From Rubripirellula sp. (GTDB lineage: Bacteria > Planctomycetota > Planctomycetia > Pirellulales > Pirellulaceae), in the NCBI GenBank assembly GCA_965216875.1, contig OZ244207.1, positions 5,184,001 through 5,248,000 on the forward strand: a DNA stretch of 64,000 nt, read 5' to 3'. Below, one piece after another: positions 1 through 64,000 of the stretch (positions within the stretch are counted from its first letter, which is position 1; each line of letters starts with the position of its first letter). Both the position numbers and the translations under genes were made by a program. The notes below the pieces were generated by a model. It did not search any database and was not told the origin of the DNA. It saw nothing but the letters and a program-made list of their open reading frames with translations.

Positions 1-1079
1 GCGTCCTCGCTGACTTGCCGTAGACCGTCGCGTCCATAGGTGCGGATGTAAATGTAGGCTCGCACCAGGATGCCAACATTGCCAAAGAAGCTTCGCACAC
101 GTCCGATCGACTGAGGCGACGGGCTGACCAACTTGTACTCATCACCCTCCTGCTTGACGATCGGCGACGGCAAGTACTTCCCTAGAAACTCGCGAACGCA
201 GATTGGACCGGCTCCGGGTCCACCACCACCATGAGGACCTGAGAACGTTTTGTGGGGGTTGAAGTGCATCAGGTCGGCGCCAAAGTCGCCCGGCCGAGTG
301 ACTCCGAGAATCGCATTCATGTTGGCACCATCGAGGTAGATGAGCGCACCAGCATCATGAACCAGTGCCGCAATCTCCTCAATCTGCGAATCAAACAACC
401 CAAGCGTGTTCGGGTTGGTCAGCATGAACACCGCGGTGTTGTCATCAAGCTTCGCAGCCAAGTCTTCCATATCGACCAAGCCATCAGCATTGCTCTTGAC
501 CGCCTTGGTCGAAAAACCAGCCATTTGCGCGCTGGCTGGATTCGTCCCGTGTGCGGAATCAGCGGTCAAGACGACCGTGCGATTCTCACCTCGTTCTTCA
601 AAGTAGGCGGCCGCGACAAACAACGCCGTCAACTCACCATGAGCACCGGCGGCTGGCTGCAACGACACTGCTGGCAACCCGCTGATTTCGCCGAGCATTT
701 CTTGCAGTTCATACATCATCTGCAACATGCCCTGGATCGACTCTTGCCGTTGAAGCGGATGGATGTCGACCATTCCCGGCATACTCGCCATGCGTTCGTT
801 CCGCTTTGGGTTGTACTTCATCGTGCACGAACCGAGCGGGTAGAAGTGAGTGTCAACACTCATGTTCTGTGTGGACAGGTTGACGTAATGGCGAACCACA
901 TCTCCTTCGGCAAGCTCCGGAAGCGGTGGCGGCTCGTCAGCCAAGTAGTCGGCAGGGATGTCGCAATCGATTGCTGCTTGACCACCAACGGTGGGCAAGT
1001 CAACCGCCGGCAAGCGATGAGCGCGCCGTCCGGGGCGACTCAATTCAAACAACAGTTGTGTGGCTTGTTGGTTTCTCAT
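1..1079 (-). CDS. gcvPB: Glycine dehydrogenase (decarboxylating) subunit 2, 3' end outside the window
   Basis: Not in the ORF track. Manual translation from ATG at 1079 gives MRNQQATQLLFELSRPGRRAHRLP..., and near 200-290 GDFGADLMHFNPHKTFSGPHGGGGPGAGPI (PLP-lysine HKTF motif). Lies downstream of gcvPA. Confidence 0.95.
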   Translation of the reverse strand, partial: MRNQQATQLLFELSRPGRRAHRLPAVDLPTVGGQAAIDCDIPADYLADEPPPLPELAEGDVVRHYVNLSTQNMSVDTHFYPLGSCTMKYNPKRNERMASMPGMVDIHPLQRQESIQGMLQMMYELQEMLGEISGLPAVSLQPAAGAHGELTALFVAAAYFEERGENRTVVLTADSAHGTNPASAQMAGFSTKAVKSNADGLVDMEDLAAKLDDNTAVFMLTNPNTLGLFDSQIEEIAALVHDAGALIYLDGANMNAILGVTRPGDFGADLMHFNPHKTFSGPHGGGGPGAGPICVREFLGKYLPSPIVKQEGDEYKLVSPSPQSIGRVRSFFGNVGILVRAYIYIRTYGRDGLRQVSED

Positions 1080-1141
1080 TCGATCAAACTCGTAAGGGCT
1101 GTGGCGTGGCCGGGTGACTCAGCAAGGTATGACGAAAATAA

Positions 1142-2506
1142 CTAGACGGTGATGGTTGACGGCGAGTGCTCAAGCACAGAAATCAGCGTGTCGATGTCAG
1201 CTTGAGTTCGCTTTTCGGTCACCGCAACGACGAAACAATCACCGAGCTCCGAATCCATCCCGGCTAGCGGCACACCAGCAAGCACACCTTGGCTTTCAGC
1301 ATGTCGCAAAAGTCCCTCGACATCGCCGGCCATGTCGCGAACAACAAACTCTTTGAAGACCGGTCCCTCGTGCACCAGTTCAAAGCGATCAACCTGAGCA
1401 AAACGGCCGCGAGCGTATTGAGTCTTCGCTAGGCAATGCTCAGCAGTTTCCTTTAACCCCTGTGGCCCAAGCAGGCTCAAGTAGACCGTCGCCCGCAGCG
1501 CCAAGAGCGTTTGGTTGCTGCAGATATTGCTCGTCGCTTTTTCTCGGCGAATGTGTTGCTCACGCGTTTGCAGCGTCAAAACCCAACAGCGTTTGCCACG
1601 ACGGTCAACGGTTTGGCCCGCAATCCGCCCCGGCAATCGTCGCACGAGATCTTTGCTACATGCCATCACACCGAGGTAGGGCCCGCCGAAGGCAAGTGGG
1701 TTGCCAAGACATTGCCCCTCGGCGATCGCGATATCGACACCAAGATCACCGGGGCGTTTGATCAGTCCCAAACTGATCGGATCAAACGATTGAATCACCA
1801 GCGCGCCGACCGAATGCGCCTTTTCGACGATCGCCTTCACATCTTCAAGTCGACCGTAGAAGTTGGGATGTTGGATCAACACACAAGCTGTATCGTCGTC
1901 GATCGCATCAAGCACACTTTCGCTTGTGCCCGCTTCCGATGCCGGCGTGACGACCAATTCCGCGTCGATATTTTTTAAGTAGGCTTCGACGATTTCGCGG
2001 TATTCAGGATGAACCGCATTGCTGGTCACCACCCGGTTCTTTTTCTTGCTCGCCGCCAGCGCCATCAAGACCGCTTCGGTCGCCGCCGAACCACCGTCGT
2101 AAAGGCTGGCGTTACTGACATCCAATCCGGTCAACTGCGTGATCAACGTTTCGTACTCGAACATTGCCTGCAAGTTGCCTTGGCTCACTTCGGCCTGGTA
2201 GGGCGTGTACGAGGTGTAGTACTCACCTCGCGATGCAATCTCATCAACGACCGCCGGAATGAAGTGGTCGTAGGCACCACATCCCATGAAACAAAGATGA
2301 CTCGACGCCGACGCGTTCTTGCCAGCAAGTTGTCGCACGAATCGCTCGAGTGACAACTCATCCAATGCTTCGGGAAGGTCAAGTGGTCGGTCCATTTGGA
2401 CGGACTTGGGGACTTGGTCATCGATGATCTGTTGAACGGAGTCAACGCCGATCGACGCCAACATTTCTCGGCGATCTTCTTCGGTGTGGTACAGGTATCC
2501 GGCCAA
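1142..2506 (-). CDS. gcvPA: Glycine dehydrogenase (decarboxylating) subunit 1
   Basis: YTSYTPYQAEVSQG, NASLYDG, LTLQTREQHIRREKATSNICSNQ; operon context. Confidence 0.97.
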   Translation of the reverse strand: MAGYLYHTEEDRREMLASIGVDSVQQIIDDQVPKSVQMDRPLDLPEALDELSLERFVRQLAGKNASASSHLCFMGCGAYDHFIPAVVDEIASRGEYYTSYTPYQAEVSQGNLQAMFEYETLITQLTGLDVSNASLYDGGSAATEAVLMALAASKKKNRVVTSNAVHPEYREIVEAYLKNIDAELVVTPASEAGTSESVLDAIDDDTACVLIQHPNFYGRLEDVKAIVEKAHSVGALVIQSFDPISLGLIKRPGDLGVDIAIAEGQCLGNPLAFGGPYLGVMACSKDLVRRLPGRIAGQTVDRRGKRCWVLTLQTREQHIRREKATSNICSNQTLLALRATVYLSLLGPQGLKETAEHCLAKTQYARGRFAQVDRFELVHEGPVFKEFVVRDMAGDVEGLLRHAESQGVLAGVPLAGMDSELGDCFVVAVTEKRTQADIDTLISVLEHSPSTITV

Positions 2507-2568
2507 TTCAGTCTGCTCGTTTGTAATGGAGTGGTGGTGGTTTCTGAAATTACCGATGCCGCAAACGC

Positions 2569-2970
2569 TTACCCTGCTTCAGCACATTGTTTTTCGTAAG
2601 CGGCGTGATCCAGCAGCGACGCGAGTGCTGATTCGTCAGTCAATTTGACTTTGATGATCCATCCGTAGTCATAGGGATCGTCATTCAATTGATCCAAGTT
2701 ATCGGGTAGCTCCTCATGGACTTCGACAACCGTGCCGGTGACCGGGCTGTAAAGCGGGCTGACCGCCTTGACCGATTCCACCTCGCCAAACTCCTCGCCA
2801 GCGGTCACTTCTTTGCCTGCTTCGGGCAAGTCCATGAAGACGAGGTCATTCAATTGCTCGATCGCAAACGCTGAAATTCCAACCGTGGCGATCTTGTCGC
2901 CACCAACTTCGGCGACCTCGACCCACTCGTGAGTTTCGGCATAGACCAATGCTGCGGGATCACGTGACAT
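2569..2970 (-). CDS. gcvH: Glycine cleavage system H protein
   Basis: ETHEW, lipoyl-Lys motif GEVESVKAVS, DPYDYGWI. ATG at 2970 preferred over the track start at 2976. Confidence 0.97.
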   Translation of the reverse strand: MSRDPAALVYAETHEWVEVAEVGGDKIATVGISAFAIEQLNDLVFMDLPEAGKEVTAGEEFGEVESVKAVSPLYSPVTGTVVEVHEELPDNLDQLNDDPYDYGWIIKVKLTDESALASLLDHAAYEKQCAEAG

Positions 2971-2984
2971 CTTCAAAGAATCCT

Positions 2985-4106
2985 TTACGACTTGGGCCGC
3001 TTATAGAACGGGATGGATGTGGGACTAGCTGCGGCCAATTTGCCGCGAATATCAATTTGGAAGGAAGGGTCGCCAGCATGCTTGGCGTCGACCAGCGCCA
3101 TCGCAATTGGATGCCCTAGGGTCGGCGAAGGACCGCCGCTGGTGACGACGCCAATCTCTCTTCCGTCGGCATCGAGCACGGGACATCCTTCGCGAGCTGG
3201 TCGTTTGCCTTCGGGGATCAATCCGATACGCGAGCGTGCGGGGCCCGTTTTTGCGATCTCTCGCAAGGCAACATCGCCAATGAAGGAACGATCTTCGAGG
3301 TTGCATGCGAAATTGAGACCGGCGGTGATCGGATCAATGGCCTCACTCAACTCGTGCCCATATAGCGGCATCCCCGCTTCCATCCGCAATGTGTCCCGAG
3401 CGCCGAGCCCGGCGGCATCAAAGCCTTCGTCGCGACCGGCAAGCAACACGTTCTCCCAAACACGTTTGGCCTCTTCGGCCCTGACAACCATTTCGAAACC
3501 ATCTTCGCCCGTGTAGCCCGTTCGGCTCACGATGACCGGTTTGGAAAACTGGTCTGTGATCGTCGCACGATAATATTTCAGTTTACTGGGGTCACACCGG
3601 AACAGACGTTTGCAGACGTCCATCGCCTTGGGACCTTGCACGGCAATCATCGCCGTCAGTTCCGTGCGGTCCGAGACCGTCACCGTTGGGAAATCGGCCA
3701 GATGCGGCGTGATCCACTTGAGGATCTTTTCACGATTGGACGCGTTGACAACCAACAAGTGAAAGCGGCCGCCCGAAGGTGTCTCGAGATTCGACACCAA
3801 GACATCGTCCAGCACGCCGCCTTCGGCGTTGCACATCAGTCCGTAGCGGACCCGGCCGATTGGCATGTCGACAACACGTCGAGTCAAGAGATGGTCGAGC
3901 AGTTGCTCGCTGCCAGCACCTTCGAACTTGAGACGCCCCATGTGTGAAACGTCAAACAGGGCTGCAGTAGACCGACATCTGTTGTGCTCATCGACAATCG
4001 ACGAGTACTGAATCGGCATTTCATAGCCCGCAAAGGGAACCATCTTCGCACCGGCAGAGCGGTGCCAATCGTCCAGCGGAGTTGTGGCTAGCTGCGTACT
4101 CGTCAT
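2985..4106 (-). CDS. gcvT: Aminomethyltransferase (glycine cleavage T protein)
   Basis: MVPFAGYEMPIQY, LFDVSHMG, SRTGYTGEDGFE, GLGARDTLRMEAG. ATG at 4106. Confidence 0.97.
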   Translation of the reverse strand: MTSTQLATTPLDDWHRSAGAKMVPFAGYEMPIQYSSIVDEHNRCRSTAALFDVSHMGRLKFEGAGSEQLLDHLLTRRVVDMPIGRVRYGLMCNAEGGVLDDVLVSNLETPSGGRFHLLVVNASNREKILKWITPHLADFPTVTVSDRTELTAMIAVQGPKAMDVCKRLFRCDPSKLKYYRATITDQFSKPVIVSRTGYTGEDGFEMVVRAEEAKRVWENVLLAGRDEGFDAAGLGARDTLRMEAGMPLYGHELSEAIDPITAGLNFACNLEDRSFIGDVALREIAKTGPARSRIGLIPEGKRPAREGCPVLDADGREIGVVTSGGPSPTLGHPIAMALVDAKHAGDPSFQIDIRGKLAAASPTSIPFYKRPKS

Positions 4107-4350
4107 GAGACCACTCGGGGATAGCGAGTGCCTACACAAGTCCAGCGCCGCCGAACGCATCTGCTACGCGAGATGGTCAGCGTCGTGGTGGTCGGCCGTG
4201 ATGTCAACGATCAGTGTGCACGCCGAGATCCATGTCTCGAGCGCGACGTCCCAAGTCTAGCCAACAAGGGTCCGCATCGAAAACCCCTCGCCGAGCCGGA
4301 AAGTCAAAGAGGTTCTGAAACGGCGGAATTCTCGACCTAATCGGAAATCA

Positions 4351-4817
4351 CGTGAGCCGTGCGTGCTCGCGTCGGGCCGACCAACCCCGATCGTCAATCA
4401 CGGATAACCCGTTACCGAGTTGATAGGCTAGCGCAACACCTCAACATCGTCCTGCAAAACACGTAGTGGACGAGGCAACGAGTCCCTCCCTCTCACGCTC
4501 TTTGATCGAAAAGACGGTTGGAGCGTTTGTTGAGCAGTCTCGGGTGGGTGAGTTAGCCACGAAAAACACGAGAAGGCACAAAAAGAAGAACAGCGGCGAA
4601 GGTGTCGAGTGCCCGAAGTGGCTCGCGGGATGGATTTCATCTCTCAGTAACGAATTCTCAGGCGTGCCTTTTTGTGGCCTTTCTCTTTGCCAAGCGGTCG
4701 CCAGGAGGTTGTCGCGCGGAGGGACTCGTGGCCTCGTCCACTACTTGGTTTGCGCTGTTGTAGGTGCTGGCAATGCTAACCCGTGAGGCCTCGGGCCCTC
4801 GCCAACGCGCAGCTAGG
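4351..4817. repeat. Cluster of nested REP-like palindromic elements between gcvT and rnr
   Basis: 27-bp inverted pair 4463-4489 (GTAGTGGACGAGGCAACGAGTCCCTCC) and 4718-4744, 1 mismatch. Inner imperfect pair at ~4556 (GCCACGAAAAACACG) and 4663-4678. CGTGAGCCG...GCGTCGGGCC unit at 4351-4378. 4781-4817 is related to 33150-33185. Confidence 0.85.
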
Positions 4818-4858
4818 ATGAAGGTCACTCGCGTCTTGCCGCTCACTACGGCAAAGGC

Positions 4859-7123
4859 TTACCGCCTCCGTCGTTTCTTTTTGTCCCGGCGGTCCTTTTG
4901 ACGCTTCGCCTTATAGATCGACTTCGGCTGCTTCGATTTCTTCTTTCCGCCACCGGCAGCTTTCTCGATTCGCGCCGTGTGATTTCGGATCACTTCGAGA
5001 TACAGTTGACGATCTTGCAAATCGACTTTCGAAACGCGAACGGTCAACATATCGCCAAGTCGAAAACGATTACCGTCCTTAAAGCCCGACAACACCTGCC
5101 CGCGGCGTTCGAACCGGTACTTGTCACTCGGCAAGGTTGTCACCGGAATGAAACCGTCAACGGGAAGCTTAACGCACCGAGCATGGATGCCATCGGCGAA
5201 CACGCGACTGATCACCGCCTCCATCGTTTCGCCAACATGCTTCTTCAAGAAGTGCAGCAACTTCAATTCGATCAAATCACGCTCGGCCTGAGCCGCATTG
5301 CGTTCCATGTCACTGCAGTGGTGCCCAAGCTTCAGCAGTGACGGATAAGGATCGTCAGGCGTCTTTTTGGCATCGATGATGTTTTGAATCAAACGATGGA
5401 CCGTCAGGTCGGGGTAGCGCCGGATCGGACTGGTGAAGTGGCAATAATGTTCCATGTCGAGGGCGTAGTGCCCTTCGCGCTGTGGCGAATAGATCGCCTT
5501 GTTCATGCTCTTGAGCACCGCGTAATTCACCGCATGCTCAAGCGGCGTTCCTACGACCTTGTCGAGAACGCCCTGGATTTCAAAGCGACTCTCGACTTGC
5601 CCGACATCGATCCCCAAGTCTTTGACAAACGTGCCAAGCTGTCGAAGCTTGCGACGATCCGGTGGTGGATGAACACGATGCAGGAAACCAAGTTCTAAAT
5701 CATCTAGCCATGTCGCGACCGCTTGATTTGCGGCCAACATGAACTCTTCGATGATCTGGTGACTTTCCGTGTGTTCAACTAAATGCGCCGCTTTGACTTT
5801 GCCACTCTTGTCAAAGTCCAGTTTGATATCGGGCAAATCCATCGACAGCGAACCGCCTTTGAATCGCTTCTTGCGAATCTTCATTGCCAGCTCGTGCATA
5901 CGCGTGAGTAGATCGCACGCTTGGTCACCCCACTTTTCTCGCAACAGTTCAGGCGAACTGAGAAACTGGTCAACTTGTTCGTAATTGAACCGCTTGTCAC
6001 TGCGGATTGCGGCGTTGTAGACCTCGACGTTCGTAATCGTCAGGTCATCAAGCATTTCGATTTCGCACGTTTTGACGAGTCGAACCTTTTCCGGCTGCAA
6101 ACTCGCCAAGTGATTGCTGATGATTTCGGGAATCATCGGGATGACGCGGTCAGGCAAATAGACGCTGGTTGCTCGGCGACGAGCCTCCTCGTCGAGCGGA
6201 CTCCCCGGTGTCACGAAATGGCTGACATCCGCGATGTGCACCCACAATCGCCACCGGCCTTCTTCGCGCTCGAGCGAAATTGCATCGTCAAAGTCGCGCG
6301 CGTCAAAGGGGTCGATCGTAATCGTCAAAAGGTCGGTCAAGTCGCGACGACCTTCGGGTACAGCCCCATCTTCAAACGCATCAGCTTGCTTGCGAGCGTC
6401 GTTCAAGACGTCATCTTTAAACGCGTCCGGCAACGCATACTGACGCATGATGGTCAGCGTATCGATGGCCGGGTTCTTACTGCTGCCCAGTCGCTCAAGG
6501 ATGACCGCTTCGCCGCCTTCCCCATCGTCGTCTGGATAGTCGACGACTTCGACAAACACCTTGTCGTCGTTTTCCAGGGGCAAACCGCGAATGTCACCAA
6601 CCGAAAGGGGCTGGTCGTAGGGTGTTCCATCCAGGAAGACGACCGGCGATCCGTTCATGGTGCGAAACGTGCCAGTGAACTGCCGCCGAGCACGTTCGAC
6701 AATCTCGGAAATGTAGCCTTCGTTTCCACCTTTGCGACTTGGCCGCACGCGGACTTCTACCAGGTCACCCTCAAGAGCGCCGCCGGTTGCCCCGGGCGGG
6801 ATGAACACGTCCTCCTTGACATCGGTATCGTCGGTGCCACTGTTGGGGCGAACAAAACCAAAACCGCCGCCCATCGCGCGGCGAAACGTGCCGCGTAGCA
6901 CGTCGCTGGGACCACCGATCGCGCCAGTGCTGATCACAAGGTGATTGCTTCCATAGAGCAACCGCCCCTCTTTGACCAATTGTTTGATCACGCGACGAAC
7001 TTCGCGATACTCGTCCGGATTAACCTTCAACTGAGCAGCGATCTGCTTCGGTTTGCAGGGACGGTAGTCGGGTGAGACGACCAATCGCATCACGCGATCG
7101 GCCAGTTGTTGTGAAATTTCCAT
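4859..7123 (-). CDS. rnr: Ribonuclease R (RNase II/R family)
   Basis: TIDPFDARDFDDAIS catalytic motif, HFTSPIRRYPDL, C-terminal S1 domain and Lys/Arg-rich tail. Confidence 0.95.
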   Translation of the reverse strand: MEISQQLADRVMRLVVSPDYRPCKPKQIAAQLKVNPDEYREVRRVIKQLVKEGRLLYGSNHLVISTGAIGGPSDVLRGTFRRAMGGGFGFVRPNSGTDDTDVKEDVFIPPGATGGALEGDLVEVRVRPSRKGGNEGYISEIVERARRQFTGTFRTMNGSPVVFLDGTPYDQPLSVGDIRGLPLENDDKVFVEVVDYPDDDGEGGEAVILERLGSSKNPAIDTLTIMRQYALPDAFKDDVLNDARKQADAFEDGAVPEGRRDLTDLLTITIDPFDARDFDDAISLEREEGRWRLWVHIADVSHFVTPGSPLDEEARRRATSVYLPDRVIPMIPEIISNHLASLQPEKVRLVKTCEIEMLDDLTITNVEVYNAAIRSDKRFNYEQVDQFLSSPELLREKWGDQACDLLTRMHELAMKIRKKRFKGGSLSMDLPDIKLDFDKSGKVKAAHLVEHTESHQIIEEFMLAANQAVATWLDDLELGFLHRVHPPPDRRKLRQLGTFVKDLGIDVGQVESRFEIQGVLDKVVGTPLEHAVNYAVLKSMNKAIYSPQREGHYALDMEHYCHFTSPIRRYPDLTVHRLIQNIIDAKKTPDDPYPSLLKLGHHCSDMERNAAQAERDLIELKLLHFLKKHVGETMEAVISRVFADGIHARCVKLPVDGFIPVTTLPSDKYRFERRGQVLSGFKDGNRFRLGDMLTVRVSKVDLQDRQLYLEVIRNHTARIEKAAGGGKKKSKQPKSIYKAKRQKDRRDKKKRRRR

Positions 7124-7360
7124 AGTTCAAGAAGATATCCGATTGGAATCGTTTTGGGACATGGCAAGAAAGCCAGCAAATTTGGTCCCAACGATTCAAA
7201 AAGTGACTCGCAGATCCGCGAAGTCGCTGCTATCCGATCGAGGATAGTCGAGAGAGAGCCGATCGGAACACGGCTCGAATGGATAAAATTGGCATCATCG
7301 ATGAGAATGAGATGCCATCGTTGCGAGTAGGACCCGGCAACCGCCAAACAGGTTCGCATC

Positions 7361-8463
7361 GATCCTTGGTCGCTAAAACCAGCTTGAGGTTTTTTCGTCC
7401 CAAGAAACGCTATCGGTTCTACGTTCGGCTCTTTGCGTCCTCGCGTCTCTGCGTTCTCGCTCTCCGTCATGGTCGTATGATGTCGGGCACGCTATCTCTG
7501 GAGCCGTCGACGTCTACCTGAAGCAAACACGATCAATAATTGGGCCTACTTTGTCAACGCAAAGGCGCGAAGTCGCAAGGACGCAAGCGGGATTCGATCG
7601 GAGACCCAAGAAACGCTTGCGGTTCTGCGGTCGTCTCTTTGCGGCATTGCGCCCTCGCGTCTCTGCGTTCTCGCTCTCCGTCATGGTCGTATGATGTCGG
7701 GCACGCTATCTCTGGAGCCGTCGACGTCTACCTGAAGCAAACACGATCAATAATTGGGCCTACTTTGTCAACACAAAGGCGCGAAGTCGCAAGGACGCAA
7801 GCGGGATTCGATCGGAGACCCAAGAAGCGCTTTCGGTTCTGCGGTCGTCTCTTTGCGGCATTGCGCCCTCGCGCCTCTGCGTTCTCGCTCTCCGCCATGG
7901 TCGTATAATGTCAGGCACCCTATGTCTGGAGCTGCAGCCGCAAACGCGATCAATAATTGGGCCGACTTTGTCAACGCAAAGGCGCGAAGTCGCAAGGACG
8001 CAAGGGGATTCGATTTATGGAGACCTCTTTGCCCAACTACGCGTCCTTGGTCGCTAAACCAAGCTTAAGGTTCTTTCGTCCCAAGAAACGCTTTCGGTTC
8101 TGCGTTCGCCTCTTTGCGGCATTGCGCCCTCGCGCCTCTGCGTTCTCGCTCTCCGCCATGGTCGTATAATGTCAGGCACCCTATGTCTGGAGCTGCAGCC
8201 GCAAACGCGATCAATAATTGGGCCGACTTTGTCAACGCAAAGGCGCGAAGTCGCAAGGACGCAAGGGGATTCGATTTATGGAGACCTCTTTGCCCAACTA
8301 CGCGTCCTTGGTCGCTAAACCAAGCTTAAGGTTCTTTCGTCCCAAGAAACGCTTTCGGTTCTGCGTTCGCCTCTTTGCGGCATTGCGCCCTCGCGCCTCT
8401 GCGTCTCGCTCTCCGTCATGGTCATATAATGTTGGGCACCCGATGTCTGGAGCCGTCGACGTC
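7361..8463. repeat. Tandem array of ~5 units of 214-261 bp, built around a long inverted repeat (BIME/REPIN-like)
   Basis: GTTCTCGCTCTCCG-type anchor at 7453, 7667, 7881, 8142 and 8403 (spacings 214, 214, 261, 261). AACGCAAAGGCGCGAAGTCGCAAGGACGCAA pairs imperfectly with TTGCGGCATTGCGCCCTCGCGCCTCTGCGTT. Confidence 0.95.
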
Positions 8464-8541
8464 CAAAAGAACAAACTCAAAGGAAGTACGTTCGTGGACA
8501 TTCCATCCTCGTAGCTGGATAAGTAATCAGGCGAAGTATGC

Positions 8542-9258
8542 ATGCAAAGTTTGAACCACTTCGGCTACGGCTTGATCGAAAACGTACTCGATCCATCGGA
8601 GTGTGACGATGTTCGTGAGCAGATTGATTCTGTCTTTGCCTCCGGCGACGATGCGACGATCGAATCGGCCGGGCATGTCGTCGGCTCACGTAACCTGATT
8701 GACCTCTGGCATGGTTGGCAACGTATCGTCGAAAAGTCTGCAGTCGCCGACTTGATTCGCACCGCTGTCGGTGAAAACGCGGGGCTGGTGCGAATTTTGT
8801 TCTTCAACAAGCCGCCCGGACAGGGTTGGTCGCTTTCGATGCACCGTGACCAATCGATCGCGGTCAAAACGCACGTCGAACCAGCAGCACCGTTCTCAAA
8901 ACCCACACTCAAAGGCGGCGTGCCTCATGTCGTCGCCAACGATGAACTCTTGAGCCGAATGCTAACTCTGCGTTTGCACTTGGACGCGATGCACGATGGA
9001 AACGGGCCGCTGGTTGTGATCCCCAAGTCGCACGCGACGCGCGACAACGACGTCGCCGAGTCAACGATGAACGTCATTCATTGCAACGCTGGCGATTTGT
9101 TCGTAATGCGTCCGCTCTTGATGCATGCCAGCCGCGATCGCGAACCGGGCAACACAAACCATCGCCGCGTCATCCATCTCGAAATCGCCCCCGATCCCAA
9201 CCTGCCAGGCGAATACACCTGGCATCGCTTCCTACCGATCAAGCCGCTTTCTTCGTAA
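8542..9258 (+). CDS. Phytanoyl-CoA dioxygenase (PhyH) family Fe(II)/2-oxoglutarate oxygenase
   Basis: HxD (MHRDQ), LRLHLD...NGPLVVIPKSH, distal His in PLLMHAS, RRVIHLE. Confidence 0.85.
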   Translation: MQSLNHFGYGLIENVLDPSECDDVREQIDSVFASGDDATIESAGHVVGSRNLIDLWHGWQRIVEKSAVADLIRTAVGENAGLVRILFFNKPPGQGWSLSMHRDQSIAVKTHVEPAAPFSKPTLKGGVPHVVANDELLSRMLTLRLHLDAMHDGNGPLVVIPKSHATRDNDVAESTMNVIHCNAGDLFVMRPLLMHASRDREPGNTNHRRVIHLEIAPDPNLPGEYTWHRFLPIKPLSS

Positions 9259-9295
9259 TGGACGAGGCCACTACGAAATCAGGGACTCGTCCACC
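9255..9295. repeat. Degenerate copy of the GTAGTGGACGAGGCCAC REP family, overlapping the phyH-like stop codon
   Basis: GTAATGGACGAGGCCAC at 9255-9271, then AGGGACTCGTCCAC, between convergent genes. Confidence 0.65.
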
Positions 9296-9316
9296 GTTTT
9301 TAGTTCGGAGACACAG

Positions 9317-10651
9317 CTAACGAAGTGACTGCAATTCCCGCACGAGTTGTTCGAGTTCTCGCATGGCCGGTTGCCCTTGCCGAACGGCATACTGGCCCGG
9401 TCTTGGGGTGTTTAACTTAAGTTCACCCTCGCCACCGAGTACGTTCCAACAGTCGGGCGCGACACAACACTCAACGACGTACCTCACCCGATTAGCATCT
9501 CGCATTGGCCCTTGGCGGATGGAGAACCGCTGCATGGCAAGATTCGACAATGCGTCCTCCTCGGTCATCACGACCAACTTCCCTGGTTGCTCCACCCAAG
9601 TGCAATCGTGCTGGCCGAGCACCAGATCAAGTGCATCTTTGACAGAGACGCCATTCAGATGGATGTCGATCGCATGCCGTTTGCTTTCCAAGTCAAGGCC
9701 CACATCACGAAGCCCAGCCGAGGGTTCAATGGTCAGATCTATCTGCTTACTGACGAACGCAAGGATGTCCGCAATCGGCGCGTTGTCCATTGAGATCGAA
9801 ATCGACTGCGTGTCGAACCGATGTCCGTATTGACGAGGGAGAGGTTGACGATTGAGGTCCCTGGCCAACTGGCGATGAACCTCGGGTGATTGTCGAATCA
9901 CATAAACGGAACCGAACGGTTGAACGACCCCAATGCCTCCCATGGACTCCCATGAATCAGGAGCAACTCGTCGCTCGATTTGCGTCTTGACACCATCGAA
10001 ATTGCGATTGGGTGTCGCAAAGCGATAAATCCGAGTCTCTACAAAACGGTTCTCCAAAGCCTCGTGGGACGTCAACACCAGCACGGTCTGCGTGGTGCAC
10101 CAAGACATATCGACCGCCGCGAGCGTTGCATCGAGCTGCTGAGCCAGGTTCTTGTGCCCAGCGGAAAGTGTGACAGGCGTGCGTACATTCAAGCCCAATC
10201 GATCGGCGGCTTTGACATCGACAAAGACGGGAAGCTGCAAGAGCTTGTGGAGCTCGCCGAGTGTCGTTTCTGCTGGCGTTAGAGGTGGTCCAGCAAGCTT
10301 CGAAGCGATCCGCTTATTTGTCGCACTCGGCGTCACACTCTTGGAGGTTTGACCGTTTCGTTTTCGAAGAAACGCGCGATCGGCAACGCTCAGCTTGTCG
10401 ATCGGTACCGAGATTCGCTTTCCCTGTTTCGTGCGCAAGGTAACCAAAGCACCATCGGACTCGAGAAGCTTGGCGACCACCGAGAAACTACCTGAAGCAT
10501 CACGCCAAATGCGCTCGTGTGATTCCTGTGCGATCGCTGTGGTCTGATTGAGCGAAACGCAACTGCCAACCACAATCAAGAAAGCGGCGACGGCGCTCAG
10601 TCTCGGTAGACGCCGAGTGCGGTAGTTCGTTCTGTTTGAAAACACTTGCAT
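9317..10651 (-). CDS. Exported SHD1-domain protein with two STN/secretin-N-like repeat modules
   Basis: Signal peptide ending AIA-Q; SHD1 signature RIWRDASGSFSVVAKL...VPIDKLSVADRAFL; two VAPD(S/C)W..GG.G repeats. Start at 10651 inferred (track start 10744). Confidence 0.75.
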   Translation of the reverse strand: MQVFSNRTNYRTRRLPRLSAVAAFLIVVGSCVSLNQTTAIAQESHERIWRDASGSFSVVAKLLESDGALVTLRTKQGKRISVPIDKLSVADRAFLRKRNGQTSKSVTPSATNKRIASKLAGPPLTPAETTLGELHKLLQLPVFVDVKAADRLGLNVRTPVTLSAGHKNLAQQLDATLAAVDMSWCTTQTVLVLTSHEALENRFVETRIYRFATPNRNFDGVKTQIERRVAPDSWESMGGIGVVQPFGSVYVIRQSPEVHRQLARDLNRQPLPRQYGHRFDTQSISISMDNAPIADILAFVSKQIDLTIEPSAGLRDVGLDLESKRHAIDIHLNGVSVKDALDLVLGQHDCTWVEQPGKLVVMTEEDALSNLAMQRFSIRQGPMRDANRVRYVVECCVAPDCWNVLGGEGELKLNTPRPGQYAVRQGQPAMRELEQLVRELQSLR

Positions 10652-10819
10652 GTTGATGACGAGCGTGAGTTCGAATGCGATCCATTGGGTGAACGGCTGT
10701 CGAGGCACATCGAGGCAGTCTGTTCTTGATCCACTTCCGCACATAGTTTCCTGAACCGAAGGGCGACGAACGCGACAGGTTTTCTTGCAAATTTTGCATC
10801 ACGGATTCAAAATGGCGAA

Positions 10820-11413
10820 ATGCCCGAGCAAGAAATACTTGAGTCGACCGCCACCGAGCCAAAATCAAATGCGGAAACCTCGCGAAATTGGCACGCACTA
10901 CTGGGTGAGTGGATCACCCAATCGTGTCGACATGGGTTTTCGAAATTCCCCCATCTAAGACGTTGGGAAATGACGGGCGATGTCGCGCAGTTGGCAACTC
11001 TTTCGCTGCTTGACGCCATTGATTCGAAGAAAGTGGACCCAACGTCGGACGAACACTTGCGACGAATCGTAACACTGCATGTGAAATGGACGTTCCTGAC
11101 CCTTTCTCGGCAGCATCGCCGGTCGATTCGATCGACACATGCAACGCCTTTCGTGGATGAAGCCAGACGCAGGCCAGAGGAATCACTGGCGGCAGAGTTC
11201 ACACCTTTGAAGCAGAGAGTCGATTGGCTGCAGTTTCACTTCGCCGTCGACGCGCTGCCCGATCTGCAGCGCGAGGTGTTTCGCAAGGTGTGGTACGACG
11301 AAATGAAAAAGTCGGAAATTGCCCTGCAACTTGAGATCAGCCTGCGAACCGTCCAGCGAAACTACCGACTTGCCTGCGAGCGACTCATGGGAACGTTGGG
11401 CGAATTCAGTTGA
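10820..11413 (+). CDS. ECF-type sigma-70 factor, kinase-associated type
   Basis: Region 2 RRWEMTGDVAQ; region 4 VDALPDLQREVF...SEIALQLEISLRTVQRNYRLA; followed by a Ser/Thr kinase gene. Confidence 0.85.
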   Translation: MPEQEILESTATEPKSNAETSRNWHALLGEWITQSCRHGFSKFPHLRRWEMTGDVAQLATLSLLDAIDSKKVDPTSDEHLRRIVTLHVKWTFLTLSRQHRRSIRSTHATPFVDEARRRPEESLAAEFTPLKQRVDWLQFHFAVDALPDLQREVFRKVWYDEMKKSEIALQLEISLRTVQRNYRLACERLMGTLGEFS

Positions 11414-11444
11414 CCAGCATTCACTAGTTGCTGCTTTTCCGCTG

Positions 11445-11521
11445 GTAGCTACGCTCGCCAATGTGCGGGGCAAAGCTGAGCGGCTTGCAAGAGAAATCCA
11501 CCCTCTGACATAGGTAGCTAG
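11445..11521. repeat. Degenerate inverted pair of GTAGCTAC-family REP units
   Basis: GTAGCTACGCTCGCCAATGTGCGG at 11445 and inverted CCACCCTCTGACATAGGTAGCTAG at 11498-11521, similar to GTAGCTACCTTCGCCAGAAGGTGG at 30446-30469. Confidence 0.6.
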
Positions 11522-11569
11522 TTGTCTTGCGGCTTGCGAAGCGATCTGAGCTGCGATTCAATTCATTGA

Positions 11570-14500
11570 ATGAGTGCGTCACAAGAAGACAATCCGAGTG
11601 AGCTGCAGGACCCGAAGGTGGGTGAACTGCTCGACGAGTTTCTGCTTGCTGAGGAATCAGGTACTCCCTTCACGCCGGAAGAACTCTGTGGTGACGACCT
11701 TGAGTTGCTCGCGGCTTTGCGCCGCGCGATTGACCGCCAGCGTCGCTTCGAAGCACTGAAAGACGATTCCGATCAGTTGCCCCTGGTTTATGGTGCCTAC
11801 GACGTTGTCGAAACTCTCGGCAAGGGTGGTTGCGGAACGGTTTTTCGAGCCAAGCATCGGCATCTGCAACGCGATGCAGCCGTGAAGGTTGTTGTGTTGT
11901 CGGAGAACAATCCTCTCGCGGAGGCACATTTCATTCGTGAGATCGAGGTTGTCAGAGAGTTCGAACACGATCGGGTTGCAACGATCTTTGACAGTGGAGT
12001 TCTTAACCATGGGACAACCACCATCGGCTGGCTAGCGATGGAGTACATGCCTGGTGGCCAGATCGACAAATATGTTTCGAACACCGGACGAACAGAACGA
12101 GACGTTCTTTCATTGATTCGGTCTGTCGTCTCAACCCTAAGAGATGCTCATCAGTCAGGGATTCTCCATCACGACATCAAGCCTGGAAACATATTGATGT
12201 CCGAGCATGGTGAGCCGCACCTTACCGACTTTGGTTTGGCGAGAATCGCCGGCAGCAATCCTTCCACGAATCTGGTCGGTCCCGTTGGTACACCTGGGTA
12301 CATTGCGCCCGAACTCAAAGACGGCAATCACCGCCCGGGAGTGACGTCCGAGATCTATAGCCTTGGGGTCGTGCTCGGCAAACTGCTGTGCCAATCGGCT
12401 AGTAGGGAAACAACTGTCGACCAAAAGCCAACTGCCGATGAATCCCCAACGGTCGTTGACAGCCAAACTGTCGACACCAGCGAACACTCGTCGCGCAAAC
12501 GAAAACAATATCGTGTCCCTGGCGGACGACGGTCGCGTGACCTCAATGCGGTCCTTGATCGGATGACTGCAGTGGTGCCAGAGCAGCGTTATTCATCGTT
12601 CGTTCAACTCTTGGCAGAGATCGACCGGCTCCTCGATGGTGATTTGGTTGCGGCTCGCCCCGTCTCATTGGCGGAAAAGGGGATCCGATGGATTCACCGC
12701 AATCCCTCTCGGGCACTTCTGTGGAGCTTCTTCGGAGCAACGCTGATAACGATCCTTGGGCTCGTCGTCGCCAACGTCGCTGCGCGGTATGACCACGCAC
12801 GAGAAGTCGACAAAAAGAATCACGCACTCCTGGCTCGGGAGGAGCAACTGCACAGGGCGACGGTGAGTTCGCGGCTCCGATCGATTCAGCCGCTTCTGAA
12901 TCACAATCGAATCGTAGTGCAGAAGCAACTCGAGGATGAAACACTCTTCCCGCCTGCGTTTCGGGGTTTTGCCTGGAATTACCTCCGCGCAGAAGCGGCG
13001 GTTGATACGTTCGACCTTTCAAATGTGGGCGAAGGATTCGAATCGATCCATCAGATCAAGTTTTCGCCCGATAACCGAAAACTTGCCGTCTGCAGCAAGC
13101 CGAATTGTCTTTCTCTAATCGACATATCAAACGGCCAGCGACAAATTGTCTCTCGTGCCGCTTGGCCCGTTGGGACGGTGCTATCGGCTCCTGGAATGGC
13201 AACGTTCTTCTGCCAGGAATCAAACGGAAACCTGCTTGAGGTTTCCTGGGAGTCTGGCGAGGTGATAAGACGCATCCCACTCCCCGCGCCGGTGAGAGCA
13301 AGAACCGCATTGAACTCGCAAGGCGATCGGGTTTATGGGCTCACGAAGCAAGGCCAGCCATTCAGGATGGACCTGGCATCGGAAGAAACGAAGCTTGGCA
13401 AGGATCACATCGAAGGAATTCCGGCTGGCCTGTGGCTGACACCCGACGACCAAGTCTTGCATTGCGTGACCCGACAAGGGCTCTGGCAAAGATGGAATGC
13501 AGATACACTCGAAGAAGTGCAACAGCAGAACCTTTTTGATTTCCTTCCCCCTGAATTCTTTCAGTTCAGTTCATCGGACGTGACGCTGAGGGCAGTCGAG
13601 GCGTGCTATGAAACGAGTTTCGGTCTTTGCATTGCATTGGGGTTTAACAATCGAATCACAACCGTCGTGTGGCCCGAATCGAAGCGCAGCTATTCAGTGA
13701 TGGCTCGCTCTTCAATCCTAACGAACCATTTTGCCTTCCGACCGAGTTTCCAATGTGTTGTTCCGGACGGAAAGGGCGGGCTCTTGTTCTCCGTCTTCGA
13801 CTCAAGAGATCAGCAGGCGATCGGCCCAGTGACGGACAGCGTCATTGCTGCAGCCGTTTCGACCGATCAGACGTGGATCGCGACCGGGGGAAGCAAGGGA
13901 AAGCTCTTCGTGAGGCGATTCCTCAATGCGTCCGAAAGAGCGATGAAAATGCACACGTTCCGAGGAGAGGATCTTGGATTCGGACCTCCGGTGCGAACGA
14001 TTCCATTAGGATCGTCTGGTGAAACGCTTGTCTGTCATCGTGAAGGTTGGTGTGCGGTGATCAATACCGACACGGGCCAAATGCTCGAAGGGTTTCAGAT
14101 GAACGAATCCCAGTTTTCGACGAGTGCTCATGCGGCAAAGAGCGAGTTGGTTGCACTTGGTTTTCGTGAACCCAACAGCCGGATCGTGGCGCTGCAAATC
14201 GAAGGTGGTCGACTCTGCCAAGGGCAACCATCGTCACCGCGACAATCGTCCCCTGAAACACCTTTATTCCTTCCGCCAAAGCCATTGTTTGAGATTGATT
14301 GTGATGCGAACGTTACTGCGGTGTCTTTCACCAAGAACGAAAACGATCTAGTCGTTGCCCTGCGTAACGGCGACTTATTCACGGTCGACGTTGCTTCCGG
14401 AAGAATCGTGCGACGTTGGAACAAGTTCAATGCCTCATCGGCTTGCCTTTCGATGTCGGCAATCGGCGAGGACATGCTGTGCGGGTGCGCCGATGGTTGG

Positions 14501-14962
14501 ATTCACCGACTTGACATCAATAACGGAACGATCAGAAATTCGTGGAAAGCCGGGAACAGCCGCGTCTATTCGCTGGTCACGATTCGGGATGCTTCCCGAA
14601 TCGTCAGCGGGATGGCATCCGGAGCCATGCGAGTTTTTGACACGCAAGGCACGCTGCTCGGACAAATGTCGGGGCACCAGGGGCGAGTCGTTTCGTTGGC
14701 AGTCAGCTCAGACGGCCAAACACTGGCCAGCGGAAGTGCGGATCGCAAGATCGCGATCTGGGACACGCTGAGTGGCGAGATGCAACTGCTGCTCGAACGC
14801 CATACCGACTCCGTAACGGATTTGTGTTTTCACGGTGATGCCAGCGAACTTTGGTCGACATCCGTAGACGGGGCGATCTACAGGTGGACCGTTCACAACG
14901 CGGCTTCAAAGGGGCACGCCCGTTTGTTGCAAGACGCTGATCATCCGCAACCCGATGGATAA
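11570..14962 (+). CDS. Hanks-type Ser/Thr kinase with a TM helix and WD40 propeller(s)
   Basis: GKGGCGTV, AAVK, HHDIKPGN, TDFGLAR, GTPGYIAPE; hydrophobic segment; WD repeats such as GHQGRVVSLAVSSDGQTLASGSADRKIAIWD. Confidence 0.92.
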   Translation: MSASQEDNPSELQDPKVGELLDEFLLAEESGTPFTPEELCGDDLELLAALRRAIDRQRRFEALKDDSDQLPLVYGAYDVVETLGKGGCGTVFRAKHRHLQRDAAVKVVVLSENNPLAEAHFIREIEVVREFEHDRVATIFDSGVLNHGTTTIGWLAMEYMPGGQIDKYVSNTGRTERDVLSLIRSVVSTLRDAHQSGILHHDIKPGNILMSEHGEPHLTDFGLARIAGSNPSTNLVGPVGTPGYIAPELKDGNHRPGVTSEIYSLGVVLGKLLCQSASRETTVDQKPTADESPTVVDSQTVDTSEHSSRKRKQYRVPGGRRSRDLNAVLDRMTAVVPEQRYSSFVQLLAEIDRLLDGDLVAARPVSLAEKGIRWIHRNPSRALLWSFFGATLITILGLVVANVAARYDHAREVDKKNHALLAREEQLHRATVSSRLRSIQPLLNHNRIVVQKQLEDETLFPPAFRGFAWNYLRAEAAVDTFDLSNVGEGFESIHQIKFSPDNRKLAVCSKPNCLSLIDISNGQRQIVSRAAWPVGTVLSAPGMATFFCQESNGNLLEVSWESGEVIRRIPLPAPVRARTALNSQGDRVYGLTKQGQPFRMDLASEETKLGKDHIEGIPAGLWLTPDDQVLHCVTRQGLWQRWNADTLEEVQQQNLFDFLPPEFFQFSSSDVTLRAVEACYETSFGLCIALGFNNRITTVVWPESKRSYSVMARSSILTNHFAFRPSFQCVVPDGKGGLLFSVFDSRDQQAIGPVTDSVIAAAVSTDQTWIATGGSKGKLFVRRFLNASERAMKMHTFRGEDLGFGPPVRTIPLGSSGETLVCHREGWCAVINTDTGQMLEGFQMNESQFSTSAHAAKSELVALGFREPNSRIVALQIEGGRLCQGQPSSPRQSSPETPLFLPPKPLFEIDCDANVTAVSFTKNENDLVVALRNGDLFTVDVASGRIVRRWNKFNASSACLSMSAIGEDMLCGCADGWIHRLDINNGTIRNSWKAGNSRVYSLVTIRDASRIVSGMASGAMRVFDTQGTLLGQMSGHQGRVVSLAVSSDGQTLASGSADRKIAIWDTLSGEMQLLLERHTDSVTDLCFHGDASELWSTSVDGAIYRWTVHNAASKGHARLLQDADHPQPDG

Positions 14963-15052
14963 CGACAGGTCGTTTGGCCAACACCGTTAGCACGCGCGGT
15001 ATTGGTGAACTCCGTTTGCCTTTTCTTTCATCAACACACAGAATCGAGTGTC

Positions 15053-15685
15053 ATGAGCAGCGAGCCATCAGACGAATCGATCGACTTCCCCGCGTTTCTC
15101 GCGCGTTTGGAGGCGGGTGATTCCGACGCGACGAAAAAGCTATTTGACGATTACTCGCGCAAGCTCATTCAACTCGCTGCGAACAACATCCATCCCGCCC
15201 TATTGAAACGCTTCGATGGTGAGGATGTGGTCCAGTCCGTCTTTCGAAGTTTCTATCGGCGCCAGGAGGAAGGCAAGTTCCAGATTGAACATTCACAGCA
15301 ACTTTGGCAGTTGTTGGTGACGTTGACGTTGTGCAAGACGCGATCGCACGCACGAAAACACACGGCCGAGCAACGGGATGCAACCGCTGACCAAGCGCTC
15401 GCGCATGAGAATCAGATACTTGCTCAACAGCCATCTTCAGTCGAAGCGATCGCCCTGTGGGAAGAAATCAGCGTGGTCCTCGACGGACTTCCGGAACGCA
15501 CTGCGGAGATCATTTCGATGCGTTTGGAAGGGAGGACAAGGTCAGAGATCGCGAGCCAACTCGACCTGTCACGACAATCGATTCATCGGATTTTGAAACT
15601 GGTCCAGGAGCGTTTGGAAAAGCGTTTTGACCGGTTTTCGTCGCCAGGAACGGAAAACTCAAAAAATCCGACGGAATCTGATTGA
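15053..15685 (+). CDS. ECF-type sigma-70 factor, kinase-associated type
   Basis: RFDGEDVVQSVFRSFYRR, LWQLLVTLTLCK, region 4 RSEIASQLDLSRQSIHRILK. ATG at 15053 preferred. Confidence 0.9.
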   Translation: MSSEPSDESIDFPAFLARLEAGDSDATKKLFDDYSRKLIQLAANNIHPALLKRFDGEDVVQSVFRSFYRRQEEGKFQIEHSQQLWQLLVTLTLCKTRSHARKHTAEQRDATADQALAHENQILAQQPSSVEAIALWEEISVVLDGLPERTAEIISMRLEGRTRSEIASQLDLSRQSIHRILKLVQERLEKRFDRFSSPGTENSKNPTESD

Positions 15686-15769
15686 CACTTTTCGTCGCCA
15701 TCGCGATGAGTCCGTTAGAACGAGAATCGATCAAAAACCCTCTCACTCGCACTAGCGACGGGAGCCCTC

Positions 15770-18700
15770 ATGTCATCCCCTGATCCGCTGGCCGTCCTCG
15801 AGATTGCGGCACGTAATGAACTCGAGTTGATGCTGCTGGAGTTTGATGAATCGTGGAAACAAGACTCACTCGATCAGTATGGCGAACGACTCGTTTCACA
15901 CCCCGACAAGAATTATCAGAGTCTCGCCCTGGCCGAATTGGTGAAGATCGACCTACAGCGATGCTGGGCGACGGGAAATGGGCGACTGATCGAGGAATAC
16001 TTGCGTCAGTTCCCGCTGCTGGGAAACGCCGAGTCGATCAGCGTCGATTTGATTGCTGCGGAATATGACGCCAGAAACGGTATCGACCCGAACTTTTCCT
16101 TGGCCAGCTATGAGCCGCGATTCCCCAAACAGTTCGAACAAGTCGAGCAACTCGCAGCCCGCCCCATGGACTCGGGCGCAACGGCATCAACACCAACAAA
16201 ACATGCCGCGGAACTACAAGCATCAATCGACACCAGCCGTATCGAGCAAATTCTTGATACGAAAGATGGCAAGCGTGGCGACAGACTTGACGAGCTTCCG
16301 ATTGAATTTGGGCGTTATCGAATTCTAAAGGAACTCGGCGCGGGAGCGATGGGTAAGGTCTACCTAGCTCACGACAGCCAACTTGATCGCCAGGTCGCGC
16401 TGAAGACTCCCAGTTTCAGCGGCTCCGATAATGATGACTTGGTGACTCGGTTTTACCGCGAAGCCCGCGCAGCGGCCAAGTTACAACATCGCAACATCTG
16501 TCCAATCTACGACGTTGGCGAAATCGACGGACGGCATTTTATTTCAATGGCCTTTGTCAAAGGCCGTTGCATGTCCGACTTCATCGGACTCGACAAACTG
16601 CCGCCGCAGCGAACCTCAGCAATCCTCGTCCAACGACTCGCCGTTGCGTTGAGCGAGGCACACAAGCACAACGTCATTCACCGTGACTTGAAACCAGCCA
16701 ACATCATGATCGATCTGAAAAAAGAACCGATCGTGATGGATTTCGGGTTGGCCCGGCAAACGGACGTCGAAAGCCGCGTAACGCAAAGCGGAATGGCTGT
16801 CGGCACACCCGCCTACATGTCGCCCGAACAAGTGCGAGGAGAGTTGGACGAAGTTGGCGCCGGAGCTGACATCTATGCGCTCGGCGTGATCTTGTACGAA
16901 CTGCTAACCGGTCGCCTGCCCTTTCGTGGGCCCATCGCCAAAGTTGTTTATGGGATCGTGAATGAAGAGCCGCCCCCTCCATCGTCCATTCGGAAAGAGA
17001 TCGATTCCGAACTCGAATCGATCTGTGCCAAGATGATGGCCAAGGACAGTGCGGTTCGTTTCCAGTCGATGGACGATGTCGCTCACGCATTGAAGACCTA
17101 TGTTCGGGGCGGCAAAGAAACCGGAAAACCGAAAGCCTCATTGACAGCTAACGATACCGATTCCCCGTCTTCAACATCGAGCTCGGAAACGCTGACCGAA
17201 ACGGGAGCTTTGAACGCTTTCTTTGCGGCCCATGCAGAAGCAACGGCAAGCGGCACACAGATCGAACCCTCGCGTCCCTTGGTTCGCACCGAAGATCCAA
17301 AACCAGAGCCCCCGTCAGCGCGAACAAGCCCCTCGCGAAACGGCAACGGTCGCCGCCCACGCGGGCTTTTCATCGCCACCGGTTTTGCGGGCGGCTTTTT
17401 GCTTCTTCTTGGTGTTGTGATCTACTTCAAGGGTGGCAAGATCGAATTGGATGATGACTCCGACGCAGTCGTCCACGTCGACCCGCATGGCAACGTCGCC
17501 GTGGAAAAAGGACGCAGTGTTGACTCCTCGCAGTCAAAGACGGTGCCCCACACCCAATCTCCGCTGGTAACGACCACCCCAACGAACGTGGATTCGAAGA
17601 TTGACCTCGAGCCTGGTTTTGTTCCGCTGTTCAACGCCAACAACTTGGACGGCTGGAACGGTTTGGCCGATCGCTGGGACATTCGCGACGGCGAGATCCA
17701 AGGCACAGCACCCGCAGGAATCAAGCTGAAATCGAATACGGTGCTTTGCAGCGAAAAAGAGTATGAGAACTTTGAACTTCGATTCGAATCAATGCTCTCG
17801 GGTGACGCTCGTAAAGATGGGCCCAACAGCGGCGTTCAGTTTCGCAGCGAGCTCGTCAACCGAACCGAGTACAGGGTCGCTGGTCCGCAACTTGACATTG
17901 GTGGTCGCTTTTGGGCAGGCCTTTGGGGCGAAGGTACGACGGGATTGATGTATCAGTCCAACCAAGCCTTGGTCGCCAGTGTCGCTGATGCTCGCGATTG
18001 GAATCGCTATCGGTTGCGTGTCGAAGGCGATCGAGTGACCATTCACCTTAACGAGACGCAAATCGTTGACAAGTCGTTTGCGGGGATGCCTAAGTCCGGG
18101 ATGATCGGATTTCAACTGCACCGCGGCAAAGTCATGACTGTGCGGTTTCGTAATGTGCGAATCAAGGAGTTGGAAGCGAAATCATCCGTGGAGCCATCCG
18201 CGATTGAACCCCCAAACACGCTTCAAGCTGCGGCTCGTCCTTTGGTCGATCGCAAGATCGAGCTTTTGAATGAGTGGGCGCACGGTGGCCAGGATTCACC
18301 CGATTGGCACTTGGCAAGTCTTTCGCCCGACGGCCGTCGCGTTGCTTTTCGCTTCGGCGACGGGCCGCTGCAAATTTCCAACACGGACTCAGCGGAAAGA
18401 CTCGACATTCCTGCGGAAATGCAAGACGCAATCTCACTCGCTTTTTCATCCGATGGGCGTTTGATCGCTACCGGACACGGCAACAAAAAGATTCGGCTCT
18501 GGGACGCCCATTCATTCGCCCCGGTCGGCGAACCGTTCGAATCGCCGATCGAGCAGAAGGTGTTATGGGTGCACCTATCCGCGGACGGAACGAAGCTGAT
18601 CGCGATGGGCAATGATCACGACAAGCTCCGACAGAAGTCGACGTTTCACACGTGGGAGATTGAATCGCGAAAGTTGATCAGCCGGTTTCAAGTGAACATC

Positions 18701-19261
18701 GATACTCAACGCTGGGCCACAAGCGTCGATGCCTCGGCCGATGGCACTCTGGTCGCCGTCATTGGTCATCGCGCTGGCCCAACACTCTGGAACACGACAA
18801 CCGGCAAACAAGTTCCCGTCGATTTTGAGTTTGATTCTCGAGTTGCGAGCATGATGCGGATCACCGGAATGGATCTTTCCAGTGATGGATCGCGATTGGC
18901 ATACGGGACACTCTGGGGTGGCCCTTCTTACGCAGCAGTCTTGGATACAGCAACGGGTAAGGAGATCTGGAATAGCGGTAGGCAAAATGGCCGTGTTCAC
19001 TGTGTGCAATTCTCAAGCAATGGCAAACGGCTGGCTACAACGGCAGGGCGTTCCAAGGCACATCAAGTGAGCTTGTGGGAGGTCGCCACAGGAGACGAAA
19101 TCGAACGTTGGGAATACCAATACGATTCGGACACCGATAAAGCGTCGATAGTCAAGTTCCTATCATTCGCGAATGACGAATCCAAACTGCTGCTCGCTGG
19201 TGGATACATGCCGGTCGTCGTGTGGAGCCTCTTCAACAACGCGACCGAGAAGCCACAGTAG
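15770..19261 (+). CDS. Ser/Thr kinase with a TM helix, DUF1080 (3-keto-disaccharide hydrolase-like) domain and WD40 repeats
   Basis: LGAGAMGKV, VALK, HRDLKPAN, MDFGLAR, GTPAYMSPE; TM; PLFNANNLDGW...NSGVQFR...GMIGFQLH...VRFRNVRIKEL; WD repeats. Confidence 0.93.
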   Translation: MSSPDPLAVLEIAARNELELMLLEFDESWKQDSLDQYGERLVSHPDKNYQSLALAELVKIDLQRCWATGNGRLIEEYLRQFPLLGNAESISVDLIAAEYDARNGIDPNFSLASYEPRFPKQFEQVEQLAARPMDSGATASTPTKHAAELQASIDTSRIEQILDTKDGKRGDRLDELPIEFGRYRILKELGAGAMGKVYLAHDSQLDRQVALKTPSFSGSDNDDLVTRFYREARAAAKLQHRNICPIYDVGEIDGRHFISMAFVKGRCMSDFIGLDKLPPQRTSAILVQRLAVALSEAHKHNVIHRDLKPANIMIDLKKEPIVMDFGLARQTDVESRVTQSGMAVGTPAYMSPEQVRGELDEVGAGADIYALGVILYELLTGRLPFRGPIAKVVYGIVNEEPPPPSSIRKEIDSELESICAKMMAKDSAVRFQSMDDVAHALKTYVRGGKETGKPKASLTANDTDSPSSTSSSETLTETGALNAFFAAHAEATASGTQIEPSRPLVRTEDPKPEPPSARTSPSRNGNGRRPRGLFIATGFAGGFLLLLGVVIYFKGGKIELDDDSDAVVHVDPHGNVAVEKGRSVDSSQSKTVPHTQSPLVTTTPTNVDSKIDLEPGFVPLFNANNLDGWNGLADRWDIRDGEIQGTAPAGIKLKSNTVLCSEKEYENFELRFESMLSGDARKDGPNSGVQFRSELVNRTEYRVAGPQLDIGGRFWAGLWGEGTTGLMYQSNQALVASVADARDWNRYRLRVEGDRVTIHLNETQIVDKSFAGMPKSGMIGFQLHRGKVMTVRFRNVRIKELEAKSSVEPSAIEPPNTLQAAARPLVDRKIELLNEWAHGGQDSPDWHLASLSPDGRRVAFRFGDGPLQISNTDSAERLDIPAEMQDAISLAFSSDGRLIATGHGNKKIRLWDAHSFAPVGEPFESPIEQKVLWVHLSADGTKLIAMGNDHDKLRQKSTFHTWEIESRKLISRFQVNIDTQRWATSVDASADGTLVAVIGHRAGPTLWNTTTGKQVPVDFEFDSRVASMMRITGMDLSSDGSRLAYGTLWGGPSYAAVLDTATGKEIWNSGRQNGRVHCVQFSSNGKRLATTAGRSKAHQVSLWEVATGDEIERWEYQYDSDTDKASIVKFLSFANDESKLLLAGGYMPVVVWSLFNNATEKPQ

Positions 19262-19378
19262 ACCAAGAGCACGACCTTGAACGGGGCGGTGCGGCGCTGA
19301 TTCCTTGAACGTCGCCCCCTCGGACAACCAACGAAAAAACGAACGTTGCTGGCGAACGATTTAACGATTGGAACAGTG

Positions 19379-20209
19379 ATGAACCGAGAATCAGCAAGCG
19401 AAACGGAAAACGAACCGGTGATCCAGACCGTCGCGGAACCGCTCCAACAATACCTCAAGGAGGCACAACCGACGGCTCCTGCTCGACAGCAGGAGAGACC
19501 CGATTTGCCACTGCCCTACCGTCCCGCCAATCGTCAACCGCTTGCGCTGCTGACCGTCTTGGACGATGGAAGTCGCGAGGAAGGCGAAACCATTCGCATC
19601 CGAGATTCGAAGTTTGTGATTGGGCGAGAAAAAGGAGACTTATCGATTCCTTTCGATGCCGATCTGTCTGGCCTTCACGCTGAACTGCGGTGTCAAAAAC
19701 AGAAAGGACGCTTTCGTTGGTTCTTGATTGACCGAAGAAGCACCAATGGGTCCTTTGTTCGAGCGGTCCGCGCTTCGCTGTCGCGTGAAACCGAGTTGAT
19801 CATTGGCGGCCGACGCTATCTGTTTCAATTGCCTGAACCTGGCAAAGAAGTCGCCGACACCGACGTGCTGCAGACTCAGGCCTATCGTGCGCCTACACGA
19901 ACGATGCTTGAACAATTCGTCCCACAACTGATCGAAACAGGAGTTTCGGGTGAAGCCGCGGCAACGTTTTCCATCGGAGGCGAAGTGTTTATCGGCGGAG
20001 ACTCTCGTTGCCAAGTCCCGATCAAGGATGACCCATTCATCAATCCAAAACACGCTCGCCTGTACCAAGACGAAACAGAACGCTGGATGATCGAGGACCA
20101 AAAGTCCTTGAACGGAGTTTGGATCCGTGTCAAGAAATTTGCGATGGACAAGCAAACTGAATTTCAACTGGGTCAGCAACGATTCGTGTTTCGCCCCAAT
20201 GCCGGCTAA
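19379..20209 (+). CDS. Double FHA-domain protein
   Basis: FVIGR...LSGLHA...DRRSTNGSFV and IGG...INPKHA...DQKSLNGVWI. ATG at 19379. Confidence 0.88.
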   Translation: MNRESASETENEPVIQTVAEPLQQYLKEAQPTAPARQQERPDLPLPYRPANRQPLALLTVLDDGSREEGETIRIRDSKFVIGREKGDLSIPFDADLSGLHAELRCQKQKGRFRWFLIDRRSTNGSFVRAVRASLSRETELIIGGRRYLFQLPEPGKEVADTDVLQTQAYRAPTRTMLEQFVPQLIETGVSGEAAATFSIGGEVFIGGDSRCQVPIKDDPFINPKHARLYQDETERWMIEDQKSLNGVWIRVKKFAMDKQTEFQLGQQRFVFRPNAG

Positions 20210-20236
20210 AGCACCCGAGCCTCAAAGCAACCCATC

Positions 20237-21901
20237 ATGCCAGAAAACTCTTGGACAATCGGATCGGATTCCTCCTGCGATCTCGTTGTGGACAGCAACA
20301 CGGTCTCGGGACATCACTGCCGCCTTACACGTGATGGAAACGAATGGTCTTTGACCGATCTCAATTCGACCAATGGAACGTACATCAACGGTCAACAATT
20401 AGTCGGCTCGCGCAACATCAAAGCGACCGACACGATCACACTTGGTCAAACGCTGCCGATGCCGTGGCCAGCGCAGGTCGACACGCCCGCAAATTTGGAG
20501 TTAGCCGAGAATGCACTGGCGAAGAGGAAAGACACGTCTGCGACGACCCTCGACATTGGTCGTGGATCCGAAAACGATATCGTCCTGAGTGATTCCAACG
20601 TTTCAACGAATCACGCGCGGTTGATCATCGACGGAAGCGAAATCGTTATTGAGGATCTCGGTTCCACCAACGGAACGTCCATCAATAAGGTCGAGAACAA
20701 AATCAGCCGCAGTGCGGTCATTCGAACGGATACGGTCTTCTTTGGCTCGACACCCTACCTTGTCTCGGACTTACTTCATCGATCGACGCCCAGCGATGCC
20801 GCAACGAGAATCGAGCCCGGCAACGTAGCACGATCCGACACGGCATCGGCCAGCCGCCTGATCACGATGACCGTCAGTGGCATTGGACTACTGATGACGA
20901 TCTGGGGGATCTGGTTCTTCTCGCAAAAACCTGATGCCACTTCAACCACACAGGTCAACCAATCCAACCAAGCCGAAGCAACCGATTCTGTTCGCACCCC
21001 TCCGGAACCTGAGGTCCCTGCACGTAAGCAGCAAGCCGTCCCCGTCGACACGCCGCAAAACTTGACGGAAACCAACACGATCACGACCGCAATGTCGCCA
21101 GAAGATGCATTTGCTCGAGCCGTCTTTTTGATCGTATGCGCCGACGACAAACGTGAGACACCGTTTCGCGTGGGCACCGGTTTTGCGATTGATGCCAACA
21201 CGATTGTCACCACCGCATCGGTCATTCGCGCGATGCGCAGTTTGCAACAAAACGGGTATCCAACGACGTTCTTGTTCTCGCCAGCAGACGGGAATGAGTT
21301 CGATCTCGGGTCGGTGGTTATTCATCCGCAGTTTGAAGTCGCGGAGCAACGAGCGAGCAAGGCGCGACGGGCGCATGATGCGATCTACGATCAACTCGAA
21401 TCGCAACCTCCCGAGCCCGAAACGTTCGAATCCGTGAAGGATCGCATGGTCGCCGCGCGCGTTGAAGCGATGGAAGCAATGGACCAGCAGGCGAGTTTTG
21501 ACGTCGCGATCATCAACACAACGAAATCAATTCAACATTGGTTACCTGGCGCGTCACCGGATGCGAGCTTGCGTCCCAAACAGAAAATCACCGTGACCGG
21601 ATACGCATTTGACGTCGAGGATCCGTTTTTTGATCGCGATGTTCCGTTTGAACTGTCAACGATGGCCAGCCGTGTCGGCAAAGTTGTCCGCGGCCCCGAA
21701 TCCCCCGGCCGAATGTTGGCTCAGGGAAACGCTGAACAGTACGAGTACGCCTACCTTGGAAGTCCTGTACTCAATACGCAAGGGCAAGTTGTTGGCGTCT
21801 ACTCGCGTCCCACGCCACCAGAGATTGAGACGGAAGCGAACCCCGAAACCCTGTTTGACGCGGCGTTATTCAAACGCGTGCTTGAGTGTCGCCGCCCCTA
21901 G
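20237..21901 (+). CDS. FHA-FHA-TM protein with a C-terminal trypsin-like domain that appears catalytically inactive
   Basis: Two FHA domains (VSGHHC...DLNSTNGT; IGR...VSTNHA...DLGSTNGT); TM; GTGFAI...IVTTASV, FDVAII, YLGSPVLNTQGQVVGV. Confidence 0.85.
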   Translation: MPENSWTIGSDSSCDLVVDSNTVSGHHCRLTRDGNEWSLTDLNSTNGTYINGQQLVGSRNIKATDTITLGQTLPMPWPAQVDTPANLELAENALAKRKDTSATTLDIGRGSENDIVLSDSNVSTNHARLIIDGSEIVIEDLGSTNGTSINKVENKISRSAVIRTDTVFFGSTPYLVSDLLHRSTPSDAATRIEPGNVARSDTASASRLITMTVSGIGLLMTIWGIWFFSQKPDATSTTQVNQSNQAEATDSVRTPPEPEVPARKQQAVPVDTPQNLTETNTITTAMSPEDAFARAVFLIVCADDKRETPFRVGTGFAIDANTIVTTASVIRAMRSLQQNGYPTTFLFSPADGNEFDLGSVVIHPQFEVAEQRASKARRAHDAIYDQLESQPPEPETFESVKDRMVAARVEAMEAMDQQASFDVAIINTTKSIQHWLPGASPDASLRPKQKITVTGYAFDVEDPFFDRDVPFELSTMASRVGKVVRGPESPGRMLAQGNAEQYEYAYLGSPVLNTQGQVVGVYSRPTPPEIETEANPETLFDAALFKRVLECRRP

Positions 21902-21954
21902 CATCGACGACTCTGGCGCTGACTCACTGAGAGCCCCAACCGAGAATTCAAATC

Positions 21955-23100
21955 ATGAATAAGGCGATCGCGGCCCTATTGATCAGTTTCGCAATGTTCG
22001 AAACCTGCCTGGCTCAAAACGTCGTCGTTGTCGATCGCGCCTATCGTTATCCAACACGATTGCGATGGTCGCTTTACGATCCCTACTATGCCATCACGTC
22101 GCGAATCTATGCGCAAGCCGACCTGATTCGAGCACGGGGCGACGCTGCAGTCGATTTTGCTTACGCGCGCAACCTGCATGCGGAAGCCTATAGCAAGGAA
22201 CTCGACAATTGGAAAAAAGAGCTCCGGATCTATTGGGAGCGTAAAACGCTCGCCGAGCAAAAGAAGCTTGAACTTGATCACGTGCAACAGATTGCGCGGA
22301 TCAAGTACTTGAATGACCAAAAGTGGCAAAATAGTCGCGTATGGGATCGTCTAAAGAATCATCCCGAACTCACCGTTACCAAAATTCGAAATGGTAGCGC
22401 GCTCAACTTTATGCTCGCGCGGCTTGCCGCATCCTCGCTGCCCTATCGCTTCGACCGCGCATCTTCTCGCTATGGTGACGAGGCGCTCGACCAGCTTGAC
22501 CTTGCAGAGAACCTGTTAAGCAACGTGACGCTCACGCAAGGCCCTTTCAAGTTCACCGCCAGCCAGACTGTCGATGGAACGATCAGTCTATGGCCTTACA
22601 TTCTAAGATGGGATGAGTTTGAAGCGTCGCGGATCGCGTTTGAGAATGCTCGCACTGAGGTGACAAGAGAATCACAGGAGACGGGGCAAGCCTCCGTCGC
22701 CAGCATTCAACGAATGGAGTCGGCACTGATGACGCTCACCGGTGAATTCCACGGCTCGACGACGGTGTCTCAGTGGGTCAAGCAACGTCATCGCTACGCA
22801 CACTTCTATGCCAGCGATCGATTCTTGCAAAATCTCGACCGCGAGATCATGCAGCTGGAAAAGTCGGGTGACATTCGCCCGTTTCGTGGACAAAGCGGCT
22901 ACGACCCCAAGTCGGATGGCGAGCACCTGGTAAGTCTACTTTGTTTCATGAATCGAAATGGAGTCGAGTTCGCTCCGTCCAACCCAGGTAGCGAGTTCGC
23001 ATATCACAATCTTTTCGTCCTCATGCGCGGACTCTATTTGACCATCGCGGAAGAAGACGAATCAATCAAGCCAAAGAACCTCGGCGAGCTCGCCAAGTAA
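21955..23100 (+). CDS. Secreted hypothetical protein
   Basis: 381 aa ORF with a clear signal peptide (MNKAIAALLISFAMFETCLA-Q); last co-directional gene of the cluster. Confidence 0.75.
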   Translation: MNKAIAALLISFAMFETCLAQNVVVVDRAYRYPTRLRWSLYDPYYAITSRIYAQADLIRARGDAAVDFAYARNLHAEAYSKELDNWKKELRIYWERKTLAEQKKLELDHVQQIARIKYLNDQKWQNSRVWDRLKNHPELTVTKIRNGSALNFMLARLAASSLPYRFDRASSRYGDEALDQLDLAENLLSNVTLTQGPFKFTASQTVDGTISLWPYILRWDEFEASRIAFENARTEVTRESQETGQASVASIQRMESALMTLTGEFHGSTTVSQWVKQRHRYAHFYASDRFLQNLDREIMQLEKSGDIRPFRGQSGYDPKSDGEHLVSLLCFMNRNGVEFAPSNPGSEFAYHNLFVLMRGLYLTIAEEDESIKPKNLGELAK

Positions 23101-23192
23101 ATTCTTTCCATAGCGAACGCCCAATCGCCCTCGTCCAGTTGGTGCTATCCCGGGAAGGAACGGTGCATGCAGCGTCCCCAACAAGCTGGGGG

Positions 23193-23660
23193 CTACGGTG
23201 CGTGCTCGGCGAGTCGTTTTTGCTTGGCTTCGATCTGCTTTTTGACTTGGTTGATCGCGATGCCAGCGATGACGACCGAGATGATTCCAAACAGCGCCAA
23301 TGCTGTTCCGATCACTCCGCTGAGAATCGCAAACAGGGGATAGCCGTTGACCCCGAAAGCGATCGAACCGGAGATCGCGATTGCCAAGCCTGGGATCAAG
23401 ACAAAGAAGATCCGCAGTAGCAGTGAAACGACACGTTGGGACATGACGCCTTCGAGTGTGCGAATCTCTTCACGCCAACTCTCAACCCAATCCGGTTCGC
23501 TCGGCTCGATCACTTCCGCCGCGATCGGGGCCTCAGGAAGTGGCCGGGGCATCGACGAGCCACAGAAGTTACACAGCAAAGTCTCGTTGTCACCATTGGG
23601 ATGAATTGGCGCGTTACAAGTCGAGCACTTATACGCGACAGTTTCTTGCGTGACACTCAT
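23193..23660 (-). CDS. Small membrane protein with an N-terminal zinc ribbon
   Basis: CSTC...CNFC followed by two hydrophobic helices; 46 bp downstream of metH. Confidence 0.7.
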   Translation of the reverse strand: MSVTQETVAYKCSTCNAPIHPNGDNETLLCNFCGSSMPRPLPEAPIAAEVIEPSEPDWVESWREEIRTLEGVMSQRVVSLLLRIFFVLIPGLAIAISGSIAFGVNGYPLFAILSGVIGTALALFGIISVVIAGIAINQVKKQIEAKQKRLAEHAP

Positions 23661-23706
23661 CGACCGCCTGCTTGCTATGTGATCACTGGGCTCATTCAGG
23701 ACTGGC

Positions 23707-26700
23707 TCATTCTGGTTCGTAAGCCAAGTTTGGTGACAACCAACGCTCCGTCTCTTCGACCGACTGGCCTTTTCGTTTCGCGTACGATTCGATTTGATCC
23801 TTCGTCATTCGATCGACCGCAAAGTAGCGAGCATCGGGGTGTGCAAAGTACAAACCGCTAACGCTGGCTGCTGGAGTCATCGCAAAACTGGTTGTCAATT
23901 CTACACCCGTGTTCGCCTCGGCATCCAAAAGATCGAACAAGGCCCGCTTCTCCGTATGGTCTGGGCAAGCTGGATAGCCAGCCGCTGGCCGAATTCCGCG
24001 ATAACGCTCCTGGATCAGTTCGTCGTTGGTAAGGTTCTCTTCTTGGCCAAATCCCCACTCGTTGCGGGCGCGTTGATGCATCAATTCTGCAAAAGCTTCG
24101 GCCAAACGGTCGGCAACGGCTTGGACCATGATCGCCGAATAGTCGTCAACCTCTTTCTTGAATTGATTGGCAAGCTCTTCGGCGCCCACGCCAGCCGTTA
24201 CGACAAACCCGCCCACGAAATCTTCGCGGCCACTATCGACCGGCGCGACGTAATCGGCGAGTGAACGAAAATCTTTCTGGCCAACTCGCTCCCACTGCTG
24301 ACGAAGGCAATGAAGACGCTTCAGCTCGGTTGAACGCGAATCATCGGTGTAAAGGATGATGTCGTCGCCATCGCTGGCCGCTGGCCAGAAACCATAGGCT
24401 GCGTTGGCAGTCAACAGTTTCTCATCGACGATTCGATCGAGCAGCTTGTTGGCGTCGTCAAAAAGTTCTTTGGCTTGCTCACCAACCGTCGCGTCATCAA
24501 AGATCTTTGGATACTTTCCTTTGAGCTCCCAAGTCATGAAGAAGGGCGACCAATCGATGAATGGACGAATCTCGGCGATCGAAAAGTCCTCTAGCTTCTG
24601 AACACCGGTAAAACTTGGGCGATCGATTCGGACGTTCTGCCAATCGGTCGCGAATCGCTTTTCGAGTGCTTCGGCGTAAGGCACTAGCTTCTGCTGACGT
24701 TTCTGATAGCTCGCCACGAGCTGTTCTTGTAGTTGGTCATTTTCGGCAACGAACTTCTTTCGACCTTCTTCGCTGATCAATTGCTCGACCACGTTCACGC
24801 TGCGACTTGCGTCAAGCACGTGAACGATCGGCCCGTCGTACGCAGGTGCAATTTTCACCGCGGTGTGTTTCGCACTGGTCGTCGCGCCACCGATCAGCAA
24901 AGGCATGTCCAACCCCTTGCGTTTGGCTTCACGGGCGACGTGAACCATTTCGTCAAGGCTTGGCGTGATCAGTCCACTGAGGCCGATCATGTCGGCGCCT
25001 TGCTTTTCGGCTTCTTCGAGAATCGTTTCACTCGCGACCATCACGCCGAGGTCGATCACTTCGTAGTTGTTGCACTGCAAAACCACCCCAACGATGTTCT
25101 TGCCGATATCGTGCACGTCACCTTTGACGGTCGCAATCAGGAATTTGCCACGTGCGGCCGCGCCCTCGAGTCCCGCTGCCTTTTTTTCTTCTTCCATGAA
25201 CGGTTCGAGATAGGCAACCGCCTTTTTCATCACGCGAGCCGATTTAACGACTTGCGGAAGGAACATCTTGCCTTCGCCAAACAGGTCGCCAACCACCTTC
25301 ATGCCGTCCATCAACGGGCCTTCGATCACTTGCAAGCAGCGATCAAAGTGTTGTCGCGCTTCTTCGGTGTCTTCGACGATGTATTTGTCGATGCCTTTGA
25401 TCAGCGCGTGCTTCATCCGATCGGCGACAGGATCTTTTCGCCACGCTTCGTCTTCGACAGCCTTTTTCTTGCCCGTTCCTTTAACCGTTTCGGCAAACTC
25501 AAGCATCCGGTCGGTCGCGTCGTCACGACGATTCAAGAGCACATCTTCGACGTGCTCGAGCAGATCTTTGGGGATCTCTTCGTAGACTTCGAGCTGGCCC
25601 GCATTGACGATGCCCATGTCGAGTCCCGCTTTGACGGCGTGGAACAAGAATGCGCTGTGCATCGCTTCGCGAACTCGGTCGTTTCCTCGGAATGAGAAAC
25701 TGATATTGCTGACACCGCCGCTGGTTTTGGCACCAGGGCATTCTTCCTTGATGCGGCGAACGGCGTTGATGAAGTCGACCGCGTAGTTGTTGTGCTCTTC
25801 AATCCCGGTTGCGACGGTCAGGATATTGGGGTCAAAGATGATGTCTTCGGGTGGGAATCCAACTTCGTTGACCAGCAGGTCGTAGGCACGCTTACAGATT
25901 CGAACTTTGTTTTCTTCGTCTGCCGCTTGGCCTTCTTCATCGAATGCCATCACGACGGTCGCAGCACCATATTGGCGAACCAGACGCGCGCGACGTAGGA
26001 ACTCTTCCTCGCCATCCTTTAGCGAGATCGAGTTGACGATCGCTTTGCCTTGAACATTTTGCAGACCCGCTTCGATCACTTCCCAACGGCTACTGTCGAT
26101 CATCACCGGCACCGCAGCGACGGTGTCTTCGGCCGAGATCAGACGCAAGTAACGCGTCATCGCTTCGACGCCGTCAAGAAGTGCGTCATCGAAGTTGATA
26201 TCGATGATCGTTGCACCGTTTTGAACCTGTTGCCGCGCGACCTCAATCGCTTCTTCGTACAACTCCTCACGAATCAACCGAGCGAACTTGCGACTGCCTG
26301 TTACGTTGGTTCGTTCACCGACCATCGTAAAGGGGATCTCGGGACGCATGACCATCGGCAATTGTCCCGACAGTCGCGTGTAGACCGGGCCAACGTGATC
26401 CTGTTTTGGCTTGCGCCCTTCGATGCGCTGGGCAATCGCGCGGATGTGATCAGGCGTCGTTCCACAACATCCGCCCAAGATGTTGACCCAACCGTTATCG
26501 GCATACTCACCAACGATGTCGGCCATCGCTTTGGGGCCGAGATCGAACTGGCCCATTTCATTCGGCAGGCCAGCATTGGGGTGACACGAAACAGGAATGC
26601 CGGCAACTTGCGACAACTCTTCGATGTGAGGCCGCATCACATCGGGTCCGAGTGCACAGTTCATCCCAACGGTCAAAAGTGGGAAGTGAGAGATCGATGT

Positions 26701-27405
26701 CCAAAACGCTTCAATGTTTTGAGCACTGACGAATGTGCGGCCACCATCGGCAAAGGTACCGCTGGCCATCACGGGAACGGAACGGCCGCTGTCGACGAAA
26801 TACGCTTGGATTGCATACAGACACGATTTCAGATTCAACGTGTCGATCGCGGTTTCGGGCAAGAGAATATCGACGCCCGCTTCAACCAACGATTTGACTT
26901 GAGCGTAGTAGCTATCGGCCATTTCGTGAAACGTCGCCGCTCGGTGCGCCGGATCATCTTCAGTACTGATCGCAAGCTGCCGGGTGGTCGGTCCAATCGA
27001 TCCCGCGACAAAGCGGGGTTTGTCGGGTGTGCGCTCGGTCCATTCATCTGCGGCTTTGCGAGCACAGGCGACGGCGGCATGGTTGATCTCGTCGACCAGC
27101 TCGAGCGGTAGGTCAAACTCGACCATCCCAACCGGCGAAGCACCGAACGAATTGGTTTCGACGATGTCACTTCCGGCTTCGTAATAGGCCCGGTGAATGT
27201 CGGTGATCTTTTCGGGATGGGTCAGACAGAGGATGTCCGAAAAGTTCTTGAGGTCTTTGTGGTGGTCCGCGAACCGGTCGCCTCGAACACCCGCCTCATC
27301 AAGCGCGAGACGCTGGATCATCGTCCCCATGGCCCCATCGAGCATCAAGATTCGCTCGCGGATGAGGTGAGACAGTTGCGACTCGGTCGTATTTGGCTGG
27401 AGCAT
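23707..27405 (-). CDS. metH: Cobalamin-dependent methionine synthase
   Basis: [28 protein letters not shown]12 motif [10 protein letters not shown]...[22 protein letters not shown] at 27405. Confidence 0.98.
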
Positions 27406-27774
27406 TTTCGAAAGGGATCTGTCAGTAAGGCCAACTTCGCGTAAACCGCCCAAACCGCCAATCCAAGGATGAAGGACTGGCCTGGCGCATTCAGAATCGC
27501 CTAATCATCCTTCCATGACCCGAAATCGACAAGCCGAAGCTCGCAATTTGCGAGGTTTTCACGGTATTCGGGGCTTATTTGAAGATCCTTCGGCGGGACT
27601 TGGCGAAGACACCGCGGGGGCTGCCGATGTTCGCTAGCCCCCCAAGCTCTGGCATCCTGAACCAGCCAGGGTGGCCGCGATCCGCGTCAATGCGCAATCA
27701 ATGTGAGCCAAAGCCGCATTCAATCTTGCCGAAGCGGCTCAGTTTAGCTATTCCGCAAATACCTAAAGAACCAT

Positions 27775-28896
27775 TTGACCGATACCGATTTAACAGAGGT
27801 GGATGCCTGGAGATTTTCTCATGGGCGCCTCCTCCCACTTCCACGACCACGGAACCTTCGCATGACTGTCTCGCCACGGCGGGTCCAAGACGGCAGTCGC
27901 CATACGCCCGACGAACCATCCGGTTTCGAAAAGCAAGAACCTGCAACGCCACCGACCTTGTTCGAGTTGCGGAATCTTGGCAAACGCGCCGACAACGATG
28001 CGCAACCGACAACATGCGAGACGACGAAAGATGTCTCGCCCACGGTCGATCCGGTAAACGATGCGCCCGATGAAACGCCGCGAAGCAGCCGACGGGCGTC
28101 GCTCATCGAACAGGCGGAGTCCAAAGCGGAAGCCGAACAAGCTTTGCCCCAGCTGACTAAAGATGTCCAGCCGACCAATGACCGTGGGACATCCAAAGCG
28201 TCCACGCCGCCGGCACCAGCACCGCCGAACGATACGATCCTCGAACCGCTCGATCAACTGCCCGCGGGCCGGACGTGGATGGAAAAGATCGGTTCGCACG
28301 CCCTCGTGCTGGCCATGTTGTTGATCGTCGTTGCTGCAGCCTTCTTAACGGGCAATGGCAAAGACAACCAGCAATACGATGATTCGGTTGCCGACACGAT
28401 CACGGAACTCGATTTTGATTTGGGCGAAAACGCAGAGCTGCCCATTCCCGAACATGATCACGGCGCACCAAGTTCTGACATTACCGTGGCCGAAGCCGAG
28501 TCCGATTCGCTTTCACAAATCGGCAACAGCAATGTGATGGCGGCGAACGAACTCGATTCCGCAGTCGCGTTAAGCGAACCTGTGATCGATGTCGACTTGG
28601 ACGTGGAAACCAATCTGCCCGAAGCGACCGACGCATTGAAATCAGAACGAACCGAAGCCGTTGCGGTCTCCAATCGGTTGGACGCTTCAACGATTCCGAC
28701 ACTCGAAGACTTGGAATCGACGGGAGTGGTCGAAGTGGCCAAACCCGCTACAAGCAACGCGTCTGCCTTCAAAGGTCCTGCGTTTTCCAAGACTCCGTTT
28801 GGGATTTCGTTTGAGCTGGAAGCAGCGCTACAAACGCTGGACAGCTTCCAGACGGTTGGCACCGAAGCTGTCGACGCCCCCAACCCGCAAAACTAG
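27775..28896 (+). CDS. Acidic, low-complexity single-TM hypothetical protein
   Basis: 373 aa ORF, one TM (ALVLAMLLIVVAAAFL), 18 bp upstream of the next gene; start uncertain. Confidence 0.6.
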   Translation: MTDTDLTEVDAWRFSHGRLLPLPRPRNLRMTVSPRRVQDGSRHTPDEPSGFEKQEPATPPTLFELRNLGKRADNDAQPTTCETTKDVSPTVDPVNDAPDETPRSSRRASLIEQAESKAEAEQALPQLTKDVQPTNDRGTSKASTPPAPAPPNDTILEPLDQLPAGRTWMEKIGSHALVLAMLLIVVAAAFLTGNGKDNQQYDDSVADTITELDFDLGENAELPIPEHDHGAPSSDITVAEAESDSLSQIGNSNVMAANELDSAVALSEPVIDVDLDVETNLPEATDALKSERTEAVAVSNRLDASTIPTLEDLESTGVVEVAKPATSNASAFKGPAFSKTPFGISFELEAALQTLDSFQTVGTEAVDAPNPQN

Positions 28897-28914
28897 CACC
28901 TAGGCAGAAGTGTC

Positions 28915-30435
28915 ATGAGTTCATCGGACCAAACATTCGTCAAAGCCTTTTCACGACGCAAACGTGCGGCGGAATCGCACCCAAACGCTTCTTCCATGCC
29001 CACGGGGCAACCGGCCGCAGGTGAGCATGTGAACTCGGACATGCCTTCGAGTGCTGCTGGTCCACAAAAAGAGTCAGACGGGCAATCCGAGTCGAACCTT
29101 CAACCTGGCGAGCTGCACGTCGATCCAAGTGTCGCCCAATCCGCCTCGGTTTGGGTCGACCCAATCGAGAACGAGATGGCCCGCGTCGATCCTGGCGTGA
29201 ACGAGTTGCCCAAGCCACACGTCGACACCAGCCCGCCATCGATCAAGAGCGCTCTGCCTGAAGAGTTCACAACGCTCGACCAGCGGATTGAGGAACTGCA
29301 ACAACACATTCACACCGCCTACGCGACGGCATCGTTCACGACCGACACTTACGATGCGGCTCAGGATGCAATGGATGCGGACGCGATCGCCAACGCTGAA
29401 TTGCCGGCAGGGCTGGATTCGATCGATATCATCGAAGACGCCCACGAAGCCTCAGTAGACTCGCCTGGTTCATCGGAACCCAAGTCGCCGCGAGAGTCTG
29501 CCGAGCCCGTGCCGATTGTGCAGACGCGCATCGATCCACCTGAAACCTCACCGCTGGATCTTCACAAACCACACAGCAAACCACACAGCAAACCAACGGC
29601 GAAACAATCGGCTCCGCCCGAACCAAGCGACGTTGGCCCCGAACCTGACTCGAAGCCAGCCGAAGACGCGCAGCCAGACGGTAACGCGCAGCCAATCACT
29701 GAGGACATGCTCGCTTCGGCTGCAGCCAGCGTGTCGGCCGCTGCCACGACAACGCCGATCGAATCCAATCCCACTGCGAAGGCTGCTCCGATTGAACCCT
29801 TCCGGGCTGCTTGGGAAGTCGATGTCTTTGACATTCCCAACACGGTTGCGGATCTGTTCTTCGAGGGCGTGCTGTTCCAACAGATCGCCGAGCGAATGAT
29901 GGATGTCGTCGCTTCGGGCCTTGGCAGTATGATGATCACCAGCCATCAATCGGGTGAAGGTCGCAGCACGGTCGCGATCGGAATCGCGATGGCGGCCTCG
30001 GCAGCGGGTATTCGCGTCGCACTGATTGACGGCGACACCGAAGCTCCGACATTGATCGAAGATCTACGCTTGGATTTGCAACATGGATGGGTCGACAACG
30101 TACGCGGCGGATTGCCGTTAAAGGAAATCGCCATCCACGCGGTGGAAGATGGCCTGACACTGATTCCGTTGACGCCACCAACGTATCCAAGTGCAGCGGC
30201 GAGCCCCTATGAAATCAGCGAAGTGGTCAAGGCGCTTCGCGATCGCTTCGACTTGGTGGTGATGGACGGTGGCTGCGGTGCAACACCCGCGGTGTGCCAA
30301 ACGGCATCCGCTTTCGACAGTGTGGTGATCGTCCGCGACCAGAAAAAGACCGATGACGAAACCATCCATCAGTTCGCCAAGAAGCTAACCGACGCGGGTG
30401 TGCCAGGCGTCGGCTTGGTCGAAAATTTTCGCTAA
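28915..30435 (+). CDS. CpsD/CapB (BY-kinase/ParA-like) P-loop domain protein with a long disordered N-terminus
   Basis: MMITSHQSGEGRST (Walker A-like), VALIDGD, FDLVVMD, terminal GLVENF; first ~290 aa Pro/acidic. Confidence 0.75.
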   Translation: MSSSDQTFVKAFSRRKRAAESHPNASSMPTGQPAAGEHVNSDMPSSAAGPQKESDGQSESNLQPGELHVDPSVAQSASVWVDPIENEMARVDPGVNELPKPHVDTSPPSIKSALPEEFTTLDQRIEELQQHIHTAYATASFTTDTYDAAQDAMDADAIANAELPAGLDSIDIIEDAHEASVDSPGSSEPKSPRESAEPVPIVQTRIDPPETSPLDLHKPHSKPHSKPTAKQSAPPEPSDVGPEPDSKPAEDAQPDGNAQPITEDMLASAAASVSAAATTTPIESNPTAKAAPIEPFRAAWEVDVFDIPNTVADLFFEGVLFQQIAERMMDVVASGLGSMMITSHQSGEGRSTVAIGIAMAASAAGIRVALIDGDTEAPTLIEDLRLDLQHGWVDNVRGGLPLKEIAIHAVEDGLTLIPLTPPTYPSAAASPYEISEVVKALRDRFDLVVMDGGCGATPAVCQTASAFDSVVIVRDQKKTDDETIHQFAKKLTDAGVPGVGLVENFR

Positions 30436-30445
30436 CGAGCCGCCC

Positions 30446-30598
30446 GTAGCTACCTTCGCCAGAAGGTGGTTTGTGTTGGTAGACCGACGCAAGTCATGTA
30501 GGAGGCCCGACGCTGGCGCGTACGGCTCACGATCAGTTTGTAGTACCGCCTTTAGGCGGATCGCATGGAGTTTCCGGCGAATGCTCGGTACTACGAAC
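30446..30598. repeat. Three adjacent REP-like elements of different families
   Basis: GTAGCTACCTTCGCCAGAAGGTGG (30446-30469); GGCCCGACGCTGGCGCGTACGGCTCACG (30504-30531); GTAGTACCG...CGGTACTAC element (30536-30598). Confidence 0.85.
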
Positions 30599-30627
30599 CA
30601 TCGTTACGAAATCTTGCTTTGGCCGAC

Positions 30628-31791
30628 TCAGCAGCAGCCATCGGTGCCGCAACAATCCGCGGTCGGTAGCGATGTTTTCTTGTAGCCTGGGCCTTTGGTT
30701 ACTCTTGGTGGGCGTTCCTCGCTCGCCTGTGGGCATTCAAAGGGCTTCGCATCTTGGGGATCAATCGCCTCGTTTGGCTCGATGCCAATGAACTGGTCCC
30801 CGTAAGGCTCGCGGGTCATGATTTCGAACGTCTTTCGACAGACGGCTGTTCGCTTGCCACGTTCAAAGCAATGTCCGTTGTCGTCGTACACGCGGCTAAA
30901 TGGGCCCTGATACATCACCGCTTCGTTGTGCTCGAAACAGGGTCCCTCGATTCCCTTGTAGGCGATGACGGTTGCCGAACGAAACTCGATTCCCTCGACG
31001 ATTTGCCACGGCTCTTGCTGCAAAACCGACATTTCGATTCCGTAGAATCCGGCCTCTTCAAAGGCCTGTAGGAACGCCTTTTCTTGGAAGGCTCCCGAAA
31101 TACAACCGCTCCACAGTTCGCCGTCTTGTTGCATGTGATACGGCACATCTTCATCCGACACGATGTCGCTAATGACGGCTCGGCCACCCCGGCGCAGCAC
31201 ACGATAGATTTCACGAAACAACTGTGCCTTTTCAGCCGGATCGACAAGGTTCAACACACAGTTGCTTACGACCACGTCAACGGACTCGTCCGGAATCATC
31301 GGCGACTCGGTTCGCATGTTGCCGATGAATCGCTCAAGCTCCTGCAAATCTGCTTCGCTTGTGATTGGCTTTTCTTTCAAGTAGGCGTCGACCGCATCAC
31401 GATCGATCGCCATGTCTTGAATCTTGCCTTTGCGGAAGACGACGTTGTCATAGCCGATCTTCTCAGCAACTTTCTTCTGGCTCGTTCGAGCGAGGGCGAG
31501 CATCGAATCATTCATGTCGACACCGATCACCTGGCCTTCGGCGCCGACCACTTGCGAGGCGATGAAGCAGATCTTGCCACCGCCACTACCCAAATCCAAA
31601 ACGGTCTCACCGGGACGCACGTATTTCGATGGATCACCACACCCGTAATCTCGATCGATCACTTCTTGAGGGATCACTTTCAGATATTGGGTGTCGTAGT
31701 CGACAGGGCAACAGAGTTGTGGTTCCTGAGCTTCGGCGGCTGCCGCGTATCGCTCGCGAACAGCACTTTCGGTGTCGAGTGTATTTGCCAT
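30628..31791 (-). CDS. arsM: ArsM-like arsenite S-adenosylmethionine methyltransferase with a C-terminal extension
   Basis: YGCGDP, LDLGSGGG, VVSNCVLNL, WSGCISGA (the conserved ArsM Cys contexts); Cys-rich tail CCGTDGCC; 19 bp downstream of arsS. Confidence 0.75.
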   Translation of the reverse strand: MANTLDTESAVRERYAAAAEAQEPQLCCPVDYDTQYLKVIPQEVIDRDYGCGDPSKYVRPGETVLDLGSGGGKICFIASQVVGAEGQVIGVDMNDSMLALARTSQKKVAEKIGYDNVVFRKGKIQDMAIDRDAVDAYLKEKPITSEADLQELERFIGNMRTESPMIPDESVDVVVSNCVLNLVDPAEKAQLFREIYRVLRRGGRAVISDIVSDEDVPYHMQQDGELWSGCISGAFQEKAFLQAFEEAGFYGIEMSVLQQEPWQIVEGIEFRSATVIAYKGIEGPCFEHNEAVMYQGPFSRVYDDNGHCFERGKRTAVCRKTFEIMTREPYGDQFIGIEPNEAIDPQDAKPFECPQASEERPPRVTKGPGYKKTSLPTADCCGTDGCC

Positions 31792-31810
31792 TTCGATCGT
31801 CTTCATTCTC

Positions 31811-32842
31811 TTATTCGGACACCACCGCGCCGCCGCAACTGCTGCCTGCTCCCGCAGTGCAACCGTAGCAGTGATCAGCAACGGTGATTCTTTGGTTCAA
31901 AAACGTTTCCAATGAACCGACGGACCAAACGGTGGTGCCATCGGATTGCGCAATGTCGTCCGTCGTCACGGCAGGCATTTCGAGCATCTGGTTAAAATCG
32001 CAGTCATAGATCTTGCCATCCCAGCCAATCGACAAAAGTGATTTGCACATCACGCGCTCGGCTGCGACGGGATTGAAGTTGTCGGCAAGCAGCCGCATGT
32101 AGTCATCAAGCTTTCCCTTCTTGAGCAAGTACCGAGCGTACCGTTTGATTGGGATGTTCGTGATGGCAAGCAAGTGATCGAATTCGATACCAAAGCGAGC
32201 TCGCAATTCGCGGTGATAGTCGGCTTCGAGTTTGGCCTGGTCGGGTGGAAGCGATGGACCGGTCGGGTTAAAGACCAAATCGAGCCGCAAGTTAGTCTCT
32301 CGTCCGTAGCCAAGTTCGTTCAGTTTCAAGAGCCCATCGATGCTGCGGCCAAAAACACCTTTGCCGCGTTGCCCATCGACGTTGTCTTCCAAATAGCAGG
32401 GCAGGGAAGCGACCACATCGACTTGATGATCCGCCAGGAAGTTCGCGACCCACTCGTAACCTGGTTCGGACAGGATGGTCAAATTGCAGCGGTCGATGAT
32501 TCGCAATCCGCGTTTCCGGAATGCTTCGACCAGTCGACGAAAATGAGGATTCATCTCGGGCGCGCCGCCTGTCAAATCGACGGTCGTCAACGTATCGCAC
32601 GATTCAGAAAGTTCGAGGATGCGGTCCGCCGTTTTGGCGTCCATGTTTTCGCGTGTCTTTGTCGGTCCCGCTTCGACATGACAATGTGTGCACGTCTGAT
32701 TGCAGAGCTTTCCAAGATTGATTTGCAGATCGGTCAGACTCGTTCGAACCAACGGGCCGCCTTGCCGAGTCACCCGAGATGCAAAAGCCTCGACCACCCC
32801 AGTGGGCAGACCTGCGTCGATGACCGGCAACAATGAAGACAT
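31811..32842 (-). CDS. arsS: Radical SAM/Cys-rich (DUF3641) protein of the arsenosugar biosynthesis ArsS family
   Basis: LQINLGKLCNQTCTHCHVEAGP, DLTGGAPEMNPHF, YDCDFNQML, HCYGCTAGAGSSCGG. Confidence 0.9.
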   Translation of the reverse strand: MSSLLPVIDAGLPTGVVEAFASRVTRQGGPLVRTSLTDLQINLGKLCNQTCTHCHVEAGPTKTRENMDAKTADRILELSESCDTLTTVDLTGGAPEMNPHFRRLVEAFRKRGLRIIDRCNLTILSEPGYEWVANFLADHQVDVVASLPCYLEDNVDGQRGKGVFGRSIDGLLKLNELGYGRETNLRLDLVFNPTGPSLPPDQAKLEADYHRELRARFGIEFDHLLAITNIPIKRYARYLLKKGKLDDYMRLLADNFNPVAAERVMCKSLLSIGWDGKIYDCDFNQMLEMPAVTTDDIAQSDGTTVWSVGSLETFLNQRITVADHCYGCTAGAGSSCGGAVVSE

Positions 32843-32951
32843 GAACTGGCAACCAAAGAAGTGGCTCGTGAACTGAAGACGACCGATTGTAACGCAATGG
32901 AAATCCTCGCGGATGTGATGCCCAAATCGATCGCGTACCCGCCAGAGTTTT

Positions 32952-33198
32952 CGTGAGCCGAACGCCGTTTGTAGTACCGAGCTTTAGCCGGAATCTTCAC
33001 GCAATCCGCCCAAAGGCGGTACGACAGACTCGTTTTACCGCAGCTAGTGCTGCGGATTGCAATTGCGTTTCCATCAGCAGAAATCCTTGCCCAAGTTGAC
33101 ACAACTGAGCCGCGATCGCGTAAGCGGCCGGGCCTTGCTCGCCTTCACTCTAGCTCCGCGGTGGCAAGGGCCCGAGGCCTGACGGCCAGCGGCTCACG
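32952..33198. repeat. REP/REPIN cluster
   Basis: GTAGTACCGAGCTTTAGCCGGAATCTTCA...GGCGGTACGAC element at 32967-33029; imperfect inverted pair TGAGCCGC... (33106) and ...GCGGCTCACG (to 33198). Confidence 0.85.
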
Positions 33199-33238
33199 CG
33201 CCCAAGACTGCGTTGACCACTCAGAAAGAGCGCGTCAA

Positions 33239-36200
33239 CTAAAACAGCACACCGGCGTAGCCCACCACCCGGTCACGATCGCCGGTGATGTCACCCGATG
33301 TGCAATAGGCGATTTTTTCGTACTCGGGAGTTTGCCCCAACTCGGCAAGGGTCATCAAGACAAGTGCTGCGGGAACACGACCGCACATGCTGATGCTCTG
33401 TTCGTCGCAAACGCGAAGTAGCGATTTAGGATCATTCTTTTCAACAAGCTCGAGCGCGATCGCGTCGCGGCGGCGATTCTCTTCGTCATCGGCAAAGTGA
33501 TTCATATCACTGCTGATCACTAACAGCGGTGGATCTTCGAGGCCGCGGATCCAATCGGCCATCGCTTTGGCAACCGGCACGAGTTCGGTGTAGCTTGCGT
33601 GGCCCATCGCGATTGCGGCGATCCGCGTTTGGGGCGCCAGACGATGCAGGATCGGCAATTGAACTTCAATCCCGTGTTCGGCTCGATGGGCGATCGCGTC
33701 CAGTTGCATACCGGGAATCTGGTCGGCAATTTGAGACGCCAAGTCGGCAGCGCCCTCGAGTTGCGTTGTCTCGGAAAGTTGCCAAACATCATGAGGCGCG
33801 ACTGCCCAATCGACGCCATCACGCGTGTGCTTTGGTCCGATGATCAACACGTTATTGGGAATCTCAATCCGTCGCCAAACATCGGCTGCCACTTTACCCG
33901 AAAACATCAAACCGGCATGCGGTACCATTGCGGCACGCACTTTTCGAGGCTTGATGTCTTCATCGTCAAGGAACTTATCAACGAGTTCTTCGCGTTGCTT
34001 GTCTCCAGCTGGATAGAAACGTCCGGCAACACCAGGGGAACGGGTCGACGTAACGGTCTCGCCACGTGGACCACTCGCCATTGCGATCTTTGAAACGTTA
34101 CAATCACAAACCGCCGAAAAGATTGGGGTCACTCCCCGATGAAACGGTTCGGCCTCGATCACGTTTTGCATCAACTCATTTGGCTCGCCCGATCGGTCGT
34201 ACTGGAACGACCACCGCGCACCATCCACAGCCAAGATCCCGCGGCGTTTGCAATCAAGCGAAGCCACATCCGCTTGAGCATCGACGCCATGTTGAACAAT
34301 GCTCGATAGGACGCCAATTCGCACTTGCCAATCGGCCACATGACCAACTCCGTTGAGTTCGGCCGCAATTCGCTGAGTCATGTGGTACAGCGTTGACTGA
34401 AGCGGTACACCATCGCGAATCGTGAATTGCATCAAACTCGATGGGCGTTGATTGGGATCAAAAGCCACTTGCAGCGCAATGCCGGGAACGGTCGCGTCCG
34501 CAACGCTGTTGGCATAAAACATCGGTGTCGCGCCAGTTTGAAAGGCAACGATGTTTTGATGAACCCAGCGACAGAGTTGTTCGATCTGGTCCGGTGCAAT
34601 CAAACCAACCTCTTGGATGTCATCCAAACGCACCAACTCGGCGAGCGATCGTCCGAAATCAACTCCATCAAAGACAGACACGTTAACGTTTTCGCCTCTC
34701 CATGTTGCTTCGCTGAGCCCTGCCTTGCGACACACGGCGTCTAGGAATTGACGACCATCCCAATCGCGTTCTCGAGCCACCGAGGGCAACAACAACCCAG
34801 CACGACCGTTGTGCTCGATGCGCAGTCCCTGTTTGCCGATTTCGACGGCGTTGATTCGATCATCTCCCTCGACCTCAATGGGACGTGCAGGACCAATCAT
34901 CGAAACGGACAAATGCAGATCCTTGAGTTCGACCGCCGACACCGGTGGCATCCGGGGATCATGAAGTGCCGTGCGCCCCGCCGAGTTGACCAGCGCATCC
35001 ACTAAACGGTACGCCTCACCCTGGACGCCACAACAGCCTCGTAACACCTCGCCTCGCTTTAACGTCACATAGACGCCGGCGATCGGGCGGTTTGCTGTGT
35101 CACCTAACAAATCATGAACGCCCGCTGGCTGGGTGCGAAAAACGGAACCACAAACAACACGAGCGGCCGCCTGCATGATGCGCTGTTGCTCATCCTCGCT
35201 GAATTCCAGCCGATTTTTCTTTACGTTTTCTTCCATGGTTCTTTCCTGGGCGTCGGTTGAATGCGACTCGCGGTCTCGGCGCGGCTGACTCTCGGTTGCT
35301 GAGTTGGCAGCCGGGGCAGGGCAGGGGGACTGGGAAACGGGTTCGATCCGAATGGGCTGTCGTCGTTGCCCCCAATTGCCAGGCGCCGCTTCAAAGTGTC
35401 CTGCAACTTCGAATTGGCAATGCCGGCAACGGTTCCCTTCCATTGCGTAGTGACCAATTTGGTGCCAGTCTCTCTCGATCAACAGCTGCCGACAAGACGG
35501 ACAATACGTGCTCTGCCGCGCAACGTCGTGGACATTGCCAACGTAGACATAGCGCAGTCCGGCTTGGTTGGCGATGTCGTAAGCTCGGATCAGTGTGTCG
35601 TGCGATGTCCGGGGGCGATCGGTCATTCGGAAATCGGGATGGAATGCCGTGAAGTGCACGGGCACGTCGCTTCCCACGGCCTCGAGAATCCAATCGACCA
35701 TCTTTCGAAGCTCGTCGTCGCCGTCGTTGGCGTCGGGAATGATCAGATTGGTGAGTTCCACCCAACAGGATGTCTCACGACAAACGTAGGCAATCGTGTC
35801 GAGCACGTTTTGGAGGTGGGCACCGGTCAGGCCAAAGTAGAACTCCTCACTAAACCCCTTCAGGTCGATGTTGGCGGCGTCCATCGAATCAAAGAACTCG
35901 CCGCGAGCTTGTTCGGTGATGTATCCGGCGGTCACAGCGACAGACTTGATTCCGACGGCTCGACAAGCCGCTGCGGTGTCGATCGCATACTCGGCCCAGA
36001 TCACCGGGTCGTTGTAAGTGAAGGCGACGCTCCGGCATCCCGATTTCTGTGCCGCAGCCGCGATCGCATCGGGAGTCGCCACGTTGCTCAGCCGTGCCAC
36101 CTCGCGACTTTTTGAGATATCCCAATTCTGGCAGAACTTGCAGCCAAGATTGCAACCAGCCGTTCCAAAACTCAGGATGGGCGTACCCGGCAAGAAATGG

Positions 36201-36436
36201 TTGAGCGGCTTCTTTTCGATCGGGTCAATGCAAAACCCTGTGCTGCGTCCATACGTATCGAGCACCATCTGTCCGTCGACGTTGGTGCGGACGAAACAAA
36301 AACCACGATCACCCGGCTTCAGACGGCAGGCACGTGGGCAGAGTGTGCAGAGGATGCGGCCGTCGTCTTCCTCGTGCCACCACCGTCCTAGAGCGTGCCC
36401 TTGGTCATCAAAATCGACGATCGGAAGAACACTCAT
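33239..36436 (-). CDS. amrS: AmmeMemoRadiSam triple fusion: radical SAM + AMMECR1 + MEMO domains
   Basis: CTLCPRAC, DPIEKKPLNHF, GCNLGCKFCQNW; AMMECR1 GVYVTL...LRGCCG...DPRMPPV...GLLLPSVA; MEMO PHAG, GPKH, EHGIEVQLP, SSDMNH, SMCG, VVGYAG. ATG at 36436. Confidence 0.92.
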   Translation of the reverse strand: MSVLPIVDFDDQGHALGRWWHEEDDGRILCTLCPRACRLKPGDRGFCFVRTNVDGQMVLDTYGRSTGFCIDPIEKKPLNHFLPGTPILSFGTAGCNLGCKFCQNWDISKSREVARLSNVATPDAIAAAAQKSGCRSVAFTYNDPVIWAEYAIDTAAACRAVGIKSVAVTAGYITEQARGEFFDSMDAANIDLKGFSEEFYFGLTGAHLQNVLDTIAYVCRETSCWVELTNLIIPDANDGDDELRKMVDWILEAVGSDVPVHFTAFHPDFRMTDRPRTSHDTLIRAYDIANQAGLRYVYVGNVHDVARQSTYCPSCRQLLIERDWHQIGHYAMEGNRCRHCQFEVAGHFEAAPGNWGQRRQPIRIEPVSQSPCPAPAANSATESQPRRDRESHSTDAQERTMEENVKKNRLEFSEDEQQRIMQAAARVVCGSVFRTQPAGVHDLLGDTANRPIAGVYVTLKRGEVLRGCCGVQGEAYRLVDALVNSAGRTALHDPRMPPVSAVELKDLHLSVSMIGPARPIEVEGDDRINAVEIGKQGLRIEHNGRAGLLLPSVARERDWDGRQFLDAVCRKAGLSEATWRGENVNVSVFDGVDFGRSLAELVRLDDIQEVGLIAPDQIEQLCRWVHQNIVAFQTGATPMFYANSVADATVPGIALQVAFDPNQRPSSLMQFTIRDGVPLQSTLYHMTQRIAAELNGVGHVADWQVRIGVLSSIVQHGVDAQADVASLDCKRRGILAVDGARWSFQYDRSGEPNELMQNVIEAEPFHRGVTPIFSAVCDCNVSKIAMASGPRGETVTSTRSPGVAGRFYPAGDKQREELVDKFLDDEDIKPRKVRAAMVPHAGLMFSGKVAADVWRRIEIPNNVLIIGPKHTRDGVDWAVAPHDVWQLSETTQLEGAADLASQIADQIPGMQLDAIAHRAEHGIEVQLPILHRLAPQTRIAAIAMGHASYTELVPVAKAMADWIRGLEDPPLLVISSDMNHFADDEENRRRDAIALELVEKNDPKSLLRVCDEQSISMCGRVPAALVLMTLAELGQTPEYEKIAYCTSGDITGDRDRVVGYAGVLF

Positions 36437-36448
36437 CGCCTGTCCCTC

Positions 36449-36520
36449 ATCTGGCCCCGAAGCGTACGCGTGATCTGGCCCCAACGCGTACGCGTGATCT
36501 GGCCCCAACGCGCACGCGTG
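36449..36520. repeat. 3 x 24-bp tandem repeat
   Basis: ATCTGGCCCCAACGCGTACGCGTG-like units start at 36449, 36473 and 36497. Confidence 0.92.
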
Positions 36521-36717
36521 CCAATCCTAACCGGCCCAAACAACGCGGATAACTCCTGTAATCGGAATTTACGTATGGCGACTGGGCAGAGCACTTCAGT
36601 GGCGTCGTTGAATCGAGTTGCACATGACGACCATACTAGACCGATTGACGCCATTATCGGCACTGGTGCGCTGAGACAACAGTCGCATTGGTCTCAAAAT
36701 CCACGACGAGGCGGTCG

Positions 36718-38136
36718 GTGAGACACTTCATTACGTTCGTTCTACTGTTGCTTGTGATCGCGAAAGTCATCGCGGTCCTCGCCGGCGGACCGGTCGCACT
36801 TGAGTACGATTCGATGTCTTATTGGCGTCTCAGTTCGATCGTCATGTCGGGCGATGTGCTGCTGCTGAGCGATCCGATCGCTTATCGCACGCCGCTGTTT
36901 CCGTATTTCATCGCCATCATTCGCAGTCTTGCCGGGCCCTGGTCAATGGCGGCGATCGCGGCCTGTCAGGGTTTGATGTGGATTGCATCGATCTTGATCG
37001 CCAGTCGCATTGCGGCCAGGATGACCAAGCTTCCTTGGGCGATGCCGCTCACCCTGCTTGCATCCCTTCCCGCCGTTTCCGCACTCACCTTTTCGGCGGC
37101 CGTCCTTTCGGAATCATTGTTTGTCTTTTTCTTGATGTTGCATCTCCTTGCTGCGATGGACTACGCCAAGCACAGCAACAAGAAATCGGCGATCTGGTTT
37201 GCGATCACCTTTAGCCTCGCATTGCTGACTCGGCCGATCGTGATCTTGTTGTGGATCCCGCACTTGCTGTTCTTGCTTTGGATCCATATTCGACGACACG
37301 CGCGTTTGAAGAAAGATGGTTTGCAGTCAGCCGTCAAACTTCATCATCGCGTCGGCCACTTGATTCTTGCCGGGGCGATCGTTGTCACCATGGCAGCTCC
37401 CTGGCTGGCGCGCAACCATCACCTCTTTGGCAGTCCTTTCCTTACCGAGTTTGTGGGCCGCAACATTTGGATCGTCACCTTCCAAGAGGGCTCCGGAACA
37501 GGACTCGATATTCTTGAGACGCCCGAAGGAAACCAACTCAAGCGTCGACTGGCCAACGTCAGTGCCTCGGAAGATTGGCGAACCACATGGAAAGTCTCCG
37601 ACGCGTTGGTCAAGTCGGGACTCGATGACGCGCAAGCTGACCGGTTAATGAAGACGGTCTCGATCCAAGCCATTGAGGCCAACCAAGAAGCCTTCGGCGA
37701 AAAAGCGTTTCGGCGGATCGTCAACTATTGGCGGTGTGCGGCCACCGATCTCCCAATCCAATTGACCACGGGCGACTATCAAGACCAACAGACTTGGGGC
37801 TGGGTGATGCCGCCGATCGAAATGGCGATCGAACATCGAGCGAGCCAACTTGTCTGGGCCAACACGCTACTTGCGGCCGTACTCGGACTTTCAGTGCTCG
37901 TCCTGTTGGTCAACGGCCCCACCCGACCTTACGGTCTTTGGCTGCTGTTGATCTTCAGCTACTTTGCCGTCGTCACGGGAACATTAGAAATCCCAGACTA
38001 TCGATATCGAATTATCGTCGAGCCGCTAATCTCACTTTCCATTGGTGCGGCTGCGGCTGTGCTCCTGTCACGCCGCAGCAAGCCGGCCAAAACGATCAAA
38101 TCAAGTAAACAAACCACGCCGGAGCCTGCTAAATGA
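36718..38136 (+). CDS. Polytopic membrane glycosyltransferase (GT-C; PMT/ArnT-like)
   Basis: YDSMSY, RTPLFPYF, LSESLF, ALLTRP, PWLARNH, YRYR; many TMs; GTG start at 36718 inferred; ATGA overlap with the next gene. Confidence 0.75.
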   Translation: MRHFITFVLLLLVIAKVIAVLAGGPVALEYDSMSYWRLSSIVMSGDVLLLSDPIAYRTPLFPYFIAIIRSLAGPWSMAAIAACQGLMWIASILIASRIAARMTKLPWAMPLTLLASLPAVSALTFSAAVLSESLFVFFLMLHLLAAMDYAKHSNKKSAIWFAITFSLALLTRPIVILLWIPHLLFLLWIHIRRHARLKKDGLQSAVKLHHRVGHLILAGAIVVTMAAPWLARNHHLFGSPFLTEFVGRNIWIVTFQEGSGTGLDILETPEGNQLKRRLANVSASEDWRTTWKVSDALVKSGLDDAQADRLMKTVSIQAIEANQEAFGEKAFRRIVNYWRCAATDLPIQLTTGDYQDQQTWGWVMPPIEMAIEHRASQLVWANTLLAAVLGLSVLVLLVNGPTRPYGLWLLLIFSYFAVVTGTLEIPDYRYRIIVEPLISLSIGAAAAVLLSRRSKPAKTIKSSKQTTPEPAK

Positions 38137-39335
38137 GCGATGACGATCTTGAATTGTCGGTCGTCATGCCTTGCTTGAACGAAGCCGACACCGTTGGAAT
38201 CTGTGTCGAGAAAGCGATACGTGCCATGCGCGAGGCAGAGATCCAAGGCGAGGTTGTTCTCGCCGACAACGGCAGCACGGACGACTCGAAAAAGATTGCC
38301 GAATCTCTTGGTGCTCGTACCATCGATGTCACCGAGCGTGGTTATGGCGCTGCGTTGATGCATGGCATCGAATCCAGCAAAGGCAAGTTTGTCATCATGG
38401 GCGATGCCGATGACAGCTACGATTTCTTGGAGATTCCCAAGTTTGTCGATCGGCTCCGCGAAGAATTTGACTTGGTTCAAGGATGCCGTTTGCCACGCGG
38501 TGGCGGTCGTGTGATGCCCGGTGCGATGCCCTTTCTTCATCGCTGGATCGGCAACCCGATGCTGTCGTGGCTCGTGCGACAAATGTTCCGTATTCCCATC
38601 AACGATGTCTACTGCGGGATGCGTGGGTTTCGACGCGAGCACTACGATCGGCTTGACATGCGATCACCTGGAATGGAATTCGCGACCGAAATGATCATCA
38701 AGAGTGGCCTGTACGGCGCGACGATGTCGCAGGTTCCTATCACGCTGCACCCCGATGGCCGTAAGGTTCATGGGCCACACCTGCGTACGTTTCGCGATGG
38801 CTGGCGCACGTTGCGTCTGTTCTTGGTATTCAGTCCGAAGTGGACCTTTTTCATTCCCGGATTGGTTTTGATCGCGCTTGCCGCGCTCGGTTACTTGCTC
38901 GCGATCCCGCAAGTTGCGATCTTCGGCGCGGCGCTCGACGTACACACCTTGCTGATTGCGAGTCTCGCCGGACTGATGGGCTGGCAATGCATTTTGCTCG
39001 CCACGCTGGCGCGCATTTTCGCCGGACGCGAGGGGATGATGCCGCCGCATGAAAAACTCGAGAAGCTGACAGTCGAAAAAGGGCTCATCTTCGGTTCTGC
39101 TGCCGCCGTCATTGGCGTTGGACTCGTCGCTGCAGTCGTCTACCAGTGGTGGCAAACGGACTTTGGTCGGCTCGACTATCCCGTCACCATGCGTTTGGTC
39201 GTCCCAGGCGTGACCTTGGTCGCGATCGGTTTCCAAACGTCGATGGCTGCGCTGATGGCAGGTGTCCTCAAAATGCACCGTCGGACTCGGCAAACCAATC
39301 CGATCGAATCTGCATCCGAGGCGGCTACCGAATGA
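38133..39335 (+). CDS. GT2 polyprenol-phosphate glycosyltransferase (Dpm1-like) with C-terminal TMs
   Basis: SVVMPCLNE, ADNGSTD, GYGAAL, MGDADDSYD, GMEFATEM, HLRTFRDGWR. Confidence 0.9.
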   Translation: MSDDDLELSVVMPCLNEADTVGICVEKAIRAMREAEIQGEVVLADNGSTDDSKKIAESLGARTIDVTERGYGAALMHGIESSKGKFVIMGDADDSYDFLEIPKFVDRLREEFDLVQGCRLPRGGGRVMPGAMPFLHRWIGNPMLSWLVRQMFRIPINDVYCGMRGFRREHYDRLDMRSPGMEFATEMIIKSGLYGATMSQVPITLHPDGRKVHGPHLRTFRDGWRTLRLFLVFSPKWTFFIPGLVLIALAALGYLLAIPQVAIFGAALDVHTLLIASLAGLMGWQCILLATLARIFAGREGMMPPHEKLEKLTVEKGLIFGSAAAVIGVGLVAAVVYQWWQTDFGRLDYPVTMRLVVPGVTLVAIGFQTSMAALMAGVLKMHRRTRQTNPIESASEAATE

Positions 39336-39940
39336 CCATTTCGTGGTTGCACCAAAGGTATGTCCATCAACGCCGCATCGAAGTCCTCGCGTCGCACCTT
39401 GGAGACATGCTTGTCGAAAACGCTCGTGTCTTGGATGTTGGTTGCGGTGACGGACAACTCGCGTCCATACTTTCAAACAAACGTCCGGACATTCACATTC
39501 GCGGGATTGATGTGCTGGTTCGTGAGCAAACTGCGATCCCCGTCGAACCGTTTGACGGCCAAACGATTCCTGCCCAAGACGATGCATTTGACGCAGTCGT
39601 CTTTGTCGATGTCCTACATCACACGGACGATCCTCAACCACTGCTAGCCGAGGCGAAACGTGTCTCCAAGCAACAGATCCTGCTGAAAGACCACTACCGC
39701 AACGGCATCGCTGCGCAGCAAACCTTGGCCTTTATGGACAACGTAGGCAACAAGCGACATGGCGTTGAAATCCCCTGCAACTACCTGTCGCGATCGGAAT
39801 GGGACGAACTGTTCGACGCGCTGGAGCTAACAGTGAACGCCTGCCGCGAAAAATTAGGGCTTTATCCGCCACCACTTAGCTGGGCTTTCGAACGGGGACT
39901 CCACTTCATCGCCGCACTCTCCAGCAAACCACAAAACTGA
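39332..39940 (+). CDS. Class I SAM-dependent methyltransferase
   Basis: VLDVGCGDG, FVDVLHH; ATG at 39332 overlaps the GT2 stop (ATGA). Confidence 0.88.
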   Translation: MTISWLHQRYVHQRRIEVLASHLGDMLVENARVLDVGCGDGQLASILSNKRPDIHIRGIDVLVREQTAIPVEPFDGQTIPAQDDAFDAVVFVDVLHHTDDPQPLLAEAKRVSKQQILLKDHYRNGIAAQQTLAFMDNVGNKRHGVEIPCNYLSRSEWDELFDALELTVNACREKLGLYPPPLSWAFERGLHFIAALSSKPQN

Positions 39941-40647
39941 TGTCCAACGCGAACGCCACTCCAAACATTGTTCGGCACATCGATGCGGGCGAAGTCTGCT
40001 GCGATCCCCAGTGGGAAGATGCGTATCGACGTTTTGAAACGGCCGAGGAAGAGATCGCAAAGTTCGTTTCACGACTAAAGCGATTCGGATTCGAAAGGCT
40101 TCCCAAAGAGGCACCAACGGTCGAACTTTTTTGCGGTCGTGGCGGCGGGTTGGTCGCCTTGGAAAGACTAGGATTTCAAAACATTGCGGGTGTCGATCTT
40201 TCCGACACGCTTCTTGCCCAGTACCGCGGCCCAGCCCAATTGCATCTTGCCGATTGCCGCGAACTTCCGTTTGAGGACGACGCATGGGAGATTGCGATTG
40301 TCCAAGGAGGACTGCATCACTTGCCGACGCTACCCGATGACCTTGACAAGGTACTGTCGGAAGTGCGCCGAGTTTTGAAACCAACCGGTACGTTTTACGT
40401 CGTCGAACCTTGGCTGACTCCGTTTCTTCGTTTCGTGCATGCCGTGGTCAGCCAGCCAATGGTTCGCAAAGTCTATGCCAAAGGCGATGCGTTGGCGGCC
40501 ATGATTGACCACGAGCGTGAAACGTACGAACAATGGCTCGCTCAACCCGACGTTTTACTGAAAGTGTTCCACCAACACTTTGAACCATCGGTGCAACAAA
40601 CCTCGTGGGGAAAACTGGTCTTTGCCGGAGTTCCGCGCGGCGGTTGA
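39940..40647 (+). CDS. Class I SAM-dependent methyltransferase
   Basis: VELFCGRG, GVDLS, GGLHHL, EVRRVLKP; 1-bp overlap with the previous gene. Confidence 0.88.
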   Translation: MSNANATPNIVRHIDAGEVCCDPQWEDAYRRFETAEEEIAKFVSRLKRFGFERLPKEAPTVELFCGRGGGLVALERLGFQNIAGVDLSDTLLAQYRGPAQLHLADCRELPFEDDAWEIAIVQGGLHHLPTLPDDLDKVLSEVRRVLKPTGTFYVVEPWLTPFLRFVHAVVSQPMVRKVYAKGDALAAMIDHERETYEQWLAQPDVLLKVFHQHFEPSVQQTSWGKLVFAGVPRGG

Positions 40648-40652
40648 AAACC

Positions 40653-40735
40653 GTAGTGGATATGGCAAGGAGTGCGTTCAGGGACTCGTGGCCTCGTCCA
40701 CTACAGGGCCTGGGACTCGTAGCCTCGTCCACTAC
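40653..40735. repeat. Three copies of the GTAGTGGACGAGGCCACGAGTCCC REP between convergent genes
   Basis: Degenerate forward copy at 40653; reverse copies at 40680-40704 and 40712-40735. Confidence 0.88.
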
Positions 40736-40744
40736 GTTGTGTCC

Positions 40745-41845
40745 CTAGGGTTCTTGATGTGGCAAGTCGAAGGCTTTCGCGACGGCGGCGTTGGTCACTT
40801 TTCCGCGATGCACATTGATCGCATCGCGAAGCGGGCCCGAAGCCTCGATGGAACCGTCGACACCAATGTCGGCCAGTCGCATCACCCAGGGAAGTGTCGC
40901 ATTGCAAAGGGCAAACGTGCTCGTCCGGCCAACCGCTCCGGGCATGTTGGCGACACAGTAGTGGACCACTTCATCGACGATGTAAGTCGGGTCACTATGC
41001 GTGGTCGGTCGGCTTGTCTCAATACACCCTCCTTGGTCGACGGCAACATCGATCACAACGCTACCGTGCTTCATCAGCCGCAGGTCTTCTTTGCGAACAA
41101 GTTGCGGTGCCTTTCCACCTGGAATCAAAACGGATCCAACCACAAGGTCGGCTCGCTGGATCTGTTCCAACACCGTGTGTCGGTCACAGTAAAGCATGTT
41201 CACATTGGCCGGCATGATATCGTCGAGATACCGCAAGCGATCAAGATTGACGTCAAGGATCGCGACGTCCGCTTGAAAACCAGCGGCAATCTTTGCAGCA
41301 TTTGCCCCCACGACGCCGCCGCCAAGAATCGTGATGTGTGCTGGGGGCACACCCGGGACGCCTCCGAGTAGAATCCCACGCCCCATCTGTGGCTTCTCGA
41401 GAAACTTCGCACCCTCCTGAATGCTCATCCGCCCCGCCACTTCGCTCATCGGCGTCAGTAGCGGTAGCCGTCCTCGATCGTCTCGAAGTGTTTCATAAGC
41501 AAAGCATGAAGCACCGCTTTCAATCATCGCGGTAGTCAAATTCAAGCTCGCGGCAAAGTGAAAGTAGGTGAAGACAATCTGACCGGGTCGAATCAGCGCG
41601 TACTCTTCCTCTTGCGGCTCTTTGACTTTGACGATCATGTCCGCCCGAGCGAACACGTCTTCGGCCGAGGCGGACAATTCTGCACCAGCCCGGAGGTACT
41701 CGTGATCAGGCAACCCCGACCCCAGGCCGGCCCCCGATTGGACCAACAGCGTGTGTCCACGACTAACCAACTCTTCGACACCAACGGGCAACATCGCGAC
41801 GCGGTATTCGTCTGTCTTCACCTCGGTCGGCACACCAATGATCAT
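40745..41845 (-). CDS. ald: Alanine dehydrogenase
   Basis: MIIGVPTEVK..EYRVA, KVKEP, LLTPMSEVAGR, DVAVDQGGC, HYCVANMPGAV. Confidence 0.96.
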   Translation of the reverse strand: MIIGVPTEVKTDEYRVAMLPVGVEELVSRGHTLLVQSGAGLGSGLPDHEYLRAGAELSASAEDVFARADMIVKVKEPQEEEYALIRPGQIVFTYFHFAASLNLTTAMIESGASCFAYETLRDDRGRLPLLTPMSEVAGRMSIQEGAKFLEKPQMGRGILLGGVPGVPPAHITILGGGVVGANAAKIAAGFQADVAILDVNLDRLRYLDDIMPANVNMLYCDRHTVLEQIQRADLVVGSVLIPGGKAPQLVRKEDLRLMKHGSVVIDVAVDQGGCIETSRPTTHSDPTYIVDEVVHYCVANMPGAVGRTSTFALCNATLPWVMRLADIGVDGSIEASGPLRDAINVHRGKVTNAAVAKAFDLPHQEP

Positions 41846-41993
41846 CTTTTTTCGTCCCTCGATTCAGTCTCAAAAACGCGGCTGTCACGATGCGCACCAG
41901 AAAGCGTGTTCCGGTCAGCGAAGCATGCAAAAGTTGAGCGAAGTTTATGGTATACGATTCGCCCGAACGGCGAACAAATCGGAGACTTCGCCT

Positions 41994-43217
41994 CTAGCTC
42001 TTGAACGGACGCGCTTCGCCTGACAACCTCGTGAGCATCGCAGAGAGTTGCGTCGAGAGTTGCTCCATCAACGGATCGGCTTGCCCTCGAGGCGCACGTT
42101 CGGTTGGAACCTTGATCGCCTCGTCAAACTCAATCACAACCTTCAGCGGCACCGAAACGTCTGCCTTGCCGTACAGCGTCTCCTGCATCCGCTGGATCGT
42201 TTCGACAATCCTTGTGTCGGTCACTTCATCGGGAAGCAGGTAACAGTCAGGGTACGAAAGTAATTCTTGAGCCAAATCGGCGGCAATCACATCGTTGCGT
42301 AACCGTGTCGTCTCGCCAGAGTCTTTGGAAGCACCACCATCGAAATAGCGTTTTACAACTTCCGACCGAATCGAACGCACGCGAGCGCGGATATCGGGAT
42401 CAGAAGGGTCCATTGTTAGTCGGTCCTCGGTGCGCTCGAGCAGATGCTCGATCAAACCATCGCGTCGCTCAGGAAGCTCTCCAGAACGTGAGCTACCAAA
42501 GTACTGGACTTCTTTAAGCGACAACAATGCTTCGGCCAAACAAACGGTTCGCTGCAGCAACGACTGGTCGGTAGGCCTGTGCCACCCAAGGCTTTTTTCA
42601 ATGCGCGTCAGCTGCTGATCAATCCACGGCGAGACATCGTCGTCAACGCACAAGTATTTCATGCCAACAGGATGCACCACTACATTGCCGCCATCATTCT
42701 TGCTTCGCTTGCGCGCTGCCGAACGGGCAATGAAGGCGACGCCATCAAGCAACGGCTTCAAAACATCGTTGGTTCGGTTGGTAGTCCCTTCAGGAAACAA
42801 AATCAACGGGCGCGTTGCGTTGACCAAGATATCGATTGCCGTTTCCAGGCTTTGCCGATCGCTCCCTTCGCGGTTAATACTGAAGCCGCCCATTTTTTGA
42901 ATGGCAAAGCTATCAAACCACCCCTCATTGAACAGATGCCAGGATGCCATCGCGAAGACATGCGTCCCGGCCTCCCGAGCGGGCCACCCGAGCGCAAGCG
43001 GATCGGCATAGCGACAATGATTCGGGGCCAAGAGAATGCCATCACCTCGGTCGAGCGAATCACGCAGTCGATCCAAGTGGCGACATTCGCGTCCCACCAC
43101 GCCTTCTTTGGACTTGAGGTGTCGATCAACCAGGCGAAACGTTTGAATGAACGACGGCCACAGGTTTCCCCGATGCGCCGGCACAAACTCGTAGGGTCGT
43201 TCAAAAACGACAGTCAT
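41994..43217 (-). CDS. Lysophospholipid/glycerol acyltransferase (PlsC superfamily)
   Basis: NHCRYAD (HX4D), LFPEGT. ATG at 43217. Confidence 0.85.
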   Translation of the reverse strand: MTVVFERPYEFVPAHRGNLWPSFIQTFRLVDRHLKSKEGVVGRECRHLDRLRDSLDRGDGILLAPNHCRYADPLALGWPAREAGTHVFAMASWHLFNEGWFDSFAIQKMGGFSINREGSDRQSLETAIDILVNATRPLILFPEGTTNRTNDVLKPLLDGVAFIARSAARKRSKNDGGNVVVHPVGMKYLCVDDDVSPWIDQQLTRIEKSLGWHRPTDQSLLQRTVCLAEALLSLKEVQYFGSSRSGELPERRDGLIEHLLERTEDRLTMDPSDPDIRARVRSIRSEVVKRYFDGGASKDSGETTRLRNDVIAADLAQELLSYPDCYLLPDEVTDTRIVETIQRMQETLYGKADVSVPLKVVIEFDEAIKVPTERAPRGQADPLMEQLSTQLSAMLTRLSGEARPFKS

Positions 43218-43293
43218 CGAAACTCTCTTATGGGGCCAGTAGGGGCAATTTCCGAAAGGATCCCAACACCCCAAAGACGCGCCGAGGGAGAGA

Positions 43294-44841
43294 TCAGCTT
43301 CCGGTCACACGTGCCAGGAAGAAACCTAGCGCGACGGCGACAATGAATAGAGCGAGGATCAACGCGCCTAGCAACATCGGGTCGATTCCCTTTTTCTGTT
43401 GCCGTGACGACCGCGACTTGCGAGAGCCATAGATGTCGGATTCGTCGCCGATTTGCACATCGGATTGGCTCGACGAATCAGGACGTGCTGCCACCGGCCC
43501 CTCTTTTGCCCGCGCAGCAGGATCAGCGCTGGCGCGATAGCCCGATTCCAATTGCAGGTCTAAGAAGCTGCCTTCAATCAAATCGGGCCGTTGTTTGATG
43601 TCGACAAGTCGGCCACTGTCGCTCGCGCTCAAGCCTTTACCACGGACTAACTCTCGCTTGCTTGTCAGCGTGTCGTCATTCTTGTTGGTCACCGTGTCGC
43701 CCGGGACAGACGAGCGATCACCTTCATCGAGAGAGATGGACGACGAACCGTCGTCTACCTCAAAATCCGGCGACGCGCCCAATCCGGAGGTCACCTTTTG
43801 TCCCTTGGGCACTGCATTGACAAACTTCTCCATCACCTCAGCAACATCTTTTGCTGTTTGGTAACGGTAGGCCGGGTCCTTTTGGATCATCTTGACACAG
43901 ATGCCTTCAAGTTCGCCTGGACAATCGGGACGCAATTGTCGAATGGGCGTTGGCATCTCCGTTTGATGCTTGGCGATCCGCTGTGCCAACGTCCCGTCGC
44001 TGAACGGTGGCTTGCCTGTCAACAAAAAGTAAAGCGTGCAACCGAGGCCATAGATGTCGGCTCGATGATCCACCGTATGGCTGTTGAGTGCCTGCTCGGG
44101 CGCCAGATAGTCGGCGGTGCCCAAAACGTTTTCGTTGTTCGCAACGGTCAGCGATTCTTCATCGTCAGAATTGACGAGAGCTAACCCCATATCGAGCAAG
44201 CGGACAATGTTGTCTTGATCAATCAGCAGATTGGCCGGTTTCACATCACGATGAATCACGCCCTTGCTGTGAGCATGTTCCAAACCGCGAGCCGCTTGGC
44301 CAATCACTTCGGCCGCGGTTGAACAATCGAGCGCTCCGTCTCGCTTGACGAGCATCTGCAAATCGAGACCGTCGACATACTCCATCACGATGTAGTGAAC
44401 ATCGCCTTCATTATCGATGTCGTACGCCAAGACAATGTTGGGATGGTTGAGTGTCGCGATCGCTTTGGCTTCGAGCTGGAAGCGAGCCAAATAGGTTGCA
44501 TCATCGACACGCTTTTTGGGAAGCACCTTGATCGCCCGGCGGTCACCCATCTTGGTGTGCTGGGCCAGGTAAACACTGCTCATGCCGCCAGTGCCGATGT
44601 GCCCAAGCAACTTGTACTTGCCCAGGAAGAAGCCCTTGTATTTTCCGGTCAGCAACTTTTCGATGTGCCAATCGGTCAACAAATCTTCGCGTTTGAACAA
44701 CGCGGCGAGTTTCTTGGGCGAGGTGGGCAGGCCGTCGTACTTCGCACGGATCTTCTCCACCAAGCGATCTTGAGCCTTGGCGTCGACGAGGCCGCTTTTT
44801 GCGACCATATCGAGAAATCGTTCCGAAGTGAGCTGCGACAT
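43294..44841 (-). CDS. Ser/Thr kinase with a C-terminal membrane anchor
   Basis: IGTGGMSSV, RAIK, HRDVKPAN, LDMGLA, GTADYLAPE; terminal TM. ATG at 44841. Confidence 0.93.
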   Translation of the reverse strand: MSQLTSERFLDMVAKSGLVDAKAQDRLVEKIRAKYDGLPTSPKKLAALFKREDLLTDWHIEKLLTGKYKGFFLGKYKLLGHIGTGGMSSVYLAQHTKMGDRRAIKVLPKKRVDDATYLARFQLEAKAIATLNHPNIVLAYDIDNEGDVHYIVMEYVDGLDLQMLVKRDGALDCSTAAEVIGQAARGLEHAHSKGVIHRDVKPANLLIDQDNIVRLLDMGLALVNSDDEESLTVANNENVLGTADYLAPEQALNSHTVDHRADIYGLGCTLYFLLTGKPPFSDGTLAQRIAKHQTEMPTPIRQLRPDCPGELEGICVKMIQKDPAYRYQTAKDVAEVMEKFVNAVPKGQKVTSGLGASPDFEVDDGSSSISLDEGDRSSVPGDTVTNKNDDTLTSKRELVRGKGLSASDSGRLVDIKQRPDLIEGSFLDLQLESGYRASADPAARAKEGPVAARPDSSSQSDVQIGDESDIYGSRKSRSSRQQKKGIDPMLLGALILALFIVAVALGFFLARVTGS

Positions 44842-45085
44842 GGGCTGCCGGCCGTGACCCCATGGAGAATGTGGTGGTGGTGTGAGAAGATAACAGGTTT
44901 GTAACGGGTGGTTAACCGTTCGGTCCACAATCGACGATTTTCGGACTTGGGACCGAACCGGTAGGGCACTACCCGAATTGGCGCATTTCCCATCAACTTC
45001 CCGTCACGGCTCCCTAATTTAATCGGGATCCTTTTGGTCGCGACGGGATTCATGCCCCCGAACACGCTGTCTTCTGCCTAGCTCC

Positions 45086-45976
45086 TTGAATTCGCCCTCC
45101 AATTCCCCCCAATCCGATTCTTCGGACGCCCCAACGCCCCCGAAAAGCCGCCATGTCCTGGGGCTAATGACCAAATTCTGGGATCCGGGCAGGGTCAAAA
45201 CTCGCCTCGGTGAGTCCATTGGAATGGGTCAATCCGCGCTCCTGCACCAAGCTTTCACGACCCATCTTTGCCGGCAACTCCATGCGGCAGGCGATGCTCG
45301 GGAAATCTGCTTCGCGCCCGATTCGGGCCAGCAAGCCTTCGAGGCCTGGCTGACGCAACTCGCAATCCGCCAAGGACCAGGACGAGAAAGCGAATCGGAC
45401 CAACGCGGCTGGGGACTGTGGCCTCAAGGAAAGGGGGATTTGGGAGAGCGAATGTCACGCTGGTTTCGCCGGCACTTGGTTGCCCCCAATGCCGACGATG
45501 CAATCGAAGCCAAAAATGCAATCAACACGCCAACCGATGTGCTCCGTGAAGGAAATGACGTCCCCGCCCCCAATGCGACACCTGACCAAGCGGTGCGAGC
45601 CGTGCTGATCGGCGCCGACCTACCGACGCTAGGCGAATCCGTGATCGCGGATGCCTTCGCCAAACTCGCCGATCACGACGTCGTGCTCGGCCCGGCCGCC
45701 GATGGCGGGTACTACCTGATCGGGTTGGCTGGCCCCTGGACGCAGCCATTGGAGACTCTGTTTCGAGACATCCCCTGGAGCGAGAGTGAAGTCTTCGCGA
45801 CCACCTGCGACAGAATCACTCACGCCAACCTTTCGCTTGCCATCTTGCCGATCGCAGAAGATATCGACACGATCACGGAACTCGAGCATCTGATCTCGAA
45901 ACTGGGCCAAAAGGCCTCCTCGGGCGACGAGACCGCGGCAAGTCTGCTCGGTCAGATCAATCACGTGATCGAATGA
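45086..45976 (+). CDS. DUF2064 / TIGR04282-like transferase (radical SAM/arsenosugar-associated)
   Basis: MTK...PGRVKTRL, QGKGDLGERM, VLIGADLP, VVLGPAADGGYYLIGL, IPWS, DIDT. Confidence 0.85.
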   Translation: MNSPSNSPQSDSSDAPTPPKSRHVLGLMTKFWDPGRVKTRLGESIGMGQSALLHQAFTTHLCRQLHAAGDAREICFAPDSGQQAFEAWLTQLAIRQGPGRESESDQRGWGLWPQGKGDLGERMSRWFRRHLVAPNADDAIEAKNAINTPTDVLREGNDVPAPNATPDQAVRAVLIGADLPTLGESVIADAFAKLADHDVVLGPAADGGYYLIGLAGPWTQPLETLFRDIPWSESEVFATTCDRITHANLSLAILPIAEDIDTITELEHLISKLGQKASSGDETAASLLGQINHVIE

Positions 45977-47178
45977 TCTCGACACGCCAACCTTCATCAC
46001 CGACGACGAAACCACCAACCATCTTGAGCGATCGAATCCTAATCATCGGCGGCGGTGCCATCGGTCTTTCCACCGCGTGGGAACTCGCGCGTCGTGGATG
46101 CGCCGTCACTCTGCTCGAACGCAATCAAAGTGTTGGCCGCGCAACGTCATGGTCAGCCGCTGGGATTCTGCCGCCAGCCAATTTCGAGACCGCAACGGAC
46201 CCCATCGATCGACTCCGCGGGCTTAGTCACAACCTCTTTCCCGAGTGGGTCGCCAACCTACAAGCGACCACTGGAATCGACCCAGGACTACGGCGATGTG
46301 GTGGTTGGTACCTTGCGAACACGCCTGGCGAAAAAGCCAGCATGATTGGCATGACCGACTATTGGCAAAGTCTCGAAATCGAATGCCAACCCATTTCAAG
46401 TGACGAACTTGCCAAGCAAGAACCGGCGTTATCAAACGCCATCGTCGAAACGGCGGCGGCCTGGTGGGTGCCCGACGAATACCAATTGCGATGCCCCGAT
46501 CATCTCAAAGCGCTCGAGACGGCGTGTCAGATCGCAGGCGTAGAAATCAAAACTGACGCCAAAGTCACGGACTTGCGTTGGAACGCCGACTCGGTCTCGG
46601 CCCAGTGCGATGACGTCTGGCTCGACGCGGACCATGTTGTGGTTTGTGGCGGCGCATGGACGGGATTGGTTGCCGATGAGCTTGGTCTCGAATCGAGTCT
46701 GATTCCCGTTCGCGGACAAATCATGCTCTTTCAAACCGACACGCCTCTTCTTCGTGGCATCGTCAACGTTGGGCATCGGTATGTTTTGTGCCGCGACGAT
46801 GGCAACACACTGGTTGGGTCGTGCGAGGAAGAAGTCGGCTTCCAACTTGGCACAACCGAAGTAATGCTAGAGACTCTGCGACAGTTTGCGGTCGAGTTGG
46901 TACCTGAACTCGAAGGGGCCACGATCGCCAAGTCATGGTCAGGACTGCGACCGTTGACCTTTGATGGCTTCCCGATGATCGGTCCGATCCCGCAGTGCAA
47001 CCGTGTGCACATCGCAGCAGGTCATTTTCGAAGTGGCATCCATTTATCGCCTGCGACCGCAACCGTGATCGCCGACAACATCCTGGGCGTTCCCCCCAAA
47101 GTCGACCTCGACCCGTTCCGCGTCGGCAAGCAACAACATCAACCCATCACACAACCAAACTCTTTTTCCAACCTATGA
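45973..47178 (+). CDS. thiO: Glycine oxidase ThiO-like FAD-dependent oxidoreductase (DAO family)
   Basis: IIGGGAIG, SWSAAGILPP, PVRGQ, WSGLRP, GHFRSGIHLSP; ATGA overlap. Confidence 0.7.
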   Translation: MISTRQPSSPTTKPPTILSDRILIIGGGAIGLSTAWELARRGCAVTLLERNQSVGRATSWSAAGILPPANFETATDPIDRLRGLSHNLFPEWVANLQATTGIDPGLRRCGGWYLANTPGEKASMIGMTDYWQSLEIECQPISSDELAKQEPALSNAIVETAAAWWVPDEYQLRCPDHLKALETACQIAGVEIKTDAKVTDLRWNADSVSAQCDDVWLDADHVVVCGGAWTGLVADELGLESSLIPVRGQIMLFQTDTPLLRGIVNVGHRYVLCRDDGNTLVGSCEEEVGFQLGTTEVMLETLRQFAVELVPELEGATIAKSWSGLRPLTFDGFPMIGPIPQCNRVHIAAGHFRSGIHLSPATATVIADNILGVPPKVDLDPFRVGKQQHQPITQPNSFSNL

Positions 47179-47846
47179 GCGAGATCACTTACGAGGACGA
47201 CCTAACGCTTGACCCACCAGGTTCGATTGCAATCATCGGCGCCGGTCCACTTGGCATCGAAGCAGCACTTTACGGCCGGTTCCTCGGGTACGACATCACC
47301 CTCTTTGAAGCGAATGAGATTGCAAATTCTCTGCAAGCTCGACGCGACGAGCCGCTGCCGATGCTACCCGACCGCGTCCTTTCTCCACTCGCGCTTTCGG
47401 CGCTGGCGGCCCAAATCGAATCGGATCAACTCACCCTACCGACAACGTGCGGCGAATGGATCGACAAGGCGCTCGTGCCGCTGACGGAAACCGATCTACT
47501 CGCAGGCCGTGTTCGCGTTCCCGATGAAGTGACCTCCATCACCACGGTCCCCATCGAACTGGAAGAGGGCGACGAAGAAGAAGACGTCGCAGACATTCCA
47601 GCCGACTTTCAGTTGTCATCGACCCAGGGCGAAGCATCAACCTTCGAAGCGGTCATCGTCGCGACGGGAACAGCTGATGTCGACCTCGACTTTTCGCTCC
47701 CCACGCCCTACTTCTTCCGCATCGGCAGCACGGAACTTGAGTCGGAAGAGGAGACGCTCGATGCAGGCCGCAAAGCGATTGTCACCCTCTTTGCAACCCT
47801 CGCGGGCCGCAAAGACCTCGATCTGTATCGCCCTAGACGCGGCTAA
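47175..47846 (+). CDS. Short FAD/NAD(P)-binding Rossmann protein
   Basis: IAIIGAGPLGIEAALYGR...LFEA and FEAVIVATG; ATG at 47175 overlaps the previous stop. Confidence 0.7.
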   Translation: MSEITYEDDLTLDPPGSIAIIGAGPLGIEAALYGRFLGYDITLFEANEIANSLQARRDEPLPMLPDRVLSPLALSALAAQIESDQLTLPTTCGEWIDKALVPLTETDLLAGRVRVPDEVTSITTVPIELEEGDEEEDVADIPADFQLSSTQGEASTFEAVIVATGTADVDLDFSLPTPYFFRIGSTELESEEETLDAGRKAIVTLFATLAGRKDLDLYRPRRG

Positions 47847-47860
47847 GTCTTCGCTGCTCG

Positions 47861-48940
47861 CTATTCCACCTTCAGCGGAATCTGCACGTTGAAGGTGCGA
47901 ACACGTTCTTTGTTGGTGGCGGCGGCACAACTGAGCGCCACCGGCTTGCCATCCACCACAAGGATTTGAGGTCGCTCGAGTGCGGACATCTTTTCAATGC
48001 CACCCTCTTCCCAATTGATTTGCAGCGTCGAAACCAATGGCGACTTGGCACGCTTCCAATCAAGTCCATCGGTTGACTCGAACAACGCCATCGAAACTCC
48101 GGCGCCGGTAAAGTAACCGCGCATGTCTTTGACGATCGCCCAGTACCGATCGTCGCCTCGCCAAATATAAGGGTCTTCGGCGGCAAAGTTTTGACCGGGA
48201 ACGGTGAATGCTTCCTTGTACGTTTTCTTGAACGGGCCGGTGGGACTGTCGGCAATCGCGACGAGATGCGAGACGGGCCCACCAAACGGAAGTGGCTTCT
48301 CTTTTCCGACGCACTTGTAGACCATCAACACACCACCATCTGGTCGAAACGCGACCGATGGATTCGAAACGCAAAGCGAGTCCGGCTTTTCGGCGTCAAC
48401 GCTGATGTCGATCACCGGCTGATCAAATCGCTTCCAAGGGCCGCTAGGAGAATCTGCCACAGCGACGCCGATCCGCTGCAGGTTTCGGTGTTCCCAATTG
48501 AGAGGTGTCTCGACGACGTTGTTGCCGCGATTGCCCATGTAGTAGAGGTAGTACTTCTTACCGCGTTTCAAAACGGTCGGGTTGTGCGTACAGGATCCAT
48601 CCCAAAACTCTCCGCCTCGAGCTGGCAACGCGACATCAACGTGCTTCCATGGTCCCGTCGGCGAATCGCTGACGGCATGAGCGATTTCGGAGTGCGTGAC
48701 CCACGCCCAGTGACTGAGTTTTCGTGGCCAGCGCGAGTAGAACATGTGGTACTTGCCGTCGTCCCCTTTCACCGGCGCACCACCCCAAATCTCATATTCG
48801 TCATCGATGAATTTTGCCGTCGCAGGCACCGGCTGCATCATCTTAGAAAAGTCGTACTCAATGGATTGAGCAGCAACTTCGGAGCTCGGCGTACCAAGGG
48901 AAGCAAAAAGCAGGACGGCGGCAAAAAGTAGTCGTATCAC
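47861..48940 (-). CDS. Secreted five-bladed beta-propeller glycoside hydrolase (GH43-like)
   Basis: Signal peptide; YHMFYSRW, AHAVSDSPTGPW, HNPT, SNPSV, EDPYIW, ERPQ. Confidence 0.8.
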   Translation of the reverse strand: MIRLLFAAVLLFASLGTPSSEVAAQSIEYDFSKMMQPVPATAKFIDDEYEIWGGAPVKGDDGKYHMFYSRWPRKLSHWAWVTHSEIAHAVSDSPTGPWKHVDVALPARGGEFWDGSCTHNPTVLKRGKKYYLYYMGNRGNNVVETPLNWEHRNLQRIGVAVADSPSGPWKRFDQPVIDISVDAEKPDSLCVSNPSVAFRPDGGVLMVYKCVGKEKPLPFGGPVSHLVAIADSPTGPFKKTYKEAFTVPGQNFAAEDPYIWRGDDRYWAIVKDMRGYFTGAGVSMALFESTDGLDWKRAKSPLVSTLQINWEEGGIEKMSALERPQILVVDGKPVALSCAAATNKERVRTFNVQIPLKVE

Positions 48941-49047
48941 AGCGGAAGTTCATCGAGTGGGCGTGGAGTTTTAGATCCCGCATTGTAGATCAAATCCGCA
49001 AAACGAAAACGCGTGACGAACGAACGCGCAGTTGCTGAGTCGCGTCC

Positions 49048-49111
49048 GCTTGTAGTACCGAGCTTTGGCCGGAATCTTCAGGCCCTTCCGCCTAAAAGCG
49101 GGACTACGAAC
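49048..49111. repeat. GTAGTACCG-family REPIN
   Basis: GTAGTACCGAGCTTTGGCCGGAATCTTCA...CCGCCTAAAAGCGGGACTACGAAC; similar to 32967-33029 and to the reverse complement of 30536-30598. Confidence 0.88.
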
Positions 49112-49113
49112 GC

Positions 49114-50007
49114 CTAGGAGCTCGCACTCCGGTAGCTTAGGAGCGCCTTTTTGAAGACCCAGCGACTCGCGGCAACACTCATCACCGTTGCAACGACCGC
49201 CCAAAGCACCAACATCCATTCCCAATCCTCGCGAGGATTCAGCGGCCGAGCGATGAGCCTTGCTGGAACATTGACAACCAACAAGACAGGCACGACGAAT
49301 GTGAAGAACCCAAACAGTGGCTTCCCCCAACCGCGATTGTAAATCTCCATCGGGTAACGGCTGAAGTTGGTGATGTAAAACCAGAAGTTGTACAGGGATT
49401 GGTTGCGTCCCAACCAAATGCTTGTGGCGCTAAGGCTGATCATCAAGCTGTACATGATGGCAACGCCACAGAGCAGGAAGATGAGGTACAGCACCAACGA
49501 AAGGGCGGTGGGAACCATCGCATCGACTTCGCGGTTTGCGAGCGTGTGCAAACAGACCGCGGCGATGATCAGGCCTGCTGCAAAATTCGACAGCGCACTC
49601 CAATCGATCCGACGGAACGAGATAAGAAACTGAGTGTCGATTGGTTTGAGCAGCGCAAAATCGAGCCCACCGGTGCGAATCAGTTCGCTGAACTCTTGTG
49701 CGTTGGGCATAAAGAACGCCTGCACCATCGAGTTGATGAACCAAGTGGTCGCGATGAACAAAAAGAACTTCTCGCGGTCCCACCCGCTGTCCTGGCCGAT
49801 CGTGTTGGTGTACTGAAAGATGATCAGATAGAAGCCAACATTCATCAACGTCCAGCCGATGCTGCTAACGCATTGCATGATGAAGTTCGTTCGAAAGGTC
49901 ATGTCACGCACAATGCTGTTACGTGCGAAGGTTAAGAAAACCTTCCAATACTTGGGCCTTGCCCTCGAGCCCTGTTCGATTTGCGTTTCGTCGATCGTTG
50001 CTGACAT
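49114..50007 (-). CDS. ABC-2 family transporter permease (DUF990-type)
   Basis: MTFRTNF, GWDR, IRTGGLDFALLKPID, RYPMEIY; ~6 TMs. Confidence 0.85.
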   Translation of the reverse strand: MSATIDETQIEQGSRARPKYWKVFLTFARNSIVRDMTFRTNFIMQCVSSIGWTLMNVGFYLIIFQYTNTIGQDSGWDREKFFLFIATTWFINSMVQAFFMPNAQEFSELIRTGGLDFALLKPIDTQFLISFRRIDWSALSNFAAGLIIAAVCLHTLANREVDAMVPTALSLVLYLIFLLCGVAIMYSLMISLSATSIWLGRNQSLYNFWFYITNFSRYPMEIYNRGWGKPLFGFFTFVVPVLLVVNVPARLIARPLNPREDWEWMLVLWAVVATVMSVAASRWVFKKALLSYRSASS

Positions 50008-50010
50008 CGC

Positions 50011-50910
50011 CTAGCCTCCGAATCCGCTATACCGCCGAACGCCACGGTTATAGGCGAATCGACAAACGACGATGAAGAAAAGCAACCACGCAGCTTCGAC
50101 CGCCATTTCCAAAGGCAACTCTTCCTCGGGAATCTTTTGCAAAAAGATCGCTGCCGGAAAATATGCCAAGTACTTGAACGGCAAAAAGTTGACCACCGAC
50201 TCGATGCCGTCGGGCAGCAGCGTCAGCGGAAACATATGTCCGGAGAGAAAAAAGCTGAACAACATAAAGACGAACAGCAACGACGAGACTTCGAGGAACC
50301 AGAATCCGATCATCCCAATCGCCGCTTCCAAAAAGAAGCCGATCAAAAAGCCCATGATCAACGACGCAACAAAGGCGACAAACACTTCCGGTGGTGGAAA
50401 GCCTGCGACGAAGTAGTCGCGACACAGGAAGAAGACGAGCGCAAACGGCAGTACGGCAATCGCATAGTAAGCCAACTTGTGCGCCACTCGCGTCAGCAAC
50501 AGAAACCCGATCAAATCGAGCGGTTGAATCAGATACTTTTTGATCTCGCCATCACGAATTTGCGTCGCGATGCCTGATGCCAAACCGGGCATACTCGAAA
50601 AGGCGCGGCCAATCATGGTTAACAGGTAGTACGCGACCATGTCGTTGAAGCCGAATCCACCAATCGTCTTTTCATCATTCCCGGACGATTCGATCGACTC
50701 GAAGACGGCCCACCACAAAAAGATCTGGGTCACGATCGGCAAGAAACGCATGAGAGTGCCGAGCGCAAAATCGCCTCGATACACAAGTCGCTCGCCGAGC
50801 GCGGTCTTCAGGATCATCCACCAGACCGCCATCCGCTGACGCAGACCTGTTTGGTGGATCACTGCTGGAGGATCTGTTGTCGCTGTCGACACAGTTATCT
50901 TCTGTCCCAT
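50011..50910 (-). CDS. ABC-2 family transporter permease (DUF990-type)
   Basis: LVYRGDF, IRDGEIKKYLIQP, LSGHMFPL, LPF, terminal YSGFGG; start approximate. Confidence 0.85.
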   Translation of the reverse strand: MGQKITVSTATTDPPAVIHQTGLRQRMAVWWMILKTALGERLVYRGDFALGTLMRFLPIVTQIFLWWAVFESIESSGNDEKTIGGFGFNDMVAYYLLTMIGRAFSSMPGLASGIATQIRDGEIKKYLIQPLDLIGFLLLTRVAHKLAYYAIAVLPFALVFFLCRDYFVAGFPPPEVFVAFVASLIMGFLIGFFLEAAIGMIGFWFLEVSSLLFVFMLFSFFLSGHMFPLTLLPDGIESVVNFLPFKYLAYFPAAIFLQKIPEEELPLEMAVEAAWLLFFIVVCRFAYNRGVRRYSGFGG

Positions 50911-51418
50911 TCGTTCTCGCAAAACGGCGTGCCAAAACCCATGGCGGGACGCCAAGCCGAGCAAAATGTGGTTTGAGTAACAAAAAGCGCGCCTGCGACG
51001 CGACTTTCTGGAACCTGAAATCTAGCGCGTCAACGAGTTCCTGGCGAGGCGGGTAGGCATGCGCGTTTCACTCGCGTCGTGGCAATGGCGTTTCGATGCC
51101 GCTGTCCGACGTCACCTTTCCGCTGTCAGGCCACCTTGCCAGGCCACATCGAAATCTCGATTTTCGTATTGCACGCCGCTGAGACATACTGTCTGTTGTT
51201 AATGGGAAACACTGGGGATCAATTCGAGGCACAATGCGCAATTGTTGCCCACAAACGCTCCGGTCTACGTATCCTGGTACTTACGGTTCCTGACGGGAAA
51301 GCCTTCGACCTTTGGCCTATCTGAACGCAATCCAAAGCGAGCGAGGCAGTGTGAACGCAATCTCCACACATCGGTTTGTGAAGCAATTAACTCTTCTTTT
51401 CAAAGGGATAACGGGGTC

Positions 51419-53431
51419 ATGAAATCGAGATCATCGATTTGGACGTGTACTGGCATGGGGCTCGTCTGGAGCCTGTTGGCCGTCACCGTGATGAGCAGCT
51501 TTTCTGCCGCTGCAGAGAGTGATTCGAAAACCAAAAAATCGGACCAACTGCAATCACCAACTCACCGGCAAGTCCGGATGATCACGCCCAAGGTGAAGGG
51601 TAATCCGGTCGAACTGCATACCATGGCAACCAATGCCGATGGGTTGATCGTGGCCGGCGTTTCATCGGGCTCGCAGGGCATGGTGCTGTTGATCGATTCC
51701 GAAGGCGAAACCAAATCCCAGTGGAACCTCGAGTTGACTCCAACCGGCGTCACCGTCGCGCCGGACGGAACCATCTTTGTTGCGGGCAGTGGCCGAATTG
51801 CTGAACTTGGCCAAGACGGCGAAGTTACAAAGATGATCGATTCGCCTCACGTCGGTGACATTGACGAACTCAAAAAGAAGACGGCCGACGCGATTCGTCA
51901 AAGCCGCAAACAGATGAGCGCATCGTTCGGAAAGCAGATTGAAATGCTGAAAGAACGGATTGCCGACATCGAAAAGAAAGAGGAAGCCGATCGCAGCAAG
52001 CTCGAGACGGCCCAGCTTGACGCGTTCGAGCAACAACTCGAGATGATCGAAGCCTATGCGGCACCCGAAGACGCTGACATTCCGGACGAGTATTTGAATT
52101 CAGCGATTCAACAGTCGTTGAACGTCACGTCGATGGCTGCTTCGGACAAGGATGTCTTCTTGTGTGCGATGGATCCTGGCGGTGGCGGCTATTCCGTATG
52201 GCGAGTTGGCCGAGACCTCGACACCGAATCGGCAGAGATGATCATGGACGGCCTGCGCGGTTGCTGCGGCCAAATGGACATTCAATGCTGCAACGGGCAA
52301 CTTGTCGTCAGTGAAAACACCAACTTCAAAATTGCAGTCTACGATCGCAACGGACGAGCCCAAAACACCTTTGGTCGTCGTGACCGAACCAGTCGAGGCG
52401 GTTTCGGAAGCTGTTGCAATCCAATGAACTCACTTCCCATGGCCGATGGCACCGTCCTGACGGCCGAGTCGTCGATTGGACACATCAAACGATTTGACAT
52501 GGACGGCAACCTCGTCGCGTATATCGGAAAAGCATCGATTGGCGGTGGCTGCAAACACTGTGCACTTGGGTACGACGAAGAAAATGACTTGTACTACATG
52601 ATGTACGAAGACAAGAACGCAATCTGCGTGCTTGCCAACAACGCTGACACTCCGATGTCGGTTGCCGAACAAGAACTCGAACAACGTCGCATCGACTTTC
52701 TGGCGCAAGCGGCTGGCAAATGGGATGTGGACGAAGGCAAGGCGGACGAAAGTTCGACCGGCGGTCTGTTGAGTCTGTTCGGTGGTGGTCGCGGTGGGTC
52801 ATCACAACACCCCGTGACATCACTGCAAATCGAATCCAATGGCAACGCCAAAATCCTCGACGGGATGTACAAGGCTTACGGTGATGTCGCCGGCCTTGAA
52901 TTGATGCAATCGGATTCGGAAGAGGAATTCGCTTTCGCACTGGCAATCGACCAAGTCCGCTTCCTCGAAGGCACTTGGAAGTTTGAAAGTGATGATTCGG
53001 CAACGGTCTCGTTCCAGGGTCTCACCAGCGTGAAGATGAAACGTGACGCTGCAGCAGACAAGAAGTGTGCCGGCGCAAACTGCAACGACGAAAAATGCGC
53101 CGACGAGGATTGTCCCAATCACAACAAACCTGCCGAAGCGGATGTCGCGGACATTGTCGTCGCCATCGACTCGGTCGAAGAGGCGATGGAGGATTTCGAC
53201 GGCTCGTTTGACCAAGCCTACGAGTTCTCCTCGACCGCTTTGACGCCCAAGTTTGAATACAAACTGGTCGGCAGCGGAAAACTTGGCGACGAGCCCGAAT
53301 CCGCACTCAATGAGCTTGGTGCCGATGGCTGGGAATACTGCGGCCGCTTGGGCAAAAAACTGATGTTCAAACGTGCCGTTTATGAAACCGGCGCATTGCT
53401 CGGCCTTACCGATCTTTCAGTCGAAGAATGA
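51419..53431 (+). CDS. Exported Cys-rich NHL-type beta-propeller protein with a C-terminal DUF4177-like domain
   Basis: Signal peptide; PTGVTVAPDGTIFVAG; LRGCCGQMD, GSCCNPMN, GGGCKHC; FEYKLV...LNELGADGWEY. ATG at 51419. Confidence 0.75.
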   Translation: MKSRSSIWTCTGMGLVWSLLAVTVMSSFSAAAESDSKTKKSDQLQSPTHRQVRMITPKVKGNPVELHTMATNADGLIVAGVSSGSQGMVLLIDSEGETKSQWNLELTPTGVTVAPDGTIFVAGSGRIAELGQDGEVTKMIDSPHVGDIDELKKKTADAIRQSRKQMSASFGKQIEMLKERIADIEKKEEADRSKLETAQLDAFEQQLEMIEAYAAPEDADIPDEYLNSAIQQSLNVTSMAASDKDVFLCAMDPGGGGYSVWRVGRDLDTESAEMIMDGLRGCCGQMDIQCCNGQLVVSENTNFKIAVYDRNGRAQNTFGRRDRTSRGGFGSCCNPMNSLPMADGTVLTAESSIGHIKRFDMDGNLVAYIGKASIGGGCKHCALGYDEENDLYYMMYEDKNAICVLANNADTPMSVAEQELEQRRIDFLAQAAGKWDVDEGKADESSTGGLLSLFGGGRGGSSQHPVTSLQIESNGNAKILDGMYKAYGDVAGLELMQSDSEEEFAFALAIDQVRFLEGTWKFESDDSATVSFQGLTSVKMKRDAAADKKCAGANCNDEKCADEDCPNHNKPAEADVADIVVAIDSVEEAMEDFDGSFDQAYEFSSTALTPKFEYKLVGSGKLGDEPESALNELGADGWEYCGRLGKKLMFKRAVYETGALLGLTDLSVEE

Positions 53432-54297
53432 TGCGAACGTTCGCCAGTCTTTTCGCCGCGATCGCGATGATCGCGGCGTCCGTCCCCGCATTCGCTGACC
53501 CGTTTGTCTTGGTGGTCATGGACCCATTAAGCAAGCCACTGTCATGCGATTGTGTTCAAGGATACGCCCAGCGCGAGTACAAACTACTCGGCAAACACCT
53601 CGAGGCTGAATTAGGTCGCGAAGTAAAAGTCGTTTGGTATGAGTCGCTTGCCGAAGCACTCGATGAAACCGATGGCCACGCTGACTTGGTGATCGGAAAA
53701 CACTCGGTCGTGTTGGCCGATGAGAAATCGACGGGACATCAAGTCAAACCGATTGCTCGCTTGACGGGCAAGGATGGGGAAGTCGATCAAAAAGGTCTGA
53801 TCGTCGTTCGCCGAGAGGATTCGGCAACGTCACTGAGCGACTTGCAGGACTATCGAATTCTGTTTGGCCCAACCGACGCCGAAGAGAAATCATCGGCACC
53901 CGAGGCCGCTCTTGTCGCCGCCGGTATCGAGCTCTCGAAGAAACGAGAACGATTCGGAGCATGCAGCGAGGCGGCGACTGCATTGTTGAAACTGCCCGCG
54001 GACACCGACGCGGCTGCAGTGATCAGCAGTTATGCCGAACCACTGCTCGAAGGCTGTGGTTCGATCAAGAAAGGGGATCTTCGGGTTGTTGGCGAAACGC
54101 AGCCCGTTCCGTTCATCACCGCGTTTGTCGCCGAGGACATGCCGAGCGACCTTTGTGCTCAAGTTGAAATCGCATTGGTAAAGGCTGGCACGAAACCAGA
54201 GTTGCTGCTCGGCCTGGAAACACTTGCCGGGTTCCTAACTTGGGAAACCAGCAAGCCAGCACCAAAAAAAAAAGTGACCACAGCAAACCTTCGATAA
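53428..54297 (+). CDS. PhnD/SsuA/transferrin-family solute-binding-like protein
   Basis: Signal peptide (AFA-D); Y..LGKHLEAELGREV, GLIVVR...SLSDL, LRVVGET.PVP; ATGA overlap; ends shortly after an A10 run. Confidence 0.75.
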   Translation: MMRTFASLFAAIAMIAASVPAFADPFVLVVMDPLSKPLSCDCVQGYAQREYKLLGKHLEAELGREVKVVWYESLAEALDETDGHADLVIGKHSVVLADEKSTGHQVKPIARLTGKDGEVDQKGLIVVRREDSATSLSDLQDYRILFGPTDAEEKSSAPEAALVAAGIELSKKRERFGACSEAATALLKLPADTDAAAVISSYAEPLLEGCGSIKKGDLRVVGETQPVPFITAFVAEDMPSDLCAQVEIALVKAGTKPELLLGLETLAGFLTWETSKPAPKKKVTTANLR

Positions 54298-55442
54298 CCA
54301 ACGCTGCGGATTGGTCTCAGTTTCGTGGCTCGGATCGATCGGGCCGTGTCGCGCATCTTCCTGACCGACTTCCGACCGAACAGGACTTGGTTTGGGAAGT
54401 TACCTTGCCAAGCCCCGGCGTTGGTGGCCTGATGGTTGCCGATGGAATGGTCATTGTCAGCGGCCGTGATGCTACCGATCGCAAAGACCGATTCACTGCA
54501 TTCGACCTGCAATCGGGCGACCAACGTTGGGTGTTTCAATACGATGCTCCAACCGACCTCGACTATGGCAACACACCGCGAGCAACACCGGTTTGGGTCG
54601 ACGGTTTGTTGATCACACTTGGTGCCACCGGAATGCTGTCGGGGTTGGATGGACAATCGGGGGTGCCGCTTTGGCGGATTGATTTGGCACAAGAATTTGC
54701 TGCCTCCGTGCCAACCTGGGGATTCAGTGCGTCGCCGCTTGTCGTCGGCGATCACCTCTTTGTACAAGTCTCAGGCGATGCCTCCCTGGTCGCGATCGAC
54801 ATGATCAACGGCCAGACCCAATGGCAGGTCAAGGGCGCCGAACCGGCGTACGCTTCGATGATGTTGGACATCGACGGCAAGACGATCCTTGGCGTCGACC
54901 AAGACGGCTACTTCGCACGTTCGAGCAAAGGCGGCGAGTTGCTTTGGTCACTCGAACCAGAGATTTCGGGTGACTTCGGCGTCCCGTCTCCAGTCGTCTT
55001 CGATGCAGGTGTGGTGTTCACTGGCGAAAACAACGGCGTTCAATTGATTGGCCGACAGGGCGATTCGTTAGCGAAATCCCGCGCGGCTCTGAACGACCTT
55101 TTGATTCCTGATTCACACACCCCGGTTTTGGTCGACGAGACACTTCTTGTCGCTTACGACGGTTTGCACGGACTCGATGTCACCGACGACTTGGCAGAGC
55201 GTTGGTCGATTGGCGAGTCGATCATCACGACCTATGCATCCATCATTGCATCGCCAAATCGTGTACTCGTGATGACCGAGGAAGGGGTATTGGCTCTCTT
55301 CGAATTTGACGACCACAAAGCGAAGTTGCTCGACAAACAAACCATCGCCTCGTCCAAATCGGCTGTCCTGTCGCACCCCGTCGTGGTCGGTGATCGGCTT
55401 CTGGTTCGACTTGGCAACGTGGTCCGTTGTTTCAGGCTGTAG
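54240..55442 (+). CDS. PQQ-like (BamB-type) beta-propeller; probably the C-terminal part of a frameshift fusion
   Basis: DWSQFRG, YGNTPRATP, WGFSASPLV, PAYAS, SHPVVVGDRLLVR; no signal peptide; only a TTG inside the upstream gene. Confidence 0.85.
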   Translation: MGNQQASTKKKSDHSKPSITNAADWSQFRGSDRSGRVAHLPDRLPTEQDLVWEVTLPSPGVGGLMVADGMVIVSGRDATDRKDRFTAFDLQSGDQRWVFQYDAPTDLDYGNTPRATPVWVDGLLITLGATGMLSGLDGQSGVPLWRIDLAQEFAASVPTWGFSASPLVVGDHLFVQVSGDASLVAIDMINGQTQWQVKGAEPAYASMMLDIDGKTILGVDQDGYFARSSKGGELLWSLEPEISGDFGVPSPVVFDAGVVFTGENNGVQLIGRQGDSLAKSRAALNDLLIPDSHTPVLVDETLLVAYDGLHGLDVTDDLAERWSIGESIITTYASIIASPNRVLVMTEEGVLALFEFDDHKAKLLDKQTIASSKSAVLSHPVVVGDRLLVRLGNVVRCFRL

Positions 55443-55464
55443 CAGATTGGGCCTTTGATTCCGT

Positions 55465-56862
55465 ATGAAGTTACCAACCCGCTACCCACTGATCCAAGAT
55501 CTCGGCTACCCCGATGGCGTGCCCGAAGCACGCCGCCGCTGGGTTGCTGATGCCAAAATGCGTCGACGTTGGCAACATCTCGGCCCCATCATTGCTGCGC
55601 TCGTGGTCACGATGACGTTTTCGATGTTTGGCGTCCTGCCATGGGCTCTTCGACGTGTTGCATCGCCGCAACAACTGGCCAACCAGCTCAATGCGCCGAT
55701 GCCAATGGGCAACGCTCATCTCGGCGCCGAGTATTACAACATCGCTTCGGCGATGGTCGACGGTCGCGGGTTTGCAGACCCTTTTGTGATCGAAACGGGT
55801 CCTACCGCGTGGATGCCACCGCTGCTGGTTTGGCTGCAAGCCGCTCTCATCTCCGTGCTTGGTGGCGATCGTTTTCTTGTCATGCTTGCGGTGGTCTTAT
55901 TGAAAACGATCGTGCTGGCAAGCTGCGCGGTCCTGATCGTTCGACAAGGCAATCGATCGCTCACAGGCTGGGCAGCCTTTGGCGTGATCTGCCTGTACTT
56001 CGTCTCCGAGCACCATGACTGTTTCGCATTCACTCATGACAGTTGGCTGATTCTTGGATCAGTCACCGGTACCCTTTGTGGGTTGGTCTGGGTCGATGGC
56101 AACCTTCGCCGTGGAACCTGGACGCTCGGCAAAACGATCGCTTGGGGATGTTTCGGCGGAATCGTCGCGTTGTCGAGTCCTGTGGCCGGTTTCGCCTGGG
56201 CCGTCGGCACGACCTGTTGCATGTCAGTTCGCGCGCCGAAGGCTTGGATCGCAGCAGGGATCATTTCGATGGCTGTGATTACACCATGGGGGATTCGAAA
56301 CAAGGTCGTGCTGGGAAAATTCGTCCCGATCAAAAGCAACGTCTTTTTCGAGTTTGATCAATCGATGGCCGTTGATAACGACGGCCTGCTTGATTGGTCC
56401 ACCTTTGCAACGCACCCTTACCACGAGAATGCCGAACGCAAGAAATATGCACAGATGGGTGAGATCGCCTACTTGGAAACGAAGAAGGAACGGTTCTTTG
56501 ACCAAGTCGCCGCCAACCCTCGTAAGTACGCCAATCGCGTTAGCCTTCGACTGTTTGCAACAACCGTCTTGCCGATTGGATTCAGTGGCTACAAACAGGG
56601 CAGTTGTTCGCTTCCGCTGCGTTGGTTGATCTACCCACTGCCACTGATCGCAATCATCGTTTTGGTCGGGTTCTGTCGGCCGCTGACACCGATCCAAAAG
56701 TGGGCGATCGTTCTGTACGCCGCGTATCTATTTCCTTACGTCCTTTGTTCCTACTATCCGCGGTACGGCTTCCCCCTGATCGCAATTAAGATGCTGCTCT
56801 GTTTTTGGGTGATCGAGGCGATTGTGCTCCGATCGCGTAAGTCGCAATCAGGCGTGGTATAA
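55465..56862 (+). CDS. Polytopic membrane protein, GT-C-like
   Basis: AEYYNIA...GRGFADPF..ETGPTAWMPP, ITPWGIRN...FVPIKSN, YPRY. Confidence 0.65.
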   Translation: MKLPTRYPLIQDLGYPDGVPEARRRWVADAKMRRRWQHLGPIIAALVVTMTFSMFGVLPWALRRVASPQQLANQLNAPMPMGNAHLGAEYYNIASAMVDGRGFADPFVIETGPTAWMPPLLVWLQAALISVLGGDRFLVMLAVVLLKTIVLASCAVLIVRQGNRSLTGWAAFGVICLYFVSEHHDCFAFTHDSWLILGSVTGTLCGLVWVDGNLRRGTWTLGKTIAWGCFGGIVALSSPVAGFAWAVGTTCCMSVRAPKAWIAAGIISMAVITPWGIRNKVVLGKFVPIKSNVFFEFDQSMAVDNDGLLDWSTFATHPYHENAERKKYAQMGEIAYLETKKERFFDQVAANPRKYANRVSLRLFATTVLPIGFSGYKQGSCSLPLRWLIYPLPLIAIIVLVGFCRPLTPIQKWAIVLYAAYLFPYVLCSYYPRYGFPLIAIKMLLCFWVIEAIVLRSRKSQSGVV

Positions 56863-56909
56863 CCTGCAAGTGATTCCTGCCAGCCAATCCTCCCGAGATC
56901 CCCGCAGCC

Positions 56910-57809
56910 ATGATGCCGTTTCGATTCGCACTCGCCCTCTGTTTCGTCACTCTGACTTCCACACTTTTTGGACAAGCACCTGAGCGGACGACATTGCCAC
57001 TCTGGCCCGATGTTCCTCCCGGAACCACTGCCAATGGCGAGGGTGATCGCCCCAGCCTGATCCTTACAAAGGTTGCTTCGGATTCGCCGACTGCCGCGGT
57101 GGTGATTCTTCCGGGTGGCGGCTACCACGGCCACGCGATGGACCACGAGGGTGTTCAATTTGCCGACTGGTTCCACTCACTTGGAATCACATCGGTCATA
57201 TGCGACTATCGATTGCGTGGCAAAGGAAACGATGGCAAGGGCTACGGCCATCCCGCTCCAATGCTCGACGCGTCACGAGCGATCCAAACGCTTCGTGCCC
57301 GCGCCGCGGAATGGAACATTGATCCCAATCGAATTGGCGTGATTGGTTTTTCGGCTGGCGGACATCTTTGCTCGACCGTCTCGACCAAGTTCGCCACAGG
57401 TGACCCCGATTCGGAGGATCCGATTGCCCGTGTTTCTTCGCGTCCCGACTTCAGCATCCTGTGCTATCCCGTGATCGCCTTTGATCAACCACACACGCAC
57501 AAAGGCAGCCAGCGCAACCTGCTCGGCAGCGATCCAACCGAAGAGTTGCTGCGGTCACTGTCAAACGAAAAGCAGGTCTCGGAAAAGACGCCACCAACGT
57601 TTCTCTTTCACACCGCTGCAGACAAGCCGGTCCCCGTGCAGAACGCGATCGACTACTTCGTTGCCTGCCAAAAACAGGGTGTTCCCGCCGAGATGCATAT
57701 CTTTCCCGAAGGCCATCATGGACTGGGGCTTGCGCAAAAGCAGGAAGGTGCCGCCCAGTGGCCGGAACTCTGCGCCAATTGGCTTCGTCGTCTGGGCATG
57801 GTCGACTAG
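56910..57809 (+). CDS. Secreted alpha/beta-hydrolase (acetyl esterase-like)
   Basis: Signal peptide; PGGGY, GFSAGG nucleophile elbow, D..VPV, GHHGLG. Confidence 0.9.
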   Translation: MMPFRFALALCFVTLTSTLFGQAPERTTLPLWPDVPPGTTANGEGDRPSLILTKVASDSPTAAVVILPGGGYHGHAMDHEGVQFADWFHSLGITSVICDYRLRGKGNDGKGYGHPAPMLDASRAIQTLRARAAEWNIDPNRIGVIGFSAGGHLCSTVSTKFATGDPDSEDPIARVSSRPDFSILCYPVIAFDQPHTHKGSQRNLLGSDPTEELLRSLSNEKQVSEKTPPTFLFHTAADKPVPVQNAIDYFVACQKQGVPAEMHIFPEGHHGLGLAQKQEGAAQWPELCANWLRRLGMVD

Positions 57810-57902
57810 CAGCGGGCGGGCGTTGCGGAACGAGTGGCCCACGACTCACCCGCGTTGCTCACTGTAGTAGTGCGCACCGCGTTCCCGCATCGCCGTCGAT
57901 CT

Positions 57903-59333
57903 CTAAGAAGGCTCGTCGCTCTTCGCTTCGGCAGACTTGGCCCAACGCAACGCGATGAATACCAAGACGGCCACGATCGCCGAAACGGCGAGTGCTGATG
58001 CGGCCAGCGGCACTCGTTCCAACACTAACAGGGGCAGGGCAATGGTGATGATGCCCCCGCCAACAAAAGGTGACGAAAGGGGTGCGGCCAGGGCATAGTC
58101 TTCTGCCGCACCCGATTCCAACTCCGGATCAACAACTCTTAGCAAGACGAACCCCGTCGCGGTCGTTCCAGTCGACATGCCGTAGTTGATCAGCCCAAGG
58201 GGAAACCAGTAACGCTTGGGCAGAATTCGCTTTGCCAGGACGAGCAAACAGACGCCTGCCCAAATCGCGCCGGCGACAAACAGGATGCTGAAGGGCACGA
58301 GTAGACTGGCGACAGCTTCCAAATTGAGTGACGTGATCGCCGCAACCACCAACACGTCCATTGCGGTCGCCGTGATCCGATTGACGGTCTCGCGATCCAC
58401 CGCCCGTTCATGCCCGAAAAGGGCGAGCGATTTGCGAACGATCAAGCCGCCGAACAACGCATAGATGAACAACGGAAAGTCAAGCACTTGCGATGCGGAC
58501 AACTTGCTTGAAAGCACTTCACGCGCTTCGTCGACTTGCGGATCAGCAACCAGCCACGCATCGACGCCGCCCGCAAACCACGCGACTGCCGTCTTCATCA
58601 CCACGCCGACGCCAACGGCAAGGAATAGCCAAACGAGTTGCAGCAATAGCGGGTCAATCGTTTCGCTGCCCACCTTGGCATAGCCAATCGGTGGTTCCTC
58701 GTTCGCCGGTCCCCGATCGTCGGCCATCTCGCGTTCAGCAGCAGGTTGAACCCAACCTCTACGAACGGCGAGGTTGATCCAAAAGATCCCCGTGACGACG
58801 CCATAGACCAATCCGCCAGTAGCCATCAGCGTGCCCAGGTCCATGCCGCTGGGGAAGTCAATTCCCTCACTGGCGTAGACCTTTCCCATTGCGGCTGCGG
58901 TTGAATGCCCACCAGCGAATCCTGTTTCGATCAACATGCCGATCGAATTGGGGACGTCGAAATAGGGTTTGATCAGTAACCAGGTTGCAACAAGCCCGAC
59001 AGCTGTCTGACCAAGAACGATGATCCACACCATCAAGCCTTGTCGCCCGACTTGTCCCACGCTGTCTCGCATCGGGCTCGGCTTTCGTTCGAGCAACATG
59101 CCGGCGAAAACAAACGCGATCAGCACTTTAGGCCACTCGCGCAGCGTGCCTGTTATCTCGGTCAGCGAGGTTTGAACGTTCTCGGGATAGTAGCCGATGC
59201 CTTGAACGACAAGTAAACCGATTCCACCAGCGATCACCGAGGCAGGGATGTACAGCCAATGAAAAACGCGAAACTGCAGCCGCAAGATGACTCCGGCGAG
59301 CAACAACACCGCGACGAAAAGCAAAGCTGACAT
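57903..59333 (-). CDS. gltS: Sodium:glutamate symporter family protein
   Basis: IPASVIAG, ETGFAGGHSTAAAM, YGMSTGTTATG...LRVVDP; many TMs. Confidence 0.8.
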   Translation of the reverse strand: MSALLFVAVLLLAGVILRLQFRVFHWLYIPASVIAGGIGLLVVQGIGYYPENVQTSLTEITGTLREWPKVLIAFVFAGMLLERKPSPMRDSVGQVGRQGLMVWIIVLGQTAVGLVATWLLIKPYFDVPNSIGMLIETGFAGGHSTAAAMGKVYASEGIDFPSGMDLGTLMATGGLVYGVVTGIFWINLAVRRGWVQPAAEREMADDRGPANEEPPIGYAKVGSETIDPLLLQLVWLFLAVGVGVVMKTAVAWFAGGVDAWLVADPQVDEAREVLSSKLSASQVLDFPLFIYALFGGLIVRKSLALFGHERAVDRETVNRITATAMDVLVVAAITSLNLEAVASLLVPFSILFVAGAIWAGVCLLVLAKRILPKRYWFPLGLINYGMSTGTTATGFVLLRVVDPELESGAAEDYALAAPLSSPFVGGGIITIALPLLVLERVPLAASALAVSAIVAVLVFIALRWAKSAEAKSDEPS

Positions 59334-59453
59334 AGGCAACCAGCACCCAAAAAAATCACGACAGCGGATTCAAACAGCACGTGATGTTACTTTGCCAGAC
59401 CGTTGCTGGTCACTGTGGGGTGCGAAACAGAGCTGCCCAGGCCGTGATTTCCA

Positions 59454-59654
59454 CGTGAGCCGCGATCGACGATCAGCCGCAACACCATAGCGTGCGGTTC
59501 CCGTCGTCGGGCAATCGTCGTAACCGCGAGCTATTGTGTTGCGGCTCGTGAGCCGAATGCGCTAGCGTCGGGCCTTGAACGCTACACGGTATACGAACGC
59601 CTGTCATGCAGAGCATGACCTACGACGCTGCTTTTGCGGAGCGAAAGGCGACTC
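59454..59654. repeat. Stack of several REP-like families between gltS and fliO
   Basis: Inverted pair 59475-59499 / 59522-59546; CGTGAGCCGAATGCGCTAGCGTCGGGCC (59547-59574); reverse GTAGGTCATGCTCTGCATGAC (59603-59623); CTTTTGCGGAGCGAAAGGCGACT. Confidence 0.8.
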
Positions 59655-59686
59655 TAAGCAATCTCAGCTAGAGGTGATTGCTTTCT

Positions 59687-60376
59687 CTATGCGGTTGCGA
59701 ACAGACGGCCGCGGCTCCGCTGTTCCGACTTGGCCTCGGTGCCGGTGAATCCACCGTTGACCGGTTCTTGCTCGATCGACTTGAGTGTTGTCGCAAACGT
59801 TTCACCCGATTTCCCAAGACAGCTGGCCGTTAGTGCGCGGACTTCTTCGGGATCGGTGATTTCGGAGAGAGGATGAATCCCAGTGGCGGTTTTTGCCAGC
59901 ACGAGAATTCGATTCCCGCATCGCAACATCGTCACGGTGGTTCGGCCGTCGAGTGATGTGCTGCCGAGACTTTGCATCACTTCGCGCGGAATCGCTCCAC
60001 CACCTCCAACACCTTTGCTGCCGAACTTCCGCGTCGCCCAGACGAGCGCCGCGAATAGGCCAAGCACAACGGCGAGGCTTGAAGTCACCGTCACGAGTGG
60101 CCCGGTAGTCGATTCCTTTTCAGGACGTGTCTCGTCTGCGGTCTCATTCAGTCCGCCTGTCGCAAGACTGGGGAATTCGGCAGCGTCCAGCGAGGTATGG
60201 TTCGATTGCGTATCGTTTTGAGCAAGTAGCGGTGTCGACTGGCCGGTGTACGGTTCCGAAATCACCGTCGGTTGTTTGACCCAGCGCGTGGGTTCGGTAC
60301 TCGGTTGCTGTGCGGTGGCGGTCGCGAAACAACAGACGGACGCGACAAAGGTTGAGATTACGGCGGACGACTTCAT
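59687..60376 (-). CDS. fliO: Flagellar biosynthesis protein FliO
   Basis: N-terminal signal-like segment, one TM (SSLAVVLGLF), beta domain LRCGNRILVL...LSEITDPEEV; follows fliN. Confidence 0.8.
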   Translation of the reverse strand: MKSSAVISTFVASVCCFATATAQQPSTEPTRWVKQPTVISEPYTGQSTPLLAQNDTQSNHTSLDAAEFPSLATGGLNETADETRPEKESTTGPLVTVTSSLAVVLGLFAALVWATRKFGSKGVGGGGAIPREVMQSLGSTSLDGRTTVTMLRCGNRILVLAKTATGIHPLSEITDPEEVRALTASCLGKSGETFATTLKSIEQEPVNGGFTGTEAKSEQRSRGRLFATA

Positions 60377-60392
60377 GTTTGCACCTTTCGTT

Positions 60393-60449
60393 TGGTGACA
60401 GCTCAAGCTCCTGGTGACAGCTTAGGCCCCAGGTGACAACTCAGGCTCC
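60393..60449. repeat. 3 x 19-bp imperfect tandem repeat overlapping the fliN stop codon
   Basis: TGGTGACAGCTCAAGCTCC / TGGTGACAGCTTAGGCCCC / AGGTGACAACTCAGGCTCC at 60393, 60412 and 60431. Confidence 0.8.
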
Positions 60450-60953
60450 GACCAATTCCGTCACACGAATGCAGAAGTTGTCATTCATCACCAACACTTC
60501 GCCGCGTGCGATGAGTCGTCCGTTGACGAACACATCGACGGGGTCACCTGCAAGTTTGTCGAGCGCGACGACGGAACCACCTCGAAGCTGCAACACTTCA
60601 TCCAGTCGCATTTCGGTGCGTCCTAGCTCGATCCGCAAATCCATTTCGACTTCGCCCAGGAGGTCGATGGGTTGGCGTTCGGCAGATTCCGATTCGGGTG
60701 TCAGATCACCCAAACTGTAGGGAGCGGGTTCGGCCGATGTTGAGACTTCGTTCCCGGCGGCTTGATCAAGCGATGCGGAAGCTTGATCGAGCAGCTTTTC
60801 GATGTCGTCGGTATTGAGACGGCCATCCTCATCCGGCGTGATTTCGTCCGCAGCCGCATTGATTGCTGCGGCGCGTTCTTCTTCAGGCGTTTGAGTTGGT
60901 TCGTCTGGCGTATCGGCCACGAGTGACGTCCTTCCTTGGACGGAACGTTTCAC
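60441..60953 (-). CDS. fliN: Flagellar motor switch protein FliN
   Basis: SpoA domain IELGRT...GSVVALDKLAGDPVDVFVNGRLIARGEVLVMNDNFCIRV; start uncertain. Confidence 0.93.
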   Translation of the reverse strand: MKRSVQGRTSLVADTPDEPTQTPEEERAAAINAAADEITPDEDGRLNTDDIEKLLDQASASLDQAAGNEVSTSAEPAPYSLGDLTPESESAERQPIDLLGEVEMDLRIELGRTEMRLDEVLQLRGGSVVALDKLAGDPVDVFVNGRLIARGEVLVMNDNFCIRVTELVGA

Positions 60954-60975
60954 GCGTGAGTTTCACGCGTTGGGT

Positions 60976-61533
60976 CTATTCTTCGGTCAGCTGATAGCTA
61001 TTGAAACCAATACCTAGCAACAGATCCTCATCCAGTAAGTGGTTACATTTCGTCAAAATGCGGCGTTCCAGCAACCCCAATTGGTTCTCTTTCAACTCCG
61101 CGAGCTCGCTATTTCGGATTCTCATCCGAATTGCGTGCCGTAACCGGCCCTCTTTGGCTGTGAACTCGGTCTTCATTTTTTCCAAGTTTTTCTTACGAAC
61201 GAGCCCGTAGAGGTTCAATTCGACGCGAAACGTCCGCTCCGTATCGATCGGGCTGAACGTCTCGCCGTACATGCCCAATTTGAACTCTTCGACCTTGTTT
61301 TCGTCCGAAGCCTGCTCCTCGGCAGCCTCTTCGCCTTCCTGGACCGACTTGATCAGCTTCGCTTCGGCCAATGCCGAAACCTCTTCAGCGCTCGGCACGA
61401 GGAAGAAGAACATCAGGGTTTCCATCAGCACCACGACGCCGACAAACGCGATGATCATCGCGCGACTGCCGCCGCCCTTGGGAGCCTCTTGGACCTCTTC
61501 GCCACCTTCTGGATTGTCTTGTTCGTCAGCCAT
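60976..61533 (-). CDS. fliL: FliL-like flagellar basal-body-associated protein
   Basis: Acidic N-terminus, single TM and FliL-sized domain, located between motB and fliN. ATG at 61533. Confidence 0.7.
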   Translation of the reverse strand: MADEQDNPEGGEEVQEAPKGGGSRAMIIAFVGVVVLMETLMFFFLVPSAEEVSALAEAKLIKSVQEGEEAAEEQASDENKVEEFKLGMYGETFSPIDTERTFRVELNLYGLVRKKNLEKMKTEFTAKEGRLRHAIRMRIRNSELAELKENQLGLLERRILTKCNHLLDEDLLLGIGFNSYQLTEE

Positions 61534-61534
61534 A

Positions 61535-62308
61535 TCAATTCTCCGAGTTTCCGTCGGACGTCGTGATGTTTTCTGAGTTTCGTTCGTCTGCCGTTCCGCG
61601 CAAGTCTTCGACGGTCTCGTCGAGCAGGAAGACTTCCACGCGTGGGTTCTTCGCCAAAGCGTTGCCGCGTCCACTGCGACTCATCGGTTCGCTATCGCTA
61701 GCAGACGAAATGCGAAACCGCGATTCCTTGATTCCCTCACGTTCAACCAGAATCCGTCGTACGGCAGCGGCTCGGCGGAAGCCCAGCATGACCGCTTCGT
61801 CGGTCCCTTCGGTTCGTGCCGCGAATTCACTCGACACGTGCCCGCGTACTTCGATCTTTTGTGGTTTGCCGCGAAGTTGTTCGGCAACGTTTTTCAACAC
61901 GCCATCAGCAGCTTTGGTGATTTCGTCGCTTCCAAATTCGAAGAAAACGACGCTACCGACAGCCGTCAATTGTCCGGGTCGCACGATACGCACAACCGGC
62001 TCTTCACCGGTCGGCGCTTTTTCAGGCACGCCACCTTTGGCAGTATCCTTCTTCTTGGCGCGCCCGGTCGTCGCCAACACGCTGAACTCGGTGCTTCGCG
62101 GTCGTGAATCACCAGGTGTAAGTGCGTCGAGCGTTCGTGTGTATCCGAATTGTCGCTGCATCGAATCGACCAGCGCCTGGTAGGTCTCTTCCTCTTTAAT
62201 CTCGCTAAGCGAAACCAACATGATGAAGAACGTCAGCAACAGACTCATCATGTCGCCGAACGTGACAACCCATTCGGGAATGCCCATTTCTTCTGGTTCG
62301 TCGTCCAT
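61535..62308 (-). CDS. motB: Flagellar stator B subunit (MotB/PomB)
   Basis: PEWVVTFGDMMSLLLTFFIMLVS; OmpA-like domain IEVRGH...NPRVEV. Confidence 0.93.
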   Translation of the reverse strand: MDDEPEEMGIPEWVVTFGDMMSLLLTFFIMLVSLSEIKEEETYQALVDSMQRQFGYTRTLDALTPGDSRPRSTEFSVLATTGRAKKKDTAKGGVPEKAPTGEEPVVRIVRPGQLTAVGSVVFFEFGSDEITKAADGVLKNVAEQLRGKPQKIEVRGHVSSEFAARTEGTDEAVMLGFRRAAAVRRILVEREGIKESRFRISSASDSEPMSRSGRGNALAKNPRVEVFLLDETVEDLRGTADERNSENITTSDGNSEN

Positions 62309-62378
62309 CGTTCTTCTTGTTGGTTAGGTTGGAAAAATGTCTTGTCGGCGATGGGCCAAAGCAGCGCCGGTCCGCTTC

Positions 62379-63140
62379 TCATTCCGCATCGCGTTGTTTT
62401 GGCGGCAGGAACGTGCGTAGTTTTTGGTCGATCGCGCGCGGACTTTCGCCCGATTGAATCGCCATCACACCACGAATCGCAATCTCAAGGCTGACCATCT
62501 CGTTGCGGCTGATCAGTCCCAGCTTTTCAGCGAAGGGCGAAAAGAAAACGTTCGCCACAATCGCCCCGTACAACGTTGTGATCAGCGCGACCGCCATACC
62601 AGCACCAATCCCGGAGGGATCGCTCATGTCTTGAAGCATCATGATCAGACCCATCAGCGTCCCGATCATCCCGTACGCAGGTGCGAAACGTCCGAGCTGG
62701 TCCATGATGCTCTTGCCTTCACGATGCCGCGTTGCAATCGCTTCGACTTCGGTACGCAGAACTTCTTCGACAACCTCGGGTGTGCTGCCGTCGACTGCCA
62801 TCTGAATCCCGGTCTTGACCAAGGGGTTTTCGATGTCACCCACCTTCGATTCGAGAGCCAACAAACCATCGCGACGTGCGGTTTCGGCCAACTCAACGAT
62901 CTGCTTGATCAATCCAAGGCGATCTTCACCTTTGTTCAACAGAACTTTTAGTGCGATCATTGGCGACTTGAGCATGCTGCCGAGTGGGAAACAGATCAAC
63001 GCAGCTGCAATCGCACCCCCGACCACAACCAAGAGCGACGGGATGTCGATAAAGGCAGAGAAGGGCGCATTACCAAGCGCGATCGATGCGATGATCAGGC
63101 CGAGAGCGAGGATCAACCCTACGAGGCTGGCAATATCCAT
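62379..63140 (-). CDS. motA: Flagellar stator A subunit (MotA/PomA)
   Basis: ARRDGLLALE, APAYGMIGTLMGLI, GMAVALITTLYG. Confidence 0.95.
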   Translation of the reverse strand: MDIASLVGLILALGLIIASIALGNAPFSAFIDIPSLLVVVGGAIAAALICFPLGSMLKSPMIALKVLLNKGEDRLGLIKQIVELAETARRDGLLALESKVGDIENPLVKTGIQMAVDGSTPEVVEEVLRTEVEAIATRHREGKSIMDQLGRFAPAYGMIGTLMGLIMMLQDMSDPSGIGAGMAVALITTLYGAIVANVFFSPFAEKLGLISRNEMVSLEIAIRGVMAIQSGESPRAIDQKLRTFLPPKQRDAE

Positions 63141-63191
63141 GTTTGTTTCTTTTCGTCGTTGTCGTGTTTACCGATTTCGGTTGCTAGGCCC

Positions 63192-63431
63192 TTACGCCTG
63201 CGACGATCCCATCGTCTGTCCAACACGGCTCGTCGCCGGAGGTGGAGGCATGAAGTGCTTTTGCTGTTGGTAAGCAACGGCCCGATCGATGACGTCTTCC
63301 ATCGTTTCGCTGACGACGATGCGGTCGCCCGAAGTCAATGTCACGAAAGTGTCCGGTCGACACTCGACGTAACGGATCAGTTCAGCGTTGAGTACAAACG
63401 GCTCGCCGTCGATTCGCGTTAACTTGATCAT
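63192..63431 (-). CDS. flbD: Flagellar FlbD family protein
   Basis: MIKLTRIDGEPFVLNAELIRYVE..PDTFVTL; upstream of motA. Confidence 0.92.
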   Translation of the reverse strand: MIKLTRIDGEPFVLNAELIRYVECRPDTFVTLTSGDRIVVSETMEDVIDRAVAYQQQKHFMPPPPATSRVGQTMGSSQA

Positions 63432-63699
63432 GGAAGAATGCCCCCGTCAGAGCCCGTGCTTATCTTTCTGTTGAAGCGTCGTGGCGCAAGCATCCTTGGA
63501 CGCTGCGCCTAGAAAACGCCTCTGAAAGTTAGGTCACGGTGACGCAACGAGACGGGTGTGGCAAAAAAGAAACATCGCCCATTTGGGTTGCCTGATCCGA
63601 ACAATCGGAACAACCGGGACGATTGATTCGCGATCAAGAGGATGGAAGCCGGACGAAGGGGCGACAGCAACGCAAATCCGAAGTGCTCGTCCTCGACCT

Positions 63700-63800
63700 C
63701 GTTACCCCGCTCCGCGTGGTAACGCACTCTTCGGACGCTCCGCGTCCTCTTCGTAGGTCATGCTCCGCATGACGGGCGTTCGGATTGCGTGGAGCGGAGT
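63700..63800. repeat. REP-like elements
   Basis: CGTTACCCCGCTCCGCGTGGTAACG palindrome at ~63700-63724; TCGTAGGTCATGCTCCGCATGACGGGCGTTCG at 63751-63782. Confidence 0.75.
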
Positions 63801-63856
63801 GCAAGGCCCAACGCGAGCGCGTTCGGCTCACGAGTTGGCGTGGCTCATCAATCGAT

Positions 63857-64000
63857 TCACTTGCTCTCGATCTTTTCGAGCAGCTTGTCTGCCGCTTCTT
63901 CGGCTTCGGCGAGCGGGAGACCTGGCTTAACGCCCGGTCGTTTGTGTCCAACTTCGCTGAGCCAGGCGTCGTGCATCACTTTGTGACGCTGTGACACGAG
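63857..64000 (-). CDS. 3' end of a gene starting beyond the window, possibly an SGNH/GDSL hydrolase
   Basis: Manual translation LVSQRHKVMHDAWLSEVGHKRPGVKPGLPLAEAEEAADKLLEKIESK*, TGA at 63859-63857. Family guess is from recall of the DAWL..GHKRPG tail only. Confidence 0.55.
   Translation of the reverse strand, partial: LVSQRHKVMHDAWLSEVGHKRPGVKPGLPLAEAEEAADKLLEKIESK

Follow-up and report, generated by a model that had tools for sequence, protein, structure and literature searches.

How could a β-propeller be made and exported when its reading frame has neither an ordinary start codon nor a signal peptide of its own? The question is raised by the window analysed here, that is, the whole stretch of 64,000 nt to which all positions refer unless a contig is named, in which such a frame is open at −1 across a run of ten As near the end of a gene for a PhnD-like binding protein. 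The sequence-only reading of this stretch had considered a programmed event on the run, either slippage or −1 ribosomal frameshifting, together with a phase-variable switch and a homopolymer sequencing error. Comparison of homologous sequences now indicates that the site is very likely one of programmed recoding of some kind, and that the recoding is probably programmed transcriptional slippage on the A-run.

Layout of the Locus

The stop of the upstream NHL-type gene, which has its likely start at ATG 51419 or 51455, overlaps the start of the binding-protein gene in an ATGA (table 1); the NHL-type product is exported and carries a coiled-coil insert along with the invariant motifs GCCG, CCNPMN, and CK. 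The binding protein has a signal-peptide-like N-terminus and a CxC motif, and its ORF matches the Pfam family PF12974 (Phosphonate-bd, E 2.7e-23). This frame reads the A10 as CCA AAA AAA AAA GTG, the run ending 24 nt ahead of the end of the TAA, which agrees with the earlier description, and the second frame is indeed open across the run at −1 relative to the first, matching PF13360 (PQQ_2, E 1.4e-22). Upstream of the W-x-x-F-R-G motif of this propeller frame (W at 54312) a scan found no ATG and no GTG, the possible starts being TTG 54240, ATT 54174, and ATA 54294 only; the lack of a regular start before the motif, already noticed by the sequence-only reading, is thus confirmed. By computation, one A added to the A10 gives a fusion of 671 aa, very close to the approximately 670 aa expected earlier, and transcripts with A9 or A12 give proteins of 282 or 283 aa with a lysine-run C-terminus. 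The TGA that shuts the +1 frame directly past the run had been overlooked.

Table 1. Features of the locus (positions in the window)
Feature	Position	Strand	Basis
NHL-type β-propeller gene	51242..53431	+	ORF list
PhnD/PtxB-fold periplasmic binding protein, default product 289 aa	53428..54297	+	ORF, Pfam, fold
−1 frame: short linker and PQQ_2/BamB-like β-propeller	54168..55442	+	ORF, Pfam
A10, proposed slip site	54264..54273	+	sequence, conservation
TGA shutting the +1 frame directly past the A10	54275..54277	+	sequence
TAA shutting the 0 frame in the unslipped A10 transcript	54295..54297	+	sequence

Because the genome, a single contig of 8.26 Mb, contains only five A/T runs of 10 and 14 of 9, the position of an A10 at an ORF junction is not due to chance. 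The entire cassette occurs once more in this genome, there with an A9 (C1:2186936). The nearest named homologous loci belong to Rubripirellula sp., with 73% and 69% identity, which places the DNA among the Pirellulaceae of the planctomycetes.

Reality of the A-Run

The A10 was compared with contigs of four of the 20 listed sequencing runs (X1, X4, X5, and X6). Those of X1 and X4, which represent one sample that is possibly the source of the assembly, show no differences and no gaps over the stretch, at depths of 125 and 397; the X5 contig comes from another strain and crosses the A10 without gaps, with 20 substitutions over positions 53905-56000 (2,096 nt), and the X6 contig does not bridge the run. 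RNA runs containing the stretch were also looked for, and none was listed. Minor variants in run length may exist, because contigs drop rare variants; the A10 itself is real, and not an error of sequencing or assembly. A homopolymer error inside a plain fusion gene, which the sequence-only reading had kept as an alternative, could draw on the fact that the assembly is a single contig and that natural PhnD-PQQ fusions are common, but its probability is now practically negligible: gaps are absent from same-sample and second-strain contigs alike, the identical offset recurs in 144 of the 197 loci collected, in many assemblies, and the run is absent from 25 of 27 plain fusions.

Conservation of the Split, the Offset, and the Run

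The 197 homologous loci, which are related by descent and are not independent observations, so that binomial P values overstate significance, include the best 80 of 448 and the best 80 of 402 matches from two collection scans, and the sample consequently leans toward close relatives. Besides the 144 loci split at −1, they comprise 32 in-frame fusions, four splits at +1, and 17 loci without a propeller match, most of them at contig ends or stand-alone copies, which were dropped. Cutting redundancy at 80% identity left 125 loci: 95 split at −1, 27 fused in frame, and three split at +1.

Within the overlap of the 95 split loci, the longest A-run is A9 in 74, A10 in 10, and A8 in eight, with A13, A7, and A6 found once each. 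Runs of A8-A13 are therefore present in 93 loci, where about 0.1 would be expected from the background on the same strand elsewhere in the loci (six runs of at least A8 per 721,480 nt, as against 10,952 nt of overlap windows in total), and runs of A9 or longer in 85. Orthologues thus keep an A-run with the same frame offset, as the sequence-only reading had anticipated. In-frame fusion of the orthologues, which that reading would have counted against recoding, applies to the minority of 27 loci and not to the 95 split ones; since 25 of these 27 have no A-run longer than six, they serve as controls. The commonest form of the junction is NNA AAA AAA AAG followed by a stop, and the 0-frame stop lies within 18 nt of the run in 91 of the 95 loci. 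In 14 of the 95 the overlap window does not exceed 19 nt, and the shift is thereby located at the A-run.

Exceptions to this pattern are few. An intact A10 is combined with the opposite (+1) offset in L031, L208, and L285, which may be assembly errors. The split is kept despite short runs in L060 (A6) and L084 (A7), and the propeller is under selection in L060 and in an A7 partner, L078. Finally, L178 is a true two-gene form, in which the propeller has its own ATG and a hydrophobic leader and there is no A-run.

Selection on the Propeller Frame

The propeller frame is under purifying selection. Between the window and the X5 strain, 11 of its 13 substitutions are synonymous, and of 17 split-locus pairs two are saturated and the other 15 have a dN/dS between 0.03 and 0.17, with similar values for the upstream domain. 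An ATG precedes the propeller in three of the 95 split loci, and an ATG, GTG, or TTG of any kind in 34; a hydrophobic leader, scored with a hydropathy rule and not a signal-peptide predictor, precedes the propeller in two of 95 and the binding protein in 93 of 94, so that the missing signal peptide of the earlier account holds for nearly the whole family. A selected propeller that almost always lacks both ATG and signal peptide must be reached via the A-run. Natural fusions are numerous: among 414 longer homologues, PF12974 and PF13360 are both present in all 120 listed, and the nearest of the fusions listed has 679 aa and 64% identity, as compared with the 671 aa predicted for the window. The proposal of two products from a single locus, the free binding protein and an exported fusion, hence gains support from the run and offset kept in 93 of 95 loci, from natural fusions of the same size, and from selection on the propeller.

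The same evidence makes it barely credible that we are dealing with two separate, translationally coupled genes, the propeller starting at TTG 54240 and the run being incidental. Even though the window does contain this TTG and L178 proves that a two-gene form without A-run exists, 61 of the 95 loci have no ATG, GTG, or TTG before the propeller, and in 93 the propeller has no signal peptide; likewise, 93 keep the run. Initiation at TTG 54240 also affects the downstream tryptic peptide once proposed as proof of the fusion: this peptide lies wholly 3′ of the run and would be expected from such initiation as well, and thus is no proof of it.

Mechanism of the Recoding

According to the reading that we prefer, RNA polymerase would realign on the A10 and thereby produce mRNAs of mixed length. 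The unslipped mRNA, or one shifted to the +1 frame, would encode the exported PhnD-like protein in its free form (282-289 aa), with a C-terminus at the lysine run or close to it. Gain of one A or of four, or loss of two, would yield an mRNA for the fusion of 670-672 aa, in which the binding domain and its signal peptide would bring about export of the PQQ-type propeller from the cytoplasm. In every cell, the A-run would then determine how much of the binding protein is free and how much is tethered to a propeller. We infer the occurrence of slippage, its transcriptional nature, its rate, and the export of the products from the features that follow.

The A9 of split loci occurs in all three codon phases, one of them dominant (62, 9, and 3 loci), and A is the last base of the codon ahead of AAA AAA AAN in 68 of 76 loci, with 11 different codons, the background for a codon-final A being 13% at four-fold sites and 20% before AAA. 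Given these two features, it is the length of the run that seems to be selected rather than a heptamer; A_AAA_AAG needs six As only, and the runs that are kept are longer. A stop in the +1 frame follows within 18 nt of the run in 54 of the 95 loci, compared with 18% in the propeller interior and 15% in fused linkers, and its median distance is 16 vs 73.5 nt. Such early stops favour slippage, because a clean −1 shift never enters the +1 frame whereas transcripts of mixed length do. The excess is still partly there 18-48 nt past the run (a stop within 9 nt in 18%, the background being 11%), and composition may consequently contribute to it.

Programmed −1 ribosomal frameshifting on A_AAA_AAA or A_AAA_AAG would generate the same two products from mRNA of uniform length, possibly helped by the nearby 0-frame stop, which in most homologues lies one or two codons on. 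Much in the junctions agrees with it: of 98 split loci, 95 have the −1 offset; among the 95, the run finishes in the AAN phase in 77 and is followed by G in 73, and the 0-frame stop is no more than 6 nt away in 82; and the A6 and A7 exceptions retain an in-frame A_AAA_AAC or A_AAA_AAA. Some in-frame A_AAA_AAN is found in all 95 loci, A_AAA_AAA in 86, and A_AAA_AAG in 61; the heptamer of the window is A_AAA_AAA. Moreover, a rule given in section 10 of PMC3711429 takes a nearly single direction of shift as pointing to ribosomal frameshifting. Counting against slippage, too, are the direction itself, almost always −1, the fact that all eight A8 cases read AAA AAA AAG, and the A6 and A7 of L060 and L084, which are too short for classical slippage. 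Nevertheless, ribosomal frameshifting leaves unexplained the selection for nine As, the A9 in other phases, and the early +1-frame stops; A_AAA_AAG is absent from the window, and the genome has tRNA-Lys(CUU), encoded by three genes. PMC5009743 links the presence of this tRNA to slippage in Thermus.

Frameshifting of the E. coli dnaX or IS3 type features an SD-like stimulator upstream and a hairpin or pseudoknot downstream; neither SD-like sites nor hairpins are enriched here. SD-like sites upstream of the run are no more frequent than at control sites (16% vs 20% at −5 kcal/mol, using a generic anti-SD motif rather than one taken from this genome), and the z-score of downstream hairpins shows no excess over control (−0.55 vs −0.51). 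The raw folding energy past the run, which counts against slippage, is below that of the control site (−16.2 vs −12.9 kcal/mol); in the window, no hairpin was found within 29 nt of the run. The choice between slippage and frameshifting that the sequence-only reading had left open is therefore narrowed: the evidence leans to RNA polymerase slippage, and ribosomal frameshifting appears unlikely, if well worth considering.

Ribosomes might instead slide over consecutive AAA codons in both directions, alone or together with polymerase slippage, which would bring them into both other frames and so account for the double stop; a truncated product at three consecutive AAA codons is described in PMC4363877. 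According to the same paper, however, sliding is robust in E. coli at 11 As, whereas 92 of the 95 runs are A8-A10, and we regard this explanation as very unlikely. Phase variation, in which the run would change length in the DNA and cells would switch between split and fused states, finds some echo in the in-frame fusions L186 and L076, which retain A10 or A11 (L186, whose sister is a split locus, still has the short-form stop in the neighbouring frame), and in the few +1 states known. Yet loci with an A-run stand at 93 in −1, two in frame, and two in +1, which is no mixture of states; both strains have the A10, and run length is kept at nine without expansion. The switch contemplated by the sequence-only reading is accordingly highly improbable, and transcriptional slippage is retained as the preferred mechanism.

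Comparison with Known Systems

The closest parallel to the proposed slippage at the PhnD-PQQ junction is found in dnaX. Among the 19 A/T runs of nine or more in the genome, four have at least 200 open codons on both sides, namely those of three proposed fusions (in the window, at C1:2186936, and at C1:542504) and of dnaX (C1:4930636). The latter occurs in Pirellulaceae in two arrangements: of 30 loci examined among 60 in the family, 27 have an A9 or A10 at codon 395-458. A_AAA_AAG occurs in only four of these 27; the −1 frame is closed within 21 nt in 22 of them, and the +1 frame likewise in 22. A 28th locus has an A10 between two ORFs. Thermus thermophilus dnaX likewise has a run of nine As with close stops in both other frames and makes a long tau and a short gamma product, as described in PMC5009743 and PMC1088944, and dnaX of this genome and family follows the same pattern. 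In contrast to Thermus dnaX, the default of PhnD-PQQ would be the short product, with a slip needed for the long one; its predicted products are exported, and what the slip would add is an entire domain of catalytic type.

Adjacent ORFs with a −1 offset, poly-A at the junction, and fusions elsewhere also characterize the two-ORF dnaX of Chlorobi and others (9-10 As) and the chlD chelatase cluster, in the account of PMC3711429, which further reports a 40% shift in E. coli for a nine-A chelatase cassette; these are, unlike PhnD-PQQ, cytoplasmic enzymes of one gene family each. The survey in that paper covered two Planctomycetes genomes, and its main text has no PQQ or phosphonate entry. In Shigella, slippage in mxiE, spa33, and mxiA fixes the ratio of long to short envelope-related products, according to PMC5009743; there it serves one secretion system, whereas here the signal is common to unrelated gene pairs across a bacterial class. 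The A_AAA_AAG frameshift of E. coli dnaX and IS3 elements shares its heptamer with the 61 homologues mentioned above, but differs in its stimulators, in the absence of that heptamer from the window, and in a run that is here three As longer than needed.

Our search found no published account of a PhnD-PQQ recoding family, and none of a comparable planctomycete signal (its coverage of subscription papers was thin, and the GeneTack database lay outside it). The class of mechanism is already known; neither its use in exported pairs nor its spread was encountered in the literature searched. Few families of non-mobile bacterial genes offer a well-supported case of recoding. The present one extends over a class, has a sharp sequence signature, and recurs in unrelated exported proteins, among them several PVC-type heme proteins of the kind typical for planctomycetes. 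Such genes are cut in two by annotation pipelines, which assign to the second half a false start that lacks a signal peptide, with the consequence that real long products are missing from databases.

Evolutionary History

A tree was built with a quick search from 103 of the 125 loci (23 fused and 80 split), leaving out 22 representatives with partial domains and rooted, by our choice, on six fused rows, five of which come from other classes. It contains 10 changes between the split and fused states, nine of them forced by strongly supported branches; shuffled labels require 21 on average, and a FastTree tree nine. A single clade of all fused forms is rejected (AU p 0.00085). The simplest reading of these data would be that the split was gained once and followed by repeated returns to fusion. 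There would then have been at least eight returns to constant fusion, a point against the preferred reading, since some lineages can evidently do without the short form.

Function of the Cassette

What the two products do may be approached from their neighbours. The only conserved one is the upstream NHL-type propeller, found in 62 of 67 loci with long flanks and having five invariant cysteines; its model, with a pLDDT of 93, has NHL domains as the best predicted structural matches, and Pfam assigns the gene to no family, NCBIfam and Atlas giving weak NHL leads only (best score 0.83). The CxC motif is present in 124 of 125 homologues of the binding protein. In fold, this protein resembles the periplasmic binding proteins PhnD, PtxB, and AioX (TM 0.6-0.64, E 1e-16; PF12974 above its cut-off), from which it differs in having 12-20% identity, the invariant CxC, and no conserved permease or ATPase genes nearby in the 67 loci. 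It falls short of the NCBIfam cut-offs for PhnD (TIGR01098, 40.5 vs a cut-off of 112; TIGR03431, 19 vs 261), and the propeller does so for the equivalogs of BamB and PQQ dehydrogenase (TIGR03300, 53 vs 285; TIGR03075, 36 vs 480). In six loci the binding protein stands alone. In two distant relatives, a PhnD-like gene is directly followed by genes encoding a ferredoxin, a NapH/NosR-like membrane protein, and another propeller; NHL and PQQ genes are present as well in one of the two, and NuoEF-like genes in the other.

The gene context of an ABC transporter was thus not found. Tentatively, the binding protein, its fusion, and the cysteine-rich NHL propeller might form an extracytoplasmic, thiol-dependent module for ligand binding or redox reactions, and not a phosphonate ABC importer; both the free and the tethered binding protein would presumably be used in it.

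Reuse of the Signal in Other Exported Proteins

The same genome has a second kind of junction, in a ThuA-domain protein with a leader (C1:541414-542517) that ends in A10-G-TAA and continues at −1 into a frame of 1,244 codons with SGNH, DUF7133 (PVC-type heme CxxCH), and cytochrome c parts; this A10 is known from the assembly alone. Of the 30 closest ThuA loci, 13 are plain fusions, 14 have no partner, and three are split, all with an A10, two of them at −1 and one at +1. Other offset A8 runs in the genome, such as C1:6987799-6987806, were discarded as reverse-strand shadow frames or runs before ordinary starts.

A blind search for A9-G-TAR in 201 genomes of the family, for which the reversed pattern was not taken as control since it contains ATG AAA AAA, gave 57 matches, all examined. 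Twenty-eight end an ORF of at least 150 aa at that stop, and 25 of these go on for at least 150 aa in the −1 frame, none in the +1. The −1 pairs are PhnD/PQQ (13 loci), (DUF1080-)ThuA/NPCBM-DUF7133 (five), DUF1080/sugar-binding domain (four, in one genus), and, with one locus each, ThuA/SGNH-DUF7133, DUF1080/ThuA-NPCBM, and cytochrome c protein/sulfatase. Besides PhnD/PQQ, the signal thus joins no fewer than five exported domain pairs in the family, one of them in this genome, the families with a single locus being less secure than those of PhnD, NPCBM, and DUF1080. A class sample yielded −1 junctions in three of 21 new loci examined (five further matches being left out), and other classes of the phylum none in 22 examined matches (three left out). 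With a second pattern, A9 and a stop four bases on, 30 of 57 matches were examined, and one was a −1 junction and 10 were in frame, eight of them dnaX.

On balance, we lean toward the view that Planctomycetia use a portable signal, approximately nine As and then stops in both other frames, as a general means of making long and short exported isoforms, with independent origins in six or more unrelated domain pairs, with many switches to and from plain fusion, and exploiting the same property of the polymerase as dnaX. If true, a downstream domain without a start would make use of the signal peptide of its upstream partner, much as in a bacterial version of alternative C-termini, and the exported proteome of planctomycetes would hold many unannotated fusions. 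L242, with a short upstream frame, L248, with a downstream frame of 145 aa, and L325 and L326, with a glutaredoxin-like upstream part, are candidates only. In the pairs other than PhnD/PQQ, a +1-frame stop follows within 8 nt in 11 of 15 loci.

Occurrences of the A-run signal

Besides the cassette in the window, the source genome carries a paralogue of it, in which the offset between reading frames is identical, and a second domain pair with the same signal, unrelated to PhnD/PQQ, that relatives of the same genus have as plain fusions (table). More exported domain pairs are linked in the -1 frame through A9/A10-G-TAR (run, G, stop codon) in the comparison loci L237, L243, L293, L295, L296, L288, L303-L306 and L251. 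Four candidate sites lie in a HEAT|AhpC-TSA pair, in a protein resembling glutaredoxin and in a short ORF that precedes an outer-membrane-protein-like frame.

The offset is +1, not -1, at the A9/A10 runs of L031, L208, L285 and L177, the last having an early stop too; these loci are either true variants or assembly errors. Two in-frame fusions, L186 and L076, retain A10 or A11, and in L186 the short-form stop persists one frame over.

In-frame runs and other genes

A9/A10 lies at the corresponding dnaX site in 27 of the 30 loci examined from the source genome's bacterial family, and L405 has dnaX as a two-ORF form. Genes other than dnaX also contain in-frame A9/A10 (L376, L379, L321, L322), at least one other frame stopping early in each.

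Positions of features (G000:C1, single contig of the source genome; L, numbered loci)
Feature	Position	Details
NHL / PhnD / PQQ paralogue	G000:C1:2184604-2188100 (L019, L199)	A9-G-TAG
ThuA-domain protein, then SGNH / DUF7133 / cytochrome c	G000:C1:541414-546173 (L198:5415-10174)	A10-G-TAA; -1 frame
dnaX run	G000:C1:4930636-4930645 (L201)	A10, in frame, codon 395; - strand; stops in both other frames
Candidate sites	L248:1504; L326:1308; L325:160; L242:1504	
tRNA clusters	G000:C1:593000-657000	repeated
tRNA-SeC	C1:7784436	predicted (ARAGORN)
Distant PhnD-like genes	L334:3093-10283; L335:975-10489	

The tRNA clusters of the source genome include several Lys and Asn copies, and ARAGORN also predicts one tRNA with anticodon CUA. 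The distant PhnD-like genes adjoin propellers as well as genes for ferredoxin and for a membrane protein of NapH/NosR-like type, with additional NuoEF-like and glutamate-synthase-small-subunit-like genes in L335.
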